Source: Sulfurovum sp. (GTDB lineage: Bacteria > Campylobacterota > Campylobacteria > Campylobacterales > Sulfurovaceae). From it: a DNA stretch of 63,843 nt. Positions within the stretch are counted from its first letter, which is position 1. Every line of letters begins with the position of its first letter. Below are positions 1-63,843 of this stretch, in pieces. The stretch spans positions 1 through 63,843 of the forward strand of contig CBFHPE010000001.1 of assembly GCA_965657515.1 (NCBI GenBank), read 5' to 3'. A program made the position numbers and the translations under genes. The notes under the pieces were generated by a model. The model was not told the DNA's origin and searched no databases. It worked only from the letters and a program-made list of their open reading frames with translations.

Positions 1-1
1 C

Positions 2-1030
2 TTAGAGCCATCATCAAACCTCCACCTCAAAGAGGTACTCAAACACACTCAAGATGTAGAGATCATGGGAATTTTTGACAAGTCTCTAGGGGAACCACTC
101 TATGATATAAGTCAAATGGCAGTGATGGGTATAGTAGATGCACTCAAAAAGATCCGCTGGGCATATAAAGCGATGGATGAACTGGTAGAACTCGCCAAAA
201 ATGCTGATAAGGTTCTGCTTATGGACTCTTCAGCTTTCAATTTACCTCTGGCTAAAAAAATGAAAACTGCCTACCCTGATAAAGAGATCATTTATTACAT
301 CCTTCCTCAAATATGGGCAAGTCGTCCTAAACGAGCCAAAAAGTTAGAACAATACTGTGATAAACTCCTTGGTATCCTGCCTTTTGAAGTAGAGTATTAC
401 CCACAAAAAAAAGCTCAGTATGTGGGACATCCTCTGCTTGATGAGATAGATGTACACCGTGTAGAATCAGAAACCAAAGGCTGCATCACCTTTATGCCAG
501 GTTCTAGAAAATCTGAGATCACACGGCTTATGCCTATCTTTTTGGAACTTAGACGTAAACTCGGTAATGACATTAGGCCTCTACTTGTCATACCACCATC
601 ATTTTCCAGAAACAAGATAGCCAAACTCTATAGAGGCAACAGAGAATTCGAGATCGTACGTGATACCCATGAAGCATTGGGACGTTCAGAGTTTGCATTT
701 ATTTGTTCAGGTACAGCAACTCTGGAAGCTGCTCTCATAGGTACACCTTTTACCTTGGCATATATCGCTAAAAAAATAGACTTTTTCATAGGCACAAAGC
801 TACTTAATATTACACAGGTAGGTTTGGCAAATATCATACTCACAAACCATAACCAGACTACCCTGCATAACGAACTTCTACAAGAAGAAGTTACTGTTGA
901 GAACCTCTTAAAAGAGTACCACAATACTGACCGTGAGATCTTTGCTGATAAGGCCAAAGAGTTAAAAGAATACCTTGGTCATGGAAGTTCCCAAAATGTT
1001 GCTAAAATCATCATGGATACTTCATGCTAG
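2..1030 (+). CDS. lpxB: Lipid-A-disaccharide synthase (5'-truncated by window edge)
   Basis: The frame is open from nt 2 (LEPSSNLHL...). Motifs YYILPQIWA, ILPFE, YVGHPL, MPGSRKSE and SGTATLE are present, and lpxA/fabZ are nearby. Confidence 0.93.
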   Translation, partial: LEPSSNLHLKEVLKHTQDVEIMGIFDKSLGEPLYDISQMAVMGIVDALKKIRWAYKAMDELVELAKNADKVLLMDSSAFNLPLAKKMKTAYPDKEIIYYILPQIWASRPKRAKKLEQYCDKLLGILPFEVEYYPQKKAQYVGHPLLDEIDVHRVESETKGCITFMPGSRKSEITRLMPIFLELRRKLGNDIRPLLVIPPSFSRNKIAKLYRGNREFEIVRDTHEALGRSEFAFICSGTATLEAALIGTPFTLAYIAKKIDFFIGTKLLNITQVGLANIILTNHNQTTLHNELLQEEVTVENLLKEYHNTDREIFADKAKELKEYLGHGSSQNVAKIIMDTSC

Positions 1031-2103
1031 TACATATATGTTGTAGTGTAGACAGCCACTACTTTTTAAAAAAGCTTCAAGAAGAGTACCCTGAAGAAAA
1101 ACTCACAGGATTTTTCTATGACCCTAACATACATCCATACTCAGAATACTACCTACGTCTACTCGATGTCAAGCGTTCCTGTAAAATGCTTGGCGTTGAA
1201 CTCATTGAAGGCGAGTACGATGTAGAGAACTGGCTTGATGCTGTTCGAGGGTTGGAACATGAACCTGAGAAGGGTTCAAGATGTGCCGTATGTTTTGACA
1301 GACGATTTGAGGTTTCTGCTAAAAAAGCCGCCGAGTTAGGTGAAAACAGTTACACATCTACCCTACTCACAAGTCCTAAAAAATCACTCAAACAATTACA
1401 GGTTTCGGGAGATGCTTTAGCACAGCGCGAAGGTATTACTTTTGTAGCTCCAGACTACCGTAAAGCTTCAGGTACACAGGAACAGAACATATTAGCTAAA
1501 GAAGATGCGCTCTACCGTCAAGACTACTGTGGCTGTATGTTCGGGCTAAATATCCAGCGTGACCAACAGTCTAAACTTGCGGATGAACTTTTTGTACCCG
1601 TCTCAGGACAAATACAACCAGAATCCATAGAAGAACGTATAGAAATGTATGAAAAACGATGGAAGTTTGAAGAAGAAAACATACCACACAAGATCATCAA
1701 ACAGCGTTTTTTAAATTGGCGCCTCGATTCTGGACTTTTACGTGTTCGTAAAGAGGTAGTTCCTGCACACTTTTTACCCTATTCTACACTCAAAGGCGAG
1801 TATAGCAGAGGTAAGATAGAATACCATGTCGGAGAAGTTTACCATATGAACCGTGATGAAGTACGTTTTATCACACTTGCACATTATAATCATTTGGCTA
1901 CAACGAAGTATCAAAATGTTACAGAGCTTATTTTTTCTCCTCCCTCTTTCTCTAAAGAGCTTGGGATACGTGCACAATTGGGAGTCACACCTTATGATCT
2001 CTCCATCATACTTGTTGTCGAAGAGATACCTGACAAAAAAATAGAGATCATTTGTCAAAGTAAAACCTACGAAGATGTTAAAGAAATACTCATTAGACTC
2101 TAA
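1024..2103 (+). CDS. queH: Epoxyqueuosine reductase QueH (DUF208) with C-terminal extension
   Basis: HICC, FYDPNIHP, RCAVCF and YRQDYCGC Cys motifs. Confidence 0.88.
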   Translation: MLVHICCSVDSHYFLKKLQEEYPEEKLTGFFYDPNIHPYSEYYLRLLDVKRSCKMLGVELIEGEYDVENWLDAVRGLEHEPEKGSRCAVCFDRRFEVSAKKAAELGENSYTSTLLTSPKKSLKQLQVSGDALAQREGITFVAPDYRKASGTQEQNILAKEDALYRQDYCGCMFGLNIQRDQQSKLADELFVPVSGQIQPESIEERIEMYEKRWKFEEENIPHKIIKQRFLNWRLDSGLLRVRKEVVPAHFLPYSTLKGEYSRGKIEYHVGEVYHMNRDEVRFITLAHYNHLATTKYQNVTELIFSPPSFSKELGIRAQLGVTPYDLSIILVVEEIPDKKIEIICQSKTYEDVKEILIRL

Positions 2104-2159
2104 ACCACTTCTTACAAACATTGCGATAAAATAAGAGAATTTTTATAAAAAGGTTTCTA

Positions 2160-2609
2160 ATGCTTTATAACGTCGTTGACATTCAAAATATACTACCTCA
2201 CAGATATCCATTTTTACTTGTGGACAGAATCACTGAGCTCACACCAGGAAAATACATAGAAGGTTATAAAAATGTTTCTATCTCTGAACCTGTATTCCAA
2301 GGTCATTTCCCTGGTCATCCTATCTATCCTGGTGTTATGATCATTGAAGGTATGGCTCAAGCTGGTGGTGTACTAGCATTCAAAAGTATGGACGATGCCA
2401 GCCAAGAAGAGATACACAATAAGGTCGTATATTTTATGAGTATCGACAAAGCCAAATTCCGATCACCTGTTACCCCGGGTGATCAACTTGTATATAAACT
2501 GGATGTCATTAAGAACAAAGGTCCGGTATGGCAGCTTGATGCAAAAGCGTATGTGGACGGAAAAATAGTCGCACAAGCTGAGCTTAAAGCTATGATCGTG
2601 GATAAATAG
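2160..2609 (+). CDS. fabZ: 3-hydroxyacyl-ACP dehydratase
   Basis: [12 protein letters not shown] and [22 protein letters not shown] motifs. Confidence 0.97.
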
Positions 2610-2617
2610 GTCACTTG

Positions 2618-3403
2618 ATGTCTTTAATTCACGCTTCTGCTGTCATAGAAGATGGTGCGATCCTTGGCGAAAATGTCTCTGTAGGTCCTTTTGCCTACAT
2701 TGGTCCAAAAGTAAAAATAGGTGATAACACTACTGTGGCATCGCATGCTGTCATAGAGGGAGATACAACTATTGGTAAAAACAATCGCATCTTCCCACAT
2801 GCAGCAGTAGGTACGATACCTCAGGATCTTAAATTCTCTGGTGAAGATGTTCAGTTGATCATTGGTGATAACAATACCATTAGAGAATTCACCTTACTTA
2901 ATCCAGGTACTCAAGGTGGTGGTTCTATTACTAAAATCGGTAATAGAAACTTACTTATGGGTTATGTACACTTAGGTCATGATGTCATTCTGGGTGATAA
3001 CTGTATCTTGGCAAATGGGGCTACACTTGCAGGACATGTAGAGCTTGGTAACCATGTGGTCATCGGTGGACTTACACCTGTACACCAGTTCGTACATATC
3101 GGTGATTATGCTATGGTTGGTGGAGCAAGTGCCTTGGCACAGGATGTACCTCCTTACTGTCTGGTTGAAGGTAACCGTGCACACCTTAGAGGGCTAAACC
3201 TCACAGGACTCCGTAGAGCTATGAAACGTGAAGAGATCAATGCACTCAAATCAGCATATAGAGAACTATTTGAACAGGGTAACCCCCTTCAAGAAGTAGC
3301 AGAACGCTTATTGGGATCAACTGACTCAGATGCAGTTAAAAAATTATGTGAATTTATACAAAACTCTAAACGCGGTATACCATTCACACGTTCGAAAAAG
3401 TAA
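2618..3403 (+). CDS. lpxA: UDP-N-acetylglucosamine acyltransferase
   Basis: Hexapeptide repeats, PQDLKF, IREF, HLGHD and VHQF. ATG at 2618; TTG at 2615 is an alternative start. Confidence 0.96.
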   Translation: MSLIHASAVIEDGAILGENVSVGPFAYIGPKVKIGDNTTVASHAVIEGDTTIGKNNRIFPHAAVGTIPQDLKFSGEDVQLIIGDNNTIREFTLLNPGTQGGGSITKIGNRNLLMGYVHLGHDVILGDNCILANGATLAGHVELGNHVVIGGLTPVHQFVHIGDYAMVGGASALAQDVPPYCLVEGNRAHLRGLNLTGLRRAMKREEINALKSAYRELFEQGNPLQEVAERLLGSTDSDAVKKLCEFIQNSKRGIPFTRSKK

Positions 3404-3423
3404 AATGATAGCAAGGATAATAA

Positions 3424-4644
3424 ATGACAAATAAAGCATGTAGCTTTTGTAAAGCCCAAGAGAGTGAAGAGAATCCTCTTATTGCAGGAGAGAGTGCTTA
3501 TATCTGTTCAAACTGTGTTGTATCAGCATATAAGATACTCTTTGGTGAAGAGGAGTATGATGAAAATACGGTAGACTCGGAAACACATGTACTCTATACA
3601 CCTAAAGAGATAGACACTATGCTCAGTGATTATGTTATAGGACAGGAAAAAGCAAAAAAAACGCTTTCTGTAGCAGTCTATAACCACTATAAACGTATAT
3701 TTAAAGACAATGTAGACGATGATACACAGATCGCCAAATCAAATGTACTGCTTATAGGACCAACAGGCTCAGGTAAAACTCTTTTGGCACAGACTATTGC
3801 AAGATTTTTAAATGTTCCTATCGCTATTGCTGATGCAACCAACCTTACAGAAGCAGGCTATGTAGGTGAAGATGTAGAAAACATCCTCACTAAACTTCTG
3901 ATGGCCGCCGATGGTGATCCTCAGCGTGCAGAGCAAGGTATAGTATTTATCGATGAAGTTGATAAGATCGCACGTATGGGAGAAAATCGATCCATAACAC
4001 GTGATGTATCAGGTGAAGGTGTACAGCAGGCTCTCCTTAAACTTATAGAAGGTTCTGTGGTCAATATACCGCCAAAGGGTGGACGTAAACATCCTAATCA
4101 GGATTTCATACAAATTGACACATCAAATATCCTCTTCATATGTGGTGGTGCCTTTGATGGTCTAAATGACATCCTTAAAAGAAGACTTGGATCAAATACT
4201 CTTGGATTTGGTCAGGAAAAACGTTCCAAAAAAGAAGAAGAGAATCTTCTTCACCTTGTAGAGTCAGATGATCTTGTCTCCTTTGGACTTATCCCTGAAC
4301 TTATCGGTCGTTTGCATGTCCTTGCAACACTCGGTGAAATAAGTAAAGAAGATATGGTTCGTATCTTAGTTGAGCCAAAGAACTCTTTGGTAAAACAGTA
4401 TCAAAAACTCTTTGAGATCGATGATGTACAACTCACTTTTGAAGAAGATGCATTGATACTCATCGCACAAAAAGCCATAGACAGAAAAACAGGTGCCAGA
4501 GGATTGCGCTCGATACTTGAAGAGACATTACTTGACATCATGTATGAACTTCCAGAGTTAAGTGGATATGAAGTGGTTATTACCAATGAAGTGATAGAAA
4601 CCGGTGCAAAACCTTTGTACATTAAAGATAAAAAAACAGCATAA
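3424..4644 (+). CDS. clpX: ATP-dependent Clp protease ATP-binding subunit
   Basis: N-terminal CxxC/CxxC zinc finger, [31 protein letters not shown] and TGARGLRS. Confidence 0.97.
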
Positions 4645-4669
4645 GCGCAGATAGAAAAAGGATATTTAG

Positions 4670-5704
4670 ATGTTTAAAAAAATATTAGGAATGTTTTCCA
4701 ACGACCTGGCGATCGACCTGGGAACGGCAAATACACTTGTTCTTGTAAAGGGACAAGGTATCAGTATCAATGAGCCGTCAGTTGTTGCCATTCAATATGA
4801 CAAACATGGCAGGGAGCGTATCTTGGCAGTAGGTCAGGAAGCTAAAGACATGGTTGGTAAAACACCAGGGAACATCAAGGCGATCCGTCCTATGAAAGAT
4901 GGTGTTATCGCAGACTTTGAAGTCACAGAAATGATGATCCGTTATTTCATTGAGAAAGCACATAGAAGAAAAGGATTTTTCTCTCCACGTATCATTATCT
5001 GTGTACCTTATGGTCTTACACAGGTTGAACGTCGTGCCGTAAAAGATTCTGCTGAAAATGCCGGTGCAAGATATGTGTATCTTATTGAGGAACCTATGGC
5101 AGCAGCGATCGGTGCTGGTATCCCTGTAAAAGATCCAAACGGTAACCTTGTTGTGGATATCGGTGGTGGTACAACTGAGATCGGTGTAACTTCATTGGGT
5201 GGTCTTGTCATTTCCAAGTCTATTCGTGTAGCAGGTGATAATTTTGATCAGGCGATCATTGATTACATCAAAAAGAACTTTAACCTGCTTATCGGTGATC
5301 GTGTTGCTGAAGAACTTAAGATCAAGATCGGTACAGCTATACCACTTGATGAAGAACTTACAACAACTGTACGTGGTAGAGACCAGGTAGAAGGGAGCCT
5401 TGCTTCTATGGAAGTAACATCAGAGCACATCAGGTCAGCAATGAAAGACTCCCTTGAGGAGATCGCTGAAGCACTTAAAGATGTACTTGAGCAGACACCA
5501 CCGGAACTTGCAGGTGATATCGTAGAAAACGGTATTGTACTGACAGGTGGTGGTGCTCTTATTAGAGGATTAGACAAATATCTTTCAGATATCGTTAAAC
5601 TTCCAGTTTACATTGCAGAAGAACCTCTTCTTGCTGTTGCTAAAGGTACAGGTATCGCACTTGATGAGCTAGACCTTCTTCAACAAACGGCATATGAAGA
5701 CTAG
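4670..5704 (+). CDS. mreB: Rod shape-determining actin homolog
   Basis: IDLGTANT, RPMKDGVIADF, VDIGGGTTE and LTGGGAL. Confidence 0.97.
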   Translation: MFKKILGMFSNDLAIDLGTANTLVLVKGQGISINEPSVVAIQYDKHGRERILAVGQEAKDMVGKTPGNIKAIRPMKDGVIADFEVTEMMIRYFIEKAHRRKGFFSPRIIICVPYGLTQVERRAVKDSAENAGARYVYLIEEPMAAAIGAGIPVKDPNGNLVVDIGGGTTEIGVTSLGGLVISKSIRVAGDNFDQAIIDYIKKNFNLLIGDRVAEELKIKIGTAIPLDEELTTTVRGRDQVEGSLASMEVTSEHIRSAMKDSLEEIAEALKDVLEQTPPELAGDIVENGIVLTGGGALIRGLDKYLSDIVKLPVYIAEEPLLAVAKGTGIALDELDLLQQTAYED

Positions 5705-6740
5705 ACTTGTCATCATAGCCATACTGCTGCTCATGCTGACAGTACTTCTGTCACGCAATGATGCACGCATCACAGATACACTTTTAGGTGTCATTAACCC
5801 CATTAAACAAAATTACAAAAACCTTACACAAAATTTAGAAGATAAAAGCCATAGCTACATCTTTCAAAAAGAATCAATAGAAAAACTAAGCCGCGAAAAC
5901 CGTATTTTACGTAAACGCCTTCTTGAACAAATGCACTATATAGAAGAAGTAAAGAATATCTACAAAGTACTGCCGGACTTAAGCCGTATCCCTGTAAGTA
6001 ATATCTCTATAACGGAAACAATATCTTATGTAAAACTGAACAGTTTTTCTCAGATCATTCTGACAAAACCTCAAGGGCTCGAAGAAGACAAACTCTATGG
6101 TCTCATTCAGGGTCGTGTTGTCGGAGGAACAGCCAGAGTACAAAATAACCAACTCTACGGATACCTCACTTCAGATGATAAATGTCGCTTTTCTGTATTT
6201 ATAGGAGAGAGTAAAGCACCTGGTATTGCGCTTGGTAGGGAAAAAAATGAAATGCTTGTAAAATTCATCCCGAAATGGCATAAGATACAAGAAGGAGATA
6301 AAGTGGTCACCTCAGGTCTAGATGGTATCTTTTTTGCAGATATTCCTGTGGGACTTGTTACAAAAGTTGAAGTACGTAGTTCTTATACTGTTGCACATAT
6401 CAAAACGTACAGTGACATCTTCCATCCTAAAACTTTTTTCCTTATCAATGATCCAAAAGCTACATTGACTGAAGGTTTTGACAGTAATAAAACACAATTA
6501 CCTACCCGTTACAGTATCCCAGATACAGGTATAGAACAAAATACTTCTACTTTACCAGAAGAGAGTAATACCACAGAACCGGTGATATCCAGTATCCCTT
6601 CCCGTATCGATCAGACACAGCATGATGTGATAGAACCTGAAACACCTTCCGAAGTAATAGAAGTACCTAAAAAGATAAAGAAAATAAAAAAGCAACAACA
6701 AATTATACAACACAATACAAGTGGTTTAGACCTCTTTTAA
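5694..6740 (+). CDS. mreC: Rod shape-determining protein MreC
   Basis: Follows mreB; N-terminal TM plus coiled coil; GDKVVTSGLDGIF-PVG motif. Confidence 0.9.
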   Translation: MKTRLVIIAILLLMLTVLLSRNDARITDTLLGVINPIKQNYKNLTQNLEDKSHSYIFQKESIEKLSRENRILRKRLLEQMHYIEEVKNIYKVLPDLSRIPVSNISITETISYVKLNSFSQIILTKPQGLEEDKLYGLIQGRVVGGTARVQNNQLYGYLTSDDKCRFSVFIGESKAPGIALGREKNEMLVKFIPKWHKIQEGDKVVTSGLDGIFFADIPVGLVTKVEVRSSYTVAHIKTYSDIFHPKTFFLINDPKATLTEGFDSNKTQLPTRYSIPDTGIEQNTSTLPEESNTTEPVISSIPSRIDQTQHDVIEPETPSEVIEVPKKIKKIKKQQQIIQHNTSGLDLF

Positions 6741-6763
6741 ACCCTTTATCTTTCCATCTAAAT

Positions 6764-6790
6764 AAGCCCTCTATTTAAGGGCTTTTTATT
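6764..6790 (+). terminator. Probable intrinsic terminator after mreC
   Basis: Stem AAGCCCT/AGGGCTT with a 7-nt loop, followed by a T-rich tail. Confidence 0.6.
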
Positions 6791-6835
6791 CAAAATCGGC
6801 TATAATATCAAACTAAAAACCAAGGGTATCTCTCT

Positions 6836-9800
6836 ATGCCAAAACGCAATGACATCAAAACTATTTTACTTATCGGATCAGGACCTATTGTTATCGGTCA
6901 AGCCTGTGAATTTGACTACTCTGGTACACAGGCAGCAAAGACACTGAAAGAACTGGGATACAGAGTTGTTCTCATTAACTCAAACCCTGCAACTATCATG
7001 ACTGACCCTGAGTTTGCAGATAGAACTTATATTGAGCCTATTACCTCTGAAATTATCTCTAAGATCATCAAACAGGAAAATGTTGATGCTATCTTGCCAA
7101 CGATGGGTGGTCAAACCGCACTCAATGTTGCTATGGACATGCACGAGGCAGGTATGCTTGAAGGTATTGAGTTCTTAGGTGCAAAACCAGAAGCCATCAA
7201 AAAAGGTGAAGATAGACAAGAGTTCAAAGAAGCGATGATCAAGATCGGTATGGACCTTCCTATTTCTCAATATGCCTACAATATAGATGAAGCGATGGAT
7301 GCGGCTAAAAACATCGGTTTCCCACTTATCATACGTGCGTCATTTACTATGGCAGGCGGCGGTTCAGGTGTTGCCTATAATATGGATGAGTATAAAGAGA
7401 TCGTGCGAGGAGGACTTGAAGCCTCTCCTATCTCTGAGATTCTTATTGAAGAGTCTTTACTTGGTTGGAAAGAGTACGAGATGGAAGTTATCCGTGACAA
7501 GGCAGATAACTGTATCATCGTATGTTCCATCGAGAACTTTGACCCTATGGGTGTACATACAGGTGACTCTATCACACTTGCTCCCGCATTGACACTTACA
7601 GACAAAGAGTACCAGAACATGAGAGATGCCTCTTTCAAGATCTTACGTGAAGTAGGTGTTGATACAGGTGGTTCAAACGTACAATTCTCTATCAACCCAA
7701 ATACGGGTCGTATGATCGTTATCGAAATGAATCCAAGAGTGAGCCGTTCTTCTGCACTGGCATCTAAAGCAACTGGTTACCCGATCGCTAAAGTAGCAAC
7801 CCTTCTTGCAGTAGGATTTACACTAGATGAGATCACCAATGATATCACAGGTACCCCTGCATCATTTGAACCGGTCATTGACTACATCGTAACCAAACTA
7901 CCTAGATTTACTTTTGAAAAGTTCCCGATGGCTGACTCTACACTGACCACAGCAATGAAGTCTGTAGGAGAAGCGATGTCCATAGGTCGTACCTTTAAAG
8001 AGTCATTCCAAAAAGCACTTTGTTCATTGGAGACAGGTCTCATTGGTTTCAACCCTATCAAATGTGATGGTGAAGAACTGGTACGTGAAATACGCCGTTC
8101 AAATGAAAACCGTATGCTTTACGTTTTTGAAGGTTTAAGACGTGGTATGAGCGTGGATGCTATCTTTGATCTTTGTAAAATCGACAGATGGTTCTTGTAT
8201 CAACTTGAAGAGCTTGCAAATGTTGAGAGAGAAATGGATATTGCCCTACTTTCTGATGCGTCAAGATTACGTGAAGTAAAAGCAGATGGTTTCTCTGATG
8301 CGATGATCGCACAGGTTATCAACAAAAAAGAAGGTCTTTCTCTATCAGAAAATGACATATACAATGCCAGAGAAAAAATGTCTATACAACTTGAGTACAA
8401 TGAAGTAGATACCTGTGCAGCAGAATTCAAAGCACTTACACCGTACCTCTACTCTACTACGAATATTACTAAACTTCCAGAAGTTGAAACTACTGTGTCT
8501 GAAGAGAAAAAAGTACTTGTTATTGGTGGTGGCCCTAACCGTATCGGTCAGGGTATTGAATTTGATTACTGTTGTGTACATGCTGCCTTTGCACTTGAAG
8601 ACATGGGTGTGAAGTCCATCATGTATAACTGTAACCCAGAGACAGTTTCTACAGATTACGACACCTCTGATATTCTCTACTTTGAGCCTATTGACTTTGA
8701 ACATGTAAGAAACGTGATCGAGCTTGAAAAGCCTGATGGTGTCATCGTCCACTTTGGTGGACAAACGCCACTTAAACTGGCTAAAAACCTAACAGCTATC
8801 GGAGCAAATATCTCAGGTACAACTGCAAAAGTCATCGACTTGGCAGAAGACAGAGAACTTTTCTCCACATTTATCAACGACTTAGGACTTAAACAACCAG
8901 ACAACGATACTGTTGTAGAGAAAGATGCTGCACTTATAGTTGCGAACCGAATCGGTTACCCTGTACTTGTACGTCCATCATTTGTACTTGGTGGTCGCGG
9001 TATGAAGACTGTATATTCAGATGATGAACTTAAGCAGTACATGGATGAAGCGGTATCTGTATCGAATGATGCACCGGTTCTCATAGACAAGTTCCTTGAC
9101 AATGCCATAGAACTTGATGTAGACGCCATCTGTGATGGTAAAGATGTCTACATCGGTTCAGTAATGCAGCACATCGAAGAAGCGGGTATCCACTCTGGTG
9201 ACTCTGCATGTTCACTTCCTCCAGTCTCTATCTCGGAAGAGTTACAAGAAGAAGTAAAAGAACAAACTGCAAAGATCGCTCTTGGATTGGGTGTTGTAGG
9301 TCTTATGAACATCCAGTATGCTATCCATAAAGGTGAGATCTACCTTATCGAAGTAAATCCTAGAGCATCTAGAACGGTACCCTTTGTATCCAAAGCAACA
9401 GGTGTACCTCTAGCAAAAGTAGCAACCAGGGTTATGATCCAGGGTGACTTAAAAGAAGCACTTAAATTCTACGATACATTTAACGTAGTAAACTTTGACA
9501 AAAAGATCATGGAACCAAGTCTAAAAGGTCATATAGCTGTAAAAGAAGCTGTTTTCCCTTTCAACAAGTTACCGGGTTCAGACCTTATCTTAGGGCCTGA
9601 AATGAAGTCAACAGGTGAAGTAATGGGTGTATCTGACAACTTTGGTATGTCTTTTGCCAAAAGTCAATTTGCTTCAAAGAACAACATACCACTTGAAGGT
9701 AAACTTTTCATCTCTCTAACAGAAAATGATAAAGCACAAGCCGGAGAAGTTGGTAAAATGTTTACAGATTTAGGTTTTGATATCGTAGCTACTTCAGGAA

Positions 9801-10096
9801 CTCATGCAGCACTGCAAGAAGCTGGTGTAGTGTCAACCAAAGTACTTAAGATCTCAGAAGGTCGTCCAAACATAGATGATATGATCAGAAATGAAGAGAT
9901 AGCACTGGCTATCAATACAAGTGACAATGTCGCAAGTAAAACAGATGCTAAAACCATTAGACAATCTGTACTTGCAAACCATGTTGCCTACTTCACTACT
10001 GTTGCAGCAGCCAAAGCAACTGCTCTTGCGATCAAAGAACTTAAATCTACAAATGGTGAGCTTGAGCCTAAAGCACTACAGGATTACTTAGCATAA
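6836..10096 (+). CDS. carB: Carbamoyl-phosphate synthase large subunit
   Basis: [22 protein letters not shown], duplicated ATP-grasp halves and a C-terminal MGS domain. TATAAT at 6801-6806. Confidence 0.98.
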
Positions 10097-10102
10097 TAGG
10101 AC

Positions 10103-10177
10103 GGTAGATGAGCAAAGCTCATCTTACCTACACTGACACTATGTCCACTCCAGCAGTGGACTCATACAACTAGTTGT
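10103..10177. repeat. Cluster of three short palindromes (terminator or REP-like)
   Basis: AGATGAGC-AAA-GCTCATCT (10106-10124), GTCCACT-N5-AGTGGAC (10143-10161) and ACAACTAGTTGT (10166-10177). Confidence 0.55.
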
Positions 10178-10193
10178 GTTGAGGAGAAAATAT

Positions 10194-10640
10194 ATGCAAA
10201 ATAACTCTTTTAAAGATAAAGTTTTTTTGACACAAACTGATACCACTATTGGTTTTGTCTCCCAAAACGCTGACAAACTTACCAGTATAAAACAACGTCC
10301 CCCTCATAAATATTACATTAAGGCGATCAATAGTCTTCAAACGCTACAAACATTTACCCGTGTTCCCTCTTCACAAAAGAACAGGGTAAGAAGAAGTACA
10401 AAAACCACATTTATCATGCCAAATAGGCACTCTTATCGTCTCATACAGGACAAACATCATCTTCTGCTTTTAAACCGTCTTAAATGGGCATATACCACTT
10501 CAGCAAATCTAAGTGGTCATAACTACGATGAAAGATTTGCTAAAGAGTCGGCCGATGTCGTTATTGAACCGCTTCAAAAAAATAAACAGGCATCAAATAT
10601 CTATAAACTAGGTAAACAAACCATTAAAAGGATACGCTAA
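10194..10640 (+). CDS. Sua5/YciO/YrdC (TsaC-like) family protein
   Basis: QTDTTIGF, KQRP and TTSANLSG motifs. ATG at 10194 follows a GAGGAG Shine-Dalgarno. Confidence 0.75.
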   Translation: MQNNSFKDKVFLTQTDTTIGFVSQNADKLTSIKQRPPHKYYIKAINSLQTLQTFTRVPSSQKNRVRRSTKTTFIMPNRHSYRLIQDKHHLLLLNRLKWAYTTSANLSGHNYDERFAKESADVVIEPLQKNKQASNIYKLGKQTIKRIR

Positions 10641-11002
10641 TGCCACTTATCTATGAAAATGAGAATATCAAAATTGAGATAGAAGAGTCTGAAATTCCAT
10701 GGCTTAAGATATTTACACAAAACCCATACAGAGAGATGAGCGAAGTACCTTCAGAGGTCAAGTTTGAGATCTATGATCTGCTGGACATAATAGAAAAAGA
10801 GATGTTAGCGTATTATAAACCAAAAAAGATCAACATTGCATCTTTTGGAAATTATATGCCTCACGTACATTGGCATATCATGGCACGTTTTGAAGAAGAC
10901 AGCTACTTTCCTGAACCTATGTGGGGGAAAAAACAGAGAGAAAGTAGCTTGACACTACCTAATTTTAAAGTTTTTTTGGAACAACTGCTTAAAAGAATTT
11001 AG
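10640..11002 (+). CDS. HIT family protein
   Basis: NIASFGNYMPHVHWHI histidine triad. Confidence 0.88.
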   Translation: MPLIYENENIKIEIEESEIPWLKIFTQNPYREMSEVPSEVKFEIYDLLDIIEKEMLAYYKPKKINIASFGNYMPHVHWHIMARFEEDSYFPEPMWGKKQRESSLTLPNFKVFLEQLLKRI

Positions 11003-11071
11003 TTTTAACTGATATACTAAAATAGGTAATTAAAAGAAATAATTTTATGTAGAAGGAGTGGATTATACCTA

Positions 11072-12175
11072 ATGTATCAAAATATAAATAGTAGTTCCAA
11101 TTCTTCTACTATCGACTTTCAAGATAAGATAATAAAACAAAAATTTGACCAATGGATGATCAAGTCAAGAGTACTCCAAATACGTCTTATCGCTGCCCTT
11201 ACAAGTCTACTGTATATTATCGCCGCACTTCTCAATATACTGATAGTAACAAATGATATTTTACCACTGATGATAACTGTACACCTCTACATCATGCCTC
11301 CATTGCTATTTGTGATTTCTCTCATGACATTCAAAAAAGAACTCCATAAACTCACTATTATCCTATTGATCATAGCACCAATCATAGCTGCTATAGGAAA
11401 CTTACTCATCACTTCAAAATTAGAAGATCCAGCACTTTATATGACAGAGCTCTATCTTATTCTCTTCTGGATATTTACAGTCTCCGGGCTACGTTTCTGG
11501 CAGGCTATCATCTCTGCGACCATGACGGTTATCATCATTTTGTCTGTAACGTATTTTTTCTTCTCCCTCTCAGATGAGAATTTTATAATGCACTGTTTTT
11601 GGATGTCTGCTTCATTCTCTTTTGGTTTATTGGGTGCTTACCTTTTAGAAAAGTCCTACAAAGAAGTATTTGCAACACATGAGCAGCTAACACAGTTGGC
11701 AGTTACAGACAAACTGACAGGCCTCTATAATCGTACAAAGCTAGATGAATTACTAACAGATGAATTAAACCGTTACAAACATTTTCATCATAAATTTGGA
11801 TTGGCCATTATGGATATAGATCACTTTAAGAAGATCAATGATACCTATGGACATCTAGTAGGTGATTCTATTTTAATAGAGATAGGACAGTTCATTGCAA
11901 AAGAGATCCGTTCAACAGATAAACTTATCCGTTGGGGTGGTGAAGAGTTCATGATCATTTATGTAGAGACAGACCAGGAAGAGGTAATAGAGCTCGTTGA
12001 ACAACTCCGTCTTAATATTGAGCAACATCTTTTTTCCATATCAACTGTTATCACAGTGAGTTTTGGCCTCACACTCTGTAGTGAAAAAGACACCATTGAT
12101 TCCATTATAAAAAGAGCAGACAATGCACTCTATATTGCAAAAAAGAATGGACGTAATCATACAGAATTCATATAA
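11072..12175 (+). CDS. Membrane-bound diguanylate cyclase
   Basis: About 6 TM segments, then DKLTGLYNR, DIDHFKKIND, RSTD I-site and GGEEF. Confidence 0.92.
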   Translation: MYQNINSSSNSSTIDFQDKIIKQKFDQWMIKSRVLQIRLIAALTSLLYIIAALLNILIVTNDILPLMITVHLYIMPPLLFVISLMTFKKELHKLTIILLIIAPIIAAIGNLLITSKLEDPALYMTELYLILFWIFTVSGLRFWQAIISATMTVIIILSVTYFFFSLSDENFIMHCFWMSASFSFGLLGAYLLEKSYKEVFATHEQLTQLAVTDKLTGLYNRTKLDELLTDELNRYKHFHHKFGLAIMDIDHFKKINDTYGHLVGDSILIEIGQFIAKEIRSTDKLIRWGGEEFMIIYVETDQEEVIELVEQLRLNIEQHLFSISTVITVSFGLTLCSEKDTIDSIIKRADNALYIAKKNGRNHTEFI

Positions 12176-12224
12176 AGAATAGTAAAAGAGTTAATATAAG
12201 TGAGAAAAGAAGTAATTCATACTG

Positions 12225-12255
12225 TTCTCGTCCAGCAGTTTAGGACGAGAAGTTT
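12225..12255. terminator. Hairpin between convergent genes (likely bidirectional terminator)
   Basis: TTCTCGTCC-N9-GGACGAGAA perfect 9-bp stem, followed by GTTTT on the + strand. Confidence 0.6.
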
Positions 12256-12263
12256 TCGAGTTA

Positions 12264-12404
12264 TTATTTTCCCTCGTTCTCTGGGCTATGATCATCAACT
12301 TTTTTTTCTTCATCTGCCGCTTTTTTTGAAAACATATCTACATCAAGAAAAATCGCTCCAACAACTCCAATAACTATACCAATACCAATATATACAATTT
12401 CCAT
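12264..12404 (-). CDS. Small 46-aa single-pass membrane protein (absent from the ORF track)
   Basis: Translated by hand: MEIVYIGIGIVIGVVGAIFLDVDMFSKKAADEEKKVDDHSPENEGK. AAGGA Shine-Dalgarno upstream, tandem TAA TAA stops and a hairpin downstream. Confidence 0.7.
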   Translation of the reverse strand: MEIVYIGIGIVIGVVGAIFLDVDMFSKKAADEEKKVDDHSPENEGK

Positions 12405-12597
12405 AATTATCCTTACTAATTTAATACATAAACTCTAAAGCTTATATATTAGTATAACATAAATTTCAACTCACAAGTTCAAAAATCCAAACTTAATTCT
12501 ATTTTTTCAAACTTATATTTTTTTTACTTTTTTATTATAACTACTAAGATTAGTAGGAGTATACTATAGGTATATACATAGTAAAAGGATAATATGA

Positions 12598-14232
12598 ATG
12601 GAAATGATACAAGTAGCAAAAAAAATGGAAAAAGAGGCAATAAAAAGTAGTGGAATAGACTTTATAAGGCTTGGTTTTGCACTCTTTTTTATGGTAGCGG
12701 TATTAACCTATAGTTTTTTAAGTACAGGTTCTATACCTAATAATATGTTTTTAGCTATTGCAGCACTTTTTGGTGCTTATATGGCTATGAACATTGGTGC
12801 AAATGATGTTGCAAACAATGTAGGTCCGGCTGTTGGTTCAAAAGCACTTACTATGGGTGGGGCTATTGTTATCGCAGCTATTTTTGAAGCCAGTGGTGCA
12901 TTCATTGCAGGTGGGGATGTTGTAAAAACGATTAAAAAGGGTATTATCGATATAAATGCTTTTGGCGGTGATGTTGATCCCTTCATATGGGCAATGATGG
13001 CTGCACTCTTAGCTGCTGCATTATGGCTAAACTTTGCGACAATGATGAAAGCACCTGTTTCTACCACTCACTCAATTGTGGGAGGAGTTATGGGTGCAGG
13101 TATTGCTGCAGCAGGGTTTACAATTGTATCCTGGGGAACTATGGGTAAGATAGCTGCTTCATGGGTTATATCACCAGTACTTGGCGGGATCATTGCAGCA
13201 ACGTTTTTATTTGCCATTAAAAAATCGATGGTCTTTAAAGATGATAAAATCACAGCGGCAAAAACATGGGTACCTATTTTTGTAGCTATTATGTCTTGGG
13301 CATTTGTAACATATTTAACACTGAAAGGTCTTAAAAAAGTATGGCCTTCAATCGTAGATGTTTTAGTATTTCTTCCAGATGCGAAAAAACCTTCTTTCCT
13401 GATAGCCGCCATCTTCGGGGTGATCATTGCAGGAATTGTATATATGATCGTGAAGAAAACTGTTGCTAAAAGAGCGAGTAATCTCGAGAATACAAGAGAG
13501 TCTATTAACCTCTTATTTACAGTGCCGCTCATTTTTGCAGCAGCACTTTTAAGTTTTGCACATGGTGCAAATGATGTTGCAAATGCCATCGGACCATTAG
13601 CAGCGATCAATGATGCTGTTGTCACTGGAGGTATATCAGCAAAAGCTGGTATTCCTTTATGGGTTATGGGTGTAGGTGCAATTGGTATTGCTCTTGGCCT
13701 TGCCCTTTATGGTCCAAAATTAATCCGGACAGTAGGTAGTGAGATCACTGAACTAGATCAAATGAGAGCATTCTCAGTTGCAATGGCTGCTTCTATCACT
13801 GTTATTATCGCTTCACAATTAGGACTTCCTGTATCTTCTACACACATTGCAGTGGGTGGTATCTTTGGTGTAGGTTTTTTAAGAGAGTACCTTGCATCAA
13901 CGGGTCAAGAAGAAATTATCGAGCAAGAGCAAACAAGTATTGAAGATGAGAAAAAAGTCTTAAAAGCATATAATAGTGAACTTTCATCATTAGAAGAGAA
14001 AAGTAAAAAAACAAAAGCAGACTATGAAAGAATTGTTGATCTTTATAAACTTATTGATGAAGAAGAAGCAAAAATAAAAGCATCTAAAAAGCATATTAAG
14101 AGTGTTGAAAAAGTCAAATATGTAAAAAGAGATGCAGTGAAAAAAATTATCGCAGCATGGGTTATTACAGTACCTGCAGCCGCTGTACTTTCAGCTGTCA
14201 TATTCTTTATGATCAGAGGAATAGTAATTTAA
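12598..14232 (+). CDS. PiT family inorganic phosphate transporter
   Basis: Two GANDVAN signature repeats and PVSTTH/PVSSTH motifs; many TM segments. Confidence 0.93.
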   Translation: MEMIQVAKKMEKEAIKSSGIDFIRLGFALFFMVAVLTYSFLSTGSIPNNMFLAIAALFGAYMAMNIGANDVANNVGPAVGSKALTMGGAIVIAAIFEASGAFIAGGDVVKTIKKGIIDINAFGGDVDPFIWAMMAALLAAALWLNFATMMKAPVSTTHSIVGGVMGAGIAAAGFTIVSWGTMGKIAASWVISPVLGGIIAATFLFAIKKSMVFKDDKITAAKTWVPIFVAIMSWAFVTYLTLKGLKKVWPSIVDVLVFLPDAKKPSFLIAAIFGVIIAGIVYMIVKKTVAKRASNLENTRESINLLFTVPLIFAAALLSFAHGANDVANAIGPLAAINDAVVTGGISAKAGIPLWVMGVGAIGIALGLALYGPKLIRTVGSEITELDQMRAFSVAMAASITVIIASQLGLPVSSTHIAVGGIFGVGFLREYLASTGQEEIIEQEQTSIEDEKKVLKAYNSELSSLEEKSKKTKADYERIVDLYKLIDEEEAKIKASKKHIKSVEKVKYVKRDAVKKIIAAWVITVPAAAVLSAVIFFMIRGIVI

Positions 14233-14272
14233 TGAAGAATCGACTTAGAAAATATATGAGAGGTAATATTAA

Positions 14273-16090
14273 GTGTTAAGAAAAATATTATTACCTACTA
14301 TTTTGGTAATTCTGGCTTATGGATTTTGGATAAGCCCGGATTTTAAAGTCATAGCAGCTGGTGTTTCTATCTTCTTATTTGGGATGCTCTCTCTTGAGGA
14401 AGGATTTAAAGCCTTTTCAGGAGGTACTTTGGAGAAGATATTGCAAAAGTCTACAGATAAACTCTATAAAAGTGTTGGATTTGGTGTCTTAACCACCACT
14501 ATCATGCAGTCGAGTTCCTTAGTGTCTGTTCTTACTATCTCATTTCTAGGTGCGGGACTTATCGGTCTTGCACAAGGTATAGGGATCGTGTTTGGAGCAA
14601 ATATTGGAACAACAACAGGTGCATGGCTTGTTGCAGGGCTTGGACTAAAAGTAAAGATATCTGCCTATGCCATGCCTATGCTTGTCTTTGGTGTGATACT
14701 CATCTTTCAAAAATCTAAATCACTCAAAGGGCTGGGATATGTGCTTGCAGGATTAGGATTCCTATTTTTAGGGATCCACTATATGAAAGACGGGTTTGAA
14801 GCATTTAAAGATACTATAGATCTAGCTAGTTATGCAGTAACGGGCTATAAAGGACTATTTATATTTACCGGTATCGGTATCTTTGCAACAGTTGTGATGC
14901 AGTCATCACATGCTACCCTCGTCTTGATCATCACAGCACTTGCTGCAGGTCAGATCAGTTATGAGAATGCTTTGGCATTAGCGATCGGGGCCAATATCGG
15001 TACAACCATCACTGCCATACTTGGTGCAATGAGTTCCAATATTGTTGGGAAACAATTAGCTGGTGCACACTTGATCTTCAATGGAGTAACCGGACTTATA
15101 GCCATTATATTTATTCATCAGCTTATGTATTCAGTAGAATGGATCAGTGCCCATGTTGGGATAGCAGATGATGACTATGCTCTAAAACTTGCTGTTTTCC
15201 ATACGATATTTAATGTGATCGGTGTACTTGTCATGGTACCTTTTATCAATAAACTTGTGATCTTCCTTGAGTCTGTACTTAAAACTGACAGTTCAACATC
15301 AAATACAGGATATGATAGTGCACAATATCTTAATGATTCCGTTCTTGAACTTCCATCAACCTCTATGGCAGCCATCATTAGAGAGACAAAGCACCTCTAT
15401 GAAAATGCCTTTGAGATCATCACACATGGTTTAAATTTAAAACGAAGTAATATCATATCCGAAATGCCTCTAGATGCAGTAGTTAAAGATCCATATAGTA
15501 CAAGTGCCATCAATATAGATGAATTTTATAACCATAAAATAAAAGGTATCTATGGTGAGATCATAGACTTTTCAACAAGAGCACAATCTGATATGTCTCC
15601 CAAAGATATAGAAGTACTTTATAAACTTAAACTTGCAAATAGAGACTTGGTAGAAGCAGTGAAAGATACGAAACATTTGCAAAAAAACTTAGTTAAGTAC
15701 TCTAAAAGTACCAATACCCATATAAAAGAACAATATGATCTTATGAGACAAGGCCTTGCTGAACTTTTAAGAGACATTAACACTGTAGCAACGACAGATG
15801 AAGAAGATCTCATTTTACTGCTTCTTAGTAAATCTAAAGTACATACAGAAAAATACGATATCATAACTAATGGAACACTTGATAATCTTATCAGAGATGA
15901 ACTGATCACTCCTGAGATGGCAACTTCACTTATGAATGATAGTGCATATGCCTATGATATTAGTAAAAACCTCATCGCAATGGCAGAAATTACATTTACT
16001 GATAGAAGTAGCAATACACCAAGCTTAAATGAAGAGATGGCAATGGATGACGATGAAATTAAAGTAATTTTGGAAAAAAAGGATAATTAA
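14273..16090 (+). CDS. Na/Pi cotransporter (NptA/YjbB-like) with helical PhoU-like C-terminus
   Basis: QSSS...GANIGTT and QSSH...GANIGTT repeats; soluble helical C-terminal part. Confidence 0.9.
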   Translation: MLRKILLPTILVILAYGFWISPDFKVIAAGVSIFLFGMLSLEEGFKAFSGGTLEKILQKSTDKLYKSVGFGVLTTTIMQSSSLVSVLTISFLGAGLIGLAQGIGIVFGANIGTTTGAWLVAGLGLKVKISAYAMPMLVFGVILIFQKSKSLKGLGYVLAGLGFLFLGIHYMKDGFEAFKDTIDLASYAVTGYKGLFIFTGIGIFATVVMQSSHATLVLIITALAAGQISYENALALAIGANIGTTITAILGAMSSNIVGKQLAGAHLIFNGVTGLIAIIFIHQLMYSVEWISAHVGIADDDYALKLAVFHTIFNVIGVLVMVPFINKLVIFLESVLKTDSSTSNTGYDSAQYLNDSVLELPSTSMAAIIRETKHLYENAFEIITHGLNLKRSNIISEMPLDAVVKDPYSTSAINIDEFYNHKIKGIYGEIIDFSTRAQSDMSPKDIEVLYKLKLANRDLVEAVKDTKHLQKNLVKYSKSTNTHIKEQYDLMRQGLAELLRDINTVATTDEEDLILLLLSKSKVHTEKYDIITNGTLDNLIRDELITPEMATSLMNDSAYAYDISKNLIAMAEITFTDRSSNTPSLNEEMAMDDDEIKVILEKKDN

Positions 16091-16356
16091 TGGGTATTAA
16101 AAAGTTTATTAAGAAAGTAAAATCCACACTAGGATTAAATGATTATGAGATCGAGGGTAAAAAGAAATCACTCAAAGATCTTATTAAGAAGTTAAATAGT
16201 AGAAAAAAAAGCATTAATAAATCGTTAGAAACTGCAAATAAAAAGAAGAAGAAAGAGCTTGAAGAAGAACTAGAGATCGTTACTTACCAAATAAAAAAAG
16301 GTAAAAAGATCCTCCATAATCTCTATGCTGAAAATAAACCAAATAAATCAAAATAA
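16090..16356 (+). CDS. Lysine-rich hypothetical protein
   Basis: 88 aa with 26 Lys. Start overlaps the upstream stop (TAATG), with an AAGGA Shine-Dalgarno. Confidence 0.75.
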   Translation: MGIKKFIKKVKSTLGLNDYEIEGKKKSLKDLIKKLNSRKKSINKSLETANKKKKKELEEELEIVTYQIKKGKKILHNLYAENKPNKSK

Positions 16357-16368
16357 AAAGGAAAATAA

Positions 16369-17259
16369 ATGACAGAAAACAATACAGTAGAAATAGATGG
16401 TAATACAATTCCACTCGATGAGTTGATAAATGCATATAAAGAATCACAGACAAATAAAAGTTCTGATAGCAAAGCATCAACAAAAAGAAAAAATGAACAG
16501 GCCTTAAAACCTTACCAGGCTGAACTTATCAAACTTCAACGACATATTGAAGATACAAATCAAAAAATGATCATACTTTTTGAGGGGAGAGATGCTGCCG
16601 GTAAAGGTGGAACTATCAGAAGAGTTACAAGGTATATGAATGAGAAACATTATCGTGTCGTTGCTCTTGGTAAACCTACAGAAGAGCAAAAAACACAATG
16701 GTTTTATCAAAAGTACATTCAACATTTTCCAAGAGGTGGAGAAATAGTACTTTTTGATAGAAGTTGGTATAACAGAGCTATGGTAGAGTCTGTTTTTGGT
16801 TTTTGTACCCAAAAAGAGTATGATGACTTCATGAAGGGTGTTAAAGGCTTTGAAAAAGATCTTACACGCCAAGGTATCATACTTGTTAAACTTTATTACT
16901 CTGTAACCAAAGATGAACAAGCTAGAAGATTTGAACGAAGAAAAACAGATCCTCTTAGACAATGGAAACTAAGTGAAATTGATGTACAGGCTCAAGACAG
17001 ATGGGATGACTTTACAGAAACAAAATATAATATGATCAAACAGACCCACTCTCATAATGCACCATGGACCGTTATACGATCAAATGATAAGCAACAGGCA
17101 AGACTTGAGTCACTTAAAGTGATCTTGAATTCAGTCAATTACAATGACAGAGATGAGAACCTAGATTACTCACTTAATCCAGAGATCGTGATCTCTGGGG
17201 CAAGAGAGATTGAGATCATGGAAGCGCAAAGAACAAGCGGTGGTAAATTTATAGGTTAA
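16369..17259 (+). CDS. ppk2: Polyphosphate kinase 2
   Basis: FEGRDAAGKGGTI, WFYQKY, FDRSWYNRA and DPLRQWKLS. Confidence 0.95.
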   Translation: MTENNTVEIDGNTIPLDELINAYKESQTNKSSDSKASTKRKNEQALKPYQAELIKLQRHIEDTNQKMIILFEGRDAAGKGGTIRRVTRYMNEKHYRVVALGKPTEEQKTQWFYQKYIQHFPRGGEIVLFDRSWYNRAMVESVFGFCTQKEYDDFMKGVKGFEKDLTRQGIILVKLYYSVTKDEQARRFERRKTDPLRQWKLSEIDVQAQDRWDDFTETKYNMIKQTHSHNAPWTVIRSNDKQQARLESLKVILNSVNYNDRDENLDYSLNPEIVISGAREIEIMEAQRTSGGKFIG

Positions 17260-17281
17260 TCCTCATATAAAAAGGGAAAAA

Positions 17282-18115
17282 ATGGAAAAGAAGAAAACAG
17301 TGAACAAGAATAAAGACAAAGTTCAAGTTTGGATAAAAAAAGAGACCCTGCAATACGAAAAAGAATTGAAGAGACTTCAAGTTGAACTTCTAAAGTTTCA
17401 AAACCATGTAAAAGACAAAGGTTTGAAGATCTTAATGATATTTGAAGGTAGGGATGCTGCAGGAAAAGGTGGTACTATCAAAAGGATCACTGAACACCTA
17501 AATCCTAGGGGTGCAAGAGTTGTTGCTCTTGAGAAGCCTAATAACAAAGAAACCACTCAATGGTACTTTCAAAGATACGCTAAACACCTACCAAGTGCTG
17601 GTGAGATCGTTCTTTTTGACAGAAGCTGGTATAACAGATCTATGGTTGAGCCTGTAATGGGTTTTTGTACCGAGAGACAACACCATAAGTTTTTAAAAGA
17701 TGCACCAGAGTTTGAACAAATGATCGTAGATGAAGATATCCAAATGTTTAAATTTTATTTTTCTGTCTCTAAAGAAGAACAGGCAAGAAGATTTAAAGCC
17801 AGAGAAACTGATCCTCTCAAACAATACAAACTGTCACCTGTAGATAAAGAATCTCAAAGATTGTGGAATGAATATTCACTTGCTAAATTTATGATGTTAA
17901 GCGCTACCCATACAAAAGCAGCACCTTGGACAATTGTTAAAAGTGACAATAAGAAAAAGGCCAGAATAAACTGTATAAAACATATTTTGAGTTTTGTTGA
18001 TTATCCAGATAAAATCAAAGATAAAGCTATTGAAGTAGATCCTGATATTATTGTTTATGGAAGAGATGAAGCCATCACTATGGAAAAAAGATTTAAGTCC
18101 TCACTACAGCAATAA
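17282..18115 (+). CDS. ppk2: Polyphosphate kinase 2 (second copy)
   Basis: FEGRDAAGKGGTIKR, LNPRGARVVAL, FDRSWYNR and DPLKQYKLSP. Confidence 0.95.
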   Translation: MEKKKTVNKNKDKVQVWIKKETLQYEKELKRLQVELLKFQNHVKDKGLKILMIFEGRDAAGKGGTIKRITEHLNPRGARVVALEKPNNKETTQWYFQRYAKHLPSAGEIVLFDRSWYNRSMVEPVMGFCTERQHHKFLKDAPEFEQMIVDEDIQMFKFYFSVSKEEQARRFKARETDPLKQYKLSPVDKESQRLWNEYSLAKFMMLSATHTKAAPWTIVKSDNKKKARINCIKHILSFVDYPDKIKDKAIEVDPDIIVYGRDEAITMEKRFKSSLQQ

Positions 18116-18129
18116 AATTTATGTATACT

Positions 18130-18157
18130 AAAGAGATCCTCCTATAAGGATCTCTTT
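18130..18157. terminator. Bidirectional terminator between ppk2 and the antiporter
   Basis: AAAGAGATCCT-CCTATA-AGGATCTCTTT perfect 11-bp stem between convergent genes. Confidence 0.75.
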
Positions 18158-18172
18158 GATCACCCCAATAGC

Positions 18173-19384
18173 TTATAGCAAAACATCCTCTTTCTCATAT
18201 TTAAAAAGCCATTTAAGTAAAAATGGCGGTACAAGCGTAGTGACTATAATAACAAAAATGAGAACAGCATAAATTTCATTATCTAAAATACCATTTACCC
18301 GACCTACTTCAGCAAATATCAACCCTACCTCTCCACGAGGTATCATAGAGATACCTATCAATGCTTTCTTTAAAGCACTGGTATTTTTAAGTAAAAGAGC
18401 TCCGATATATTTTCCGATAATAGCTATAACCAGAAATACAAGTGCTAAAGACCAAAAGTGCATTGAGGTAAAATCTATCACCCTTAAGTTCATAGAGAGT
18501 CCAACCATTACAAAAAATATAGGGGTAAACATCTGCGCTATGGGACGGATGGATTTTTTTACTTTCTCTAAAAAGCACTCATCATTTCTCAAGCCCATAC
18601 CAAAAGGCAAGATAAACCGCCGTGACAGTGCTATACCCGCAGCAAAAGAACCTAAAATTTCAGGTGCCCCAACAAGGTGCGAAAGATATGCAAAAAGAGA
18701 AATAAGAGAAATAATGACTGTAGGGATCAAACCTGGGATTTTTTTGTTTTCATCACATTTTTTCATAAAATGAGAAAGAAGGTTCGCAACAATAGGAGCC
18801 AAGATAAGAAATATCAAAATAAAGAACGTAGTGTTTAACGTATTGGTCATACTTAACTCTTGTGAAGTTGCAAAATCATAGATAAATACAAGAACAATGA
18901 CACCTATGATATCATCAATAACAGCTGCCCCTATGACTATCTGTGCAACATGACTATGTTGTTTTTGAAGGTCTTTTAAAACCCTCATTGTAATCCCTAT
19001 ACTTGTGGCTGTCATTGTTCCACCAATAAAAAGAGAAACAACCAAAGTAAGATCAAATACATAATAAGCGACCAATGATGAGACACCAAAAGGAAATATA
19101 GCACCCATCAATGCAACAACGATAGATTTTGTTCCTGCATCTTTAAGCTTTTGAATATCCGTCTCTAAACCTATTTCAAAGAGTAAAAGCAAAATACCGA
19201 TCTCAGCAAGGACCTTAAGTACATCGTTTACTTCAATGATACCCAGACCTGAAATACCAAGAAGGATACCTGCACTCAATTCACCCAATACAGAAGGAAT
19301 ACCCATACGGGCAAATACCTCTCCCAGGATTCTGGCAGATACCAAAATTAAAAAAAGTATTAGAAAAAAATTATGTACATCCAT
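18173..19384 (-). CDS. Cation:proton antiporter (CPA2/NapA-like)
   Basis: LLFEIGLE, ATSIGIT, AAVIDD, PIFFV and PRGEVGLI; about 12 TM segments. Confidence 0.9.
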   Translation of the reverse strand: MDVHNFFLILFLILVSARILGEVFARMGIPSVLGELSAGILLGISGLGIIEVNDVLKVLAEIGILLLLFEIGLETDIQKLKDAGTKSIVVALMGAIFPFGVSSLVAYYVFDLTLVVSLFIGGTMTATSIGITMRVLKDLQKQHSHVAQIVIGAAVIDDIIGVIVLVFIYDFATSQELSMTNTLNTTFFILIFLILAPIVANLLSHFMKKCDENKKIPGLIPTVIISLISLFAYLSHLVGAPEILGSFAAGIALSRRFILPFGMGLRNDECFLEKVKKSIRPIAQMFTPIFFVMVGLSMNLRVIDFTSMHFWSLALVFLVIAIIGKYIGALLLKNTSALKKALIGISMIPRGEVGLIFAEVGRVNGILDNEIYAVLIFVIIVTTLVPPFLLKWLFKYEKEDVLL

Positions 19385-19451
19385 ATTTTATTGTACATAA
19401 AATCATTTAAGATTCAAACACCATGTAAACAATTCTTTTGGATATCCTAGG

Positions 19452-20798
19452 CTATAGGCTTTCTGGCATCACACTTGAGATCTTTTTTTCACCAACGATA
19501 GTGATAAGTTCAGCACTTTCAACTATTTCTTGTTCTATCAGCTTTAATGCCAAAGTTTCTATCTTATCCCAATGTTCCTCAACCAATTTTTCCGTATGCT
19601 GTTTTGCAACATCCATCCAATGTAAAAATCTTTTTTCTATTTGCTGTTCCATAAAATAATTATCTAAGGTATTGATCATATTGAGATTAATATATCCCAG
19701 TTCTTTATCCATCCCAAGGGTTGTGATGGCAGCATAAACTTGCAATGAAGCTTGAGAAAGATCATTAGATGCCCCACTGTCCATATAAGCATTACCCATT
19801 TTCTTGACTCTGGATACACGACCTGAAAGCAATACACACACATCATAGAACAAATCTTTTTTACTTATGTTAGACAACTGATCTTCATCATTATAAGAAA
19901 CAAAACCAAGCATTTTACTTCGTGGTGCTATAGTCACCTGTTCGATCTTAATATGAGGTAAAAGTAATACAGATAGCACAGCATGTGCAGCTTCATGAAA
20001 AGCTGTCATCTTGCGTTCTTCTTCAAGATTTTCAACCATTTTCTTTTCTATTTTATGTCCATATTTGATGATGTTGATCTGTTCAATAAGTATCTCTTCA
20101 GTAATAAACTCCTTCTCTTGTTCCACGACACTTAATGCAGCCATTCTGCCAAGCCTCTCAAGATCCAATGCACTCATTCCTGTAATATAACGTACAATGC
20201 GTTCTACATCTATTGTCGGATCATGAGGCTTCTGCATGATCTTCTCTATAAAAAAACGCCTTGCATCTTTATCTAGTTCTAATACTTCTAAGAGATAATC
20301 AAGCTTTTGAGATGAAGTGAGTACAGGGTCTACATCCTCAATGTTTTCAGCTGTAGCAACAGTAAATACCATTTCGCTTGTTGACTCCAAGACTTTGGCA
20401 ATATCTGAAAATGACACATTAGTGATAGCACCTTGCATAATTCCTTTAATATCGATATCTTCCAGGATCACTACACAGGGTGCATTTTTTGAAGCAATCT
20501 TATAGACATCTTTGATATAAGAAAGTTCAAAAAGATTAGAACCAGATATTTCCAAATAAGAAAGCTCTGCTTCTTTGACAAAAGCTTTTGCCAACATACT
20601 CTTTCCTACACTTACAGGACCATAAATAAGTAAGCCTTTAGGGACAGGTGTATCAAAACGTTCAAGCATTTCAGGATTATTTATGATTTTAATAATACCT
20701 TTTAGGCGTTCCTTGATCTGCTTATGTCCTACAATATCATCAAAACCAATTTTAGCTTTCTTTATTTTAGGCGTATCTTTTGTCTTTTTTGTTGTCAT
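19452..20798 (-). CDS. Soluble FtsH-like AAA/peptidase M41 protein with degenerate ATPase motifs
   Basis: FDDIVG, PKGLLIYGP, AFHEAAH, VTIAPR and GASNDL; no TM segment. ATG at 20798; GTG at 20801 is an alternative start. Confidence 0.82.
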   Translation of the reverse strand: MTTKKTKDTPKIKKAKIGFDDIVGHKQIKERLKGIIKIINNPEMLERFDTPVPKGLLIYGPVSVGKSMLAKAFVKEAELSYLEISGSNLFELSYIKDVYKIASKNAPCVVILEDIDIKGIMQGAITNVSFSDIAKVLESTSEMVFTVATAENIEDVDPVLTSSQKLDYLLEVLELDKDARRFFIEKIMQKPHDPTIDVERIVRYITGMSALDLERLGRMAALSVVEQEKEFITEEILIEQINIIKYGHKIEKKMVENLEEERKMTAFHEAAHAVLSVLLLPHIKIEQVTIAPRSKMLGFVSYNDEDQLSNISKKDLFYDVCVLLSGRVSRVKKMGNAYMDSGASNDLSQASLQVYAAITTLGMDKELGYINLNMINTLDNYFMEQQIEKRFLHWMDVAKQHTEKLVEEHWDKIETLALKLIEQEIVESAELITIVGEKKISSVMPESL

Positions 20799-20932
20799 CA
20801 CTAACCTTTATACACTCTCTATATTCTAATTCTAGCTATAAAATATACAAAGGTCAACATGGATAAGTCTATTCTGTATATAAATTTAGTTTGTAATATA
20901 CTGTTATAAGCAAATAACACTAAAGAGGAAAA

Positions 20933-22156
20933 ATGAATACTGAGCATAAGCCTAAATTAAAACGTAATGTTACGTTACCTATGCTCATTTTTTACGGACT
21001 AGGTAATATCTTTGGTGCAGGAATCTATGTACTTATAGGAGAGATGGCAGGTATTGCTGGTATATATATTCCTCTTTCATTCCTTTTTGCTTGTGTTGTT
21101 GTCACTTTCACTGCTTTAACCTATGCTGAACTAAGTGCAAGATATCCTATGAGTGCAGGAGAAGCGCTTTATATTAATGCAGGATTTGACAACCCTCTAT
21201 TCTCTACTTTTGTAGGTCTCAGCATTGCCCTTACAGGTTTGCTCTCATCTGCTACGATTATAGATGGTCTTCATGGCTATCTAAGCACTTTCATTCAGAG
21301 TCCTGAGATCATTACAACTATGATTGCTGTAATACTTATAAGTTTAATTGCCATATGGGGTATTTCACAATCTATTATAATCACTGCCATACTGACATTG
21401 ATCGAGACCTTTGGTCTTATGATGATCATTTATGTAGGTTTCGATCATGTTTCTTGGGACATACAAACTTTTAAATCTTTTATACCCCCAATGAATATAT
21501 CTCTGATCAATGTTATTATTCTTGGTGCATTTTTAGCTTTTTATGCTTTTATCGGTTTTGAAGATATGGTAAATATCGCAGAAGAAGTTAAAGACCCTTC
21601 CAATACAATGCCAAAAGCTATCATTACAACACTTGTCATCGCTACATTTTTTTATATTGTTATTGCTATAGTCTCTATATCTGTTGTCTCTGTTAATGAT
21701 CTGGCTCACTCAAATGCACCATTGGCAAAGGTCTATGAAACAGCTACACATTCTAAAGCAACTATATTAAGCAGTATTGCTTTATTGGCAGTTATTAATG
21801 GGGTACTTATTCAAATTATAATGGCCTCAAGAATCTTCTATGGTATGAGTACTCAGGGTTGGCTACCAAAATTTCTTGGAAGCATTCACCAAAAAACCAG
21901 AACACCCATTAATGCCACTATCCTTGCTGGAATAATTGTATTTATCTTGGCTACTCTATTCCCTATTCTTGTATTGGCTCAATCCACCAGCTTTTTAATT
22001 TTCATCATATTTACCCTTGTGAACATTTCACTGATACGTATCAAGATCAAAGAACCAAATCCTCAAGGTATACGGACTTATCCTATGGCTATCCCTGTTA
22101 TAGCCATTATTCTCAACATCACTCTGCTTGGATTTCAGATTGCATCAGTATTCTAA
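20933..22156 (+). CDS. APC family amino acid permease
   Basis: GNIFGAGIY, YAEL..RYP.SAGE and FYAFIGFE..AEE.K.P motifs. Confidence 0.9.
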   Translation: MNTEHKPKLKRNVTLPMLIFYGLGNIFGAGIYVLIGEMAGIAGIYIPLSFLFACVVVTFTALTYAELSARYPMSAGEALYINAGFDNPLFSTFVGLSIALTGLLSSATIIDGLHGYLSTFIQSPEIITTMIAVILISLIAIWGISQSIIITAILTLIETFGLMMIIYVGFDHVSWDIQTFKSFIPPMNISLINVIILGAFLAFYAFIGFEDMVNIAEEVKDPSNTMPKAIITTLVIATFFYIVIAIVSISVVSVNDLAHSNAPLAKVYETATHSKATILSSIALLAVINGVLIQIIMASRIFYGMSTQGWLPKFLGSIHQKTRTPINATILAGIIVFILATLFPILVLAQSTSFLIFIIFTLVNISLIRIKIKEPNPQGIRTYPMAIPVIAIILNITLLGFQIASVF

Positions 22157-22226
22157 TATCCTGAAAAATCCTTCGTAGAATATTGAGTTTTGGTATAATT
22201 AAAATATTTAAAGTAAAAGGTATATT

Positions 22227-22850
22227 ATGATCCATGAACTGTCTAATCCTATTGTAAAAACCTTAGTAAACCATTTAAGAGAAACAAAGACCGATGCATT
22301 ACGTTTTCGACATATTATTCAGGAGCTTACACGACTGCTGGCTTATGAGGCACTAAAAACAGAAACACTTGAAGATAAAACGATCACAACATGGCAAGGA
22401 GAACAATCCTTTAAATTTATACCAGAAGAAGAACTTCTTTTTGTTACTATCCTACGTGCAGGACTCCCTATGATAGAGTCTGCTACAGAGCTCTTCCCTG
22501 AAGCATCTTCAGGTTTTTTAGCTATGAAACGTGATGAAAAAACTCATCAAAGCATACTATACTATGACCGTGTACCTGACTGTAGTAATAAAATTGTCAT
22601 AATTGTTGATCCTATGGTTGCTACAGGAGGCTCACTGTGTGATGCCATCTCTGTGGTTGAGACCAAGTCACCCAAAAAGATCATCTCACTTAACATTATA
22701 GGATCCCCTGAGGGTATAGCTGTTCTTGAACAAAAACACCCTGATATAGATACATACATTGCTCAAATAGATGAAAAGCTTAATGAAAACATGTTTATTA
22801 TCCCAGGGCTAGGTGATGCAGGGGACAGGTCATATAATACGCCAGAGTAA
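22227..22850 (+). CDS. upp: Uracil phosphoribosyltransferase
   Basis: ILRAGL, DPMVATGGS and IIPGLGDAGDR. GGTATAAT upstream. Confidence 0.96.
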   Translation: MIHELSNPIVKTLVNHLRETKTDALRFRHIIQELTRLLAYEALKTETLEDKTITTWQGEQSFKFIPEEELLFVTILRAGLPMIESATELFPEASSGFLAMKRDEKTHQSILYYDRVPDCSNKIVIIVDPMVATGGSLCDAISVVETKSPKKIISLNIIGSPEGIAVLEQKHPDIDTYIAQIDEKLNENMFIIPGLGDAGDRSYNTPE

Positions 22851-22884
22851 AGAACAATGATAAATGATTTCTCTTTCATCAATA

Positions 22885-22921
22885 AAAAATATTGATTACA
22901 TACATGTTAATCAATATTTTT
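22885..22921. repeat. 14-bp AT-rich inverted repeat upstream of sorA (terminator or operator)
   Basis: AAAAATATTGATTA-N9-TAATCAATATTTTT. Confidence 0.6.
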
Positions 22922-23050
22922 GAACACTTATACTCTCTTTAAACATACTTTTCAGCATCAACTAAGAGCTATTTAAGAATAATGTCATATCTTATAATTA
23001 ACATTAGAAAAGATAATAAAATATATTGATTATACTCTTAAAGGCAATTT

Positions 23051-24256
23051 ATGGAAAGAAGAGACTTCTTTAAAAAAGCAGCCGTTGTTGCGGGTGCAGC
23101 AGCAGTTGGTACGAACTCAGCAGAAGCTGCTATAACACAACAACCTATTGATAACCGTAAGGTTTCTCCTGTGGCTTTCCCAGAGAAAAGACCACTCATT
23201 ATGTATTCTGACAGACCACCTTTGTTGGAAACACCTAGAGATGTATTTACTTCGGCTCTTACACCTAATGACCAATTTTTTGTACGTTGGCATATGCCGG
23301 ATATCCCAACACACATTGATCCAGATACCTATACTATCCACATCAATGGACTTGTCAAAAAAGAACTTCATATTTCTCTCAATGATCTAAAAACAAAATT
23401 TGAGCAGGTAGAAGTAACAGCTGTACTTCAATGTGGTGGTAACAGCCGTTCTGCATTTAAGCCAATAGCGGGCGGGATCCAGTGGGGTTCTGGTGCAATG
23501 GGTTGTGCTACGTGGAAAGGAGTACGTCTAGGAGATATCCTTGATCAGGCAGGTTTACATAAAGATGCGCGATGGATAGGCTTTAACGGCTCTGAGAAAG
23601 CTGCATACTATGAAACGCCTGAATTCATACGAGAGCTTGAACTAACAGAGCTTGACGACAATGTAATCCTTGCATATGAGATGAACGGTGAAGATCTTCC
23701 ATACCTCAACGGATATCCTCTTAGACTTGTACTTCCCGGATACTACTCTGACTCATGGGTAAAGATGCTTTCAAACATCACAGTAACTAACGAATACAAA
23801 AAACTCTTTTTTATGGATGTTGCTTATCGTGTACCTGACAATGAAACAGAGTCTGAGACCCCTGAGAAAAGATATCCTTCAACAAAACCTATTAAAAAGA
23901 TGAATGTCAAATCAGTGATAGGTTACCCTACCAAAGAGTCTATTATCTCTCATAAGTCACATGTTGTAGTACGTGGTGTAGCATGGGATGATGGCCATGG
24001 AATACAAGATGTCATGGTTTCAACTGATGGTGGAAAAACATGGGACAAGGCCCTACTCGATGATGGTAAACTGGGACGTTATGCCTATAGAGCATTTAGA
24101 TTTGCCTACAAACCTATGACATTTGGTAAAGTGACCATCATGACCAAAGCTATCAGTAAGATCGGTGAAGAACAACCTTTTGCAAAAGATATCAAGTGGA
24201 ATCACGGCGGATACAAATACAATGGTATCGATGAAGTTACTGTGGAGGTAATATAA
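23051..24256 (+). CDS. sorA: Sulfite:cytochrome c oxidoreductase, molybdopterin subunit
   Basis: Tat signal RRDFFK, FFVRWH, LQCGGNSR (Mo-ligating Cys), NGYPLRLVLPG and a dimerisation domain. Confidence 0.88.
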   Translation: MERRDFFKKAAVVAGAAAVGTNSAEAAITQQPIDNRKVSPVAFPEKRPLIMYSDRPPLLETPRDVFTSALTPNDQFFVRWHMPDIPTHIDPDTYTIHINGLVKKELHISLNDLKTKFEQVEVTAVLQCGGNSRSAFKPIAGGIQWGSGAMGCATWKGVRLGDILDQAGLHKDARWIGFNGSEKAAYYETPEFIRELELTELDDNVILAYEMNGEDLPYLNGYPLRLVLPGYYSDSWVKMLSNITVTNEYKKLFFMDVAYRVPDNETESETPEKRYPSTKPIKKMNVKSVIGYPTKESIISHKSHVVVRGVAWDDGHGIQDVMVSTDGGKTWDKALLDDGKLGRYAYRAFRFAYKPMTFGKVTIMTKAISKIGEEQPFAKDIKWNHGGYKYNGIDEVTVEVI

Positions 24257-24564
24257 TGAAGAAACTTATTTTAATTACAGCACTTTTAAGCACAACCCTT
24301 TTTGCACAAACTAAAGAGAATGTTGAAGTACCTTATGTTGCTTTTCCTATCAAAATGGGAAAAGGCTTTGATGCAATCCAGACACATTGTCTAATGTGTC
24401 ACTCTTTTGGCTATATCACTAACCAAGGAAGACAGTCTAAAAAGTTTTGGCATGGAAAAGTAGTGAAAATGGTCGTACACTTTAAAGCACCTATGGATGA
24501 AAAAGCGATACAAGAGACAACTGATTACCTTTTCGAACATTACGGAAACGGTAAACTCCAATAA
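24256..24564 (+). CDS. sorB: Monoheme cytochrome c partner of SorA
   Basis: Signal peptide, CLMCH and W..KV.KM; start overlaps the sorA stop. Confidence 0.82.
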   Translation: MKKLILITALLSTTLFAQTKENVEVPYVAFPIKMGKGFDAIQTHCLMCHSFGYITNQGRQSKKFWHGKVVKMVVHFKAPMDEKAIQETTDYLFEHYGNGKLQ

Positions 24565-24567
24565 ACT

Positions 24568-24588
24568 TTGTCCCCTTTTTTGGGACAA
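24568..24588. terminator. Hairpin between convergent sorB and trmH
   Basis: TTGTCCC-N7-GGGACAA. Confidence 0.55.
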
Positions 24589-24590
24589 GG

Positions 24591-25250
24591 TCATTCATCA
24601 AAATCGATCAACTCTTCTCTAAATTCTAAAGCTATCTGCCCTTTACTTCTGCGCGCTATAGTATCTCTATAGACCCAAGCGGTCTTTATCTCTTCTCGTT
24701 TTTCAAAACTTATTTGAGGGGTAGCATACATACCTGCATTTTCCAACTGTCTTTCTGCCTCATAGAGTATGAGTGCTGTGGCTACTGAGACATTTAGACT
24801 TTGTACCATACCTTGCATAGGTATAATAATGACATCCGTAGCTTCAGCTATGACTTCTTGACTTACACCCTCTTTTTCATTACCCATAACCAAAAGTGTA
24901 GGCTTCGTATAGTCTACATCTCTAAAAGAGACCGCACGCTCTTCTAAATGCGTCACCACTATTTGAAAACCTTCTTCTTTTTTCATTTTTAAAAATTTTA
25001 CTTTATCTCTTTCATTCACACGATAACGATGTGTCCATCTATGTGCACCTTGTGTGATGGTCTTATGTATCCGCAGACTTTCATTCTCTTTGGTAGAGTA
25101 GTATATGTCAAGAACACCTACTGCATCAGCAGAGCGTATGATGGCTGAGAGATTTTGAGAGCTATGTACATTATCAAGCATCACTTGAAGGGTGGGTTGT
25201 TTTCCGCCTAAGAGCTTATCTATACGGGCTATACGATTATCATTTAACAT
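24591..25250 (-). CDS. trmH: tRNA (guanosine-2'-O)-methyltransferase, TrmH/SpoU family
   Basis: NLSAIIRSADAVG, MGNEKEGVS and IPMQGMVQSLNVSVA. Likely start is ATG 25250. Confidence 0.85.
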   Translation of the reverse strand: MLNDNRIARIDKLLGGKQPTLQVMLDNVHSSQNLSAIIRSADAVGVLDIYYSTKENESLRIHKTITQGAHRWTHRYRVNERDKVKFLKMKKEEGFQIVVTHLEERAVSFRDVDYTKPTLLVMGNEKEGVSQEVIAEATDVIIIPMQGMVQSLNVSVATALILYEAERQLENAGMYATPQISFEKREEIKTAWVYRDTIARRSKGQIALEFREELIDFDE

Positions 25251-25256
25251 AGAGAG

Positions 25257-25282
25257 ATTATACCCATAAATTCGGGTATAAT
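25257..25282. promoter_or_regulatory. Back-to-back -10 boxes of divergent promoters
   Basis: ATTATACCC-N8-GGGTATAAT gives GGGTATAAT on both strands. Confidence 0.6.
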
Positions 25283-25309
25283 TGCACAAATCAATATAAA
25301 GAAAACCAT

Positions 25310-25807
25310 ATGTGCGACTTCAATAACTTAACAGATGAAGAAAAAAAACTTCATCATGAAAAACTTTTAACCTGTGCAAATAACTTTGGAGGGAAAAACT
25401 TTTTTCTTCAATTGTTAGAAGCTATACGTGAGACCAAACCTCATCCCCTCACCTCTGGAGAGACTAGATTTGAGATAGAACTAGGCAGTATCACGTGGAA
25501 TAAAGTGATCTTTAATGATAAGCTCCAACTTCTCCTAAAAGCACGACAGAATGAAAGTAAACAAGATAACCTCCTCCCAAATAAAGATGAAAAAAGCTAT
25601 AAAAAAGTGCTCAATGTTGTGCGAACACTTAAACCCATAGTCTTTCACGTCAGACCTGCAGACCCGCAAGACGGATCAGGTTTTTTCTTTCAAGCCTTTA
25701 ATATCATAGATGAGAATAAAACAAAACTAAACCCAGTCTTTGATGCCCTCTTTTTCTGTTCTGTAGAGACCGTTAAAAAAGTGCTTAACTATACACCTAA
25801 GGCATAA
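25310..25807 (+). CDS. Hypothetical protein
   Basis: 165-aa ORF at the head of a tight three-gene unit; no motif recognised. Confidence 0.75.
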   Translation: MCDFNNLTDEEKKLHHEKLLTCANNFGGKNFFLQLLEAIRETKPHPLTSGETRFEIELGSITWNKVIFNDKLQLLLKARQNESKQDNLLPNKDEKSYKKVLNVVRTLKPIVFHVRPADPQDGSGFFFQAFNIIDENKTKLNPVFDALFFCSVETVKKVLNYTPKA

Positions 25808-25809
25808 CC

Positions 25810-26007
25810 ATGGCTGAAGGGCAAAAAAGATCAGACATTAAGTATGGTATGAATGTAGGAATCGTACTAAAAGAGGACCAAGGGTCAGGCTACATCACAT
25901 ACGGAAAAGTACAAAAGATACTCACTAATTCACCTACCCATCCACACGGTATCAAAGTACGTCTTAGTTCCGGAGAAGTAGGACGTGTAAAAGAGTTTGT
26001 CAAGTAA
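25810..26007 (+). CDS. YwbE family (DUF2196) protein
   Basis: IVLKEDQ, ILT.S..HPHGIKVRL and GRV. Confidence 0.85.
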   Translation: MAEGQKRSDIKYGMNVGIVLKEDQGSGYITYGKVQKILTNSPTHPHGIKVRLSSGEVGRVKEFVK

Positions 26008-26459
26008 TGACCCTCTTTATAGACGGAGACGCTTTTCCCAACCTACTCAAACCCATAGTACTACGTGCCGTTGAACGTTTAGCTCTCCACACCAAGGTCA
26101 TCGCCAACAAAAAAATAACTATAGGAAAGTCAAAATATGTAGAGTACATCATCGTAGAGCAAGGTGCTGACGAGGCAGATCATCTCATCGTTGAACTTTG
26201 TAAAGAAGATGACCTTGTCATCACTGCTGACATACCGCTAGCTGACCGTATCATAGCTAAAAATGCACATGCCATTGACCATAGAGGGGAACTCTACTCT
26301 GTTGATAATATCAAACAATATCTGGCCATGCGAAATCTCATGGAGAGTATCAGGGAAAGTGGAGAAATGACGGGCGGTCCAAAACCTTTTGGACAAAAAG
26401 ATACCCATGCTTTTGCCAATCAGTTTAATGCATTTTTAGCAAAATATATTTCAAAGTAA
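26007..26459 (+). CDS. YaiI/YqxD (DUF188) family protein
   Basis: IDGDA, DEAD, DLVITADIPLA and GGPKPF. Confidence 0.9.
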   Translation: MTLFIDGDAFPNLLKPIVLRAVERLALHTKVIANKKITIGKSKYVEYIIVEQGADEADHLIVELCKEDDLVITADIPLADRIIAKNAHAIDHRGELYSVDNIKQYLAMRNLMESIRESGEMTGGPKPFGQKDTHAFANQFNAFLAKYISK

Positions 26460-26464
26460 CCCTC

Positions 26465-29400
26465 TTAGATCATATAATTTTCTCCATAATCTTCTGAATA
26501 ACTACATACTTTATTCTTTCCTGACCTTTTTGCTTCATACAGAGCATTATCTGCTTTGTTGATAGCAACTTCTATATCATTATCACTTGCCAGTTCTACC
26601 ATGGAAACACCCACACTAATAGTTACCTGTAATTGCTTATCCTGATCATATGTTATTACCATCCTCTCAACCAGTTCTCGTATATTTTTTGCTATCTTCA
26701 TGCTACTTTCTAAATCTGTATCAGGAAGAAGTATAATATACTCTTCTCCTCCAAAGCGACAGACTATATCACTTTTTCTTGTCTGTTCTAGCAAGATATT
26801 TGCAATACCTATGATCACTTTATCACCAATATGATGACCATAGGTATCATTCACACTTTTAAAATCATCAATATCAAACATCACTAAAGAGAGATCATTA
26901 TTTGTCCTTTTACTGACATTAAATATATCTTCAGATATTTCAGAAAAATATCGTCTATTATAAAGTTTTGTCATTGGATCTATAGAAGCCAAAAGTTTTA
27001 ATTCCTCTTTACTTGCTTCCAAATCTTTCGTGCGTTGTTTGATCTTCTCTTCAAGTCTACTATATACCATAGTATTTTCAATAGAAATAACGATCTGCCC
27101 ACTTAAATGCTGTAAAAACTTTACCTTATCTTCGGTAAACACTGAAGGCAAAAGATTATTTTCCAAATAAATGATCCCTCTAAGTTCACCCTGTAAGATC
27201 AACGGTGCACAAAACACAGACTTTATCAACCTGGATGACACATAAGATGTATCAAAAATATTATTTTCTGTCATATCATCGATCACAATAGATTCTTTTG
27301 TACGTAACACATAATTTATAATAGGGTGTGCGATCGTATCTATCTCCGTATAAGGGGCATCCTGCATGACATCTATAACAGACAGATCTTTATTTGCAGA
27401 AGCTTGAACTACCATACCACCATCTTTTTCCAAGAGTAAAAAGCCATGCTGTGCTCCCGCATTTTCCATAATGATCTCTATCAAGGTCTTAAGAAGACTT
27501 GAAAATTCATATTCTTGAGAAATGACTTCTGAAGCTTTTATTAATGTTTTAACATCAAAATTCAAGTTATCTTCACTACCTGCATGATCTATTTGATCGA
27601 TACCCCATTTATTGAAGTTCCTTAGTGATTCATCTTTATATATCTTTGCAGCTCTTTTCTGACCTAATGTTTCATAGAGTTCTGCAGAAAGTCTATTAGC
27701 AATAGCCACTAAATGTTTCTGTCCATAAATATTAGCAAGATCAATTGCCTTATCATAATACAGAAAAGCCTCTTTATGATTATTGTCTATACGATATATT
27801 TCCGCTTGTAAAATATATGCCCTGACTAAAAAATTTTCAGCACATCCATCTGCCCATTTTAAAAATTTCTTCTTTACTTTTTTTATTCTATTTTTATATC
27901 TTTTTTGTGTTGAAATGTTTTTCACTGAGATCAACTTTGCTAAGATCAAAGCATCATAAAATAAATACTCTGTATGGTGTAACATACCTTTAGATGAGTT
28001 AGAGAATTTTTTTCCCTCTATACTTATCTGATGTGCATCTTCATACGATTGTTGTAGATATAGGGCTATCATTTTATTAACAAAATAGAAATGGGCAAAG
28101 TGTTCTGATTCATACTGATCGAGACTTTTAACATAAGATGATTCATCAAACCCCTCACTGTCATAAGAATGAAGTGTTTTCGTTTGTCCTGACAGGTTCA
28201 GTAGCGTTTGTTTCACACTTAAAAGTGCACCATGCTGCTCTTTAGCCCCTATATTAAGTATGATTTTTTCAAAATATTTAATCTGTGCAAAAACTTCTTC
28301 AAAAGCCACACCTCTCATAAACATACTTTGGACAATAGCCGCTGCAGCACAGCCTGTATGAAACCAATCCCCAATTTCCAAACCATTCTTATAAGCTGTG
28401 TGCCATATCTCTTCCGTCTCTAAAGCTGGCTGTTTCCATGAAGTTGCAAAATAGCCGCAAACAAACTGTACCTCTGCATGTTGCGTTGTATTATCAAATC
28501 TTTTTAGCATATCAGTTGAAAACTGACTGTACGCATATCCTAATGTATGGTTGCCTAAAATTCCCCCTTGGAAAATCACACCAAACACCATAAAAGCGAT
28601 CACAGATTCTTTGGTTAATCCGTTTTCTAAACATAGCTTTACGATGATCACTGCATTTGCTACAGAAAGTTCTGGTTTAACTTGATAGGCAGCTTGTAAG
28701 GTATTTGCCAATATCTTCATTGTCATGATGAAGGTTTCATCATCTGATTCTGGAAGGGCAATAAGATCCTCTGTTGTATAACTACGTAACTTCAACTTTA
28801 AACGTAGAAAATCTGCAATAAATAGAGGAGGAACAAATGTTTTTGGTATCGTAATACCAACACTTTGGGCTGCAATACGTCCTACTTCATAAGCCTTCTT
28901 GAATTGGGAGATATCGGAATAAAGTTTAATGAGTAATTCATATATTTCGCCTTTTTCTAATAGTGTTTCTGCGGATTCAAGTGCTTTTTCATAAAAATAA
29001 ATAGCCTCATTACTGTAGTTGCATAGATGTTCACATTCACCCCTCTGCTTTAACATCAACACCGTATTTTCCACCGAGCCATTTGTAAAACCAAGTTCCA
29101 TGGATTTTTTAATATATTTTAAAGCACTTTCAAAATCACCACTTTTTTTTGCATAGATTGAAGCTTCTAAATTGAGTTTACCAAGAAACTTTTTATCTCT
29201 TACATACAATGCACCTATATTTAAATGATTAACACATTCAAGTAAATGTTGATGATCCAAAGCTTCTCTACTTTGCTCAAGATGACACCCTATTTTATAA
29301 TGGACTTTATGGAGTACCTTTCCCAATAAAAATGAATGTATTGCTTGTTGCATTTTATCATGTAAGAATCTATAACTTTTATCTTCAATTATATGTGTGT

Positions 29401-31081
29401 TATCCGCAACTATCCAACCTGAGGATAATGCCAAAGCCATTGTCTCATCAAATATCTCAGTATCATTGAATACCTTTTCCAATAACGCATGGGAAAAAGA
29501 ATTTCCCATACATGATGCTATACATAACAGGTTCCGTACATTTGGTAGAAGTGAGTCTATATTATCTGACAATACATCAAAGACATTGTCTGAAATTGGC
29601 AAGGAATTGATCTTCCTAAGGTCACATTTCCATTCCAACTCTTCCATATCAAACCATATAGCATCATCTTTATGCAATTGCTTCAAATATTCTTTTACAA
29701 AAAACGGGTTACCTTTTGTTCTAGCAAAAATAACATGTGCCACTTCTGCGGATGTATTTAAATGTATATTATCTTTGATCAATGTCTCAATATCACCTTC
29801 TGAGAGCGGCAAGATCGTCATTTCGTGGACCTTTAGATCAAAAGATGCCAACTCATGTAACATAGAACTGATAAGATGGTTACTAGAAATTTCTACTTCA
29901 TCATTCCTATAGGCCATAAAAAGTATGATGTTTTCTAAGTTGAGTATCACATTCTTGATCCATTGTAAAGTAACTGTATCTGCCCACTGAATATCATCTA
30001 TGTAGATACATAAAGGTAATTCTTCATCATGGAAGGCTCCCATAAATCGTACCAGAAGATTATCCAAACTAGCTTTTGAATCGATATTCTGAACTTCCTC
30101 AATAGTAGTAGTGTGTTCACCTAAAACAATTTCAAGTTCAGGGATTACTTCTGTTAAAACATATGCATGTGTACCCAAGATATTTTGCAATTTATTTCTA
30201 TATTTTTCTAAGGTCTCTTCATCTTGTGCGACCAGTTCTCGTACCATAGTACTAAGTGCTGTATATAGTATCTGATAAGGTGTACTCTGTTCACCTGAAT
30301 CAAGTTTGAACTTACAGATATGAGAAAAATTATTTTTATTTTTATTTATCACTTTATTAATAAGTGATGATTTTCCCATACCTGACTTGCCATGGACCAA
30401 TATGATCCTGTTTTCTTTATTTGTCTTTGAATCAATATGATATTGTAACTTTTGCTCTTCTTCATCCCGACCATATATTACTTTACTTGTATGAAGCTCC
30501 TGTACATTATAAAATATATCTAGCTTGAAGTTAGGTACTTCATTTTTATTCAAGGCGTGCTGTAGTTTAGTGAGATCTATAATGACTGACATAAGGTCTT
30601 TATAACGTTCAAATTGATTGATCGCAACCATTTTTTCTATGATCAAAGATAGCATATGCGGTATATTTTTGTTTTTGTCTGATATAAAAGGTATTTTCTG
30701 TGTTAAAACTGCATGTGTGAACGCAAGGATATCATTGTATTTATAGGGTAATTCACCTACCACAAGTTCATAAAAAATAATCCCTAGAACATAAATGTCT
30801 GAAGACTGGTTAATATACGTTGAATCTCTCAAAACCTGTTCTGGAGACATATAATCTATGGTTACATCTGCATCATCTAATGACGTTACTTTAGTGATCT
30901 TTACTTGATGGTGTGTATTGATAAAAATATTTGAAGGGGTCAGGTTATTGAAAAGTACATTTTGTTTATGAAGTGTATGAACATTCTTACTTATCTCTAT
31001 AGCAATGCTCAAAAAAGTGTCTACATCAAAAGGTTTGTTCTTAACATAATCACTTAATGAATGGTACTTAATACTTGTCAT
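26465..31081 (-). CDS. Multidomain pseudokinase-STAND ATPase-helical repeat-GAF-GGDEF diguanylate cyclase
   Basis: Kinase C-lobe (YMSPEQ, SDIYVLG), GKSGMGKS, IDDIQWAD, GNPFF, FLHDKMQQ, GAF (SVFCAPL..GIIYLEN), RKSD and GGEEY. Confidence 0.88.
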   Translation of the reverse strand: MTSIKYHSLSDYVKNKPFDVDTFLSIAIEISKNVHTLHKQNVLFNNLTPSNIFINTHHQVKITKVTSLDDADVTIDYMSPEQVLRDSTYINQSSDIYVLGIIFYELVVGELPYKYNDILAFTHAVLTQKIPFISDKNKNIPHMLSLIIEKMVAINQFERYKDLMSVIIDLTKLQHALNKNEVPNFKLDIFYNVQELHTSKVIYGRDEEEQKLQYHIDSKTNKENRIILVHGKSGMGKSSLINKVINKNKNNFSHICKFKLDSGEQSTPYQILYTALSTMVRELVAQDEETLEKYRNKLQNILGTHAYVLTEVIPELEIVLGEHTTTIEEVQNIDSKASLDNLLVRFMGAFHDEELPLCIYIDDIQWADTVTLQWIKNVILNLENIILFMAYRNDEVEISSNHLISSMLHELASFDLKVHEMTILPLSEGDIETLIKDNIHLNTSAEVAHVIFARTKGNPFFVKEYLKQLHKDDAIWFDMEELEWKCDLRKINSLPISDNVFDVLSDNIDSLLPNVRNLLCIASCMGNSFSHALLEKVFNDTEIFDETMALALSSGWIVADNTHIIEDKSYRFLHDKMQQAIHSFLLGKVLHKVHYKIGCHLEQSREALDHQHLLECVNHLNIGALYVRDKKFLGKLNLEASIYAKKSGDFESALKYIKKSMELGFTNGSVENTVLMLKQRGECEHLCNYSNEAIYFYEKALESAETLLEKGEIYELLIKLYSDISQFKKAYEVGRIAAQSVGITIPKTFVPPLFIADFLRLKLKLRSYTTEDLIALPESDDETFIMTMKILANTLQAAYQVKPELSVANAVIIVKLCLENGLTKESVIAFMVFGVIFQGGILGNHTLGYAYSQFSTDMLKRFDNTTQHAEVQFVCGYFATSWKQPALETEEIWHTAYKNGLEIGDWFHTGCAAAAIVQSMFMRGVAFEEVFAQIKYFEKIILNIGAKEQHGALLSVKQTLLNLSGQTKTLHSYDSEGFDESSYVKSLDQYESEHFAHFYFVNKMIALYLQQSYEDAHQISIEGKKFSNSSKGMLHHTEYLFYDALILAKLISVKNISTQKRYKNRIKKVKKKFLKWADGCAENFLVRAYILQAEIYRIDNNHKEAFLYYDKAIDLANIYGQKHLVAIANRLSAELYETLGQKRAAKIYKDESLRNFNKWGIDQIDHAGSEDNLNFDVKTLIKASEVISQEYEFSSLLKTLIEIIMENAGAQHGFLLLEKDGGMVVQASANKDLSVIDVMQDAPYTEIDTIAHPIINYVLRTKESIVIDDMTENNIFDTSYVSSRLIKSVFCAPLILQGELRGIIYLENNLLPSVFTEDKVKFLQHLSGQIVISIENTMVYSRLEEKIKQRTKDLEASKEELKLLASIDPMTKLYNRRYFSEISEDIFNVSKRTNNDLSLVMFDIDDFKSVNDTYGHHIGDKVIIGIANILLEQTRKSDIVCRFGGEEYIILLPDTDLESSMKIAKNIRELVERMVITYDQDKQLQVTISVGVSMVELASDNDIEVAINKADNALYEAKRSGKNKVCSYSEDYGENYMI

Positions 31082-31091
31082 ACTCTACTAC

Positions 31092-32480
31092 CTAATGCTT
31101 ATACATATCTCTATGTTCTTTCCATCTTAAGAACATAGCATTTGACTCTTTGGTCTCTTTCATAGTTGCAGCGGTATAGTTCATAAGCACCGCTTCAAAT
31201 AGTGTACTGTAATCAAGCCCTATAGTACCCTTTTTTTGAGCTATATACCCTGGTCTGTTCTGGAACCATTCATTCCACTCTTTTGAACCTGGTGCATACA
31301 TTACCCATGGTTGTCTCTTATACTCTTTAGCCGGATATAAAAATGTTGACATATGCGTAGCACCTGATGTATAACTGGATGTACCATGACAACTCATACA
31401 AGATGAACTTCTGAGTTTTGGCCACTTTTTCCCATTTACTTCTACATTGTATTTTACAGAAATATCAAATGGTCCAGATAAACGACCGCCATATCCCAAT
31501 GTCACCTTTGTCCAATCAGGAGCATTTGAATTAATATAGGTCTCTTTTAAATTTGGGTTCATGGCATTAGGGTCTTGTGGAGACATAACATCAGGGTCAT
31601 TACCCCACATTGCACCTAATGGAACCATTTTATCCCAAATATCACCTGTGGCGTTCTTGTCATAAACAAATGTTGAAAATACCCAACCTGTTTGAGGTGC
31701 AGCTATAGAATCTTTTACGATGATATCTATAAAAACGACTCTTGTGTCTCTCACTTTAAGAGGAGTATCAGGCATCGTACCGCTCAAATTATAATCTCTT
31801 CGATAGACTTTCCATATGGGTGCACCTTCAAGTACAGGCCACTCTTCTGGTGTCGCTGTAATTCCTGATGACTTGATTACAATGGCACCCTCTTTAAACT
31901 GTGTCTCATTATTGTCCACACTAGGAACACACTCTTGTGTCGTTTGATTACAATCTTTCCAAACTTGCTGTAGTGTATACGCTGCTCTTTCATCATATAA
32001 AATCGCTGCATAGTTACGAACATCTTTTGTTAGTCCTGAAGCAGCATAGACATCTTTGCTTTGTATCTGACCTGTAAATGTTCCATAAATGGATTCTCGT
32101 CCTTCCCAACCGACCTTTTCAATGCTTTGTCCAGCCCATAACATACTATACCAGCCTGTTTGATCACTCTTGTTCCATCCTTCAGGATCAGACAAAAACT
32201 TATCTAGTGTTGGTTTGACATGTTTTTTTAATGCCATCATGTAGGTATGTGCATTCTCTTTTGTAATTGGCTTACCACCAAGTACTTTCTGCCACAACAT
32301 ATTTTTAGGGGGAGTGTATGTTTTTGGATAATCATAATTGAACTGAAAAAGTGCTCCATTATACTCAGCATTTGGTGGTATATTTCCATTATTTGCTGCG
32401 AAAGGATCAACAGCTTTTTCTTGCGCAAATACAACACTAACAGCGATACAACATAATAGCAATAATCCCCTCTTGTACAT
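31092..32480 (-). CDS. Secreted single-heme c-type protein with cytochrome P460-like motifs
   Basis: Sec signal peptide, a single CMSCH (aa 361-365), and FKEGAIVIK and IDIIVKDS..TGWVF motifs. The P460 assignment is inference. Confidence 0.6.
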   Translation of the reverse strand: MYKRGLLLLCCIAVSVVFAQEKAVDPFAANNGNIPPNAEYNGALFQFNYDYPKTYTPPKNMLWQKVLGGKPITKENAHTYMMALKKHVKPTLDKFLSDPEGWNKSDQTGWYSMLWAGQSIEKVGWEGRESIYGTFTGQIQSKDVYAASGLTKDVRNYAAILYDERAAYTLQQVWKDCNQTTQECVPSVDNNETQFKEGAIVIKSSGITATPEEWPVLEGAPIWKVYRRDYNLSGTMPDTPLKVRDTRVVFIDIIVKDSIAAPQTGWVFSTFVYDKNATGDIWDKMVPLGAMWGNDPDVMSPQDPNAMNPNLKETYINSNAPDWTKVTLGYGGRLSGPFDISVKYNVEVNGKKWPKLRSSSCMSCHGTSSYTSGATHMSTFLYPAKEYKRQPWVMYAPGSKEWNEWFQNRPGYIAQKKGTIGLDYSTLFEAVLMNYTAATMKETKESNAMFLRWKEHRDMYKH

Positions 32481-32571
32481 TCCCTTCTCCTACAAGTAAT
32501 TAGTTTTTAGTTTAACACAAATATATTAAATATTATTACTAAATCTAATAATAGGTTGCATTTATTTTCTT

Positions 32572-33855
32572 TTATGTAACATTCAATCTTTGATAATACT
32601 CAACCACTCTACGATCCACATTTATGACACGATGTAAATATCGTGTCAAGTCACCTTTATTAAAATCAATCTTTAAATGTTTAGGGTTAACAGCTCTAGA
32701 GATCGCAACATAAAACTGACTTGGGGCAAAAATGTTGTCTACATTACAAACCAGGTTATCAATACTCATCCCTTGCGACTTATGAATGGTCACAGCATAA
32801 GCAAGTTTTAGTGGGAATTGTGAGAGTGTTGCCAAAGAGATCGTCTCTATGGTACCGTCATCCTGTACCAGCATATCTACTAAATCAAATTCATGACGTT
32901 CCACACGTACATATTCATCTTCTTTTTCTACAATGAGATGGTCCTCTTCTATCTTTCTAAGTATCCCTCTCTCACCATTGACGAATTTACCCCATTTGTT
33001 CACAGTAAAAAGTACAGGCACACCCTCTTTCAGTGTGAGTAATTCAGAGATGGGAAGCATAGCTTTCCACCCTGCCAACTTCTTCTCGTGTACTTTACCA
33101 AACATATCTATGTTGGCAAAAAGAATGGTCTCTTCTGTATCAAGTTCATTGATCTTAGCCCTGTTGGTCTGCTCTACTTCCAAATTACGTCCATACAAAT
33201 AGGTAGGGTCTTCTCCCATGCTCTCGTTATTCCAAAGTTTTGTCATATACATGATAACTTCTTCATCACAGATACCTTTACGTACTTTAGAGAGTATATG
33301 TGTAAACTCTCCATCTGTGGTACGCTTCATCTCCGTGAGTTCAATGACCATAAGTTCAAAGCGCTCCCAGGCCATAGATTCAAATGCATAGAGTTTCTCT
33401 CCAAAAACATCATTTCTGTTATGTTGTTTTTGGACCGGCGGCAACTGAAAAAAGTCACCTACGAACATCACTTTTCCGAGGTACCCATAGTTGTTAAGTC
33501 TATAGGCGATCATATCAAGAAGGTCCGTACTCACCATAGAGATCTCATCTATGATAATGAGATCTGTGGCTTTTAACACTTTTTTTAAGTCTGAAAGTCT
33601 TTTTTTAGCCCGTTTATCACTCTGGTTTAACTCATCAAAGTTAGATGAAATACCAAATACGAAAAAACTGTGTACAGTAAACCCGCCGATGTTCACGGCA
33701 GAAACACCCGTAGAACCTAAAGATACCACCTGTTTACCTCTTTTACGGTAATCAGAGATCACTTCATTGGTAATGTAACTTTTTCCTACCCCTGCACCTC
33801 CTGTGAGAAATACATTTGAGTGTTTCAGTGCTTCAAGCACATCTGTTTTGTCCAT
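32572..33855 (-). CDS. PIF1 family ATP-dependent DNA helicase
   Basis: TGGAGVGKS, IDEISM, GDFFQLPPV and QFPLKLAYAVTIHKSQGMS. Confidence 0.92.
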   Translation of the reverse strand: MDKTDVLEALKHSNVFLTGGAGVGKSYITNEVISDYRKRGKQVVSLGSTGVSAVNIGGFTVHSFFVFGISSNFDELNQSDKRAKKRLSDLKKVLKATDLIIIDEISMVSTDLLDMIAYRLNNYGYLGKVMFVGDFFQLPPVQKQHNRNDVFGEKLYAFESMAWERFELMVIELTEMKRTTDGEFTHILSKVRKGICDEEVIMYMTKLWNNESMGEDPTYLYGRNLEVEQTNRAKINELDTEETILFANIDMFGKVHEKKLAGWKAMLPISELLTLKEGVPVLFTVNKWGKFVNGERGILRKIEEDHLIVEKEDEYVRVERHEFDLVDMLVQDDGTIETISLATLSQFPLKLAYAVTIHKSQGMSIDNLVCNVDNIFAPSQFYVAISRAVNPKHLKIDFNKGDLTRYLHRVINVDRRVVEYYQRLNVT

Positions 33856-34826
33856 TAGAATCCTGCCTTATCTATGCGTCCGCTATAACATTGACTTCGT
33901 GTTGATTTACCTCGTTTCAACAATGTACCTAATTCCTTACTGTCACTCCCCAAATGCAACCATAATTCTGTTAAGAGACCTTTTTTACATTTCATTTCTA
34001 CACGTTTTCCTGTCCCTTTCCCAAAACTTCTGTTGATGAGTGTTCGAAGTTGCTGAAGAGAAATATACTTCCCCATGTTTTTTTGGAAATAATCTCCTAT
34101 TTGAGAGGCATTAAACTGTTCTACTAAACTCACACTATCTTCATAATATCTATTAGGATCTCTACTGTAACATGTACCATGTTTTATCCATTCATGTTTA
34201 TGTAAATTTGAAGAATATCCCGGCATCACTTTCTCTAACCTTTTAGTTAGTTCAGGTGTTAATTCCAGAGATGGGAGTTTATGCCACTGTTTGTGTTTAT
34301 CTAAATTTTTTTCATAAGCACTTACACCACAATACTGCTTACCTTTAGGCTGTGGCCATAAACCGTGTAAAACAAAATGTTTCTCTTTATACACACCTTT
34401 ACCAAATGAAAATACCTTTCTTCTACACTCTTTTTTATATCTGTGTGTCTCACAAAAAGCATTATGCCATGAGAGTACAAGAATATTTTGTTTTTTACTT
34501 ACATACTCTTTATTTGAAGGAGTTTCACGTTGTATATAAGCATCAACACTATCATTTTCTAATATTTGCTTCTCTTTTAGTGATGTTTTTGAAAAACATT
34601 CATCATCCACCCAACGTTGTGCCGGTTGTTCCCCTTTTACCAGGATAAGATTTTGTCCTTTATGATGTTTAAGCACTGTATATGTTTTAGAGGTATCTAG
34701 TATGACATGATGGGTATTTTTAGTGTGTTTCATGTTGTTATATGCTTCACACGTTTGCGATGGTTTTGCTTCATATCTTGCAAAAAGTGTCGATATAAAA
34801 AGTAACAGTAAAATGATAGATCTCAA
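33855..34826 (-). CDS. Secreted ribonuclease T2 family protein
   Basis: Signal peptide; CAS I FVLHGLWP and CAS II HEWIKHGTC. Confidence 0.92.
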   Translation of the reverse strand: MRSIILLLLFISTLFARYEAKPSQTCEAYNNMKHTKNTHHVILDTSKTYTVLKHHKGQNLILVKGEQPAQRWVDDECFSKTSLKEKQILENDSVDAYIQRETPSNKEYVSKKQNILVLSWHNAFCETHRYKKECRRKVFSFGKGVYKEKHFVLHGLWPQPKGKQYCGVSAYEKNLDKHKQWHKLPSLELTPELTKRLEKVMPGYSSNLHKHEWIKHGTCYSRDPNRYYEDSVSLVEQFNASQIGDYFQKNMGKYISLQQLRTLINRSFGKGTGKRVEMKCKKGLLTELWLHLGSDSKELGTLLKRGKSTRSQCYSGRIDKAGF

Positions 34827-34862
34827 TAGATATCCTTAAAAAATATTCTGTTATTATACTCT

Positions 34863-35762
34863 ATGATATTTAATAGCCTTGATACCCTGTCTACACACTT
34901 TGGGAAGCAAAGAAAATCACCTTCTTTATCTCATGCTCGTCGTTCAAATATGATGCTGAATCCACTGAACCTCAAACACCTCAACCGTATAGATGAGAGT
35001 GATGCAGATATGATCACGCTTAACCTTGAAGATGCCATTGCACCTTCACGTAAGAAAGAGGCATTACACAACATCGCACTTTTTCTTTCACATATGGAAC
35101 ATTCAAACAGCTTTATCATCATACGTACCAATCCACTGAATGAAGGTGGCGCAGAAGAGATAAAATTCTTAAATGATTTTTCTTTTGATGCCATACGTGT
35201 GGCTAAAGTAAAGAACCAAACAGAAATAGCCCAAGCCCTTACCCTACTCTCTCCTGATAAAGAACTGCACATCTCTTTGGAAACAAAAGAAGCTTTTGAG
35301 AGCTTAAGTACATTAAGAATAGATGAACGTCTTACCACAGCAAACCTCGGCATCTTAGACCTCCTTACATCACTTGGCTTACCACAGTCTCTTGTGATAC
35401 TAAATAACCCTACTATAGACTACATACTCTCCAAATTTTTAGTTGATACAAAAACTGCCGGAATACACCCTGTCTCTTTTATGTTCCAAGAGTATAACGA
35501 TACAGAGACTTTTAAAGCGTGGTGTGAGCATGAAAAAATGATGGGATTTGAGAGTAAAGCATGTATGGGTCCTAAACAGGTAAAAATAGCAAATGAGATT
35601 TTTGCATTAAGTCAGGATTCCCTAACCAGAGCCAAACACATCAAAGATGTATTTGAGCAAAACGCTACACAAGATATAAATGGATTTATGGATGATAAAT
35701 TTGGCTTTATAGATGAACCTATTTACCGTGACGCTTTGTTGGTTTTAGAAAGAAAGGCATAA
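34863..35762 (+). CDS. CitE-like (HpcH/HpaI aldolase/citrate lyase) family protein
   Basis: RRS..., LNLEDAIAP..K, SLET, GF..K.C..P.Q and ID.P. Confidence 0.8.
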   Translation: MIFNSLDTLSTHFGKQRKSPSLSHARRSNMMLNPLNLKHLNRIDESDADMITLNLEDAIAPSRKKEALHNIALFLSHMEHSNSFIIIRTNPLNEGGAEEIKFLNDFSFDAIRVAKVKNQTEIAQALTLLSPDKELHISLETKEAFESLSTLRIDERLTTANLGILDLLTSLGLPQSLVILNNPTIDYILSKFLVDTKTAGIHPVSFMFQEYNDTETFKAWCEHEKMMGFESKACMGPKQVKIANEIFALSQDSLTRAKHIKDVFEQNATQDINGFMDDKFGFIDEPIYRDALLVLERKA

Positions 35763-35763
35763 T

Positions 35764-36750
35764 ATGAAACTTTTAAAATCATTGTTCATAGCTTTTATAC
35801 CATTTCTTCTTATCGCCAATGATGACAGACCTCCTATAGCTTACGATTTTTTAGCAAAACAAGAGGTAAAAAAATTTATCAATATGATGGTCAAAAAACA
35901 TCATTTTGACAGAAAATATGTTACTGACACACTCAGACATGCAAAACTTGACAGAGATACTTTAGCGAGGTACACGGGCAAATATAAGGTAGGATCAACA
36001 AATGGCTCTTGGGAACGTTATAAAGCCCATGTTCTAGATGATGTCAGCCTGCAAAAAGCAGTAAAATTTAAAAAAGAATACTACGCTACTCTCTTACGTG
36101 CCAGTAAACAATACAATGTAGATATGAACTATATCGTTGGATTTATGGGTGTAGAGAGTAAATTTGGAGAGTATACAGGAGATTACAACGTTTTGGATGC
36201 CTTAGCAACACTTTCATTTCATCCAAACAGGATGAAAAAGTTCTTTAAAGCTGAGTTGGAACATCTTTTTTTACTCTGCAATGAAAAGCGTTACAATATC
36301 CGTACACTTGAAGGATCTTTCGCAGGGGCCATAGGTTGTGTACAACAGGTTCCTTCTGTTGCCCGCAAACACCGTTCAGATTTTAATAACGATGGCATTA
36401 CTGATCCTTGGGACAAAGAAGATTGTATCGGTTCTATCGCAAAATTCATGTATAAAAATAAATGGAAAAAAGGTGTGCCCGCAGCGGTAACTACGAATTG
36501 GAAAGGTGGACGTTACACCAAAGCACTCAAACCTTCACGTAAGAAGAAGCGCTCACTCAAAACCATAAAAAAATACGGTATCAAGCCAACACAGCCATTT
36601 CCAGAATCTTCAGCTTACCTACTTAAAACTAGAAACAATACACATGATGATATTTATTTGGGAAGCAGTAACTTTGCAGTGCTAAGACGCTATAACAATG
36701 CCACGACCTATGGTGTTGCCATACATCTCGTCGCAGAACATGTGAAATAA
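35764..36750 (+). CDS. Lytic murein transglycosylase (MltB-like)
   Basis: GVESKFG, DALATL, GSFAGA.G, SIA.F and RRYN..YG.A. Confidence 0.88.
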   Translation: MKLLKSLFIAFIPFLLIANDDRPPIAYDFLAKQEVKKFINMMVKKHHFDRKYVTDTLRHAKLDRDTLARYTGKYKVGSTNGSWERYKAHVLDDVSLQKAVKFKKEYYATLLRASKQYNVDMNYIVGFMGVESKFGEYTGDYNVLDALATLSFHPNRMKKFFKAELEHLFLLCNEKRYNIRTLEGSFAGAIGCVQQVPSVARKHRSDFNNDGITDPWDKEDCIGSIAKFMYKNKWKKGVPAAVTTNWKGGRYTKALKPSRKKKRSLKTIKKYGIKPTQPFPESSAYLLKTRNNTHDDIYLGSSNFAVLRRYNNATTYGVAIHLVAEHVK

Positions 36751-36754
36751 AGTA

Positions 36755-38608
36755 TTAAGTAAAAATATATTTTTCTTCAAATGCATTTTGATCTAATGCT
36801 TCATCAAAATAAAACCCTTGAAATCTGTCACAAGTCTGTTCTTGTAAGAAATCTAATTGTGCTTTTGTTTCAACACCTTCTGCCACAACAGTCAGATCAA
36901 AATTCTTTGCTATAGATATGATAGTAGAGATCATGTGTTGATCATTTTTACTCTTGTCTAAATGTTTTATAAATACCTTATCGATCTTCAATTCATCAAT
37001 AGGCAATTCTCTTAAATAACTTAAAGAAGAGTATCCTGTTCCAAAGTCATCGATCGAAAATGATATTCCCATTGCTTTTAGTCTATGCATTGTATTGATC
37101 GTTTTTTTCATATCTTCTGAAAATACATGCTCTGTCATCTCAAAATAGATATTTTGAAGGTTACTATCATTAAAAGCATACTTCTCCATCAATCTTTGCA
37201 CATCTTCTAAAAAAGGTTCATACATGATCTGTCGCATACTGATATTGATTGAAAAGTTCTCTAATACAATCCCCCCTTTATTCCAATCATCTAACACTTT
37301 AAATGTGTGATGAAGCACATAACTACCTAACTCCAGTATCAGTCCGGTGTTTTCAGCAATAGGGATAAATTCATTTGGATGTACGATACCCAAGTCTTTA
37401 TCGGTCCATCGTACCAAAGCTTCAGCACCGATCAGTTTATCATCTGTATTGAACTGCGGCTGATAGTATACATCTATGGCATTTTCATTCAATGCTTTAT
37501 ACAATTTTTGTTCTATCTGTATATGTCTTGCCACCTGTTCTTCAATATCCTTATTAAACACAATAACACCGTCTCTTCCCTGTGTTTTTGCTTCATACAT
37601 TGCAAGATCTGCTTCTTTTAAAAATTTATTTGGATTTGAAAGTGTATTTGCCACAGTGCTAATACCTATACTGGCACTCAAATATAAATGATGATTGTTG
37701 ATAATATAGGGTTTTTTAAGTTCAAGAATTAAATTTTCAGCAAATTCTTGTATCTGTTCGATATATGATTCTTCTGTAACAAGCTCTTTAGTAACAACAA
37801 TAAATTCATCTCCACCAAGTCTTGCAACCAAACGCGAGTATTTACAATAAATACTAATACGTCTAGCTACTTCTTTCAAAACATCATCTCCCACATCATG
37901 TCCTAAAGAATCATTGATTGTTTTGAAATAATCCAGGTCTATCAAAAGTATATAAGCTTTTTTACGGGTAAATGAGATTCTTTCAAGCATGGCATCCATA
38001 TAGTCAGTATAATATCGTCTGTTATGCAAACCTGTTAAAGCATCATGTTGTGCATGATAATAGTTTTTTTCAATAAGCCTATGAGTATTGTAGGAAGAGT
38101 AGATCAATACTCCTAAAAAAATAGTGGAAAAGAATGATAATACATAACCATACCATGTTCCGATCAATCCAAAATATACGATTAGCGGTACCATTAAGAT
38201 CAGTAATATAGGTACAAATATCTTTCGCTCAGATACCAAAAGTGCTGAGGCTACTACCGATGCACCCAATTGTGTGAAAATAGCAATATAGTGTAAATTA
38301 CTCTCCACTTCCTGCGCATAAAGTACAAAGATAACAGTCCATAAAGAAAAAATGACATACATGAAAACAATGAGTTGACCATGCCACTTTTGCAGTTCTT
38401 CATATTCCATTTGTACAGTGTCAAACCATTTATAAAGAAACATACCATAAGCAGAAGTAAGTAACATGGCTATATACCAAAGCATTGCTGGTATAAAAAC
38501 GTTATAGAGATATCCAAAAACAACATATACAATGCCAGGTATAAGAGAGAGAAACACTAACAGAATTATCTGCTTTTGTAAAAATATATAATGTTTTTGC
38601 TGTTTCAC
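36755..38608 (-). CDS. Membrane GGDEF-EAL diguanylate cyclase/phosphodiesterase
   Basis: N-terminal TM segments, HDALTGL, GGDEF, EALVRW and DDFGTGYSSL. GTG at 38608 follows GAGGA; the ORF track starts at 38635. Confidence 0.92.
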   Translation of the reverse strand: MKQQKHYIFLQKQIILLVFLSLIPGIVYVVFGYLYNVFIPAMLWYIAMLLTSAYGMFLYKWFDTVQMEYEELQKWHGQLIVFMYVIFSLWTVIFVLYAQEVESNLHYIAIFTQLGASVVASALLVSERKIFVPILLILMVPLIVYFGLIGTWYGYVLSFFSTIFLGVLIYSSYNTHRLIEKNYYHAQHDALTGLHNRRYYTDYMDAMLERISFTRKKAYILLIDLDYFKTINDSLGHDVGDDVLKEVARRISIYCKYSRLVARLGGDEFIVVTKELVTEESYIEQIQEFAENLILELKKPYIINNHHLYLSASIGISTVANTLSNPNKFLKEADLAMYEAKTQGRDGVIVFNKDIEEQVARHIQIEQKLYKALNENAIDVYYQPQFNTDDKLIGAEALVRWTDKDLGIVHPNEFIPIAENTGLILELGSYVLHHTFKVLDDWNKGGIVLENFSINISMRQIMYEPFLEDVQRLMEKYAFNDSNLQNIYFEMTEHVFSEDMKKTINTMHRLKAMGISFSIDDFGTGYSSLSYLRELPIDELKIDKVFIKHLDKSKNDQHMISTIISIAKNFDLTVVAEGVETKAQLDFLQEQTCDRFQGFYFDEALDQNAFEEKYIFT

Positions 38609-38648
38609 TTTATCCTCTTTACATAGAAACTCCAACTAAGATTTAAAT

Positions 38649-39020
38649 TTAGTCCTCAAAAATGATTATATCATAAGTACTTTTCGCCACCAAGGCCTTG
38701 CTTGAGTGAACAGACCCGTTTCGGTTTGATTTTCGCAGTTCATCACGTAAAAGATCTATCTCTTCTTGCATTTCATCTATCTGTTCTTTAAGCTGAAGTA
38801 CAAGATCCACTCCTGCAAGGTTCACACCCATTTGACGTGTCAAACGCAAGATGAGCTTCATACGTTCAATATCACGCTGCGAATATAAACGCATACGACC
38901 CTGTGTACGTGAAGGCTCAACAAGTCCCTCTCTCTCATACTGTCTGAGTGTTTGTGGATGTATATCCAACATCGTAGCTACCACTGAAATGAGGTAAACA
39001 GGCTCATCATAACTATGCAT
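38649..39020 (-). CDS. hspR: Heat-shock repressor HspR (MerR family)
   Basis: YDEPVYLISVVA, IHPQTLRQYER and GVNLAG; downstream of cbpA. Confidence 0.95.
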   Translation of the reverse strand: MHSYDEPVYLISVVATMLDIHPQTLRQYEREGLVEPSRTQGRMRLYSQRDIERMKLILRLTRQMGVNLAGVDLVLQLKEQIDEMQEEIDLLRDELRKSNRNGSVHSSKALVAKSTYDIIIFED

Positions 39021-39116
39021 TTGGTATCCTTTACAATTTAGTTTTTATATTATCTCCTTCACCAGGAGCAAAGCTCCCAATGAATTCCTCTCACTAAAGC
39101 TTTGCCTTTGCCAAAA

Positions 39117-39971
39117 TTATAACTTTTCTTCTAACACTTTTCTTAGTTCATCATCGAGGGTGCCTACATCTGGAAGCACTACGTTGGCCACTAGATAAAG
39201 ATCTCCTTTCATCGCTGTCTTTCTGTCTGCGACACCTTTTCCTTTAAGTCTGAATTTTTGACCATTTTTTGTGTTTTGCGGCACTTTAAGTGAGACCTCT
39301 TTTTCAGGAGTATCTATAGCGATCTTTCCGCCAAAAAGTGCTTCTTTCAAAGGAACATCAAAACTTTTATAGAGGTTATCACCTTTTCTTTCATACTCAT
39401 CTGAAGATGAAACTTCTATCTGTATGAGTAGATCACCTGCGTGTCCCTGGTACTGCTTACCTTTACCACGGACACGCATTGTCTCACCTGTTTTTATACC
39501 CGCAGGAATTTTAATATCAAAATTTTGACCATTTGCTGATATATTATGTTTTCCACCTTGTATCGCCACCATAAAAGGTACGGTAATACGTGCCTGGATA
39601 TCTAGGTCTGGACCACCAAAGCCGCCAAAACCGCCAAAACCGCCTTGCTGTGCTCCGCCGAAGCCGCCTCCACCACCAAACATGGATCTAAGGATCTCAT
39701 CGAGATCTACACCTTGCCCCTGTCCCTGTGCAAAATCATGGAAATTCTGTCCACCGAACATTTGGTCACCGAACTGATCGTATTGTTGTTTTTTCTGTGC
39801 ATCTGAGAGAACTTCATACGCTGCATTTATCTCTTTAAATTTATCGACTGCTGATTCTTCTTTATTAATATCGGGGTGATATTTTCTTGCGAGTTTTCTA
39901 TAGGCTTTTTTTATTTCATCGGCAGAAGCATTTTCATTTACACCGAGTGTTTCATATAAACTTTTTGACAT
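39117..39971 (-). CDS. cbpA: DnaJ-class co-chaperone / curved DNA-binding protein
   Basis: J domain with HPD, G/F-rich linker, no zinc finger; upstream of hspR. Confidence 0.9.
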
Positions 39972-40003
39972 TCTAAATCTTTCTTCAATAATAATTTCTT
40001 TGG

Positions 40004-40038
40004 ATTATATCAAAAAGGTTTAGTCTATGTCAATCAAG
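40004..40038 (-). promoter_or_regulatory. cbpA-hspR sigma70 promoter with overlapping HAIR-like HspR operator
   Basis: Minus strand: TTGACA (40033-40028), 18 nt, TATAAT (40009-40004) with extended TG. CTTGATT-N7-ACTAAAC (40038-40018) matches HAIR CTTGAGT-N7-ACTCAAG at 11/14. Confidence 0.72.
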
Positions 40039-40063
40039 TTTGAGAAGATCTTATAATATATTA

Positions 40064-40456
40064 CTATCTATAGGGTACTGTTCTATACCCTTCATGTATC
40101 ATTTTCATGATCCCGCCTTGAAGGTTAATGACCCTATATCCAAGCTTTTCAGATAAAAACTCAGTAACCATTCCAGTACGAGATCCAACTCTACATATGA
40201 GTGCGAACTGCTCATCCTTCTTTACTGCCATATTTAACTGTCTTAAAAAACCCTCAAGATTGAAATTGCCTTGTTCATCAAAAAACATGATCGTATATGA
40301 TCCTTTAACAATACCTGTCTCTTTCCACTCGGCTGGTGTACGTATATCTATGATCTTTATATCTTTATCTGCAAATCCAGGTGTTGCCCACACTTGTATA
40401 AGTTCTGCCATCAACATTGCTGACAGTAGTAAAAAACTTAACATAATTTTCTTCAT
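40064..40456 (-). CDS. Exported rhodanese-like domain protein
   Basis: Signal peptide, IIDIRTPAEW, ICRVGSR active loop and NLQGG. Confidence 0.85.
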   Translation of the reverse strand: MKKIMLSFLLLSAMLMAELIQVWATPGFADKDIKIIDIRTPAEWKETGIVKGSYTIMFFDEQGNFNLEGFLRQLNMAVKKDEQFALICRVGSRTGMVTEFLSEKLGYRVINLQGGIMKMIHEGYRTVPYR

Positions 40457-40549
40457 TTATTAACCCTGCGTTATAATATAATGAATTATATCTAATAAAG
40501 ATAAATGATTTCCACATAAATATTCATAAAGTATACTGTACAATACCAT

Positions 40550-41344
40550 ATGAATTTTACCCATATAACAGATATACATGCCAAAGAACTTGCACTTTAC
40601 CATCAATTCAGAGAAAATGCTTTTAGAAGCGATGGAAGCTTCATTGCAGACAGTCCTAAAGTAGTTAACCTGCTTTTAGAAGAAGGGATAGAAGTGAAAA
40701 GTATTCTTGCTACACAGGAATACTATGATAATCACCATGCATTGATCGAAAACCTTAAGGATGTAACTCTCTATCTAGCAGACAAAGAACAGATGCAAAA
40801 CATCGTGGGACACAAGATACACCATAATGTTATGATGCATGGTATACGCCCAAAAGAGACTCCATTGGATGCATTAGGTGATCATATCATTATGTTAGAT
40901 GAGATAAGTTCTACTCAAAATATAGGTGCTATCGCCCGTTCTGCTGCTGCAATTGGTATAAACTCTTATCTTATCCCATCTTTTGGCCCACACCCCTATT
41001 CTAGACGTGCATTGAGAGTCTCTATGGGACATATCTCTATGTTAAAAACGCATCTTTACTCTGATATCAAAGAGACTGTAAAAGCGTTAAAACAAAATGG
41101 TTACCGTATCTATGCTGCGGAAGTCACTGAAGGTTCCACTCCACTTAATGATGTAAAGATAACAGAGAAGTGGGTACTTCTTATGGGGCATGAAGGATCA
41201 GGTCTGTCATCTGAAGTCATTGAGTTGTGTGATGAAGTTGTTACTATAGAGATGATGCCAGGTATTAAAAGTTTTAACGTGGGTATCGCTGCTTCTATTA
41301 TGATGTATCAATTTAAACATGCAGAGCGTACAATTAAAAAGTGA
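40550..41344 (+). CDS. TrmH/SpoU family RNA methyltransferase
   Basis: NIGAIARSA, RVSMG, MGHEGSGL and SFNVGIAA. Confidence 0.9.
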   Translation: MNFTHITDIHAKELALYHQFRENAFRSDGSFIADSPKVVNLLLEEGIEVKSILATQEYYDNHHALIENLKDVTLYLADKEQMQNIVGHKIHHNVMMHGIRPKETPLDALGDHIIMLDEISSTQNIGAIARSAAAIGINSYLIPSFGPHPYSRRALRVSMGHISMLKTHLYSDIKETVKALKQNGYRIYAAEVTEGSTPLNDVKITEKWVLLMGHEGSGLSSEVIELCDEVVTIEMMPGIKSFNVGIAASIMMYQFKHAERTIKK

Positions 41345-41669
41345 TCACTTTCCAATCTCTCTGTAAAGAAGAAGTAAGCATCTCTCCAGTGTGCGTCATA
41401 TCTATATCCAAACTAGATAGTTTCTCTGTGACGCCATAGTCGTCACTACATACAACGCAACAAGAAAATTTCACGCCGGTCTCTTGTACTGTAGCAACCA
41501 TCTTCTGAAGTTCTGAATTTTCGGCTAAAAGTTTAGCAGAAGGACCCCATATCATCACATGTGCCTCATCCCAATACCCTCTTGGCAAAATAACACTTGC
41601 ATAGAGCAATACCATTTTTTTAGCCACTTCTATCTCAGCTGTACTCCATACGATGAGTAATTTATTCAT
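41334..41669 (-). CDS. DsrE family protein
   Basis: IWGPS, GV..SCCVVCSD.YGV and terminal VITF. Confidence 0.75.
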   Translation of the reverse strand: MNKLLIVWSTAEIEVAKKMVLLYASVILPRGYWDEAHVMIWGPSAKLLAENSELQKMVATVQETGVKFSCCVVCSDDYGVTEKLSSLDIDMTHTGEMLTSSLQRDWKVITF

Positions 41670-41709
41670 GTATTTTCCTGATAATGTAATGATGTATTAT
41701 AGTATTTAA

Positions 41710-41751
41710 AAGAAGAAAAAGAGAAATGTCAGAAAGTAAATACTCTCTGAC
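41710..41751 (-). terminator. Probable intrinsic terminator after purH
   Basis: Stem GTCAGA.AGTA/TACT.TCTGAC (41728-41751), followed by a U-rich tract on the minus strand. Confidence 0.6.
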
Positions 41752-41758
41752 CTAACGA

Positions 41759-43291
41759 TTAATGTAAAAAGTGTCTTACAGTTGTAAAGTAAAGTGAGAT
41801 GCCATGTTCATTGGCAGCTTCGATGACTTCATCATCTCTAATGCTTCCACCAGGTTCAATGATCACTTTAACCCCAGCTGCAGCTGCTGCATCAATACTG
41901 TCTCTAAATGGGAAGAATGCTTCAGATGCCATTGCAGCACCAGTGACATCCAGATCCATCTCTTTGGCTTTTTTAAGCGCACATTGTGCAGCATCTACAC
42001 GTGATGTCATACCCATACCCACTGCTACCATTGCTGAATCTTTTACATAGACAACACAGTTAGACTTCGTAAGACCAGCTACTTTCCATGCGATCTCAAG
42101 GTCTTTCATCTCTTGAGCTGATGCTGTAAGCTCTGACTTTTTCTGCGCATTATGCACTTCATTGTCACAGATACAGTCAGAGTTTTGATATACAAATCCA
42201 CCGTCTACATGTTTAAAGTCATGAGAATCCTCTGACATCACAAGTTTTGTTCCACCTTGAGCAAAAAGTTTAAGACGTTTTTTCTTCTCAAAAACTTCTA
42301 GTGCTTCAGGTTCAAAATCTGCAGCCATTACTACTTCCAAGAAGATCTCATTCATCTTCTCAGCAAGCTCTTTAGTAACGATACCATTTACAGCAACTAC
42401 ACCGCCAAAGGCAGAAACAGGATCACATTTAAGTGCTTCCGTATATGATTCAAGAAGTGAGCCTTTAATGGCAAAACCACAAGGGTTACCATGTTTTACG
42501 ATACATACTGCATCTTCATCACCAAAACTGGATGCGATCTTCAGTGCTCCATTCACATCATTGATGTTGTTAAAAGATGCTTCACCTTTTACTTGTTTAA
42601 AGTTATTACTAAAGTGTGCATCAAATTCATACAATGCACCTTTTTGGTGTGGGTTCTCTCCATAACGTGTTTGGAAAGATTTTTTACCGGTAATGAACTG
42701 ATACTCACCAAAACCATCATTAAATCTGCCATTCATGTAGTTTGCTATCATCGAGTCATACGCTGCTGTGTGTTCAAAAGCTTTGATCATCAACCCTCTT
42801 CTGAACTCAAGTGTATCTTCTTTACTCTCAAGCGCATTTAGTACAGCACCATAATCATTTGCATCTGTAACGATGAGTACATCATTAAAATTCTTCGCAG
42901 CAGACCGTACCATCGTCGGTCCACCAATGTCAATGTTCTCAATGATCTCATCAAAGTCTTCCGTTCTCTCGATCGTCTCTTTGAATGGGTAAAGGTTTAC
43001 ACATACAAGATCTATGCCTTCAACACCAAGCTCTTTGGCTTGCGCTACATGTGCATCATCACCTCTTTTGTGTAAAATTCCACCGTGTACGTAAGGGTTT
43101 AACGTTTTTACACGCCCTTCAAAACACTCTGGAAACTTTGTTACTTCATCTATCTCGATGACTTTTACACCTGCTACATTTAGCTTTTTATATGTTCCAC
43201 CTGTTGAGATGATCTCCCAACCTTGACTCTCTAAACCTTGTGCAAACTCTACAATACCTGCTTTGTCACTTACGCTCAATAATGCTCTCAT
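41759..43291 (-). CDS. purH: Bifunctional AICAR formyltransferase/IMP cyclohydrolase
   Basis: [29 protein letters not shown] and terminal RHFLH. Confidence 0.98.
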
Positions 43292-43299
43292 ACCTACCC

Positions 43300-45522
43300 T
43301 TATATGTCTTGTTCTATTGTTTTTTCAAAAGTATTAAAGTAAATATCTTTTACTTTATCAAGTGGAAGTTCCACATCATTTACTTTTACTTTATCTCCAC
43401 CTACAGAACCAATGTTTGTTACATAGACACCTAATGAAGCTGCTAGATGTACCATCTCAACCAAGTTTTCAGAAGAGACTTCTACCAATGCTCTACTTTG
43501 TGATTCATCGAAAATATCTTTACTGTTATTAACAGAAACATTTGTTACGATACCTTTACTTGATGTAGCTGCCATTTTTGAAAGTGCTATGGCTACACCA
43601 CCAATATTCACATCTTTTGCAGACTTAAGCAATCCTTTTTTGTTTGCTTCGATCACGATCTCCCAAAGTGCAAGCTCTGCCTTGTAATCAAACTCAGGAA
43701 GAGAACCTGTTGTTTCACCATGGAGTGCTTTAACGTACAATGATCCACCAAACTCACCTTTAGTTTCCCCTAAAAGTAATATCTGTGATCCCTCTTCCTG
43801 GAATGTTGAAGGCAATACTTTGTTTTCGTCATCGTTAAGTCCTACCATAGCAATAGCAGGTGTAGGGAATACAGAAACCCCATTGGTTTCATTATAAAGT
43901 GATACATTTCCAGATACTACAGGTGTCTCAAGTGCTAAACACGCTTCTTTGATACCTTCACATGATTGTGCAAACTGCCACATTACTTCCGGGTTCTCAG
44001 GGTTACCAAAGTTAAGACAGTCTGTAATAGAAAGTGGTCTAGCTCCAGACATCGCAACATTACGTCCCGACTCAACTACTGCAAGAGCAGCACCTTTATA
44101 TGGGTCTATGTAACAGTAACGAGGGTTACAGTCCGCTGACATTGACAAAGCTTTTCCATTCTCTTTGATACGGATACACGATGCATCCAAGCTTCCCGGT
44201 GCTTTAGTAGTGTTTGTCTGTACCATAGAGTCATACTGATTGTATACCCAGGCTTTGTCAGATATTTCAATGTTTGAAAGCATTGTTTCATATGCTTCTT
44301 GATCTGATACTGCAGGATAATCATTCACAGTTTTCGAATTTACTTCATCCAAATATGTTGGACGTGCTACAGGTCTGTCAAGAACTGGTGCTTCTTCACT
44401 CACTGGAGCGATAGGCATATCTGCACACTTCTCACCGTGCCACATAAGTTCCATTCGTGCAGTATCAGTTACTTCACCGATGACAGCAACATCAAGGTCC
44501 CATCTTTCAAAGATATCGATGATCGCTTGTTCAGACCCTTTTTTAGCACATATAAGCATACGTTCCTGAGATTCAGAAAGCATGAAGTCGTAAGGTGTCA
44601 TTCCCTCTTCACGTGCTGGCACTTGATCAAGATGCATGATAAGACCTGCACCTGTTTTCCCTGCCATTTCAAATGCAGATGAAGTAAGCCCAGCAGCACC
44701 CATATCCTGGATACCAACAACATGGTCTGTTTTAAAGAGTTCAAGACATGCTTCAAGCAATAACTTTTCTGTGAACGGGTCACCTACCTGTACTGTCGGT
44801 CGAAGCGACTTTGACTCTTCAGTAAATGAGTCTGAAGACATCACTGCCCCTCCAAGACCATCACGACCTGTCTTAGAACCAACATACATAACTGAGTTAC
44901 CTACACCTGAAGCCACACCAAGGAAGATCTCATCTGACTTTACAAGCCCTAGTGAAAATGCGTTTACAAGAATGTTTCCGTTGTATGATTCATCAAAACT
45001 CACTTCACCACCGATAGTAGGCACCCCCATACAGTTACCATAACTTCCTATTCCATCTACCACACCACGAACCAGGTGTCTTTGGTATTTAGCTATATCT
45101 GAGTCACCTTTTACTGTACCAAAACGTAAAGCATTGAGGTTTGCTACAGGTCTTGCACCCATAGTAAAGATATCACGGAGTATCCCACCTACACCTGTTG
45201 CAGCACCTTGAAATGGTTCGATGAATGATGGGTGGTTATGACTCTCCATTTTAAAAACAGCAGCCATACCATCACCAATATCAATCACTCCCGCATTTTC
45301 ACCTGGACCTTGAATGACCCATGGTGCCTCTGTAGGAAAACCTCTAAGGTATTTTGTACTTGATTTGTATGAACAGTGCTCAGACCACATCGCTGAGAAG
45401 ATACCTATTTCAACAATATTTGGGTGACGACCATCCAAGATACGTAAGATATCTTCATACTCTTCTTTGCTTAGTTTGTGATTTTTTAAAACTTCATCTA
45501 AATCTTCAACAGGTTGTGACAT
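43300..45522 (-). CDS. purL: Phosphoribosylformylglycinamidine synthase subunit PurL
   Basis: [24 protein letters not shown] and GNVSLYN. Confidence 0.98.
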
Positions 45523-45626
45523 ATAGTGCGTCCTTTAAGGCAGTAATTAAGGGTATTATTTTACTCAAAAAGTACTAAATAAGTGATGAAAAGGTAGAAT
45601 ATGTCATCATGAATTAAAGGCAATAA

Positions 45627-46307
45627 ATGGATAAGATTTTACAAATGCTAGAACTACAGCAACAACTCAATGATGCAACCAACGGTCTGGGCTGGGAAGA
45701 CGGTATGACAAAAAATGGTAAACCTATTGACTGGAAGCGCTGTACGTATCTTGAATGTGCTGAACTGATAGAGTCTTATCCTTGGAAACACTGGAAAAAT
45801 ATAGATGCAAAACCAGATTATGCCAACATCAAAATAGAAGCAGTAGATATTTGGCACTTCATCATGTCTCAAGGACTTGAAGATTATAAAAGAGGAGAAC
45901 TTGGAAGTATCGAGACACTTTCAAACAACATTAACTCTCTTGCAAACTTTTCTGCATTCTCTGGAGAAGTTCAAGAGACTTTTAAAGACTATTATGAGCA
46001 GATCGCTGTTGTAGAAGTACTAATGAAAACGATCTTTTGTGAGGGGTCAACGGAAAAACTTATGGCTGCATTTATAGATGTTGCTATGCAGTCAGGTCTA
46101 AACCTTGATGCCCTTTATAAACTTTACGTAGGTAAAAACATTTTAAATCAATTTAGACAAGACCATGGGTATAAAGAAGGTACTTACATCAAAATATGGA
46201 ATGGTGAAGAGGACAATGTTACTATGCAGGGTATTTTAGAAGGAAATGAAGAGATAAGCCCTGATGGACTTTACAAACAATTGGAAGAGGCTTATCCTAA
46301 CGCATAA
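45627..46307 (+). CDS. dut: Dimeric (all-alpha) dUTP diphosphatase
   Basis: ECAEL..YPWKHWK, IEAVDIWHF and YVGKN.LN.FRQ..GYKEG.Y.K.W.G.EDN. Confidence 0.9.
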   Translation: MDKILQMLELQQQLNDATNGLGWEDGMTKNGKPIDWKRCTYLECAELIESYPWKHWKNIDAKPDYANIKIEAVDIWHFIMSQGLEDYKRGELGSIETLSNNINSLANFSAFSGEVQETFKDYYEQIAVVEVLMKTIFCEGSTEKLMAAFIDVAMQSGLNLDALYKLYVGKNILNQFRQDHGYKEGTYIKIWNGEEDNVTMQGILEGNEEISPDGLYKQLEEAYPNA

Positions 46308-46319
46308 GCCTCTAGATGT

Positions 46320-46940
46320 TTACTCAGGTATCGTTGTCAGATCCTGTTCAACGATCTGATTTCCATACACACTTACTTTTGTAGCGATACGTATACTTTT
46401 TTCACTTTCATATCCACATGCTGTTCCACACTTCACTGTACCTATAAGATAGTAGCTTCCTGATGGTACACCGTAAAATGAGAATTTACCGCTAGAGTCT
46501 GCTGCAGTGAACTTTAGGTAGTTAAAGAGTCTGCCATCAGCTTTCTCCATCTTATTACCACCCAAGTAACTTGCTTCATACCATTGTTCCGAATAAGAAG
46601 TGACCGGATTCAAGTAAAGTCTTGTACCTCCACCAAAAACAGGACTCCCGTAAATGTCGTTGATATAGATCTTACCTGTGATAGTACCTCTACCTTTTCT
46701 TGGTAAATTTGAATACTCTGCAACAGGAAATTCAATACGTGCCATCCTCTCTTCACCATCTTCTGAGATCATTGTCTCAGACATAGTAAGATTATCATCA
46801 AGGTCAGAAAGGTCTACATCATCTGCACTTTTTTTATTCCACCAGGATTGTCCTCCAACTGCAACATCGGGCTGAACACAGCCGGTAACTAAGAACATAC
46901 CCATAAAAGAAAGTATCACAAACGTGACTATTTTAAACAT
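46320..46940 (-). CDS. Lipoprotein with carboxypeptidase-regulatory/transthyretin-like domain
   Basis: Lipobox LVTGC; LNPVTSYS..W and D..G.F.F..VP.G.YY. ATG 46940 follows GGAG. Confidence 0.7.
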   Translation of the reverse strand: MFKIVTFVILSFMGMFLVTGCVQPDVAVGGQSWWNKKSADDVDLSDLDDNLTMSETMISEDGEERMARIEFPVAEYSNLPRKGRGTITGKIYINDIYGSPVFGGGTRLYLNPVTSYSEQWYEASYLGGNKMEKADGRLFNYLKFTAADSSGKFSFYGVPSGSYYLIGTVKCGTACGYESEKSIRIATKVSVYGNQIVEQDLTTIPE

Positions 46941-46991
46941 TTTTTTCTCCAAATCTAATTTCTACATTATACATAATTAACTTTATAGATG

Positions 46992-47315
46992 CTACTTACA
47001 GTGCTTTTTCTTCAAGATTTTATCAATCATGTTTCTAGCATCTTCATCTCCTGAAAATGCTGCCCTCTGATACCAGAACGCAGCATCATTACAAGATCTT
47101 TTCACCATATTTCCTTTTTGAAAACGTTGTGCAAGTTTAAACTGTGACTCTTTTTCACCCTCTTTTGCAAAACGGTGAAGGTGTTTGATCTTTCGTTTTT
47201 CACCTTTATAATACTTCACCGTATTTCTCATGAACCACAAAGTAAAAACAATGAGAACAATAATCAGATAAAGCTCAATATTTTCAAAGTTTTTAAAAAA
47301 TTCTAATACTTCCAT
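46992..47315 (-). CDS. Membrane-anchored Sel1-repeat protein
   Basis: One TM, then AKEG..SQF.LA..G......A..WY..AA..G. ATG lies just after the mnmE stop. Confidence 0.75.
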   Translation of the reverse strand: MEVLEFFKNFENIELYLIIVLIVFTLWFMRNTVKYYKGEKRKIKHLHRFAKEGEKESQFKLAQRFQKGNMVKRSCNDAAFWYQRAAFSGDEDARNMIDKILKKKHCK

Positions 47316-47316
47316 A

Positions 47317-48660
47317 CTATTTCCCCAAACAAAATTCGCCGAACATTTTATCCAATATCTCTTCACTATCAAACGGCTTTGAGATAGATGAAATGGCCTT
47401 TACAGCTTCTTGTAAATGGTAAGAAAAGAACTCAAGTTCTCCATCTATCAATGGTATTTTAGCTGCCAATATAGATGCTTTAGCCTGATTTACAGCTTCT
47501 ATCTGTCGTGCAGAGATCAGCATCAATTCTTCTCCTTCACCTATACCATCAAGTAATGATTCAAGCCTCGTTGTGAGTTTTTCAAAAGCTCTTTTAGCAC
47601 TCACTTCTATCATATTATAACATTGAAGCTTGTCTACATCAAAATGCTTTTCAAGATCAGACTTATTTAATGCCACTATGGTTTGTTTATCTACATCAAG
47701 AGAATCAAGAATGGATAGTATCTTTGCATCCTCCTCATCAAAAGCTCTTGAAGCATCAAAAAGTGCGATGATCACATCTGCATCCCCAACAGAAGACAAT
47801 GAACGCTCTATCCCTATCTTTTCGATAGTGTCTTCAGATTCACGAATTCCTGCTGTGTCTACCAGTCTTATAATGTGTGAACCTATACGTACCTGTTCTT
47901 CTATGGTATCTCTGGTTGTTCCTGCAATGTCTGAGACAATAGCTCTATCATACGAAAGTAAAGCATTAAGAAGGGAGCTTTTACCCACATTTGGTTTCCC
48001 TATGATGGCAACTTTAAAGCCTTCTATGAGACCTCTTCGTCTATGACTTGCATCAACGATCTGTTCTATCTTTGCAGTTAATCCATCCAATTGGGTAATA
48101 ATACTCTGCATAATGTCATCAGGGATGTCTTCTTCTGCATAGTCTATCATTACTTCAGAGTATGCAAGTGACCGTAATAAGGCCTCTCTACTCTCATCTA
48201 CAAAAACTTTGAGCTCACCCTTCATCTGTTTAGCAAGTATCTTGGCGGCATCTACTGATTTGGCTTCTATCAGTTTAGAGATAGCTTCTGCTTCGGTGAG
48301 GTCTATTTTGCCATTCAAAAATGCCCGTTTTGAAAATTCTCCAGGCTCAGCAAGTCGCACACCATAAGAAGTGATCGTATCTAAGATCTCTTGGGCAACG
48401 ATCATTCCACCATGACATTGAAACTCTACGATCTCTTCACCCGTAAAACTGTGAGGTGCAGCAAAATAGATCATAATAGCCTGATCTATCAGATCATTTT
48501 TGGCTGTATAAAGTGAAGTAAGATGTGCGTATCTTGGGGTTATTTGATCAAGGTGTGATACCTTTTGAGCTATCTCTAAAGCTGCACTTCCGCTTACTCG
48601 AATAATCGAGATGGAAGAGACACCATGCGCCGTGGCAATAGCTGCTATAGAGTTATGCAT
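47317..48660 (-). CDS. mnmE: tRNA modification GTPase
   Basis: IAAIAT, SFTGE, GKPNVGKSS, GTTRD, DTAG and C-terminal FCLGK. Confidence 0.98.
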   Translation of the reverse strand: MHNSIAAIATAHGVSSISIIRVSGSAALEIAQKVSHLDQITPRYAHLTSLYTAKNDLIDQAIMIYFAAPHSFTGEEIVEFQCHGGMIVAQEILDTITSYGVRLAEPGEFSKRAFLNGKIDLTEAEAISKLIEAKSVDAAKILAKQMKGELKVFVDESREALLRSLAYSEVMIDYAEEDIPDDIMQSIITQLDGLTAKIEQIVDASHRRRGLIEGFKVAIIGKPNVGKSSLLNALLSYDRAIVSDIAGTTRDTIEEQVRIGSHIIRLVDTAGIRESEDTIEKIGIERSLSSVGDADVIIALFDASRAFDEEDAKILSILDSLDVDKQTIVALNKSDLEKHFDVDKLQCYNMIEVSAKRAFEKLTTRLESLLDGIGEGEELMLISARQIEAVNQAKASILAAKIPLIDGELEFFSYHLQEAVKAISSISKPFDSEEILDKMFGEFCLGK

Positions 48661-48665
48661 AATTC

Positions 48666-49556
48666 TTAGTTTTTACTTTTCGAAGGATTATTAAATTCAT
48701 TGATCACAACAAACTTTTTACCCTCTTTACTTGTTTTGACTGCTACATATTTATCAGGAAATCTTTCACGCAGTTGTTCAAGTGCTATTTGTACTAAAAT
48801 ACCATCAAGAAAACGGGTCTTCGCTTTTCCATTTTTTTCTACATTCTCAATCACAGGTTTGATGTAATTACGTATCATCTCTTGTTGCGTAGTTAAAAAC
48901 TCTGCAATCTCCACTTTAATAAACAGTTCATACTTGGTATGTAACCAGTTAAAAAGCATATAAGAGAGAGCATTATAACGATACCCCTCTTTTCCTATAA
49001 GGAGTGCAGCATCTTCTCCATCTATAAAGATCAATGCTGTGTTGTCACGTACATCTACTTCTACCACATCAATATCAAAACAGGAATGCCCAAGCAACTC
49101 TTTAAGTTGTGTTTCTATGAGCTGTCCTAGCTCATCATACACAACACTTTCTTCTTCATATTCTTCAACTTCGTTTTCAGGTTCATCATTGGATGCGGGT
49201 TCAAAAAAGCTATCAAGTACAGCATCACGTTCCTGTACCGGCTCCTCATCATCTACTTTATCATCTGTCGCTTGCTTCTCATTTATGTTGCTAGCTTGTA
49301 CTGTTGCAAGTATCTCAGAAGCTACACTCTCTTCTTCAGTTGGATAAGTTTCTTTGACTTTAGTATTCGTATTTGTATCTTTTGATACAGAGTTTTTACA
49401 TGTTGCCACAATGATGGCATTTTTTTTCATAAACCCAAGGATACCGTTTGAAGGATGTTGCACAACTTCATATTGAAGTTCAGAAATAGAACATTCTAAC
49501 ACTTCAGAGGCTTTTGTGTATGCCTCTTCAAGTGTTGGTGCTTCAACCTTCTGCAT
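48666..49556 (-). CDS. jag: Jag/KhpB (EloR) RNA-binding protein
   Basis: Jag_N domain (EA.TLEEA...GILG), KH motif LLIGKEG; lies between yidC and mnmE. Confidence 0.85.
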   Translation of the reverse strand: MQKVEAPTLEEAYTKASEVLECSISELQYEVVQHPSNGILGFMKKNAIIVATCKNSVSKDTNTNTKVKETYPTEEESVASEILATVQASNINEKQATDDKVDDEEPVQERDAVLDSFFEPASNDEPENEVEEYEEESVVYDELGQLIETQLKELLGHSCFDIDVVEVDVRDNTALIFIDGEDAALLIGKEGYRYNALSYMLFNWLHTKYELFIKVEIAEFLTTQQEMIRNYIKPVIENVEKNGKAKTRFLDGILVQIALEQLRERFPDKYVAVKTSKEGKKFVVINEFNNPSKSKN

Positions 49557-51160
49557 TACTTATCCTTTCCCTTTTTATGTGCTGCTACAGCTGCTGCTTT
49601 TTGTTTTGCATACATATGGTTGATGAAGTATTGTTGTGCAATAGTAAAGAGGTTATTCACTAACCAGTAAAGGACAAGACCTGACGGGAAGTAGATAAAG
49701 AACACTGTCATGATCAGAGGGAACCACTTAAAGATCTTCTCTTGTAGAGGATCAGTAAAGTTCGTTGGCGTGATCTTTTGTTGGAACCACATAGAAGCAC
49801 CCATGAGTACAGGAAGTACAAAATACGGATCCATGATCGCAAGGTCTTCTATCCATAGGATCCATGGAGCACCTTGAAGTTCAACGGCATTTAAAAGTAC
49901 ACGGTAAAGTGCAAAGAATACAGGAATTTGAAGGATCAAAGGAAGACACCCGCCCATTGGATTTGCGCCATGTTTCTTATACATCTCCATCATCTGTGCG
50001 TTCATCTTTGCTGGATCACCCTTGTATTTCTCTTTGATATCTTTCATCTTAGGTGCAAGGTCTTTAAGCTTTTGCATAGACATCATACCTTTGTATGAAA
50101 GTGGGAATAACACAAACTTTACAAGAAGTGTAAAGAGTATGATCGCCCATCCCCAATTACCTACATAATTGTTTATCCATAAAAGAACTTTATAAAAAGG
50201 TGTTGCTAAAAATGAGAAGAATCCAAATTCGATCGCATCCGTAAGCTCAGGATGAATATTTTTAAGTATTTCATGATCTTTTGGACCAATATATGCATTC
50301 AATTTGATACTTTGATCAGCCTGAATAAATATAAGTGGATCATCATTTTTTTCTTTCAAGATAGAAACATTCAAACCTTTGTCAAAATCAAAGAACATTG
50401 AAGCAACATATCTGTCAAAAGAAGAAGCGATCTTTGCATTTTGGAACTTTTCATATCCTTCAGCATCACCATCTTCGATCGTATTAATGATATCATCAGC
50501 ACCTTTTATCAAAGCACCTCTTACAAGCATATACATAGACTGATCTGCTACCGGTCTATATCCTGGAGTCACAAAGTATGGTGTTTCTACAGAGGTCTCT
50601 ATGTTAACTTCATATTGACCTGTAGGTTTAAATGTGATCTTCTTTGTTACAGTCATTGTGGAAAGTGTTTGCGTAAGTGTCAGTGTCTGTGCACTTGAAC
50701 TTACATCTATTACTTTACTACCTGTATTTACATAAGGTGTTTTAAATGCTTCTTCATTCAGTTTTGCATCCGAAAACCTTACTTCCAATGGCTTTACTTC
50801 ATTCACATTCAGTATTTTTAAGTTGTTACCATCTTCATCATGATATTTTGCCTCAAGCAATTCCATTTGTGCAATACGTCCAAGTTCATCTACCGTAATG
50901 ATAAAATGATCAGCTTTAATAGTTGCCAGTCCTGGTGAAGTCATTTGAACTGGTGCACTTGCTACTGCAGATGAAGAAGTAGGTGTTGGTGTTGCATTAC
51001 CTTGTTTATCTACTGTAGGTGTTTGGTGTGCGGTATTTGACGCTTGCTGAGTAGTTTCTGTTGGTTGTTGTGCCGGGAAAAAATAGCTGTAACCTACAAA
51101 TACGAAAAATGAGAGTGCCAGTGCTAGAAGAAGTCGTTTATTTAGATCTTGTTGTTCCAA
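49556..51160 (-). CDS. yidC: Membrane protein insertase
   Basis: GNWGWAII, NPMGGCLP..Q.P, WI.DL..DP and GLVLYW. Confidence 0.97.
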   Translation of the reverse strand: MEQQDLNKRLLLALALSFFVFVGYSYFFPAQQPTETTQQASNTAHQTPTVDKQGNATPTPTSSSAVASAPVQMTSPGLATIKADHFIITVDELGRIAQMELLEAKYHDEDGNNLKILNVNEVKPLEVRFSDAKLNEEAFKTPYVNTGSKVIDVSSSAQTLTLTQTLSTMTVTKKITFKPTGQYEVNIETSVETPYFVTPGYRPVADQSMYMLVRGALIKGADDIINTIEDGDAEGYEKFQNAKIASSFDRYVASMFFDFDKGLNVSILKEKNDDPLIFIQADQSIKLNAYIGPKDHEILKNIHPELTDAIEFGFFSFLATPFYKVLLWINNYVGNWGWAIILFTLLVKFVLFPLSYKGMMSMQKLKDLAPKMKDIKEKYKGDPAKMNAQMMEMYKKHGANPMGGCLPLILQIPVFFALYRVLLNAVELQGAPWILWIEDLAIMDPYFVLPVLMGASMWFQQKITPTNFTDPLQEKIFKWFPLIMTVFFIYFPSGLVLYWLVNNLFTIAQQYFINHMYAKQKAAAVAAHKKGKDK

Positions 51161-51199
51161 AGTTTTACCTTTTATAATTTATAGTCTATAAGTATAGTA

Positions 51200-51535
51200 T
51201 TAAATGGCTGAACATTTTTTAAGTGCATGGAGAAACGCTTTGCGAGTCACTTGGTAATTTTCGTCTATGAGTGCAGGTTTTGCAACCAAGACATAAGAAC
51301 CATGAGATAAGAGGTCAGTATTTTCGATGAAGTGTGCTCTTAACAAACGTTTTGCTCTGTTTCGATGTACTGCATTTCCAATTTTTTTGGAGGCTACGAA
51401 CCCCACTTTGTACAGATCGTTTTTTTTATAAAAAAGTACAAAATACGGTGTATGCCATGTTTTTGTTGCGTGTTTGTACACGCTGTTGAACTCTTTACCT
51501 GTTTGAATCCGAGTAAAGTGTTTTATTGAACTGAT
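51200..51535 (-). CDS. rnpA: Ribonuclease P protein component (start uncertain: ATC 51535 proposed, first canonical start GTG 51481)
   Basis: GF.ASKKIGNAVHRNRAKRLLR (RNR motif). The N-terminal RIQTGKEFNSVY segment lies upstream of the first canonical start. Confidence 0.88.
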   Translation of the reverse strand: MSSIKHFTRIQTGKEFNSVYKHATKTWHTPYFVLFYKKNDLYKVGFVASKKIGNAVHRNRAKRLLRAHFIENTDLLSHGSYVLVAKPALIDENYQVTRKAFLHALKKCSAI

Positions 51536-51553
51536 GGTATTGATCCACTGTCT

Positions 51554-51688
51554 CTATACAGATAGTCTTTTTCTACCTTTAGCTCTTCTTGCATTGATCA
51601 CTTTTCTACCGTTTTTAGTTTTCATTCTTGTTCTAAATCCGTGTGTTCTCTTTCTTGGTGTACTATGTGGTTGGTATGTTCTTTTCAT
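51554..51688 (-). CDS. rpmH: 50S ribosomal protein L34 (absent from the ORF track)
   Basis: Translated by hand: [44 protein letters not shown]. Confidence 0.97.
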
Positions 51689-51797
51689 TCCAAATCATCC
51701 TTAAATAATTTTTACCATCATCTCTGAGGTATATTTGGACGCGATTTTACCTGAAATGGCCTTAAATTCAAATGATTCACTAAAAGCACTTCCAAGT

Positions 51798-52277
51798 CTA
51801 ATTTAGACTTTTATAGATAATCTCTCCAGATGTGCTTTCTTGCTGTGCCTTTATGAAAGTTTCAACCAATTTCAATATGACACCTCTTACCTTATAATTT
51901 GTAGAGCGCACTTCAAGCTCTGAACAATAGATATCTGTACCCCCTTTTGAAATAATATTACCAATAATTCTTTCTGCAAACCTGTATCCACCGTCGACTT
52001 TAGTATCTTGACAGAGCATTGCATAGGTTGATTTTTCTTTATCGATCTCAAAAAGTATATCAGAATCTCTTTTTTCTGACTCCAATAACATTCCCAACTC
52101 TATATTTTCTGCCGTCATCAACAAAAGTACAAATGTGTCGTCATTTTGATGATCCATTAAATAATAAACTATCTCAATTGCATTTGTTAGTTTATCCATA
52201 AGAGTACTTGTCAAAACAATATCATCACCAGTAAACTTTAGATTAGCTGATCTTCTTTTATTTTCTCTTTCACTCAT
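51798..52277 (-). CDS. Hypothetical protein, degenerate GGDEF-like fold
   Basis: KRDSD followed by YAMLCQDT..GG..FAERI resembles the GGDEF core without GG(D/E)EF. ATG 52277 follows AAGGA. Confidence 0.55.
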   Translation of the reverse strand: MSERENKRRSANLKFTGDDIVLTSTLMDKLTNAIEIVYYLMDHQNDDTFVLLLMTAENIELGMLLESEKRDSDILFEIDKEKSTYAMLCQDTKVDGGYRFAERIIGNIISKGGTDIYCSELEVRSTNYKVRGVILKLVETFIKAQQESTSGEIIYKSLN

Positions 52278-52356
52278 CACCCGTTCCTTCACTAAATTTT
52301 AATATTCAGGTTTTCATTATAGCAAAAAATTTTATAATTGATTGCTATAATTTCAA

Positions 52357-53496
52357 ATGATATATAGAGATTCTATTACCCTTCCCTCTCCATGCTGGAT
52401 ATTGGAAGAAAAAAAACTGATACAAAACCTAGAACTGATCTCCACAGTAAAAAAAAAGAGTGGTGCAAAAGTGTTATTGGCACTTAAAGGATATGCTCTG
52501 TGGAAAAGTTTTCCTTTATTGCAACCCTACCTTGACGGTTGCTGTGCAAGTGGCCTTCATGAAGCCAAACTTGCTGATGAGTCATTTTCCAAAGAAGTAC
52601 ATACATACGCGCCTGCTTTCAAAGAAGAAGAGATCGAAGAGATAGCCAAGATATCACACCATTTGGTCTTTAACTCTCCTGCACAATTCCATACTTTTGC
52701 ATTACAGGCAAAACTGGTCAATCCAGACATCTCCTTAGGACTGCGTGTTAATCCTGAATATTCTGAGTCTCCCAGAGAAATCTATAATCCATGTAGCATT
52801 CACTCAAGACTTGGCACTACTTTGGAAAACATTGATCAATCTATGCTGGATCTCTGTGATGGCTTACATTTTCATGCACTTTGTGAACAGGATGCTTCTG
52901 CCCTAGAAAATGTACTGAATAATTTTGAAGAGAAATTTGGCAAATATATCTCAAAAATGAAATGGATAAACTTTGGTGGAGGCCATCACATTACACGAAA
53001 AGGGTATGATGTTGATAAACTCATACAACTCATACAAACATTTAAATCCAAATATGATGTTGACATCTATCTTGAACCGGGTGAAGCTATAGGATGGGAG
53101 ACCGGTACACTTGTTAGTACGGTACTTGATATCGTCAATAACGGTATGGAGATTGCCATTTTAGACTCTTCAGCTGAGGCACATATGCCAGACACCATCA
53201 TCATGCCCTACCGTGCAGAAGTTCAAGACGCTGCTAAAGCTGGCGAAAAAGCATATACTTACCGTCTTGCGGGTAACACGTGTTTGGCTGGAGACATTAT
53301 GGGAGACTACAGTTTTGATGCACCTTTACAGATAGGTGATAAGATTATTTTTGAGGACCAGATGCACTATACGATGGTAAAGGCCACTACATTTAATGGT
53401 ATTAAACTTCCCTCCATTGCCATCAAAAAACCTGATGGAAGCATAGAAGTAGTAAGAGAGTTCGGATATGAAGACTTTAAAAACAGGTTATCCTAG
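52357..53496 (+). CDS. nspC: Carboxynorspermidine decarboxylase
   Basis: LLALKG, ASGLHEA, GLHFHALCE, NFGGGHHIT, CLAGD and HYTMVK.TFNG. Confidence 0.95.
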   Translation: MIYRDSITLPSPCWILEEKKLIQNLELISTVKKKSGAKVLLALKGYALWKSFPLLQPYLDGCCASGLHEAKLADESFSKEVHTYAPAFKEEEIEEIAKISHHLVFNSPAQFHTFALQAKLVNPDISLGLRVNPEYSESPREIYNPCSIHSRLGTTLENIDQSMLDLCDGLHFHALCEQDASALENVLNNFEEKFGKYISKMKWINFGGGHHITRKGYDVDKLIQLIQTFKSKYDVDIYLEPGEAIGWETGTLVSTVLDIVNNGMEIAILDSSAEAHMPDTIIMPYRAEVQDAAKAGEKAYTYRLAGNTCLAGDIMGDYSFDAPLQIGDKIIFEDQMHYTMVKATTFNGIKLPSIAIKKPDGSIEVVREFGYEDFKNRLS

Positions 53497-56127
53497 TTCT
53501 TCTACCAGCCTCTCCTCAAAATGATCGATTAAAAGCCCATTAAGTGCTGCCAATTCTATAGGTTTTGAAAGATAGGCATCCATACCTGCACCTATGTACT
53601 TTTCCCTGTCTCCCGAGACCGCATTGGCTGTTAACGCAACGATAGGTATATGCTTTTTAGCATTTTTTCTCTCATAACCCAATATTTTACCTGTTGCTTC
53701 CATACCTCCCATCACAGGCATTTCTACATCCATAAATATCATGTCATATTCATTTTCCATACGCTTTTCAAGTGCTTCAAGACCATTATTGGCCATGCTT
53801 ACTTCAATACCAAGTCTATTGAGTACATTGAGGATCAATTTTTGATTGATTAAATTATCTTCTGCGACCAACACATGTACATTTTCAAAAGTGATATTCT
53901 TCTTACTCGCAGTAACTTCTTCTTTATCACTCAACATTTTCAGTGTTTTTGTAAAGTTTATCGGTTTATAAAGTATCTTATCTATACGTGATTTGAAACG
54001 TTTTAGATTACGCTTTTGATCTCCTGTTGAGAGCATAACAACCTTGGTATCAAAATCCAAAAACTTTTCTATCTCAGTTCCTCTGTGCCTAAATTTATGA
54101 TCTATAAAAAGTATATCGGGAAGATGAGAAGAACCTTTTAAAGCCAAGAGAGACTCATCAGTATAATGTTGGATCTTTGCTCCGGTATAATTGATATATG
54201 CTTCCAAATCCCTGTTGATAAAATACTCTTCATCTATATGCGGGTTAAGAATTCCTACAGTATAAGCACTCATATCCTCCACTACTCTTTTTTTCGCACT
54301 CTCCGCCTTCTTCATTTGCAAAGTAAAGTAGAAAGTAGAACCTTCATGTTTGACACTTCTTATCTTGAGCTTACCTCCCATAAGTTCAACAAACTTACCT
54401 GAGATTGAGAGTCCTAAACCTGTACCACCATACTTTCTACTTGTACTGACATCTGCCTGTGTAAATGCATCAAATATATTCTTCTTCTGCTCTTCTGTAA
54501 TACCGATTCCTGTGTCAGAGACTGAAAACTTGATCTTTACACCCTCAGTACTTTCAGATAACTGTTCGATCTTGACATTCACTTCACCGTTTCTAGAAGT
54601 AAATTTGATAGCATTACTTACAAGGTTCACTATGATCTGAGAGATCTTTGTAGGGTCACCTATAAGCAGTGTAGGAAGATGCGGATCTAAAAAGATATTA
54701 AAATCAATATTCTCTTCTGATGCTTTGGCCGCATATGATTCAACAGCAGTTTCAAAACTATCTATAGGGTCAAATTCTATATCTTCCAATTCAATCTTCT
54801 GCGCTTTTATCTTGGAAAGATCAAGTATGTCATTGACTATGGTCAAAAGGTTTGCAGAACTCTTCTCTATCACCGAGATATACTCTTCTCTCTCCTCTTT
54901 TGTATCTGACTCTTTCAATAGTTGCGTAAAGCCTAGTATACCGTTGAGTGGTGTACGTATCTCATGAGACATACTTGCAAGGAAAAGATCTTTGGTTTGA
55001 TTGGCATCTTTGATAGCTTGGATCAAAAACTTGAAGATGTGATCCTCTTTACCATTTTTTATTAATCTGCTGATCTCTTTTTGCTGATTTTCATTAAAGA
55101 CCACAGCTATATCTTTTAATGTCTCAGAAGAGATAGTTTGATCTTTTTGTTTTTTATAATAAAGTCTGACTAAGCCAAGAAGAACAAACAATAATATCAG
55201 AAGTACTATTGAAGCTACGATAAGAGGCCATTTATTTTGCGTCAGATATTCCTGTTCTCTTTGTTGGATATCTTCACGAAATAAAGCCTGTACTGCTTTA
55301 AAATAATTCATCTTAGTGTCTATCTTATTTACCCATCCTTCAATAGAAACAGAATAGTTCCCTTTTCGTGCTTCATGAAGGATCATGTCACGTTCTAGTG
55401 TGATCGTTTTCTTAAACTGCTCTGGGGAAAACATTTCAGAGATCTTTGCAGCTAGTTCTCTATCTAACAAAATGTCAAAGTTTGGTAAGATGTCTTTTTG
55501 TACAAGTTGTTCCCAAAGTATTCTGTCTTCTTCACGCATGATCTTTGAGCTATGCAATACAAAATGTATACCTGTATTTTCAAAAACACTGTTCTCTTTG
55601 AGTATTGTATAATAGACATACATCGCGAGATCACTATGTATCATTTTTAATTTTTCTAGTGACGTGATCTCTCTAAGTATCTCCAAAAGTGGTCCAAATA
55701 CCTTTGTATGGTAAGCATACAGAAAAATATTATTAAAAGGCTCACTTACCTCATCAACTTCTTTTCTAACCTCTTTAAGCGCATCTCTAACATCATCGAC
55801 CTGCGGTTGAAAGATCGTATACTGACTATTTTGTATGGTAAATGTTTTCAACGCCATTAAAGAACGATCAACAGCCTTTCTTCTCTGTATTATTTTTTCT
55901 AAACTACTAACTTCTTTTGTTGCTAGATATTTTGCTGTATCAACTCTTTCAAAAGCAATCATGCCTAATGAAGACTCTATTTCGTAAACCAAAGAAGAGA
56001 TTTTTGTATGTTGCTTTACCGAGGCATACTTTTGGTAAGAGGTGTACGTATAGTATAGTGCAAGACATGACAATAGTACAGTAATAATGATCCGTATATG
56101 CAGTCTATTTTTATTTTTTAATAGCAT
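53488..56127 (-). CDS. Hybrid sensor histidine kinase/response regulator with NIT-like periplasmic domain
   Basis: Two TM segments, FLASMSHEIRTPLNG, N/G1/F/G2 boxes, a degenerate REC and an intact REC (AEDN, FMDVEMP, KP). Confidence 0.92.
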   Translation of the reverse strand: MLLKNKNRLHIRIIITVLLSCLALYYTYTSYQKYASVKQHTKISSLVYEIESSLGMIAFERVDTAKYLATKEVSSLEKIIQRRKAVDRSLMALKTFTIQNSQYTIFQPQVDDVRDALKEVRKEVDEVSEPFNNIFLYAYHTKVFGPLLEILREITSLEKLKMIHSDLAMYVYYTILKENSVFENTGIHFVLHSSKIMREEDRILWEQLVQKDILPNFDILLDRELAAKISEMFSPEQFKKTITLERDMILHEARKGNYSVSIEGWVNKIDTKMNYFKAVQALFREDIQQREQEYLTQNKWPLIVASIVLLILLFVLLGLVRLYYKKQKDQTISSETLKDIAVVFNENQQKEISRLIKNGKEDHIFKFLIQAIKDANQTKDLFLASMSHEIRTPLNGILGFTQLLKESDTKEEREEYISVIEKSSANLLTIVNDILDLSKIKAQKIELEDIEFDPIDSFETAVESYAAKASEENIDFNIFLDPHLPTLLIGDPTKISQIIVNLVSNAIKFTSRNGEVNVKIEQLSESTEGVKIKFSVSDTGIGITEEQKKNIFDAFTQADVSTSRKYGGTGLGLSISGKFVELMGGKLKIRSVKHEGSTFYFTLQMKKAESAKKRVVEDMSAYTVGILNPHIDEEYFINRDLEAYINYTGAKIQHYTDESLLALKGSSHLPDILFIDHKFRHRGTEIEKFLDFDTKVVMLSTGDQKRNLKRFKSRIDKILYKPINFTKTLKMLSDKEEVTASKKNITFENVHVLVAEDNLINQKLILNVLNRLGIEVSMANNGLEALEKRMENEYDMIFMDVEMPVMGGMEATGKILGYERKNAKKHIPIVALTANAVSGDREKYIGAGMDAYLSKPIELAALNGLLIDHFEERLVEELG

Positions 56128-56199
56128 TCAATAATCCTTTTAGGGATATATTATGAAGGGGGACAGAGTAATCCATAAGTAATATGGAAGGCATTCCAT

Positions 56200-56293
56200 T
56201 GTGTGGTCTGGCGATCTTTCTTACTAGGAATACACCATTTAAAGACCCATGACTTTCTGTCCTCACTTCACAGTGAGTTTAGCTTTTAACATT
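56200..56293 (-). ncRNA. c-di-GMP-I (GEMM-I) riboswitch aptamer
   Basis: Minus strand: AGCUAAA-CUCACU-GUGA-AGUGAG-GACAGAAA-GUCAUGGGUCUUU...AAAGAUCGCCAGAC-CAC. It has a GNRA-capped stem and the GEMM-I junction pattern, lies in a 5' UTR, and has TATAAT upstream at 56315-56310. Confidence 0.75.
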
Positions 56294-56353
56294 TATACCG
56301 TTATTATCCATTATACTCATATAAAACTTAAAAATAATTACTATGTGTATGTT

Positions 56354-59300
56354 CTAAAAATCTCTCTTGTAGATAATATCATAGGCTTGAGACTCTTCAT
56401 CTGCGGAGATAACACTCTCTAATCTTCTACTGTGTTCATACTTCAATTTCACCCCTGCGACGACATCATTCACGTAAATTATCGTCACCTCATCTGTGAG
56501 TTTTTTACCTACTTCTATACTGTTTCCAGAACCTAAAACAAGATGATCAAGCTGTACACCGATATCTGAAAGGGCCGATTTTGCCATGGCTCCCCCCATC
56601 ATCTTCATCATATCTTCTCCGGAGTTTGTCCCCGCCCCTCCTTCTGAGTCAAATAAAATAATGGAAAGTATTTGTTCTCTACTTAGACTTGGTACAGAAG
56701 AGAAATTAATATGCAGGGTATCTGGTGAACCAGTCACTGTAAGGGTGATCAAATGATTAAGGGACTTATAGTTTACCGTTGCTTCTATGATAGGTTTATT
56801 TGGATCACCGGTAAAGTGTATATAACTTTTATCAAGTACAAAACGTTTATTTTCAAAAGTATAACTTCCACCTTTTAAGATCTCAACACTTCCAAGAACC
56901 ATCAGTTCTCCCTGCTCAACTTTATGTATACCCAGGTCAGCTTTGGCTTTTATATCTACAGCACCTTTTTTATAGATCAAAGGTTGTTTACTTTCTACCT
57001 GTACATCAACAGAAAGATTTTCCATAAAAGGACTTGGTTCTTGTTCTTTTAACTCTTGGACTATGAGTATATCTGAATCTGATGCATAGGTTTTTTGCCC
57101 CAGATCATAATAGATATTTCCACCTAAAATGATCACTTTTCCCTTTACAGATGTTTTGTTTCCATCTAAAATCGTTTTAACATCTATTTCAGAATCTAAC
57201 TCTACTATCTCATGTTCTATATGCAATCTTTTTGCTGTGGCATTGACCTCACCACTGGAAGCATTTGTATCGTACAATCCAATGATCTCAAGTTCATCAT
57301 TTAGCCAAAGAGGCGAAATGCTTATATTACCATCTACATAAGTGACCTTAGAAGCTTTATTGGAAAAAAGTTTTTGATCTGCATAAGTGAGTTGATACTT
57401 TTTTAGTATAAGTTCTGAATCATCAACACCTACCTCTACAAGTATGTCATCCACAATATGTTCAGTTTTTATATCTGCTGCATAAGAAAGATGGGGAGAC
57501 CTTAAAGTAATATCTGCACTTTTAAGCTCAGAGACGACCACAGAAAGATCTGCACTTCCTTTCACTTGGGGTAATGTCTCCAAAGTATACACACTCTCTA
57601 CACTGTTTAGCAAAGATGGCATAGAACTTATCCTGGTTTCCATTTTAAGTTCTTCCTCAAGCTTACCGGAGATATCTGTTTTTAACCCAGCTAGATCTAT
57701 CGTACCATTTATCTCTTTAGTACTGAACATATAGTTTACACTGCTCTTTATACTTCCAGCGTGAAGTTGAACATCCACGCTATCATTCTTTAACGCTGCA
57801 TTTGTTCTCATAGGATTGAGACTGTCCCATTTTAATGCTTCACTGTAAGGTCTTAAAAGTGATTCTTTAGGTATATGGGTCACAGATCTTATTTCTAAAT
57901 TCTCTTTATAACTTATATTTGCATCCATGGTCACAACATTGGAATGTATATTTGCGTAAGCAAGCAACGTAGCATTTTTTTCAAAAGAGAGTGGCGCATT
58001 TATCTCAAATTCTACTTTGGTTTGGTTCAGTTCAACAGGAAGTTCAACAAAGTCACGTAAGAGCAATGCTTCTTTTGTTTCCAAATGAATATTTGCGTTT
58101 TTAAAGTCTTCAGAGACAACTGTACCTTGCAGGTTATCTGCTGCAATGTCCATATTTATACTTTTTATGTCACCTGTGTAGTGTACCTTTAAATGATTCA
58201 AGGGTTTTACAAATTTCTCCTCTATTCCTATGATCTTCTCTGCATGTATCTCACCACTGTAAGTGATATTATCATCCATTATAAATAGGTTTGATATAAA
58301 GACATCTTCTGCATAAGGTGTTGTGATCATCAAATTACTTGTCACTTGCATACGACTTTGATTGATATCATATACTAGATAGGTGTGTAATTTGTCTATA
58401 TCAAGGTTAAACTCATCTTTCTTGGCTTTGAGTAACTGTTTCATCGTGATCTTTAGATCACTTGCCACTTGTTTCTCAGAAACATTGATATCTAAAGCGA
58501 TGTCTCCAACAGCTTCATGTCGTATAGGCAGCTCATACAGTTTAAACAATTTTTCTTTTGGTTTGAAATCTATCTTTCCAATAAGCTTATTGTTTTTAAC
58601 CTTTGTTGTATAGAAAATATTACTTAGGTTAGTAGTCGTATTCACATCCACATTTGCTTTTTGAAGTAAGAGTTTTTTCACATCAAAAACAGCGTTGCTA
58701 CCCCTTACATATAATGATCTGATATCAACGGGGTCATATTTGAAAGGGAGTAAGCTTATCTCCAATTTGTCGATCATTACCCACCCAGGGATCAATGGGT
58801 TTTCAGGCAGATCATTATCGGTATTCTTTTCTGTTGTGAGAGTCTTATCACTACCACTGCTCAGATTATTTTCATTATTTTTTGGCATAAAAAGTGTTTG
58901 CAGTGCAAGTACATCAAGCTCTTTAATACTTAACTCTTTCACCCTTACCTTACCATCGTTCAGATTGGCATGTAAAACGATATCTGTCACATTGCTATCT
59001 GTCTCTAGAGATAAATGACCAACATTCACACCCTCATTTACGTAGACAACATCCTTTGTATCTAAAGTAACACTTGAAAAAGTGATCCCCTGTTCTACAA
59101 AAGGTTCAAGGCTGAGAGCTGCATGCTGGACACCAACTTCAAAAGAAAAAGGCTCAGAACTGTTTACTTCTTTAGTCTGGTTTTCATCACTAGGGAAAGA
59201 AGAGATCAGTGTTTTTATCGTATTAACATTGGCTTTTTCTATCTCTAGTTTAGAGACAATGATCTTTTTCTTTACAAGCCCGTTTGGATTCCACCGCAGT

Positions 59301-59551
59301 GCGATATATTGCGCCAAGGGCTCACTATTGTACGCAAGGTCATCTATCTCAATACCAGTAAGTGCATTACCGTATATACGACTGTAAGAGATATTATAAT
59401 CAGGTGCAAAATTGTCTGCTACTTTTTTGATGACCAAAGGAGAGTTTGCTACAAAATAAAGTACCAATCCCAATACAATACTTATAGCCAAAAGATACAC
59501 AATGATCTTTCTTAACCATAATAGAGGTCCATACAAGAGAAATGCTTTCAA
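56354..59551 (-). CDS. tamB: Translocation/assembly module TamB family protein
   Basis: N-terminal TM, long beta-rich body and a DUF490-like C-terminus (FTGDP..P, SVPSLS.EQILS); adjacent to an Omp85 gene. Confidence 0.8.
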   Translation of the reverse strand: MKAFLLYGPLLWLRKIIVYLLAISIVLGLVLYFVANSPLVIKKVADNFAPDYNISYSRIYGNALTGIEIDDLAYNSEPLAQYIALRWNPNGLVKKKIIVSKLEIEKANVNTIKTLISSFPSDENQTKEVNSSEPFSFEVGVQHAALSLEPFVEQGITFSSVTLDTKDVVYVNEGVNVGHLSLETDSNVTDIVLHANLNDGKVRVKELSIKELDVLALQTLFMPKNNENNLSSGSDKTLTTEKNTDNDLPENPLIPGWVMIDKLEISLLPFKYDPVDIRSLYVRGSNAVFDVKKLLLQKANVDVNTTTNLSNIFYTTKVKNNKLIGKIDFKPKEKLFKLYELPIRHEAVGDIALDINVSEKQVASDLKITMKQLLKAKKDEFNLDIDKLHTYLVYDINQSRMQVTSNLMITTPYAEDVFISNLFIMDDNITYSGEIHAEKIIGIEEKFVKPLNHLKVHYTGDIKSINMDIAADNLQGTVVSEDFKNANIHLETKEALLLRDFVELPVELNQTKVEFEINAPLSFEKNATLLAYANIHSNVVTMDANISYKENLEIRSVTHIPKESLLRPYSEALKWDSLNPMRTNAALKNDSVDVQLHAGSIKSSVNYMFSTKEINGTIDLAGLKTDISGKLEEELKMETRISSMPSLLNSVESVYTLETLPQVKGSADLSVVVSELKSADITLRSPHLSYAADIKTEHIVDDILVEVGVDDSELILKKYQLTYADQKLFSNKASKVTYVDGNISISPLWLNDELEIIGLYDTNASSGEVNATAKRLHIEHEIVELDSEIDVKTILDGNKTSVKGKVIILGGNIYYDLGQKTYASDSDILIVQELKEQEPSPFMENLSVDVQVESKQPLIYKKGAVDIKAKADLGIHKVEQGELMVLGSVEILKGGSYTFENKRFVLDKSYIHFTGDPNKPIIEATVNYKSLNHLITLTVTGSPDTLHINFSSVPSLSREQILSIILFDSEGGAGTNSGEDMMKMMGGAMAKSALSDIGVQLDHLVLGSGNSIEVGKKLTDEVTIIYVNDVVAGVKLKYEHSRRLESVISADEESQAYDIIYKRDF

Positions 59552-61308
59552 AATGACTGTCCTATCTGAAATGAGACACCATATTGTGATGGATCATGTA
59601 CATTGAAACCAACATCAAGTTTAAAAGGTCCTATAGGTGTCATATACCTCACACCAACACCTGCAGATGTGATGATCTCTCCTTCAAAATAATAACTCTC
59701 ATCGGTCAGCATAGTATTATCTGTAAAAATAGCACCATATACATCACCCCATATAGGATAGTCAGCTTCTAAAGAGAGATTTGCCATGCTTGATGCACCA
59801 TTGATAGTATCTTCTGTAGGCGAGAGTATTACACCTAATTCTCTATATCCATAAGCACGGTTAGAGTAAGAACCCCCGGCAAAAAAATACTTTGATTCAG
59901 GAAGTCCATCCGCAGAGTCTGCCTCTACTACCCCCACCTTTCCTACAGCAGCAAGCGTAAGGTTTGCAAAGGTATAAATGATCCTTCCTTCAAATCGTGT
60001 TTTATGATAAAGGCTTGATTCAGCATCACTAGAAGTTCCTGCTTCTCCATATGCTGCAAGATAATACCCAAATTTCGGATTTAACTTTGAATCTCGCGCA
60101 TCATAAACAAAATCTACATATGCATAGTTCAGTAAAAAAACACCTTCATTGACAGCCTGTTCCAACTCTTCACCATCATCAAGGTTATCCAATGCATCGA
60201 TCTTAATATTTTCCAGGGCCAATCCTGCACGTAGTCTCAGGCGTCTGTCATTATATTCCAAATATCCTCTGATAAATTCCATCTCTTCCTGGAAACCATC
60301 ATATTCCAAATTTGAATATCCTAGATTACCACCAAGATCAATGTTATATGTAAAAAGATTTAACAATGCAGGTTTAAAAAAATCCAACCGTGCAAGTTGT
60401 TCTTTCTTTGACCATGCAAGTTGTAGTTTTAATTTTTGAGCTTGTCCTAAAAAATTACTTTTAACGATATTTCCATGAACACGTGCACCAACGTAAGTAT
60501 CATACCCCAGTCCTACTTCTGTGTGGTATGGTTTTTCCATCTCTTTAAATGTGATATCTACGGGGACCACATTATAAAATTTTCTATCTACGTTGATAAG
60601 TACAGAGTCAAAGGCTGTAAGCTTATAAAGATTGTCGGAAGTTTCCTGTACAAGTTCTGTACTGAAACGTTCTCCTTCTAATGCTCGAACCCTTGAGATG
60701 ACAACATCCTCATCTATGGTTTCAAGTCCCGTTGTTGTTAATTTACCAAAAGTACACACACCGCCTTTTGTTAATTTATAATGAAAGTCAACAATATGTT
60801 TGTCCAGATCCACATATGCTTTGGCATCCAGATCATAAGAGCAGTATCCTTCTTTAAGCAGTTGACCAATGATATTACTCTTTATAGATGTAAATGTTTC
60901 AACTCTAAAAATAGAATCTTTTTCAAGTATGACAAGATCATCAAGGTCAAAATCACTGGAGATATTGATATCTCTCACTCTTACAGGTTCATTTTCTGTT
61001 ATAGAGACCCATATACTTGCATTATCATCTTTAATAGTAAAATTGGCGTCATAAAAACCTTCAGATCTGTAAAAACTTTTTAAAGAGAGTTCTAAAGTAG
61101 GACGTAGTTTATCTTTTAAACGAGGTGTATCATCTTTCCAGAATTGCCAGAAACTTGCTGCATCTACACCTAATGCATCCTGAAGATCTGATTCTTCAAA
61201 ATGTTCTTGTCCACTAAAGTGTATTTCATGTGTTGGTAATTGCAATTCATCAGCCATCACAAAAGTACATAACAATAATATTATCCATACTTTCAATGAT
61301 CTTTGCAT
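59548..61308 (-). CDS. tamA: TamA/BamA (Omp85) family outer membrane protein
   Basis: Signal peptide, POTRA-like region, FFAGG..SNRAY, GVGVRYMTPIGP and terminal IGQSF. Confidence 0.85.
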   Translation of the reverse strand: MQRSLKVWIILLLCTFVMADELQLPTHEIHFSGQEHFEESDLQDALGVDAASFWQFWKDDTPRLKDKLRPTLELSLKSFYRSEGFYDANFTIKDDNASIWVSITENEPVRVRDINISSDFDLDDLVILEKDSIFRVETFTSIKSNIIGQLLKEGYCSYDLDAKAYVDLDKHIVDFHYKLTKGGVCTFGKLTTTGLETIDEDVVISRVRALEGERFSTELVQETSDNLYKLTAFDSVLINVDRKFYNVVPVDITFKEMEKPYHTEVGLGYDTYVGARVHGNIVKSNFLGQAQKLKLQLAWSKKEQLARLDFFKPALLNLFTYNIDLGGNLGYSNLEYDGFQEEMEFIRGYLEYNDRRLRLRAGLALENIKIDALDNLDDGEELEQAVNEGVFLLNYAYVDFVYDARDSKLNPKFGYYLAAYGEAGTSSDAESSLYHKTRFEGRIIYTFANLTLAAVGKVGVVEADSADGLPESKYFFAGGSYSNRAYGYRELGVILSPTEDTINGASSMANLSLEADYPIWGDVYGAIFTDNTMLTDESYYFEGEIITSAGVGVRYMTPIGPFKLDVGFNVHDPSQYGVSFQIGQSF

Positions 61309-61320
61309 TTTATACCTCTC

Positions 61321-62208
61321 CTAACCTAACAGATCTCTTACACTCTCACGTGGGTCTTTACCTTCTTCTATCATAGCATAAACCTCTTGCGCAATAGGAA
61401 GATAGATATCATGGTCTTTAGCTAATTTATAGAGTGCTTTTGCAGTAGGAACGCCTTCTGCTACTTCCCCCAACTCTTCAAGTATCTCATCCATACTTTT
61501 CCCTTTAGCAAGTCCCAAACCTACTCTGAAATTTCTAGAAAGTGTTGAAGATGCAGTTAGAAAGAGGTCGCCTGCTCCGCCTAAAGAGAGAAATGTTTCT
61601 GTTTGTGCACCAAAAGCTTCTCCAAAACGTGTCATCTCTACCAAACCTCTTGAAATAAGTGCTGCTCTTGCATTATTACCAAGCTCTAAACCATCAGAAA
61701 CTCCACCTGCAATAGCGATAACATTTTTATATGCCCCGGAGACTTCTGCACCCACCACATCATCACTCACATAGCCTTTTATATATGCAGGTAATGCCTC
61801 TGCATATACTTGCGCCAATACCTCATTGGTTGAGCTTATCATTAAAGCTGTGGGCAGTGATTTCATCACTTCTGCAGCAAAAGAAGGTCCCGAGACAAAT
61901 GCCAACCTTTCAGGTGGGACAAAAGCACCATACACCTCATTTAGAAATGCGCCTGTACTTGTTTCTATCCCCTTAGCAGCAACCAATATATTTTGACCAT
62001 GGTCCACAAAATTCTCTTCCATCCAACCACGTACAAACTGTGCAGGAATTGCCATAACAAGATATTCACGTTGTAATGCCTCATCCATAGGTACAAAGTT
62101 CTCCATCTCTTTAGTAGAACGCGAAGAGATCACCACATCATTATCCTGAGAATACGCATGATATAATGCTGTTCCCCATTTACCTGCTCCTATGATAGCC
62201 ATCTTCAT
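61321..62208 (-). CDS. gpsA: NAD(P)H-dependent glycerol-3-phosphate dehydrogenase
   Basis: IIGAGKWGTA, SGPSFA, KNVIAIA and GDL.LT..S..SRN. ATG 62208 follows AGGAAG. Confidence 0.96.
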   Translation of the reverse strand: MKMAIIGAGKWGTALYHAYSQDNDVVISSRSTKEMENFVPMDEALQREYLVMAIPAQFVRGWMEENFVDHGQNILVAAKGIETSTGAFLNEVYGAFVPPERLAFVSGPSFAAEVMKSLPTALMISSTNEVLAQVYAEALPAYIKGYVSDDVVGAEVSGAYKNVIAIAGGVSDGLELGNNARAALISRGLVEMTRFGEAFGAQTETFLSLGGAGDLFLTASSTLSRNFRVGLGLAKGKSMDEILEELGEVAEGVPTAKALYKLAKDHDIYLPIAQEVYAMIEEGKDPRESVRDLLG

Positions 62209-62209
62209 T

Positions 62210-63841
62210 TTAAACTTCCTTCTTTTTATTTTCAATCATTTCTACAAACTGTGAAGCACTTTCCTCATACATATCAAATATTTTACTCACACCTGCTAAA
62301 AGTAATTTTCTATTGTCCTCTTTTGTATCTGAGAGTGCTACGATCTCCGAAGTGAATCCCTTAGCACGTAATGTAATAGTATAATAGACATTGAGCGCTT
62401 CCTCATCCATAGCACATACAGCAATACCATCTTTGATCTCAGGTGCTTCATTCATCTTTTTATCTATCAGAACCACATTAACAAACCCATCAGCTTTGGC
62501 TGATTCATAACACGTTTTGTCTATCTCATAGATACTGACTTCTATGCCTTCTTCTTTTAGCATTTTACATATATGTCTACTCTTATGAGTGTACCCAAAA
62601 ATGAAGATATTTTTCATCTCTTCTACACTGTGTTTTTTTAAATAATGAAAAGCTTTACTATCTACTACATCATAAGGTTCAACAAGCCCATCTACTTTGG
62701 TAGCTACATACTGTGCATGTAGTTCTACTTGATTCATACGGGCATAGACAACCGATTCTTTCTGTATACTTTTTGCATTGAGTATAAAATAGATATTATT
62801 GATATCAGAACTTCTCAATGTAAGCATCGCAGCTATGTTACTACGTTGATAAAGATCATTAATGATCTTTGCAGAAGACCCATCAGCATGTATAACCTGA
62901 TGTCCGTCTTGCACTGCTACAGTAGCTTTCTCTTCATCACTTTCTATAATAACTGGTTCATACATTTTATGCAGTTTGAGTTTTTTGGCGATCGTTGCAC
63001 CCAGGTGTCCATAGCCATTGATAATGACAACATTGTGCATCTTATTCACATGATTAATGCTGTCCTGGTTACGTAATTCATCAAATCTTTCAGAAAAAGC
63101 AGAGACCATTACAGAAGTAACAAATGAGATCATCGCAATACCTATGATGATACCAAACATAGAAATGACCTTACCCATTTCAGTCACAGGGGAAATATCA
63201 CCATACCCCACTGTCGATATGGTCACCAATGCCCAGTAAATTGCATCTAAATAGGAATGTAATGATTCATTGATACCAAATTCAAGTAGGTAAAAAATAG
63301 ACCCAAAAGTAAAGGTGATACCAAAAAGCATATAGCCTAAGAAAATGAATTCAAAACGTTTTTTCAGTAAAGCATTAAAGAGACTTGAGGCACCATGCAT
63401 ATAGTGATACAGCTTCAAAAGTCTGATGATCCTGAATTTTGGGAAAATGGCTATAAGGTCTATGAGGGCAGGAAGTGATATCATGTAACGCAGCTTTGAT
63501 TTAATAACTACCCAATAACGCTCTGAAATTTTTTCATTAGAAGTAGAGACAAGATATTTATGTATATCATGACTGATCCAAAGTCGTAACAGATACTCCA
63601 GGGCAAAGATACTTGTCACAAAATAGAGATCAAACTCAACCAGCCACTCCGGGATCTTTCCTGTTTTACTCATGATCAAAATCGAGATAGAGACCACGAT
63701 AAGCAATATCATGAATGCGTCAAAATACCTTTTGTAAGGATAATTAGGATCTTCAAGAAGTGCACGGAAAAATGACTTTACTTTTTGATATTTGACTGAC
63801 TTGTCTATCTTTTTGGAGAGTTTTAGTATAAAGTTATGCAT
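62210..63841 (-). CDS. Potassium channel with two RCK/TrkA-N domains
   Basis: 6-TM channel with TVGYGD filter, GYGHLG RCK and a second degenerate RCK. The start is at the window edge and cannot be verified. Confidence 0.88.
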   Translation of the reverse strand: MHNFILKLSKKIDKSVKYQKVKSFFRALLEDPNYPYKRYFDAFMILLIVVSISILIMSKTGKIPEWLVEFDLYFVTSIFALEYLLRLWISHDIHKYLVSTSNEKISERYWVVIKSKLRYMISLPALIDLIAIFPKFRIIRLLKLYHYMHGASSLFNALLKKRFEFIFLGYMLFGITFTFGSIFYLLEFGINESLHSYLDAIYWALVTISTVGYGDISPVTEMGKVISMFGIIIGIAMISFVTSVMVSAFSERFDELRNQDSINHVNKMHNVVIINGYGHLGATIAKKLKLHKMYEPVIIESDEEKATVAVQDGHQVIHADGSSAKIINDLYQRSNIAAMLTLRSSDINNIYFILNAKSIQKESVVYARMNQVELHAQYVATKVDGLVEPYDVVDSKAFHYLKKHSVEEMKNIFIFGYTHKSRHICKMLKEEGIEVSIYEIDKTCYESAKADGFVNVVLIDKKMNEAPEIKDGIAVCAMDEEALNVYYTITLRAKGFTSEIVALSDTKEDNRKLLLAGVSKIFDMYEESASQFVEMIENKKKEV

Positions 63842-63843
63842 CG

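What the first reader, a model, noticed from the sequence alone, without database searches (positions are those of the whole stretch)
26465..32480. Candidate new signalling system: secreted P460-like heme protein paired with a giant STAND-GAF diguanylate cyclase
Seen: two co-oriented genes 10 bp apart, between housekeeping-type genes. One is an exported single-CxxCH protein with P460-like motifs; the other is a 1538-aa soluble pseudokinase/P-loop/helical-repeat/GAF/GGDEF protein. Established: the P460/c'-beta family binds or converts hydroxylamine and NO, and STAND NTPases are ligand-gated oligomerisation switches. Inference: a periplasmic heme enzyme produces or removes a diffusible N-oxide or peroxide-type signal that is read by the cytoplasmic cyclase, linking reactive nitrogen to c-di-GMP. 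There is no TM link between them, so the coupling is hypothetical. I know of no described system with this pairing.
Basis: partly seen in the sequence, partly recalled or inferred. Interest (0 to 1): 0.75.

Follow-up and report, generated by a model that had tools for sequence, protein, structure and literature searches.

The report
Giant P460 paired with STAND receptors
A predicted exported, three-times-enlarged cytochrome P460-type heme protein sits next to an NLR-like (STAND) signalling gene in two bacterial phyla and has kept that company through a swap to a different receptor family; it likely turns hydroxylamine into a nitric-oxide-type cue that the receptor would read to make c-di-GMP.

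Summary
Both genes are real: 462 aa and 1538 aa, minus strand, 10 bp apart. The 462-aa protein models as an enlarged P460/c'-beta fold. It keeps residues matching the P460 cross-link lysine (K203) and distal base (D252); all 225 aligned homologues have an acid at 252 or, in 8, at 205 instead. The pairing is conserved. One clade of this heme family lies next to a STAND gene in 47 of 48 tree rows: 25 of 25 beside a pseudokinase-STAND-TPR-GAF protein with GGDEF or histidine-kinase output, and 22 of 23 beside an adenylate/guanylate-cyclase-STAND-TPR protein from a separate subfamily, in Paracoccus followed by a Crp/Fnr gene. None of 34 sister rows has either partner. Gene order flips, and only STAND plus TPR is common to both partners, so GAF is not the shared input. 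The window's TPR region carries about twelve subfamily-specific His/Cys residues. The link is asymmetric: the STAND gene has lost the heme gene several times, which favours a diffusible cue over obligate contact. Ligand, direction of effect and co-transcription are untested. Ten literature searches found no description of the pairing.

The parts
31092..32480 (-). Enlarged cytochrome P460-type heme c protein, 462 aa
   Evidence: ORF; 995 homologue clusters; model pLDDT 92; top 5 of 48,161 chains are all P460/c'-beta, Z 6.0-7.0, next 3.7
32424..32480 (-). Predicted Sec signal peptide, residues 1-19
   Evidence: Hydropathy peak 2.0; 102 of 112 homologues with the N-terminal motif have a hydrophobic stretch before it; the cleavage site is inferred from the sequence
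31872..31874 (-). K203, equivalent of the heme cross-linking Lys78 of M. capsulatus P460
   Evidence: Profile alignment bridged through; numbering from Table 2 of PMC11928373; K in 222 of 224 homologues
31725..31727 (-). D252, equivalent of the distal base Asp102 of M. capsulatus P460
   Evidence: 217 of 225 rows have an acid here and the other 8 have Glu at 205
31386..31400 (-). CxxCH heme c attachment motif (CMSCH, 361-365)
   Evidence: C361, C364 and H365 invariant in 120 sequences
31082..31091 (-). 10-nt intergenic spacer
   Evidence: no terminator-like site reported between the genes (consensus scan only)
26465..31081 (-). Pseudokinase-STAND-TPR-GAF-GGDEF protein, 1538 aa
30602..31066 (-). 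Truncated pseudokinase, residues 6-160
   Evidence: Pfam match starts at model position 82; catalytic-loop Asp missing in 25 of 26 close orthologues, present in 4 of 4 distant relatives
29948..30478 (-). STAND (AAA_16) NTPase core with Walker A 231-238 and Walker B 358-363
   Evidence: G231, G236, K237, D363, G457 and N458 invariant in 30 rows
27587..29359 (-). TPR superhelical sensor region (575-1165) with subfamily-specific C683, H685, C687, C817, H845, H908, C911, H994, H997, H1035 and C1080
   Evidence: model pLDDT 92.6; Foldseek matches are TPR proteins
27080..27499 (-). GAF domain, residues 1195-1334
26510..26989 (-). GGDEF domain with GGEEY 1444-1448 and I-site RKSD 1435-1438

Best explanation
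The two genes are a conserved pair in which a predicted exported P460-type heme enzyme likely oxidises hydroxylamine or a related N-hydroxy compound, and the membrane-permeant NO-type product would be read by the His/Cys-rich TPR region of the cytoplasmic STAND protein, which would then oligomerise and switch c-di-GMP synthesis. Shown here: adjacency, its conservation and survival through order flips and a partner swap, the fold match, and the conserved Lys, acid and His/Cys residues. Following from known families: heme c attachment needs export; P460s with this Lys and a distal carboxylate oxidise NH2OH and release NO under air; GGDEF and class III cyclases work as dimers (recalled). Inferred: the substrate, the messenger, the sensing site and the sign of the output. 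On this reading the heme protein widens the input of a receptor that can also respond to ambient N-oxides by itself, which would explain lone STAND copies.
For: Linkage: 47 of 48 rows in one heme clade (SH-aLRT 97) and 0 of 34 sister rows. In the metagenome sample, 32 of 35 and 6 of 7, with the four misses on contigs too short on one side, against 0 of 38 unlinked-clade loci. The two partner types fall in separate STAND subfamilies, each nearer to unpartnered relatives than to the other. Order is heme-first in 6 and STAND-first in 17 of 23 loci. In 201 rhizobial-family genomes the cyclase-type sensor and the linked heme gene occur in the same 2 genomes, adjacent. Active site: K203 in 222 of 224; exactly one acid at 252 or 205 in 225 of 225. 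P460 releases NO aerobically (PMC10411619, passages). No membrane segment links the two, and two extra Cys (177, 184) in 25 of 25 rows of the window's subclade suggest a periplasmic disulfide. His/Cys residues are 21-26 of 26 conserved in the close clade and essentially absent from 4 distant relatives. Six of the 25 window-type rows are Methylococcaceae, methanotrophs that make NH2OH (PMC11928373 section 4), and the own genome has NrfA.
Against: No ligand or activity was measured. The fold match is only Z 6-7 and covers about 135 of 462 residues; the extra 300 residues may serve a larger substrate. The residue mapping rests on a weak profile alignment (probability 65, P 6e-5), and a direct comparison of the full profiles found only the CxxCH. 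The capping residue could not be mapped. The two partner types share no sensor motif: the cyclase type has conserved His but no conserved Cys, so one common ligand is assumed. The STAND persists without the heme gene in 5 of 9 close copies in the order sample, 3 of 9 in Methylococcaceae, and G443; G007 keeps only a relic. No other N-oxide gene is a regular neighbour. P460 makes only N2O anaerobically. Loci are related, so counts overstate independence.
Confidence: 0.4

Rival explanations
1. Sensor plus scavenger. Both proteins deal with the same reactive nitrogen stress, but the heme protein removes NH2OH or NO (to N2O) and so dampens or resets the receptor instead of feeding it.
For: Detoxification is the proposed role of P460 in methanotrophs (PMC11928373 section 4). 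Lone STAND copies keep all His/Cys residues. One lone copy has a truncated globin directly upstream (L118) and one lineage has a cytochrome c'-beta 4.8 kb away (L251-L253). In three Paracoccus plasmids a Crp/Fnr gene follows, which could close a feedback loop.
Against: The globin and c'-beta cases are single lineages. Only weak CRP-like boxes (7 of 10 matches, no chance control) lie upstream in Paracoccus. A pure scavenger would not need to stay within about 200 bp of the receptor through order flips.
Confidence: 0.22
2. Different chemistry. The enlarged pocket acts on peroxide or on a larger organic substrate, and a dedicated small product enters the cell and binds in the TPR groove, as maltotriose does in MalT (recalled).
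For: The linked clade has its own invariant residues, Q138, N156 and Y382 (48 of 48, 0 of 34 in sister rows) and R227 (47 of 48). The cyclase-type sensor has a tightly conserved aromatic and polar set absent from paralogues. Unlinked relatives sit beside GMC oxidases, KatG, LodA or a BBE-type oxidase in 4 loci. P460 cross-link formation is peroxide-driven.
Against: No transporter or biosynthetic gene travels with the pair. Clade-specific residues may only reflect descent. Oxidase neighbours occur in 4 of 34 unlinked loci.
Confidence: 0.2
3. Direct contact. The STAND TPR region binds the heme protein itself (as unexported precursor or processed piece) or through an unlinked membrane adaptor, as H-NOX binds its kinase or cyclase.
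For: TPR superhelices often bind proteins (one search matches). Pairwise identities of the two partners co-vary (Spearman 0.62, 0 of 999 permutations; 0.25, 22 of 999), though co-inheritance alone gives this.
Against: Signal peptide, c-type heme and a likely disulfide place the heme protein outside the cytoplasm. No fusion of the two was found among proteins of 897-2560 aa (weak evidence). The sensor stays fully conserved in lone copies. One heme clade pairs with two unrelated sensor surfaces.
Confidence: 0.1
4. No functional tie, or a defence cassette: the genes travel together as mobile cargo.
For: Patchy spread (heme gene in 5 of 116 genus genomes and 4 of 401 order genomes), plasmid copies, broken copies (L007, L019, L022, L025, G007, G523), and many STANDs are antiviral (10.64898/2026.01.04.697583, passages).
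Against: Two separate STAND subfamilies were recruited, order flips, and flanking genes change from locus to locus. PADLOC gives no hit for the heme protein and only generic kinase, cyclase or P-loop hits for the partners. Outputs are c-di-GMP, phosphorelay and cNMP/Crp, not toxins.
Confidence: 0.08

Closest known systems
Cytochrome P460 of Methylococcus capsulatus (6hiu) and Nitrosomonas spp.
   Same: Beta-sheet fold (Z 6.0-6.9), C-terminal CxxCH, Lys and acidic residue at the cross-link and distal-base positions, export signal.
   Different: About 440 mature residues against about 145; below the Pfam cut-off; capping residue not mapped; the review parts I read mention no link to signalling genes.
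Cytochrome c'-beta
   Same: Same fold; the top Z score (7.0) is the Thermus protein.
   Different: c'-beta lacks the Lys and the distal carboxylate (Table 2); this family keeps both.
SWACOS-type STAND NTPases and cyanobacterial HstK/Pkn41 dual kinases
   Same: Kinase or cyclase plus AAA_16 core plus TPR; GAF before the output domain; L003 has the histidine-kinase output.
   Different: Kinase dead and truncated, GGDEF output, His/Cys-rich sensor, and a conserved heme-protein neighbour. The passages read on HstK/Pkn41 report nitrogen and iron regulation, not a ligand (PMC2176072). The SWACOS definition is recalled.
H-NOX and NosP signalling with diguanylate cyclases and histidine kinases
   Same: A stand-alone heme protein encoded beside a cyclase or kinase, tying NO to c-di-GMP (PMC8738867, passages).
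   Different: Those bind their partner directly and are cytoplasmic b-heme sensors (location and heme type recalled). Here the heme protein is an exported c-type P460 with catalytic residues and the partner is a STAND protein.
Heme c Cache (DUF3365/Tll0287) NO sensors
   Same: Extracytoplasmic c-heme used for NO sensing (PMC12889525, abstract).
   Different: Cache fold, fused to signal-transduction modules; no STAND partner in the abstract.

Membership tests
Cytochrome P460 | P460/c'-beta beta-sheet fold | tested here: met
   Top 5 of 48,161 chains, Z 6.0-7.0, rmsd 3.1-4.9, 125-145 aligned, next Z 3.7; all Foldseek hits under E 0.05 are this family, none under 0.001. Z is under 8, so support is moderate.
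Cytochrome P460 | Single C-terminal CxxCH | tested here: met
Cytochrome P460 | Lys at the cross-link position | tested here: met
   K203 aligns with the Lys that maps to Lys78 of 6hiu; 222 of 224 homologues. Sequence level only.
Cytochrome P460 | Covalent heme-lysine cross-link | not testable with these tools
   Needs spectra, mass spectrometry or a structure
Cytochrome P460 (active) | Distal carboxylate | tested here: met
   D252 maps to Asp102; acid at 252 or 205 in 225 of 225 rows
Cytochrome P460 | Distal capping residue (Phe or Arg) | tested here: inconclusive
   By register Arg50 falls near N156-A158, with no Arg or Phe conserved; no coordinates were available
Cytochrome P460 | Homodimer (recalled) | not tested
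   No complex prediction was obtained
Cytochrome P460 | Hydroxylamine oxidation | not testable with these tools
   Needs an assay
Classical small P460 (Pfam PF16694) | Score over the 27-bit cut-off, about 150 residues | tested here: not met
   16 bits, 462 aa. Two distant homologues pass (33.2 and 28.8 bits), and one is annotated as P460 family. Filed as a new large branch of the superfamily, not a classical member.
Cytochrome c'-beta | No cross-link Lys, no distal carboxylate | tested here: not met
   K203 and D252 are present
STAND NTPase, SWACOS type | AAA_16 core with Walker A, Walker B and GxP motif | tested here: met
   motif names recalled
STAND NTPase, SWACOS type | N-terminal kinase or cyclase and C-terminal superhelical repeats | tested here: met
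   no reference SWACOS sequences were placed in my tree
STAND NTPase | Ligand-gated oligomerisation | not testable with these tools
   Needs biochemistry
HstK-type dual kinase | Active Ser/Thr kinase and C-terminal histidine kinase | tested here: not met
   Catalytic Asp and DFG absent, GGDEF output
Diguanylate cyclase | GG(D/E)E(F/Y) site and upstream catalytic residues | tested here: met
   GGEEY 1444-1448, D1403, N1411, D1420, I-site RxxD; TIGR00254 178 bits
H-NOX / NosP systems | HNOB or FIST domain, non-covalent heme, no export | tested here: not met
   No such Pfam hit at E 0.1; CxxCH and signal peptide present
Antiviral STAND (Avs) and other defence systems | Match to a defence model and a toxic effector | tested here: inconclusive
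   Only generic kinase, cyclase or P-loop matches in PADLOC; no phage test

The most novel reading that the evidence does not exclude
A new class of bacterial signalling: an exported P460 enzyme makes NO from hydroxylamine, and an NLR-like STAND receptor senses it through a metal or thiol site in its TPR superhelix, with c-di-GMP, phosphorelay or cNMP/Crp as exchangeable outputs. This would give cytochrome P460 a signalling role and the large kinase/cyclase-STAND class a chemical ligand.
Probability: 0.35. Interest if true: 0.88.

Novelty: new variant of a known kind. Interest (0 to 1): 0.72.

Why it matters
Kinase- and cyclase-fused STAND proteins are common in bacteria, and I found no reported ligand for them in the papers searched; the physiological role of P460-fold proteins outside nitrifiers is also open. 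A two-gene pair with a predicted enzyme, a conserved sensor pocket and an easily measured output makes both questions testable in cultured strains. It also defines a large, mostly unannotated branch of the P460 superfamily (995 clusters at 90% identity) that may add to NO and N2O turnover in sulfur oxidisers, methanotrophs and rhizobia.

Tried and rejected
Sequence search of solved structures found nothing for the heme protein and only CxxCH-level matches for its profile. Profile comparison of the full alignments aligned only the CxxCH; a small P460 profile gave no significant match to single sequences. No fusion of heme and STAND parts was found (weak). No phage copy. No RNA run was listed, which is no evidence on expression. 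Promoter-like sites were no more frequent than in shuffles (31 against 38.8). A complex prediction of the heme protein with the TPR region was not available, so direct binding and dimer state remain open. Earlier scan findings: nothing shown. No HAO, NirS or Hcp match in the own genome (86% complete, and the HAO control rang nowhere). Rejected: GAF as the common sensor (absent from the cyclase-type partner); obligate pairing (lone STAND copies); an active kinase. My first ORF filter hid three cyclase partners behind antisense frames (L027, L056, L079); one search corrected this, and the group labels printed predate it. The cNMP-binding neighbour count (11 of 34 cyclase-type loci, 0 of 23 window-type, 2 of 34 unlinked) includes six seed loci, five of them cyclase-type, so only 6 are independent hits. 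Whether His/Cys residues cluster in space could not be checked, because model coordinates are not returned.
Full report
Observation. The two ORFs are as described: 462 aa at 32480-31092 and 1538 aa at 31081-26465, minus strand, 10 nt apart. A Sulfurovum record carries the same gene order with 91% and 81% identity (L001), so the window is probably from that genus. GC content over the pair is 33-35% against 35-39% nearby. Each gene is single-copy in the assembly.

The heme protein. It has no family hit over cut-off but 995 homologue clusters and 866 representatives at 50% identity, nearly all unnamed. The model from 120 sequences has pLDDT 92. Against 48,161 representative chains the five best are all P460 or c'-beta (Z 6.0-7.0), then 3.7 (searches agree). 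This is a moderate score over about 135 residues. The Atlas returns unnamed clusters, one with 12% P460 annotation (run on homologue P0050). I mapped the active site in steps. A classical P460 from a relative (L136) aligns to M. capsulatus P460; counting in that alignment places Lys78 and Asp102, which Table 2 of PMC11928373 names as cross-link and distal base. A core profile of the new family aligns those two motifs to K203 and D252 (probability 65, P 6e-5). K203 is kept in 145 of 146 near and 77 of 78 far homologues (proteins under 330 aa left out). Of 225 rows, 217 have an acid at 252 and 8 have Glu at 205 instead; none has both or neither. The swap may be one event, but it suggests that an acid beside the Lys is required and that the two positions are neighbours. 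The family therefore looks like an active P460, not a c'-beta.

The STAND protein. The kinase is dead in the close clade (25 of 26 lack the catalytic Asp; 4 of 4 distant relatives keep it), while Walker A, Walker B and the GGDEF site are intact. Residues 575-1165 model as a TPR superhelix. Residues 801-850 form the most conserved block (0.72), with 851-950 at 0.66 and the post-GAF linker at 0.71. About twelve His/Cys positions between 683 and 1080 are kept in 21-26 of 26 close sequences and replaced in the 4 distant ones, except for 2 Cys at 1080 and 1 at 683 (the window has Ser at 806). A metal or thiol site there is an inference.

Linkage. I examined the best 80 of 353 genome matches. A tree of 82 heme proteins plus 10 distant ones gives one clade of 48 rows (SH-aLRT 97, quick search). 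Its first half, 25 rows including the window and G450, all lie beside the pseudokinase-STAND-GAF gene, with GGDEF or hybrid histidine-kinase output. Its second half, 23 rows, has an adenylate/guanylate-cyclase-STAND-TPR gene directly downstream in 22; L075 lacks it and L065 is cut at the contig end. None of the 34 sister rows has either partner, although L036, L069 and L077 have some other STAND gene within 1-4 kb. The best 80 of 375 metagenome matches repeat this: 32 of 35, 6 of 7 and 0 of 38. I counted L187 (gap about 530 bp) as paired and L218 (kinase domain only) as unpaired; many of these loci are near-duplicates or overlap the genome set. A tree of 65 STAND cores puts the two partner types in separate subfamilies, each closer to unpartnered relatives. 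The genomes with cyclase-type pairs hold 2-9 such STAND genes, and the heme gene was beside only the partner copy in each of 5 (1.5-kb flanks). Three Paracoccus plasmids carry heme gene, cyclase-STAND and Crp/Fnr gene in one run, in different surroundings.

The reverse test is weaker, and this matters. In 401 genomes of the order, 4 have the heme gene and 9 a close STAND (40% identity or more); all 4 are among the 9, and 5 STAND copies are alone (in G422 the contig ends about 400 bp upstream). In 116 genomes of the genus, 5 have each and 4 have both; G443 has the STAND directly after the helicase, G007 keeps only the last 88 codons of the heme gene, and in G030 the contig ends inside the heme gene. 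In 151 Methylococcaceae genomes the counts are 6 and 9, the 6 inside the 9. In 201 rhizobial-family genomes they are 2 and 2, plus 2 distant heme genes without partner. Lone copies nest among partnered ones and keep the His/Cys set, so the heme gene was lost several times while the sensor stayed intact.

Mechanism. The partners sit on opposite sides of the inner membrane and no membrane protein travels with them, so a diffusible link is the simplest. P460 oxidises NH2OH and, under air, releases NO (PMC10411619). I put the relay from NH2OH to NO to STAND at 0.4, a scavenger of the same cue at 0.22, another substrate or peroxide at 0.2, direct contact at 0.1 and no tie or defence at 0.08. That the pair is functionally tied is much better supported (about 0.9) than any one chemistry.

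Literature. Ten searches found no paper describing this family or pairing; the library lacks most subscription journals. Read: PMC11928373 (abstract, passages, first part of section 4); passages of PMC10411619, PMC2176072, PMC8738867, PMC13236601 and 10.64898/2026.01.04.697583; abstract of PMC12889525. The rest were seen as listings only. No supplements were read; the bioRxiv STAND survey's tables could list these clades. The SWACOS definition, the MalT ligand and the location of H-NOX are recalled.

Verdict. A real, conserved and apparently undescribed two-gene signalling module. It resembles H-NOX/NosP operons in logic but is built from an exported P460-type protein and an NLR-like receptor. 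Interest 0.72.

Noticed in passing
P0193, P0194, P0243: Distant members of the large P460-like family are fused to secreted-type nucleases (S1/P1 and endonuclease I) or to bacterial SH3 domains; the fusions were not checked for assembly errors.
   Followed up: no
L254:8944-14087, L255:8911-14046, L256:7914-12953: Paracoccus plasmids carry heme gene, cyclase-STAND and Crp/Fnr gene in one run; these heme proteins have the Glu205 variant in place of Asp252.
   Followed up: partly
L044, L055, L059, L064, L058: Unlinked family members lie beside H2O2-related genes: GMC oxidases, catalase-peroxidase, a BBE-type oxidase, LodA, and a ferritin-like gene one step away.
   Followed up: partly
L003, L006, L007 downstream of the pair: The histidine-kinase version is followed by nitrogenase accessory genes (FeMo-co binding protein, CowN, NifU-like) and in L003 and L006 preceded by a second hybrid kinase.
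   Followed up: no
L041, L042, L046, L047, L050, L054, L071: Betaproteobacterial cyclase-type loci carry cNMP-binding proteins, including a SulP-STAS-cNMP transporter and a cNMP-gated channel.
   Followed up: partly
L118:10396-10836; L251:16893-17372: A truncated globin lies directly upstream of one lone STAND, and a cytochrome c'-beta 4.8 kb from another lineage of lone STANDs.
   Followed up: partly
L133:4948-5211; L022; L007; L019; L025; L253: Broken copies: a relic of the heme gene in G007, a split heme gene in L022, and split STAND genes in four loci; some may be assembly errors.
   Followed up: no
window 23051-24564: A Tat-type molybdenum oxidoreductase ORF followed by a small single-CxxCH cytochrome, like a SorAB sulfite dehydrogenase (label recalled); a similar pair lies beside a classical P460 in L137.
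   Followed up: no
window 36755-38635: A membrane-anchored GGDEF-EAL gene lies 4.3 kb from the pair; the assembly has 16 proteins with a GGDEF-like motif.
   Followed up: no
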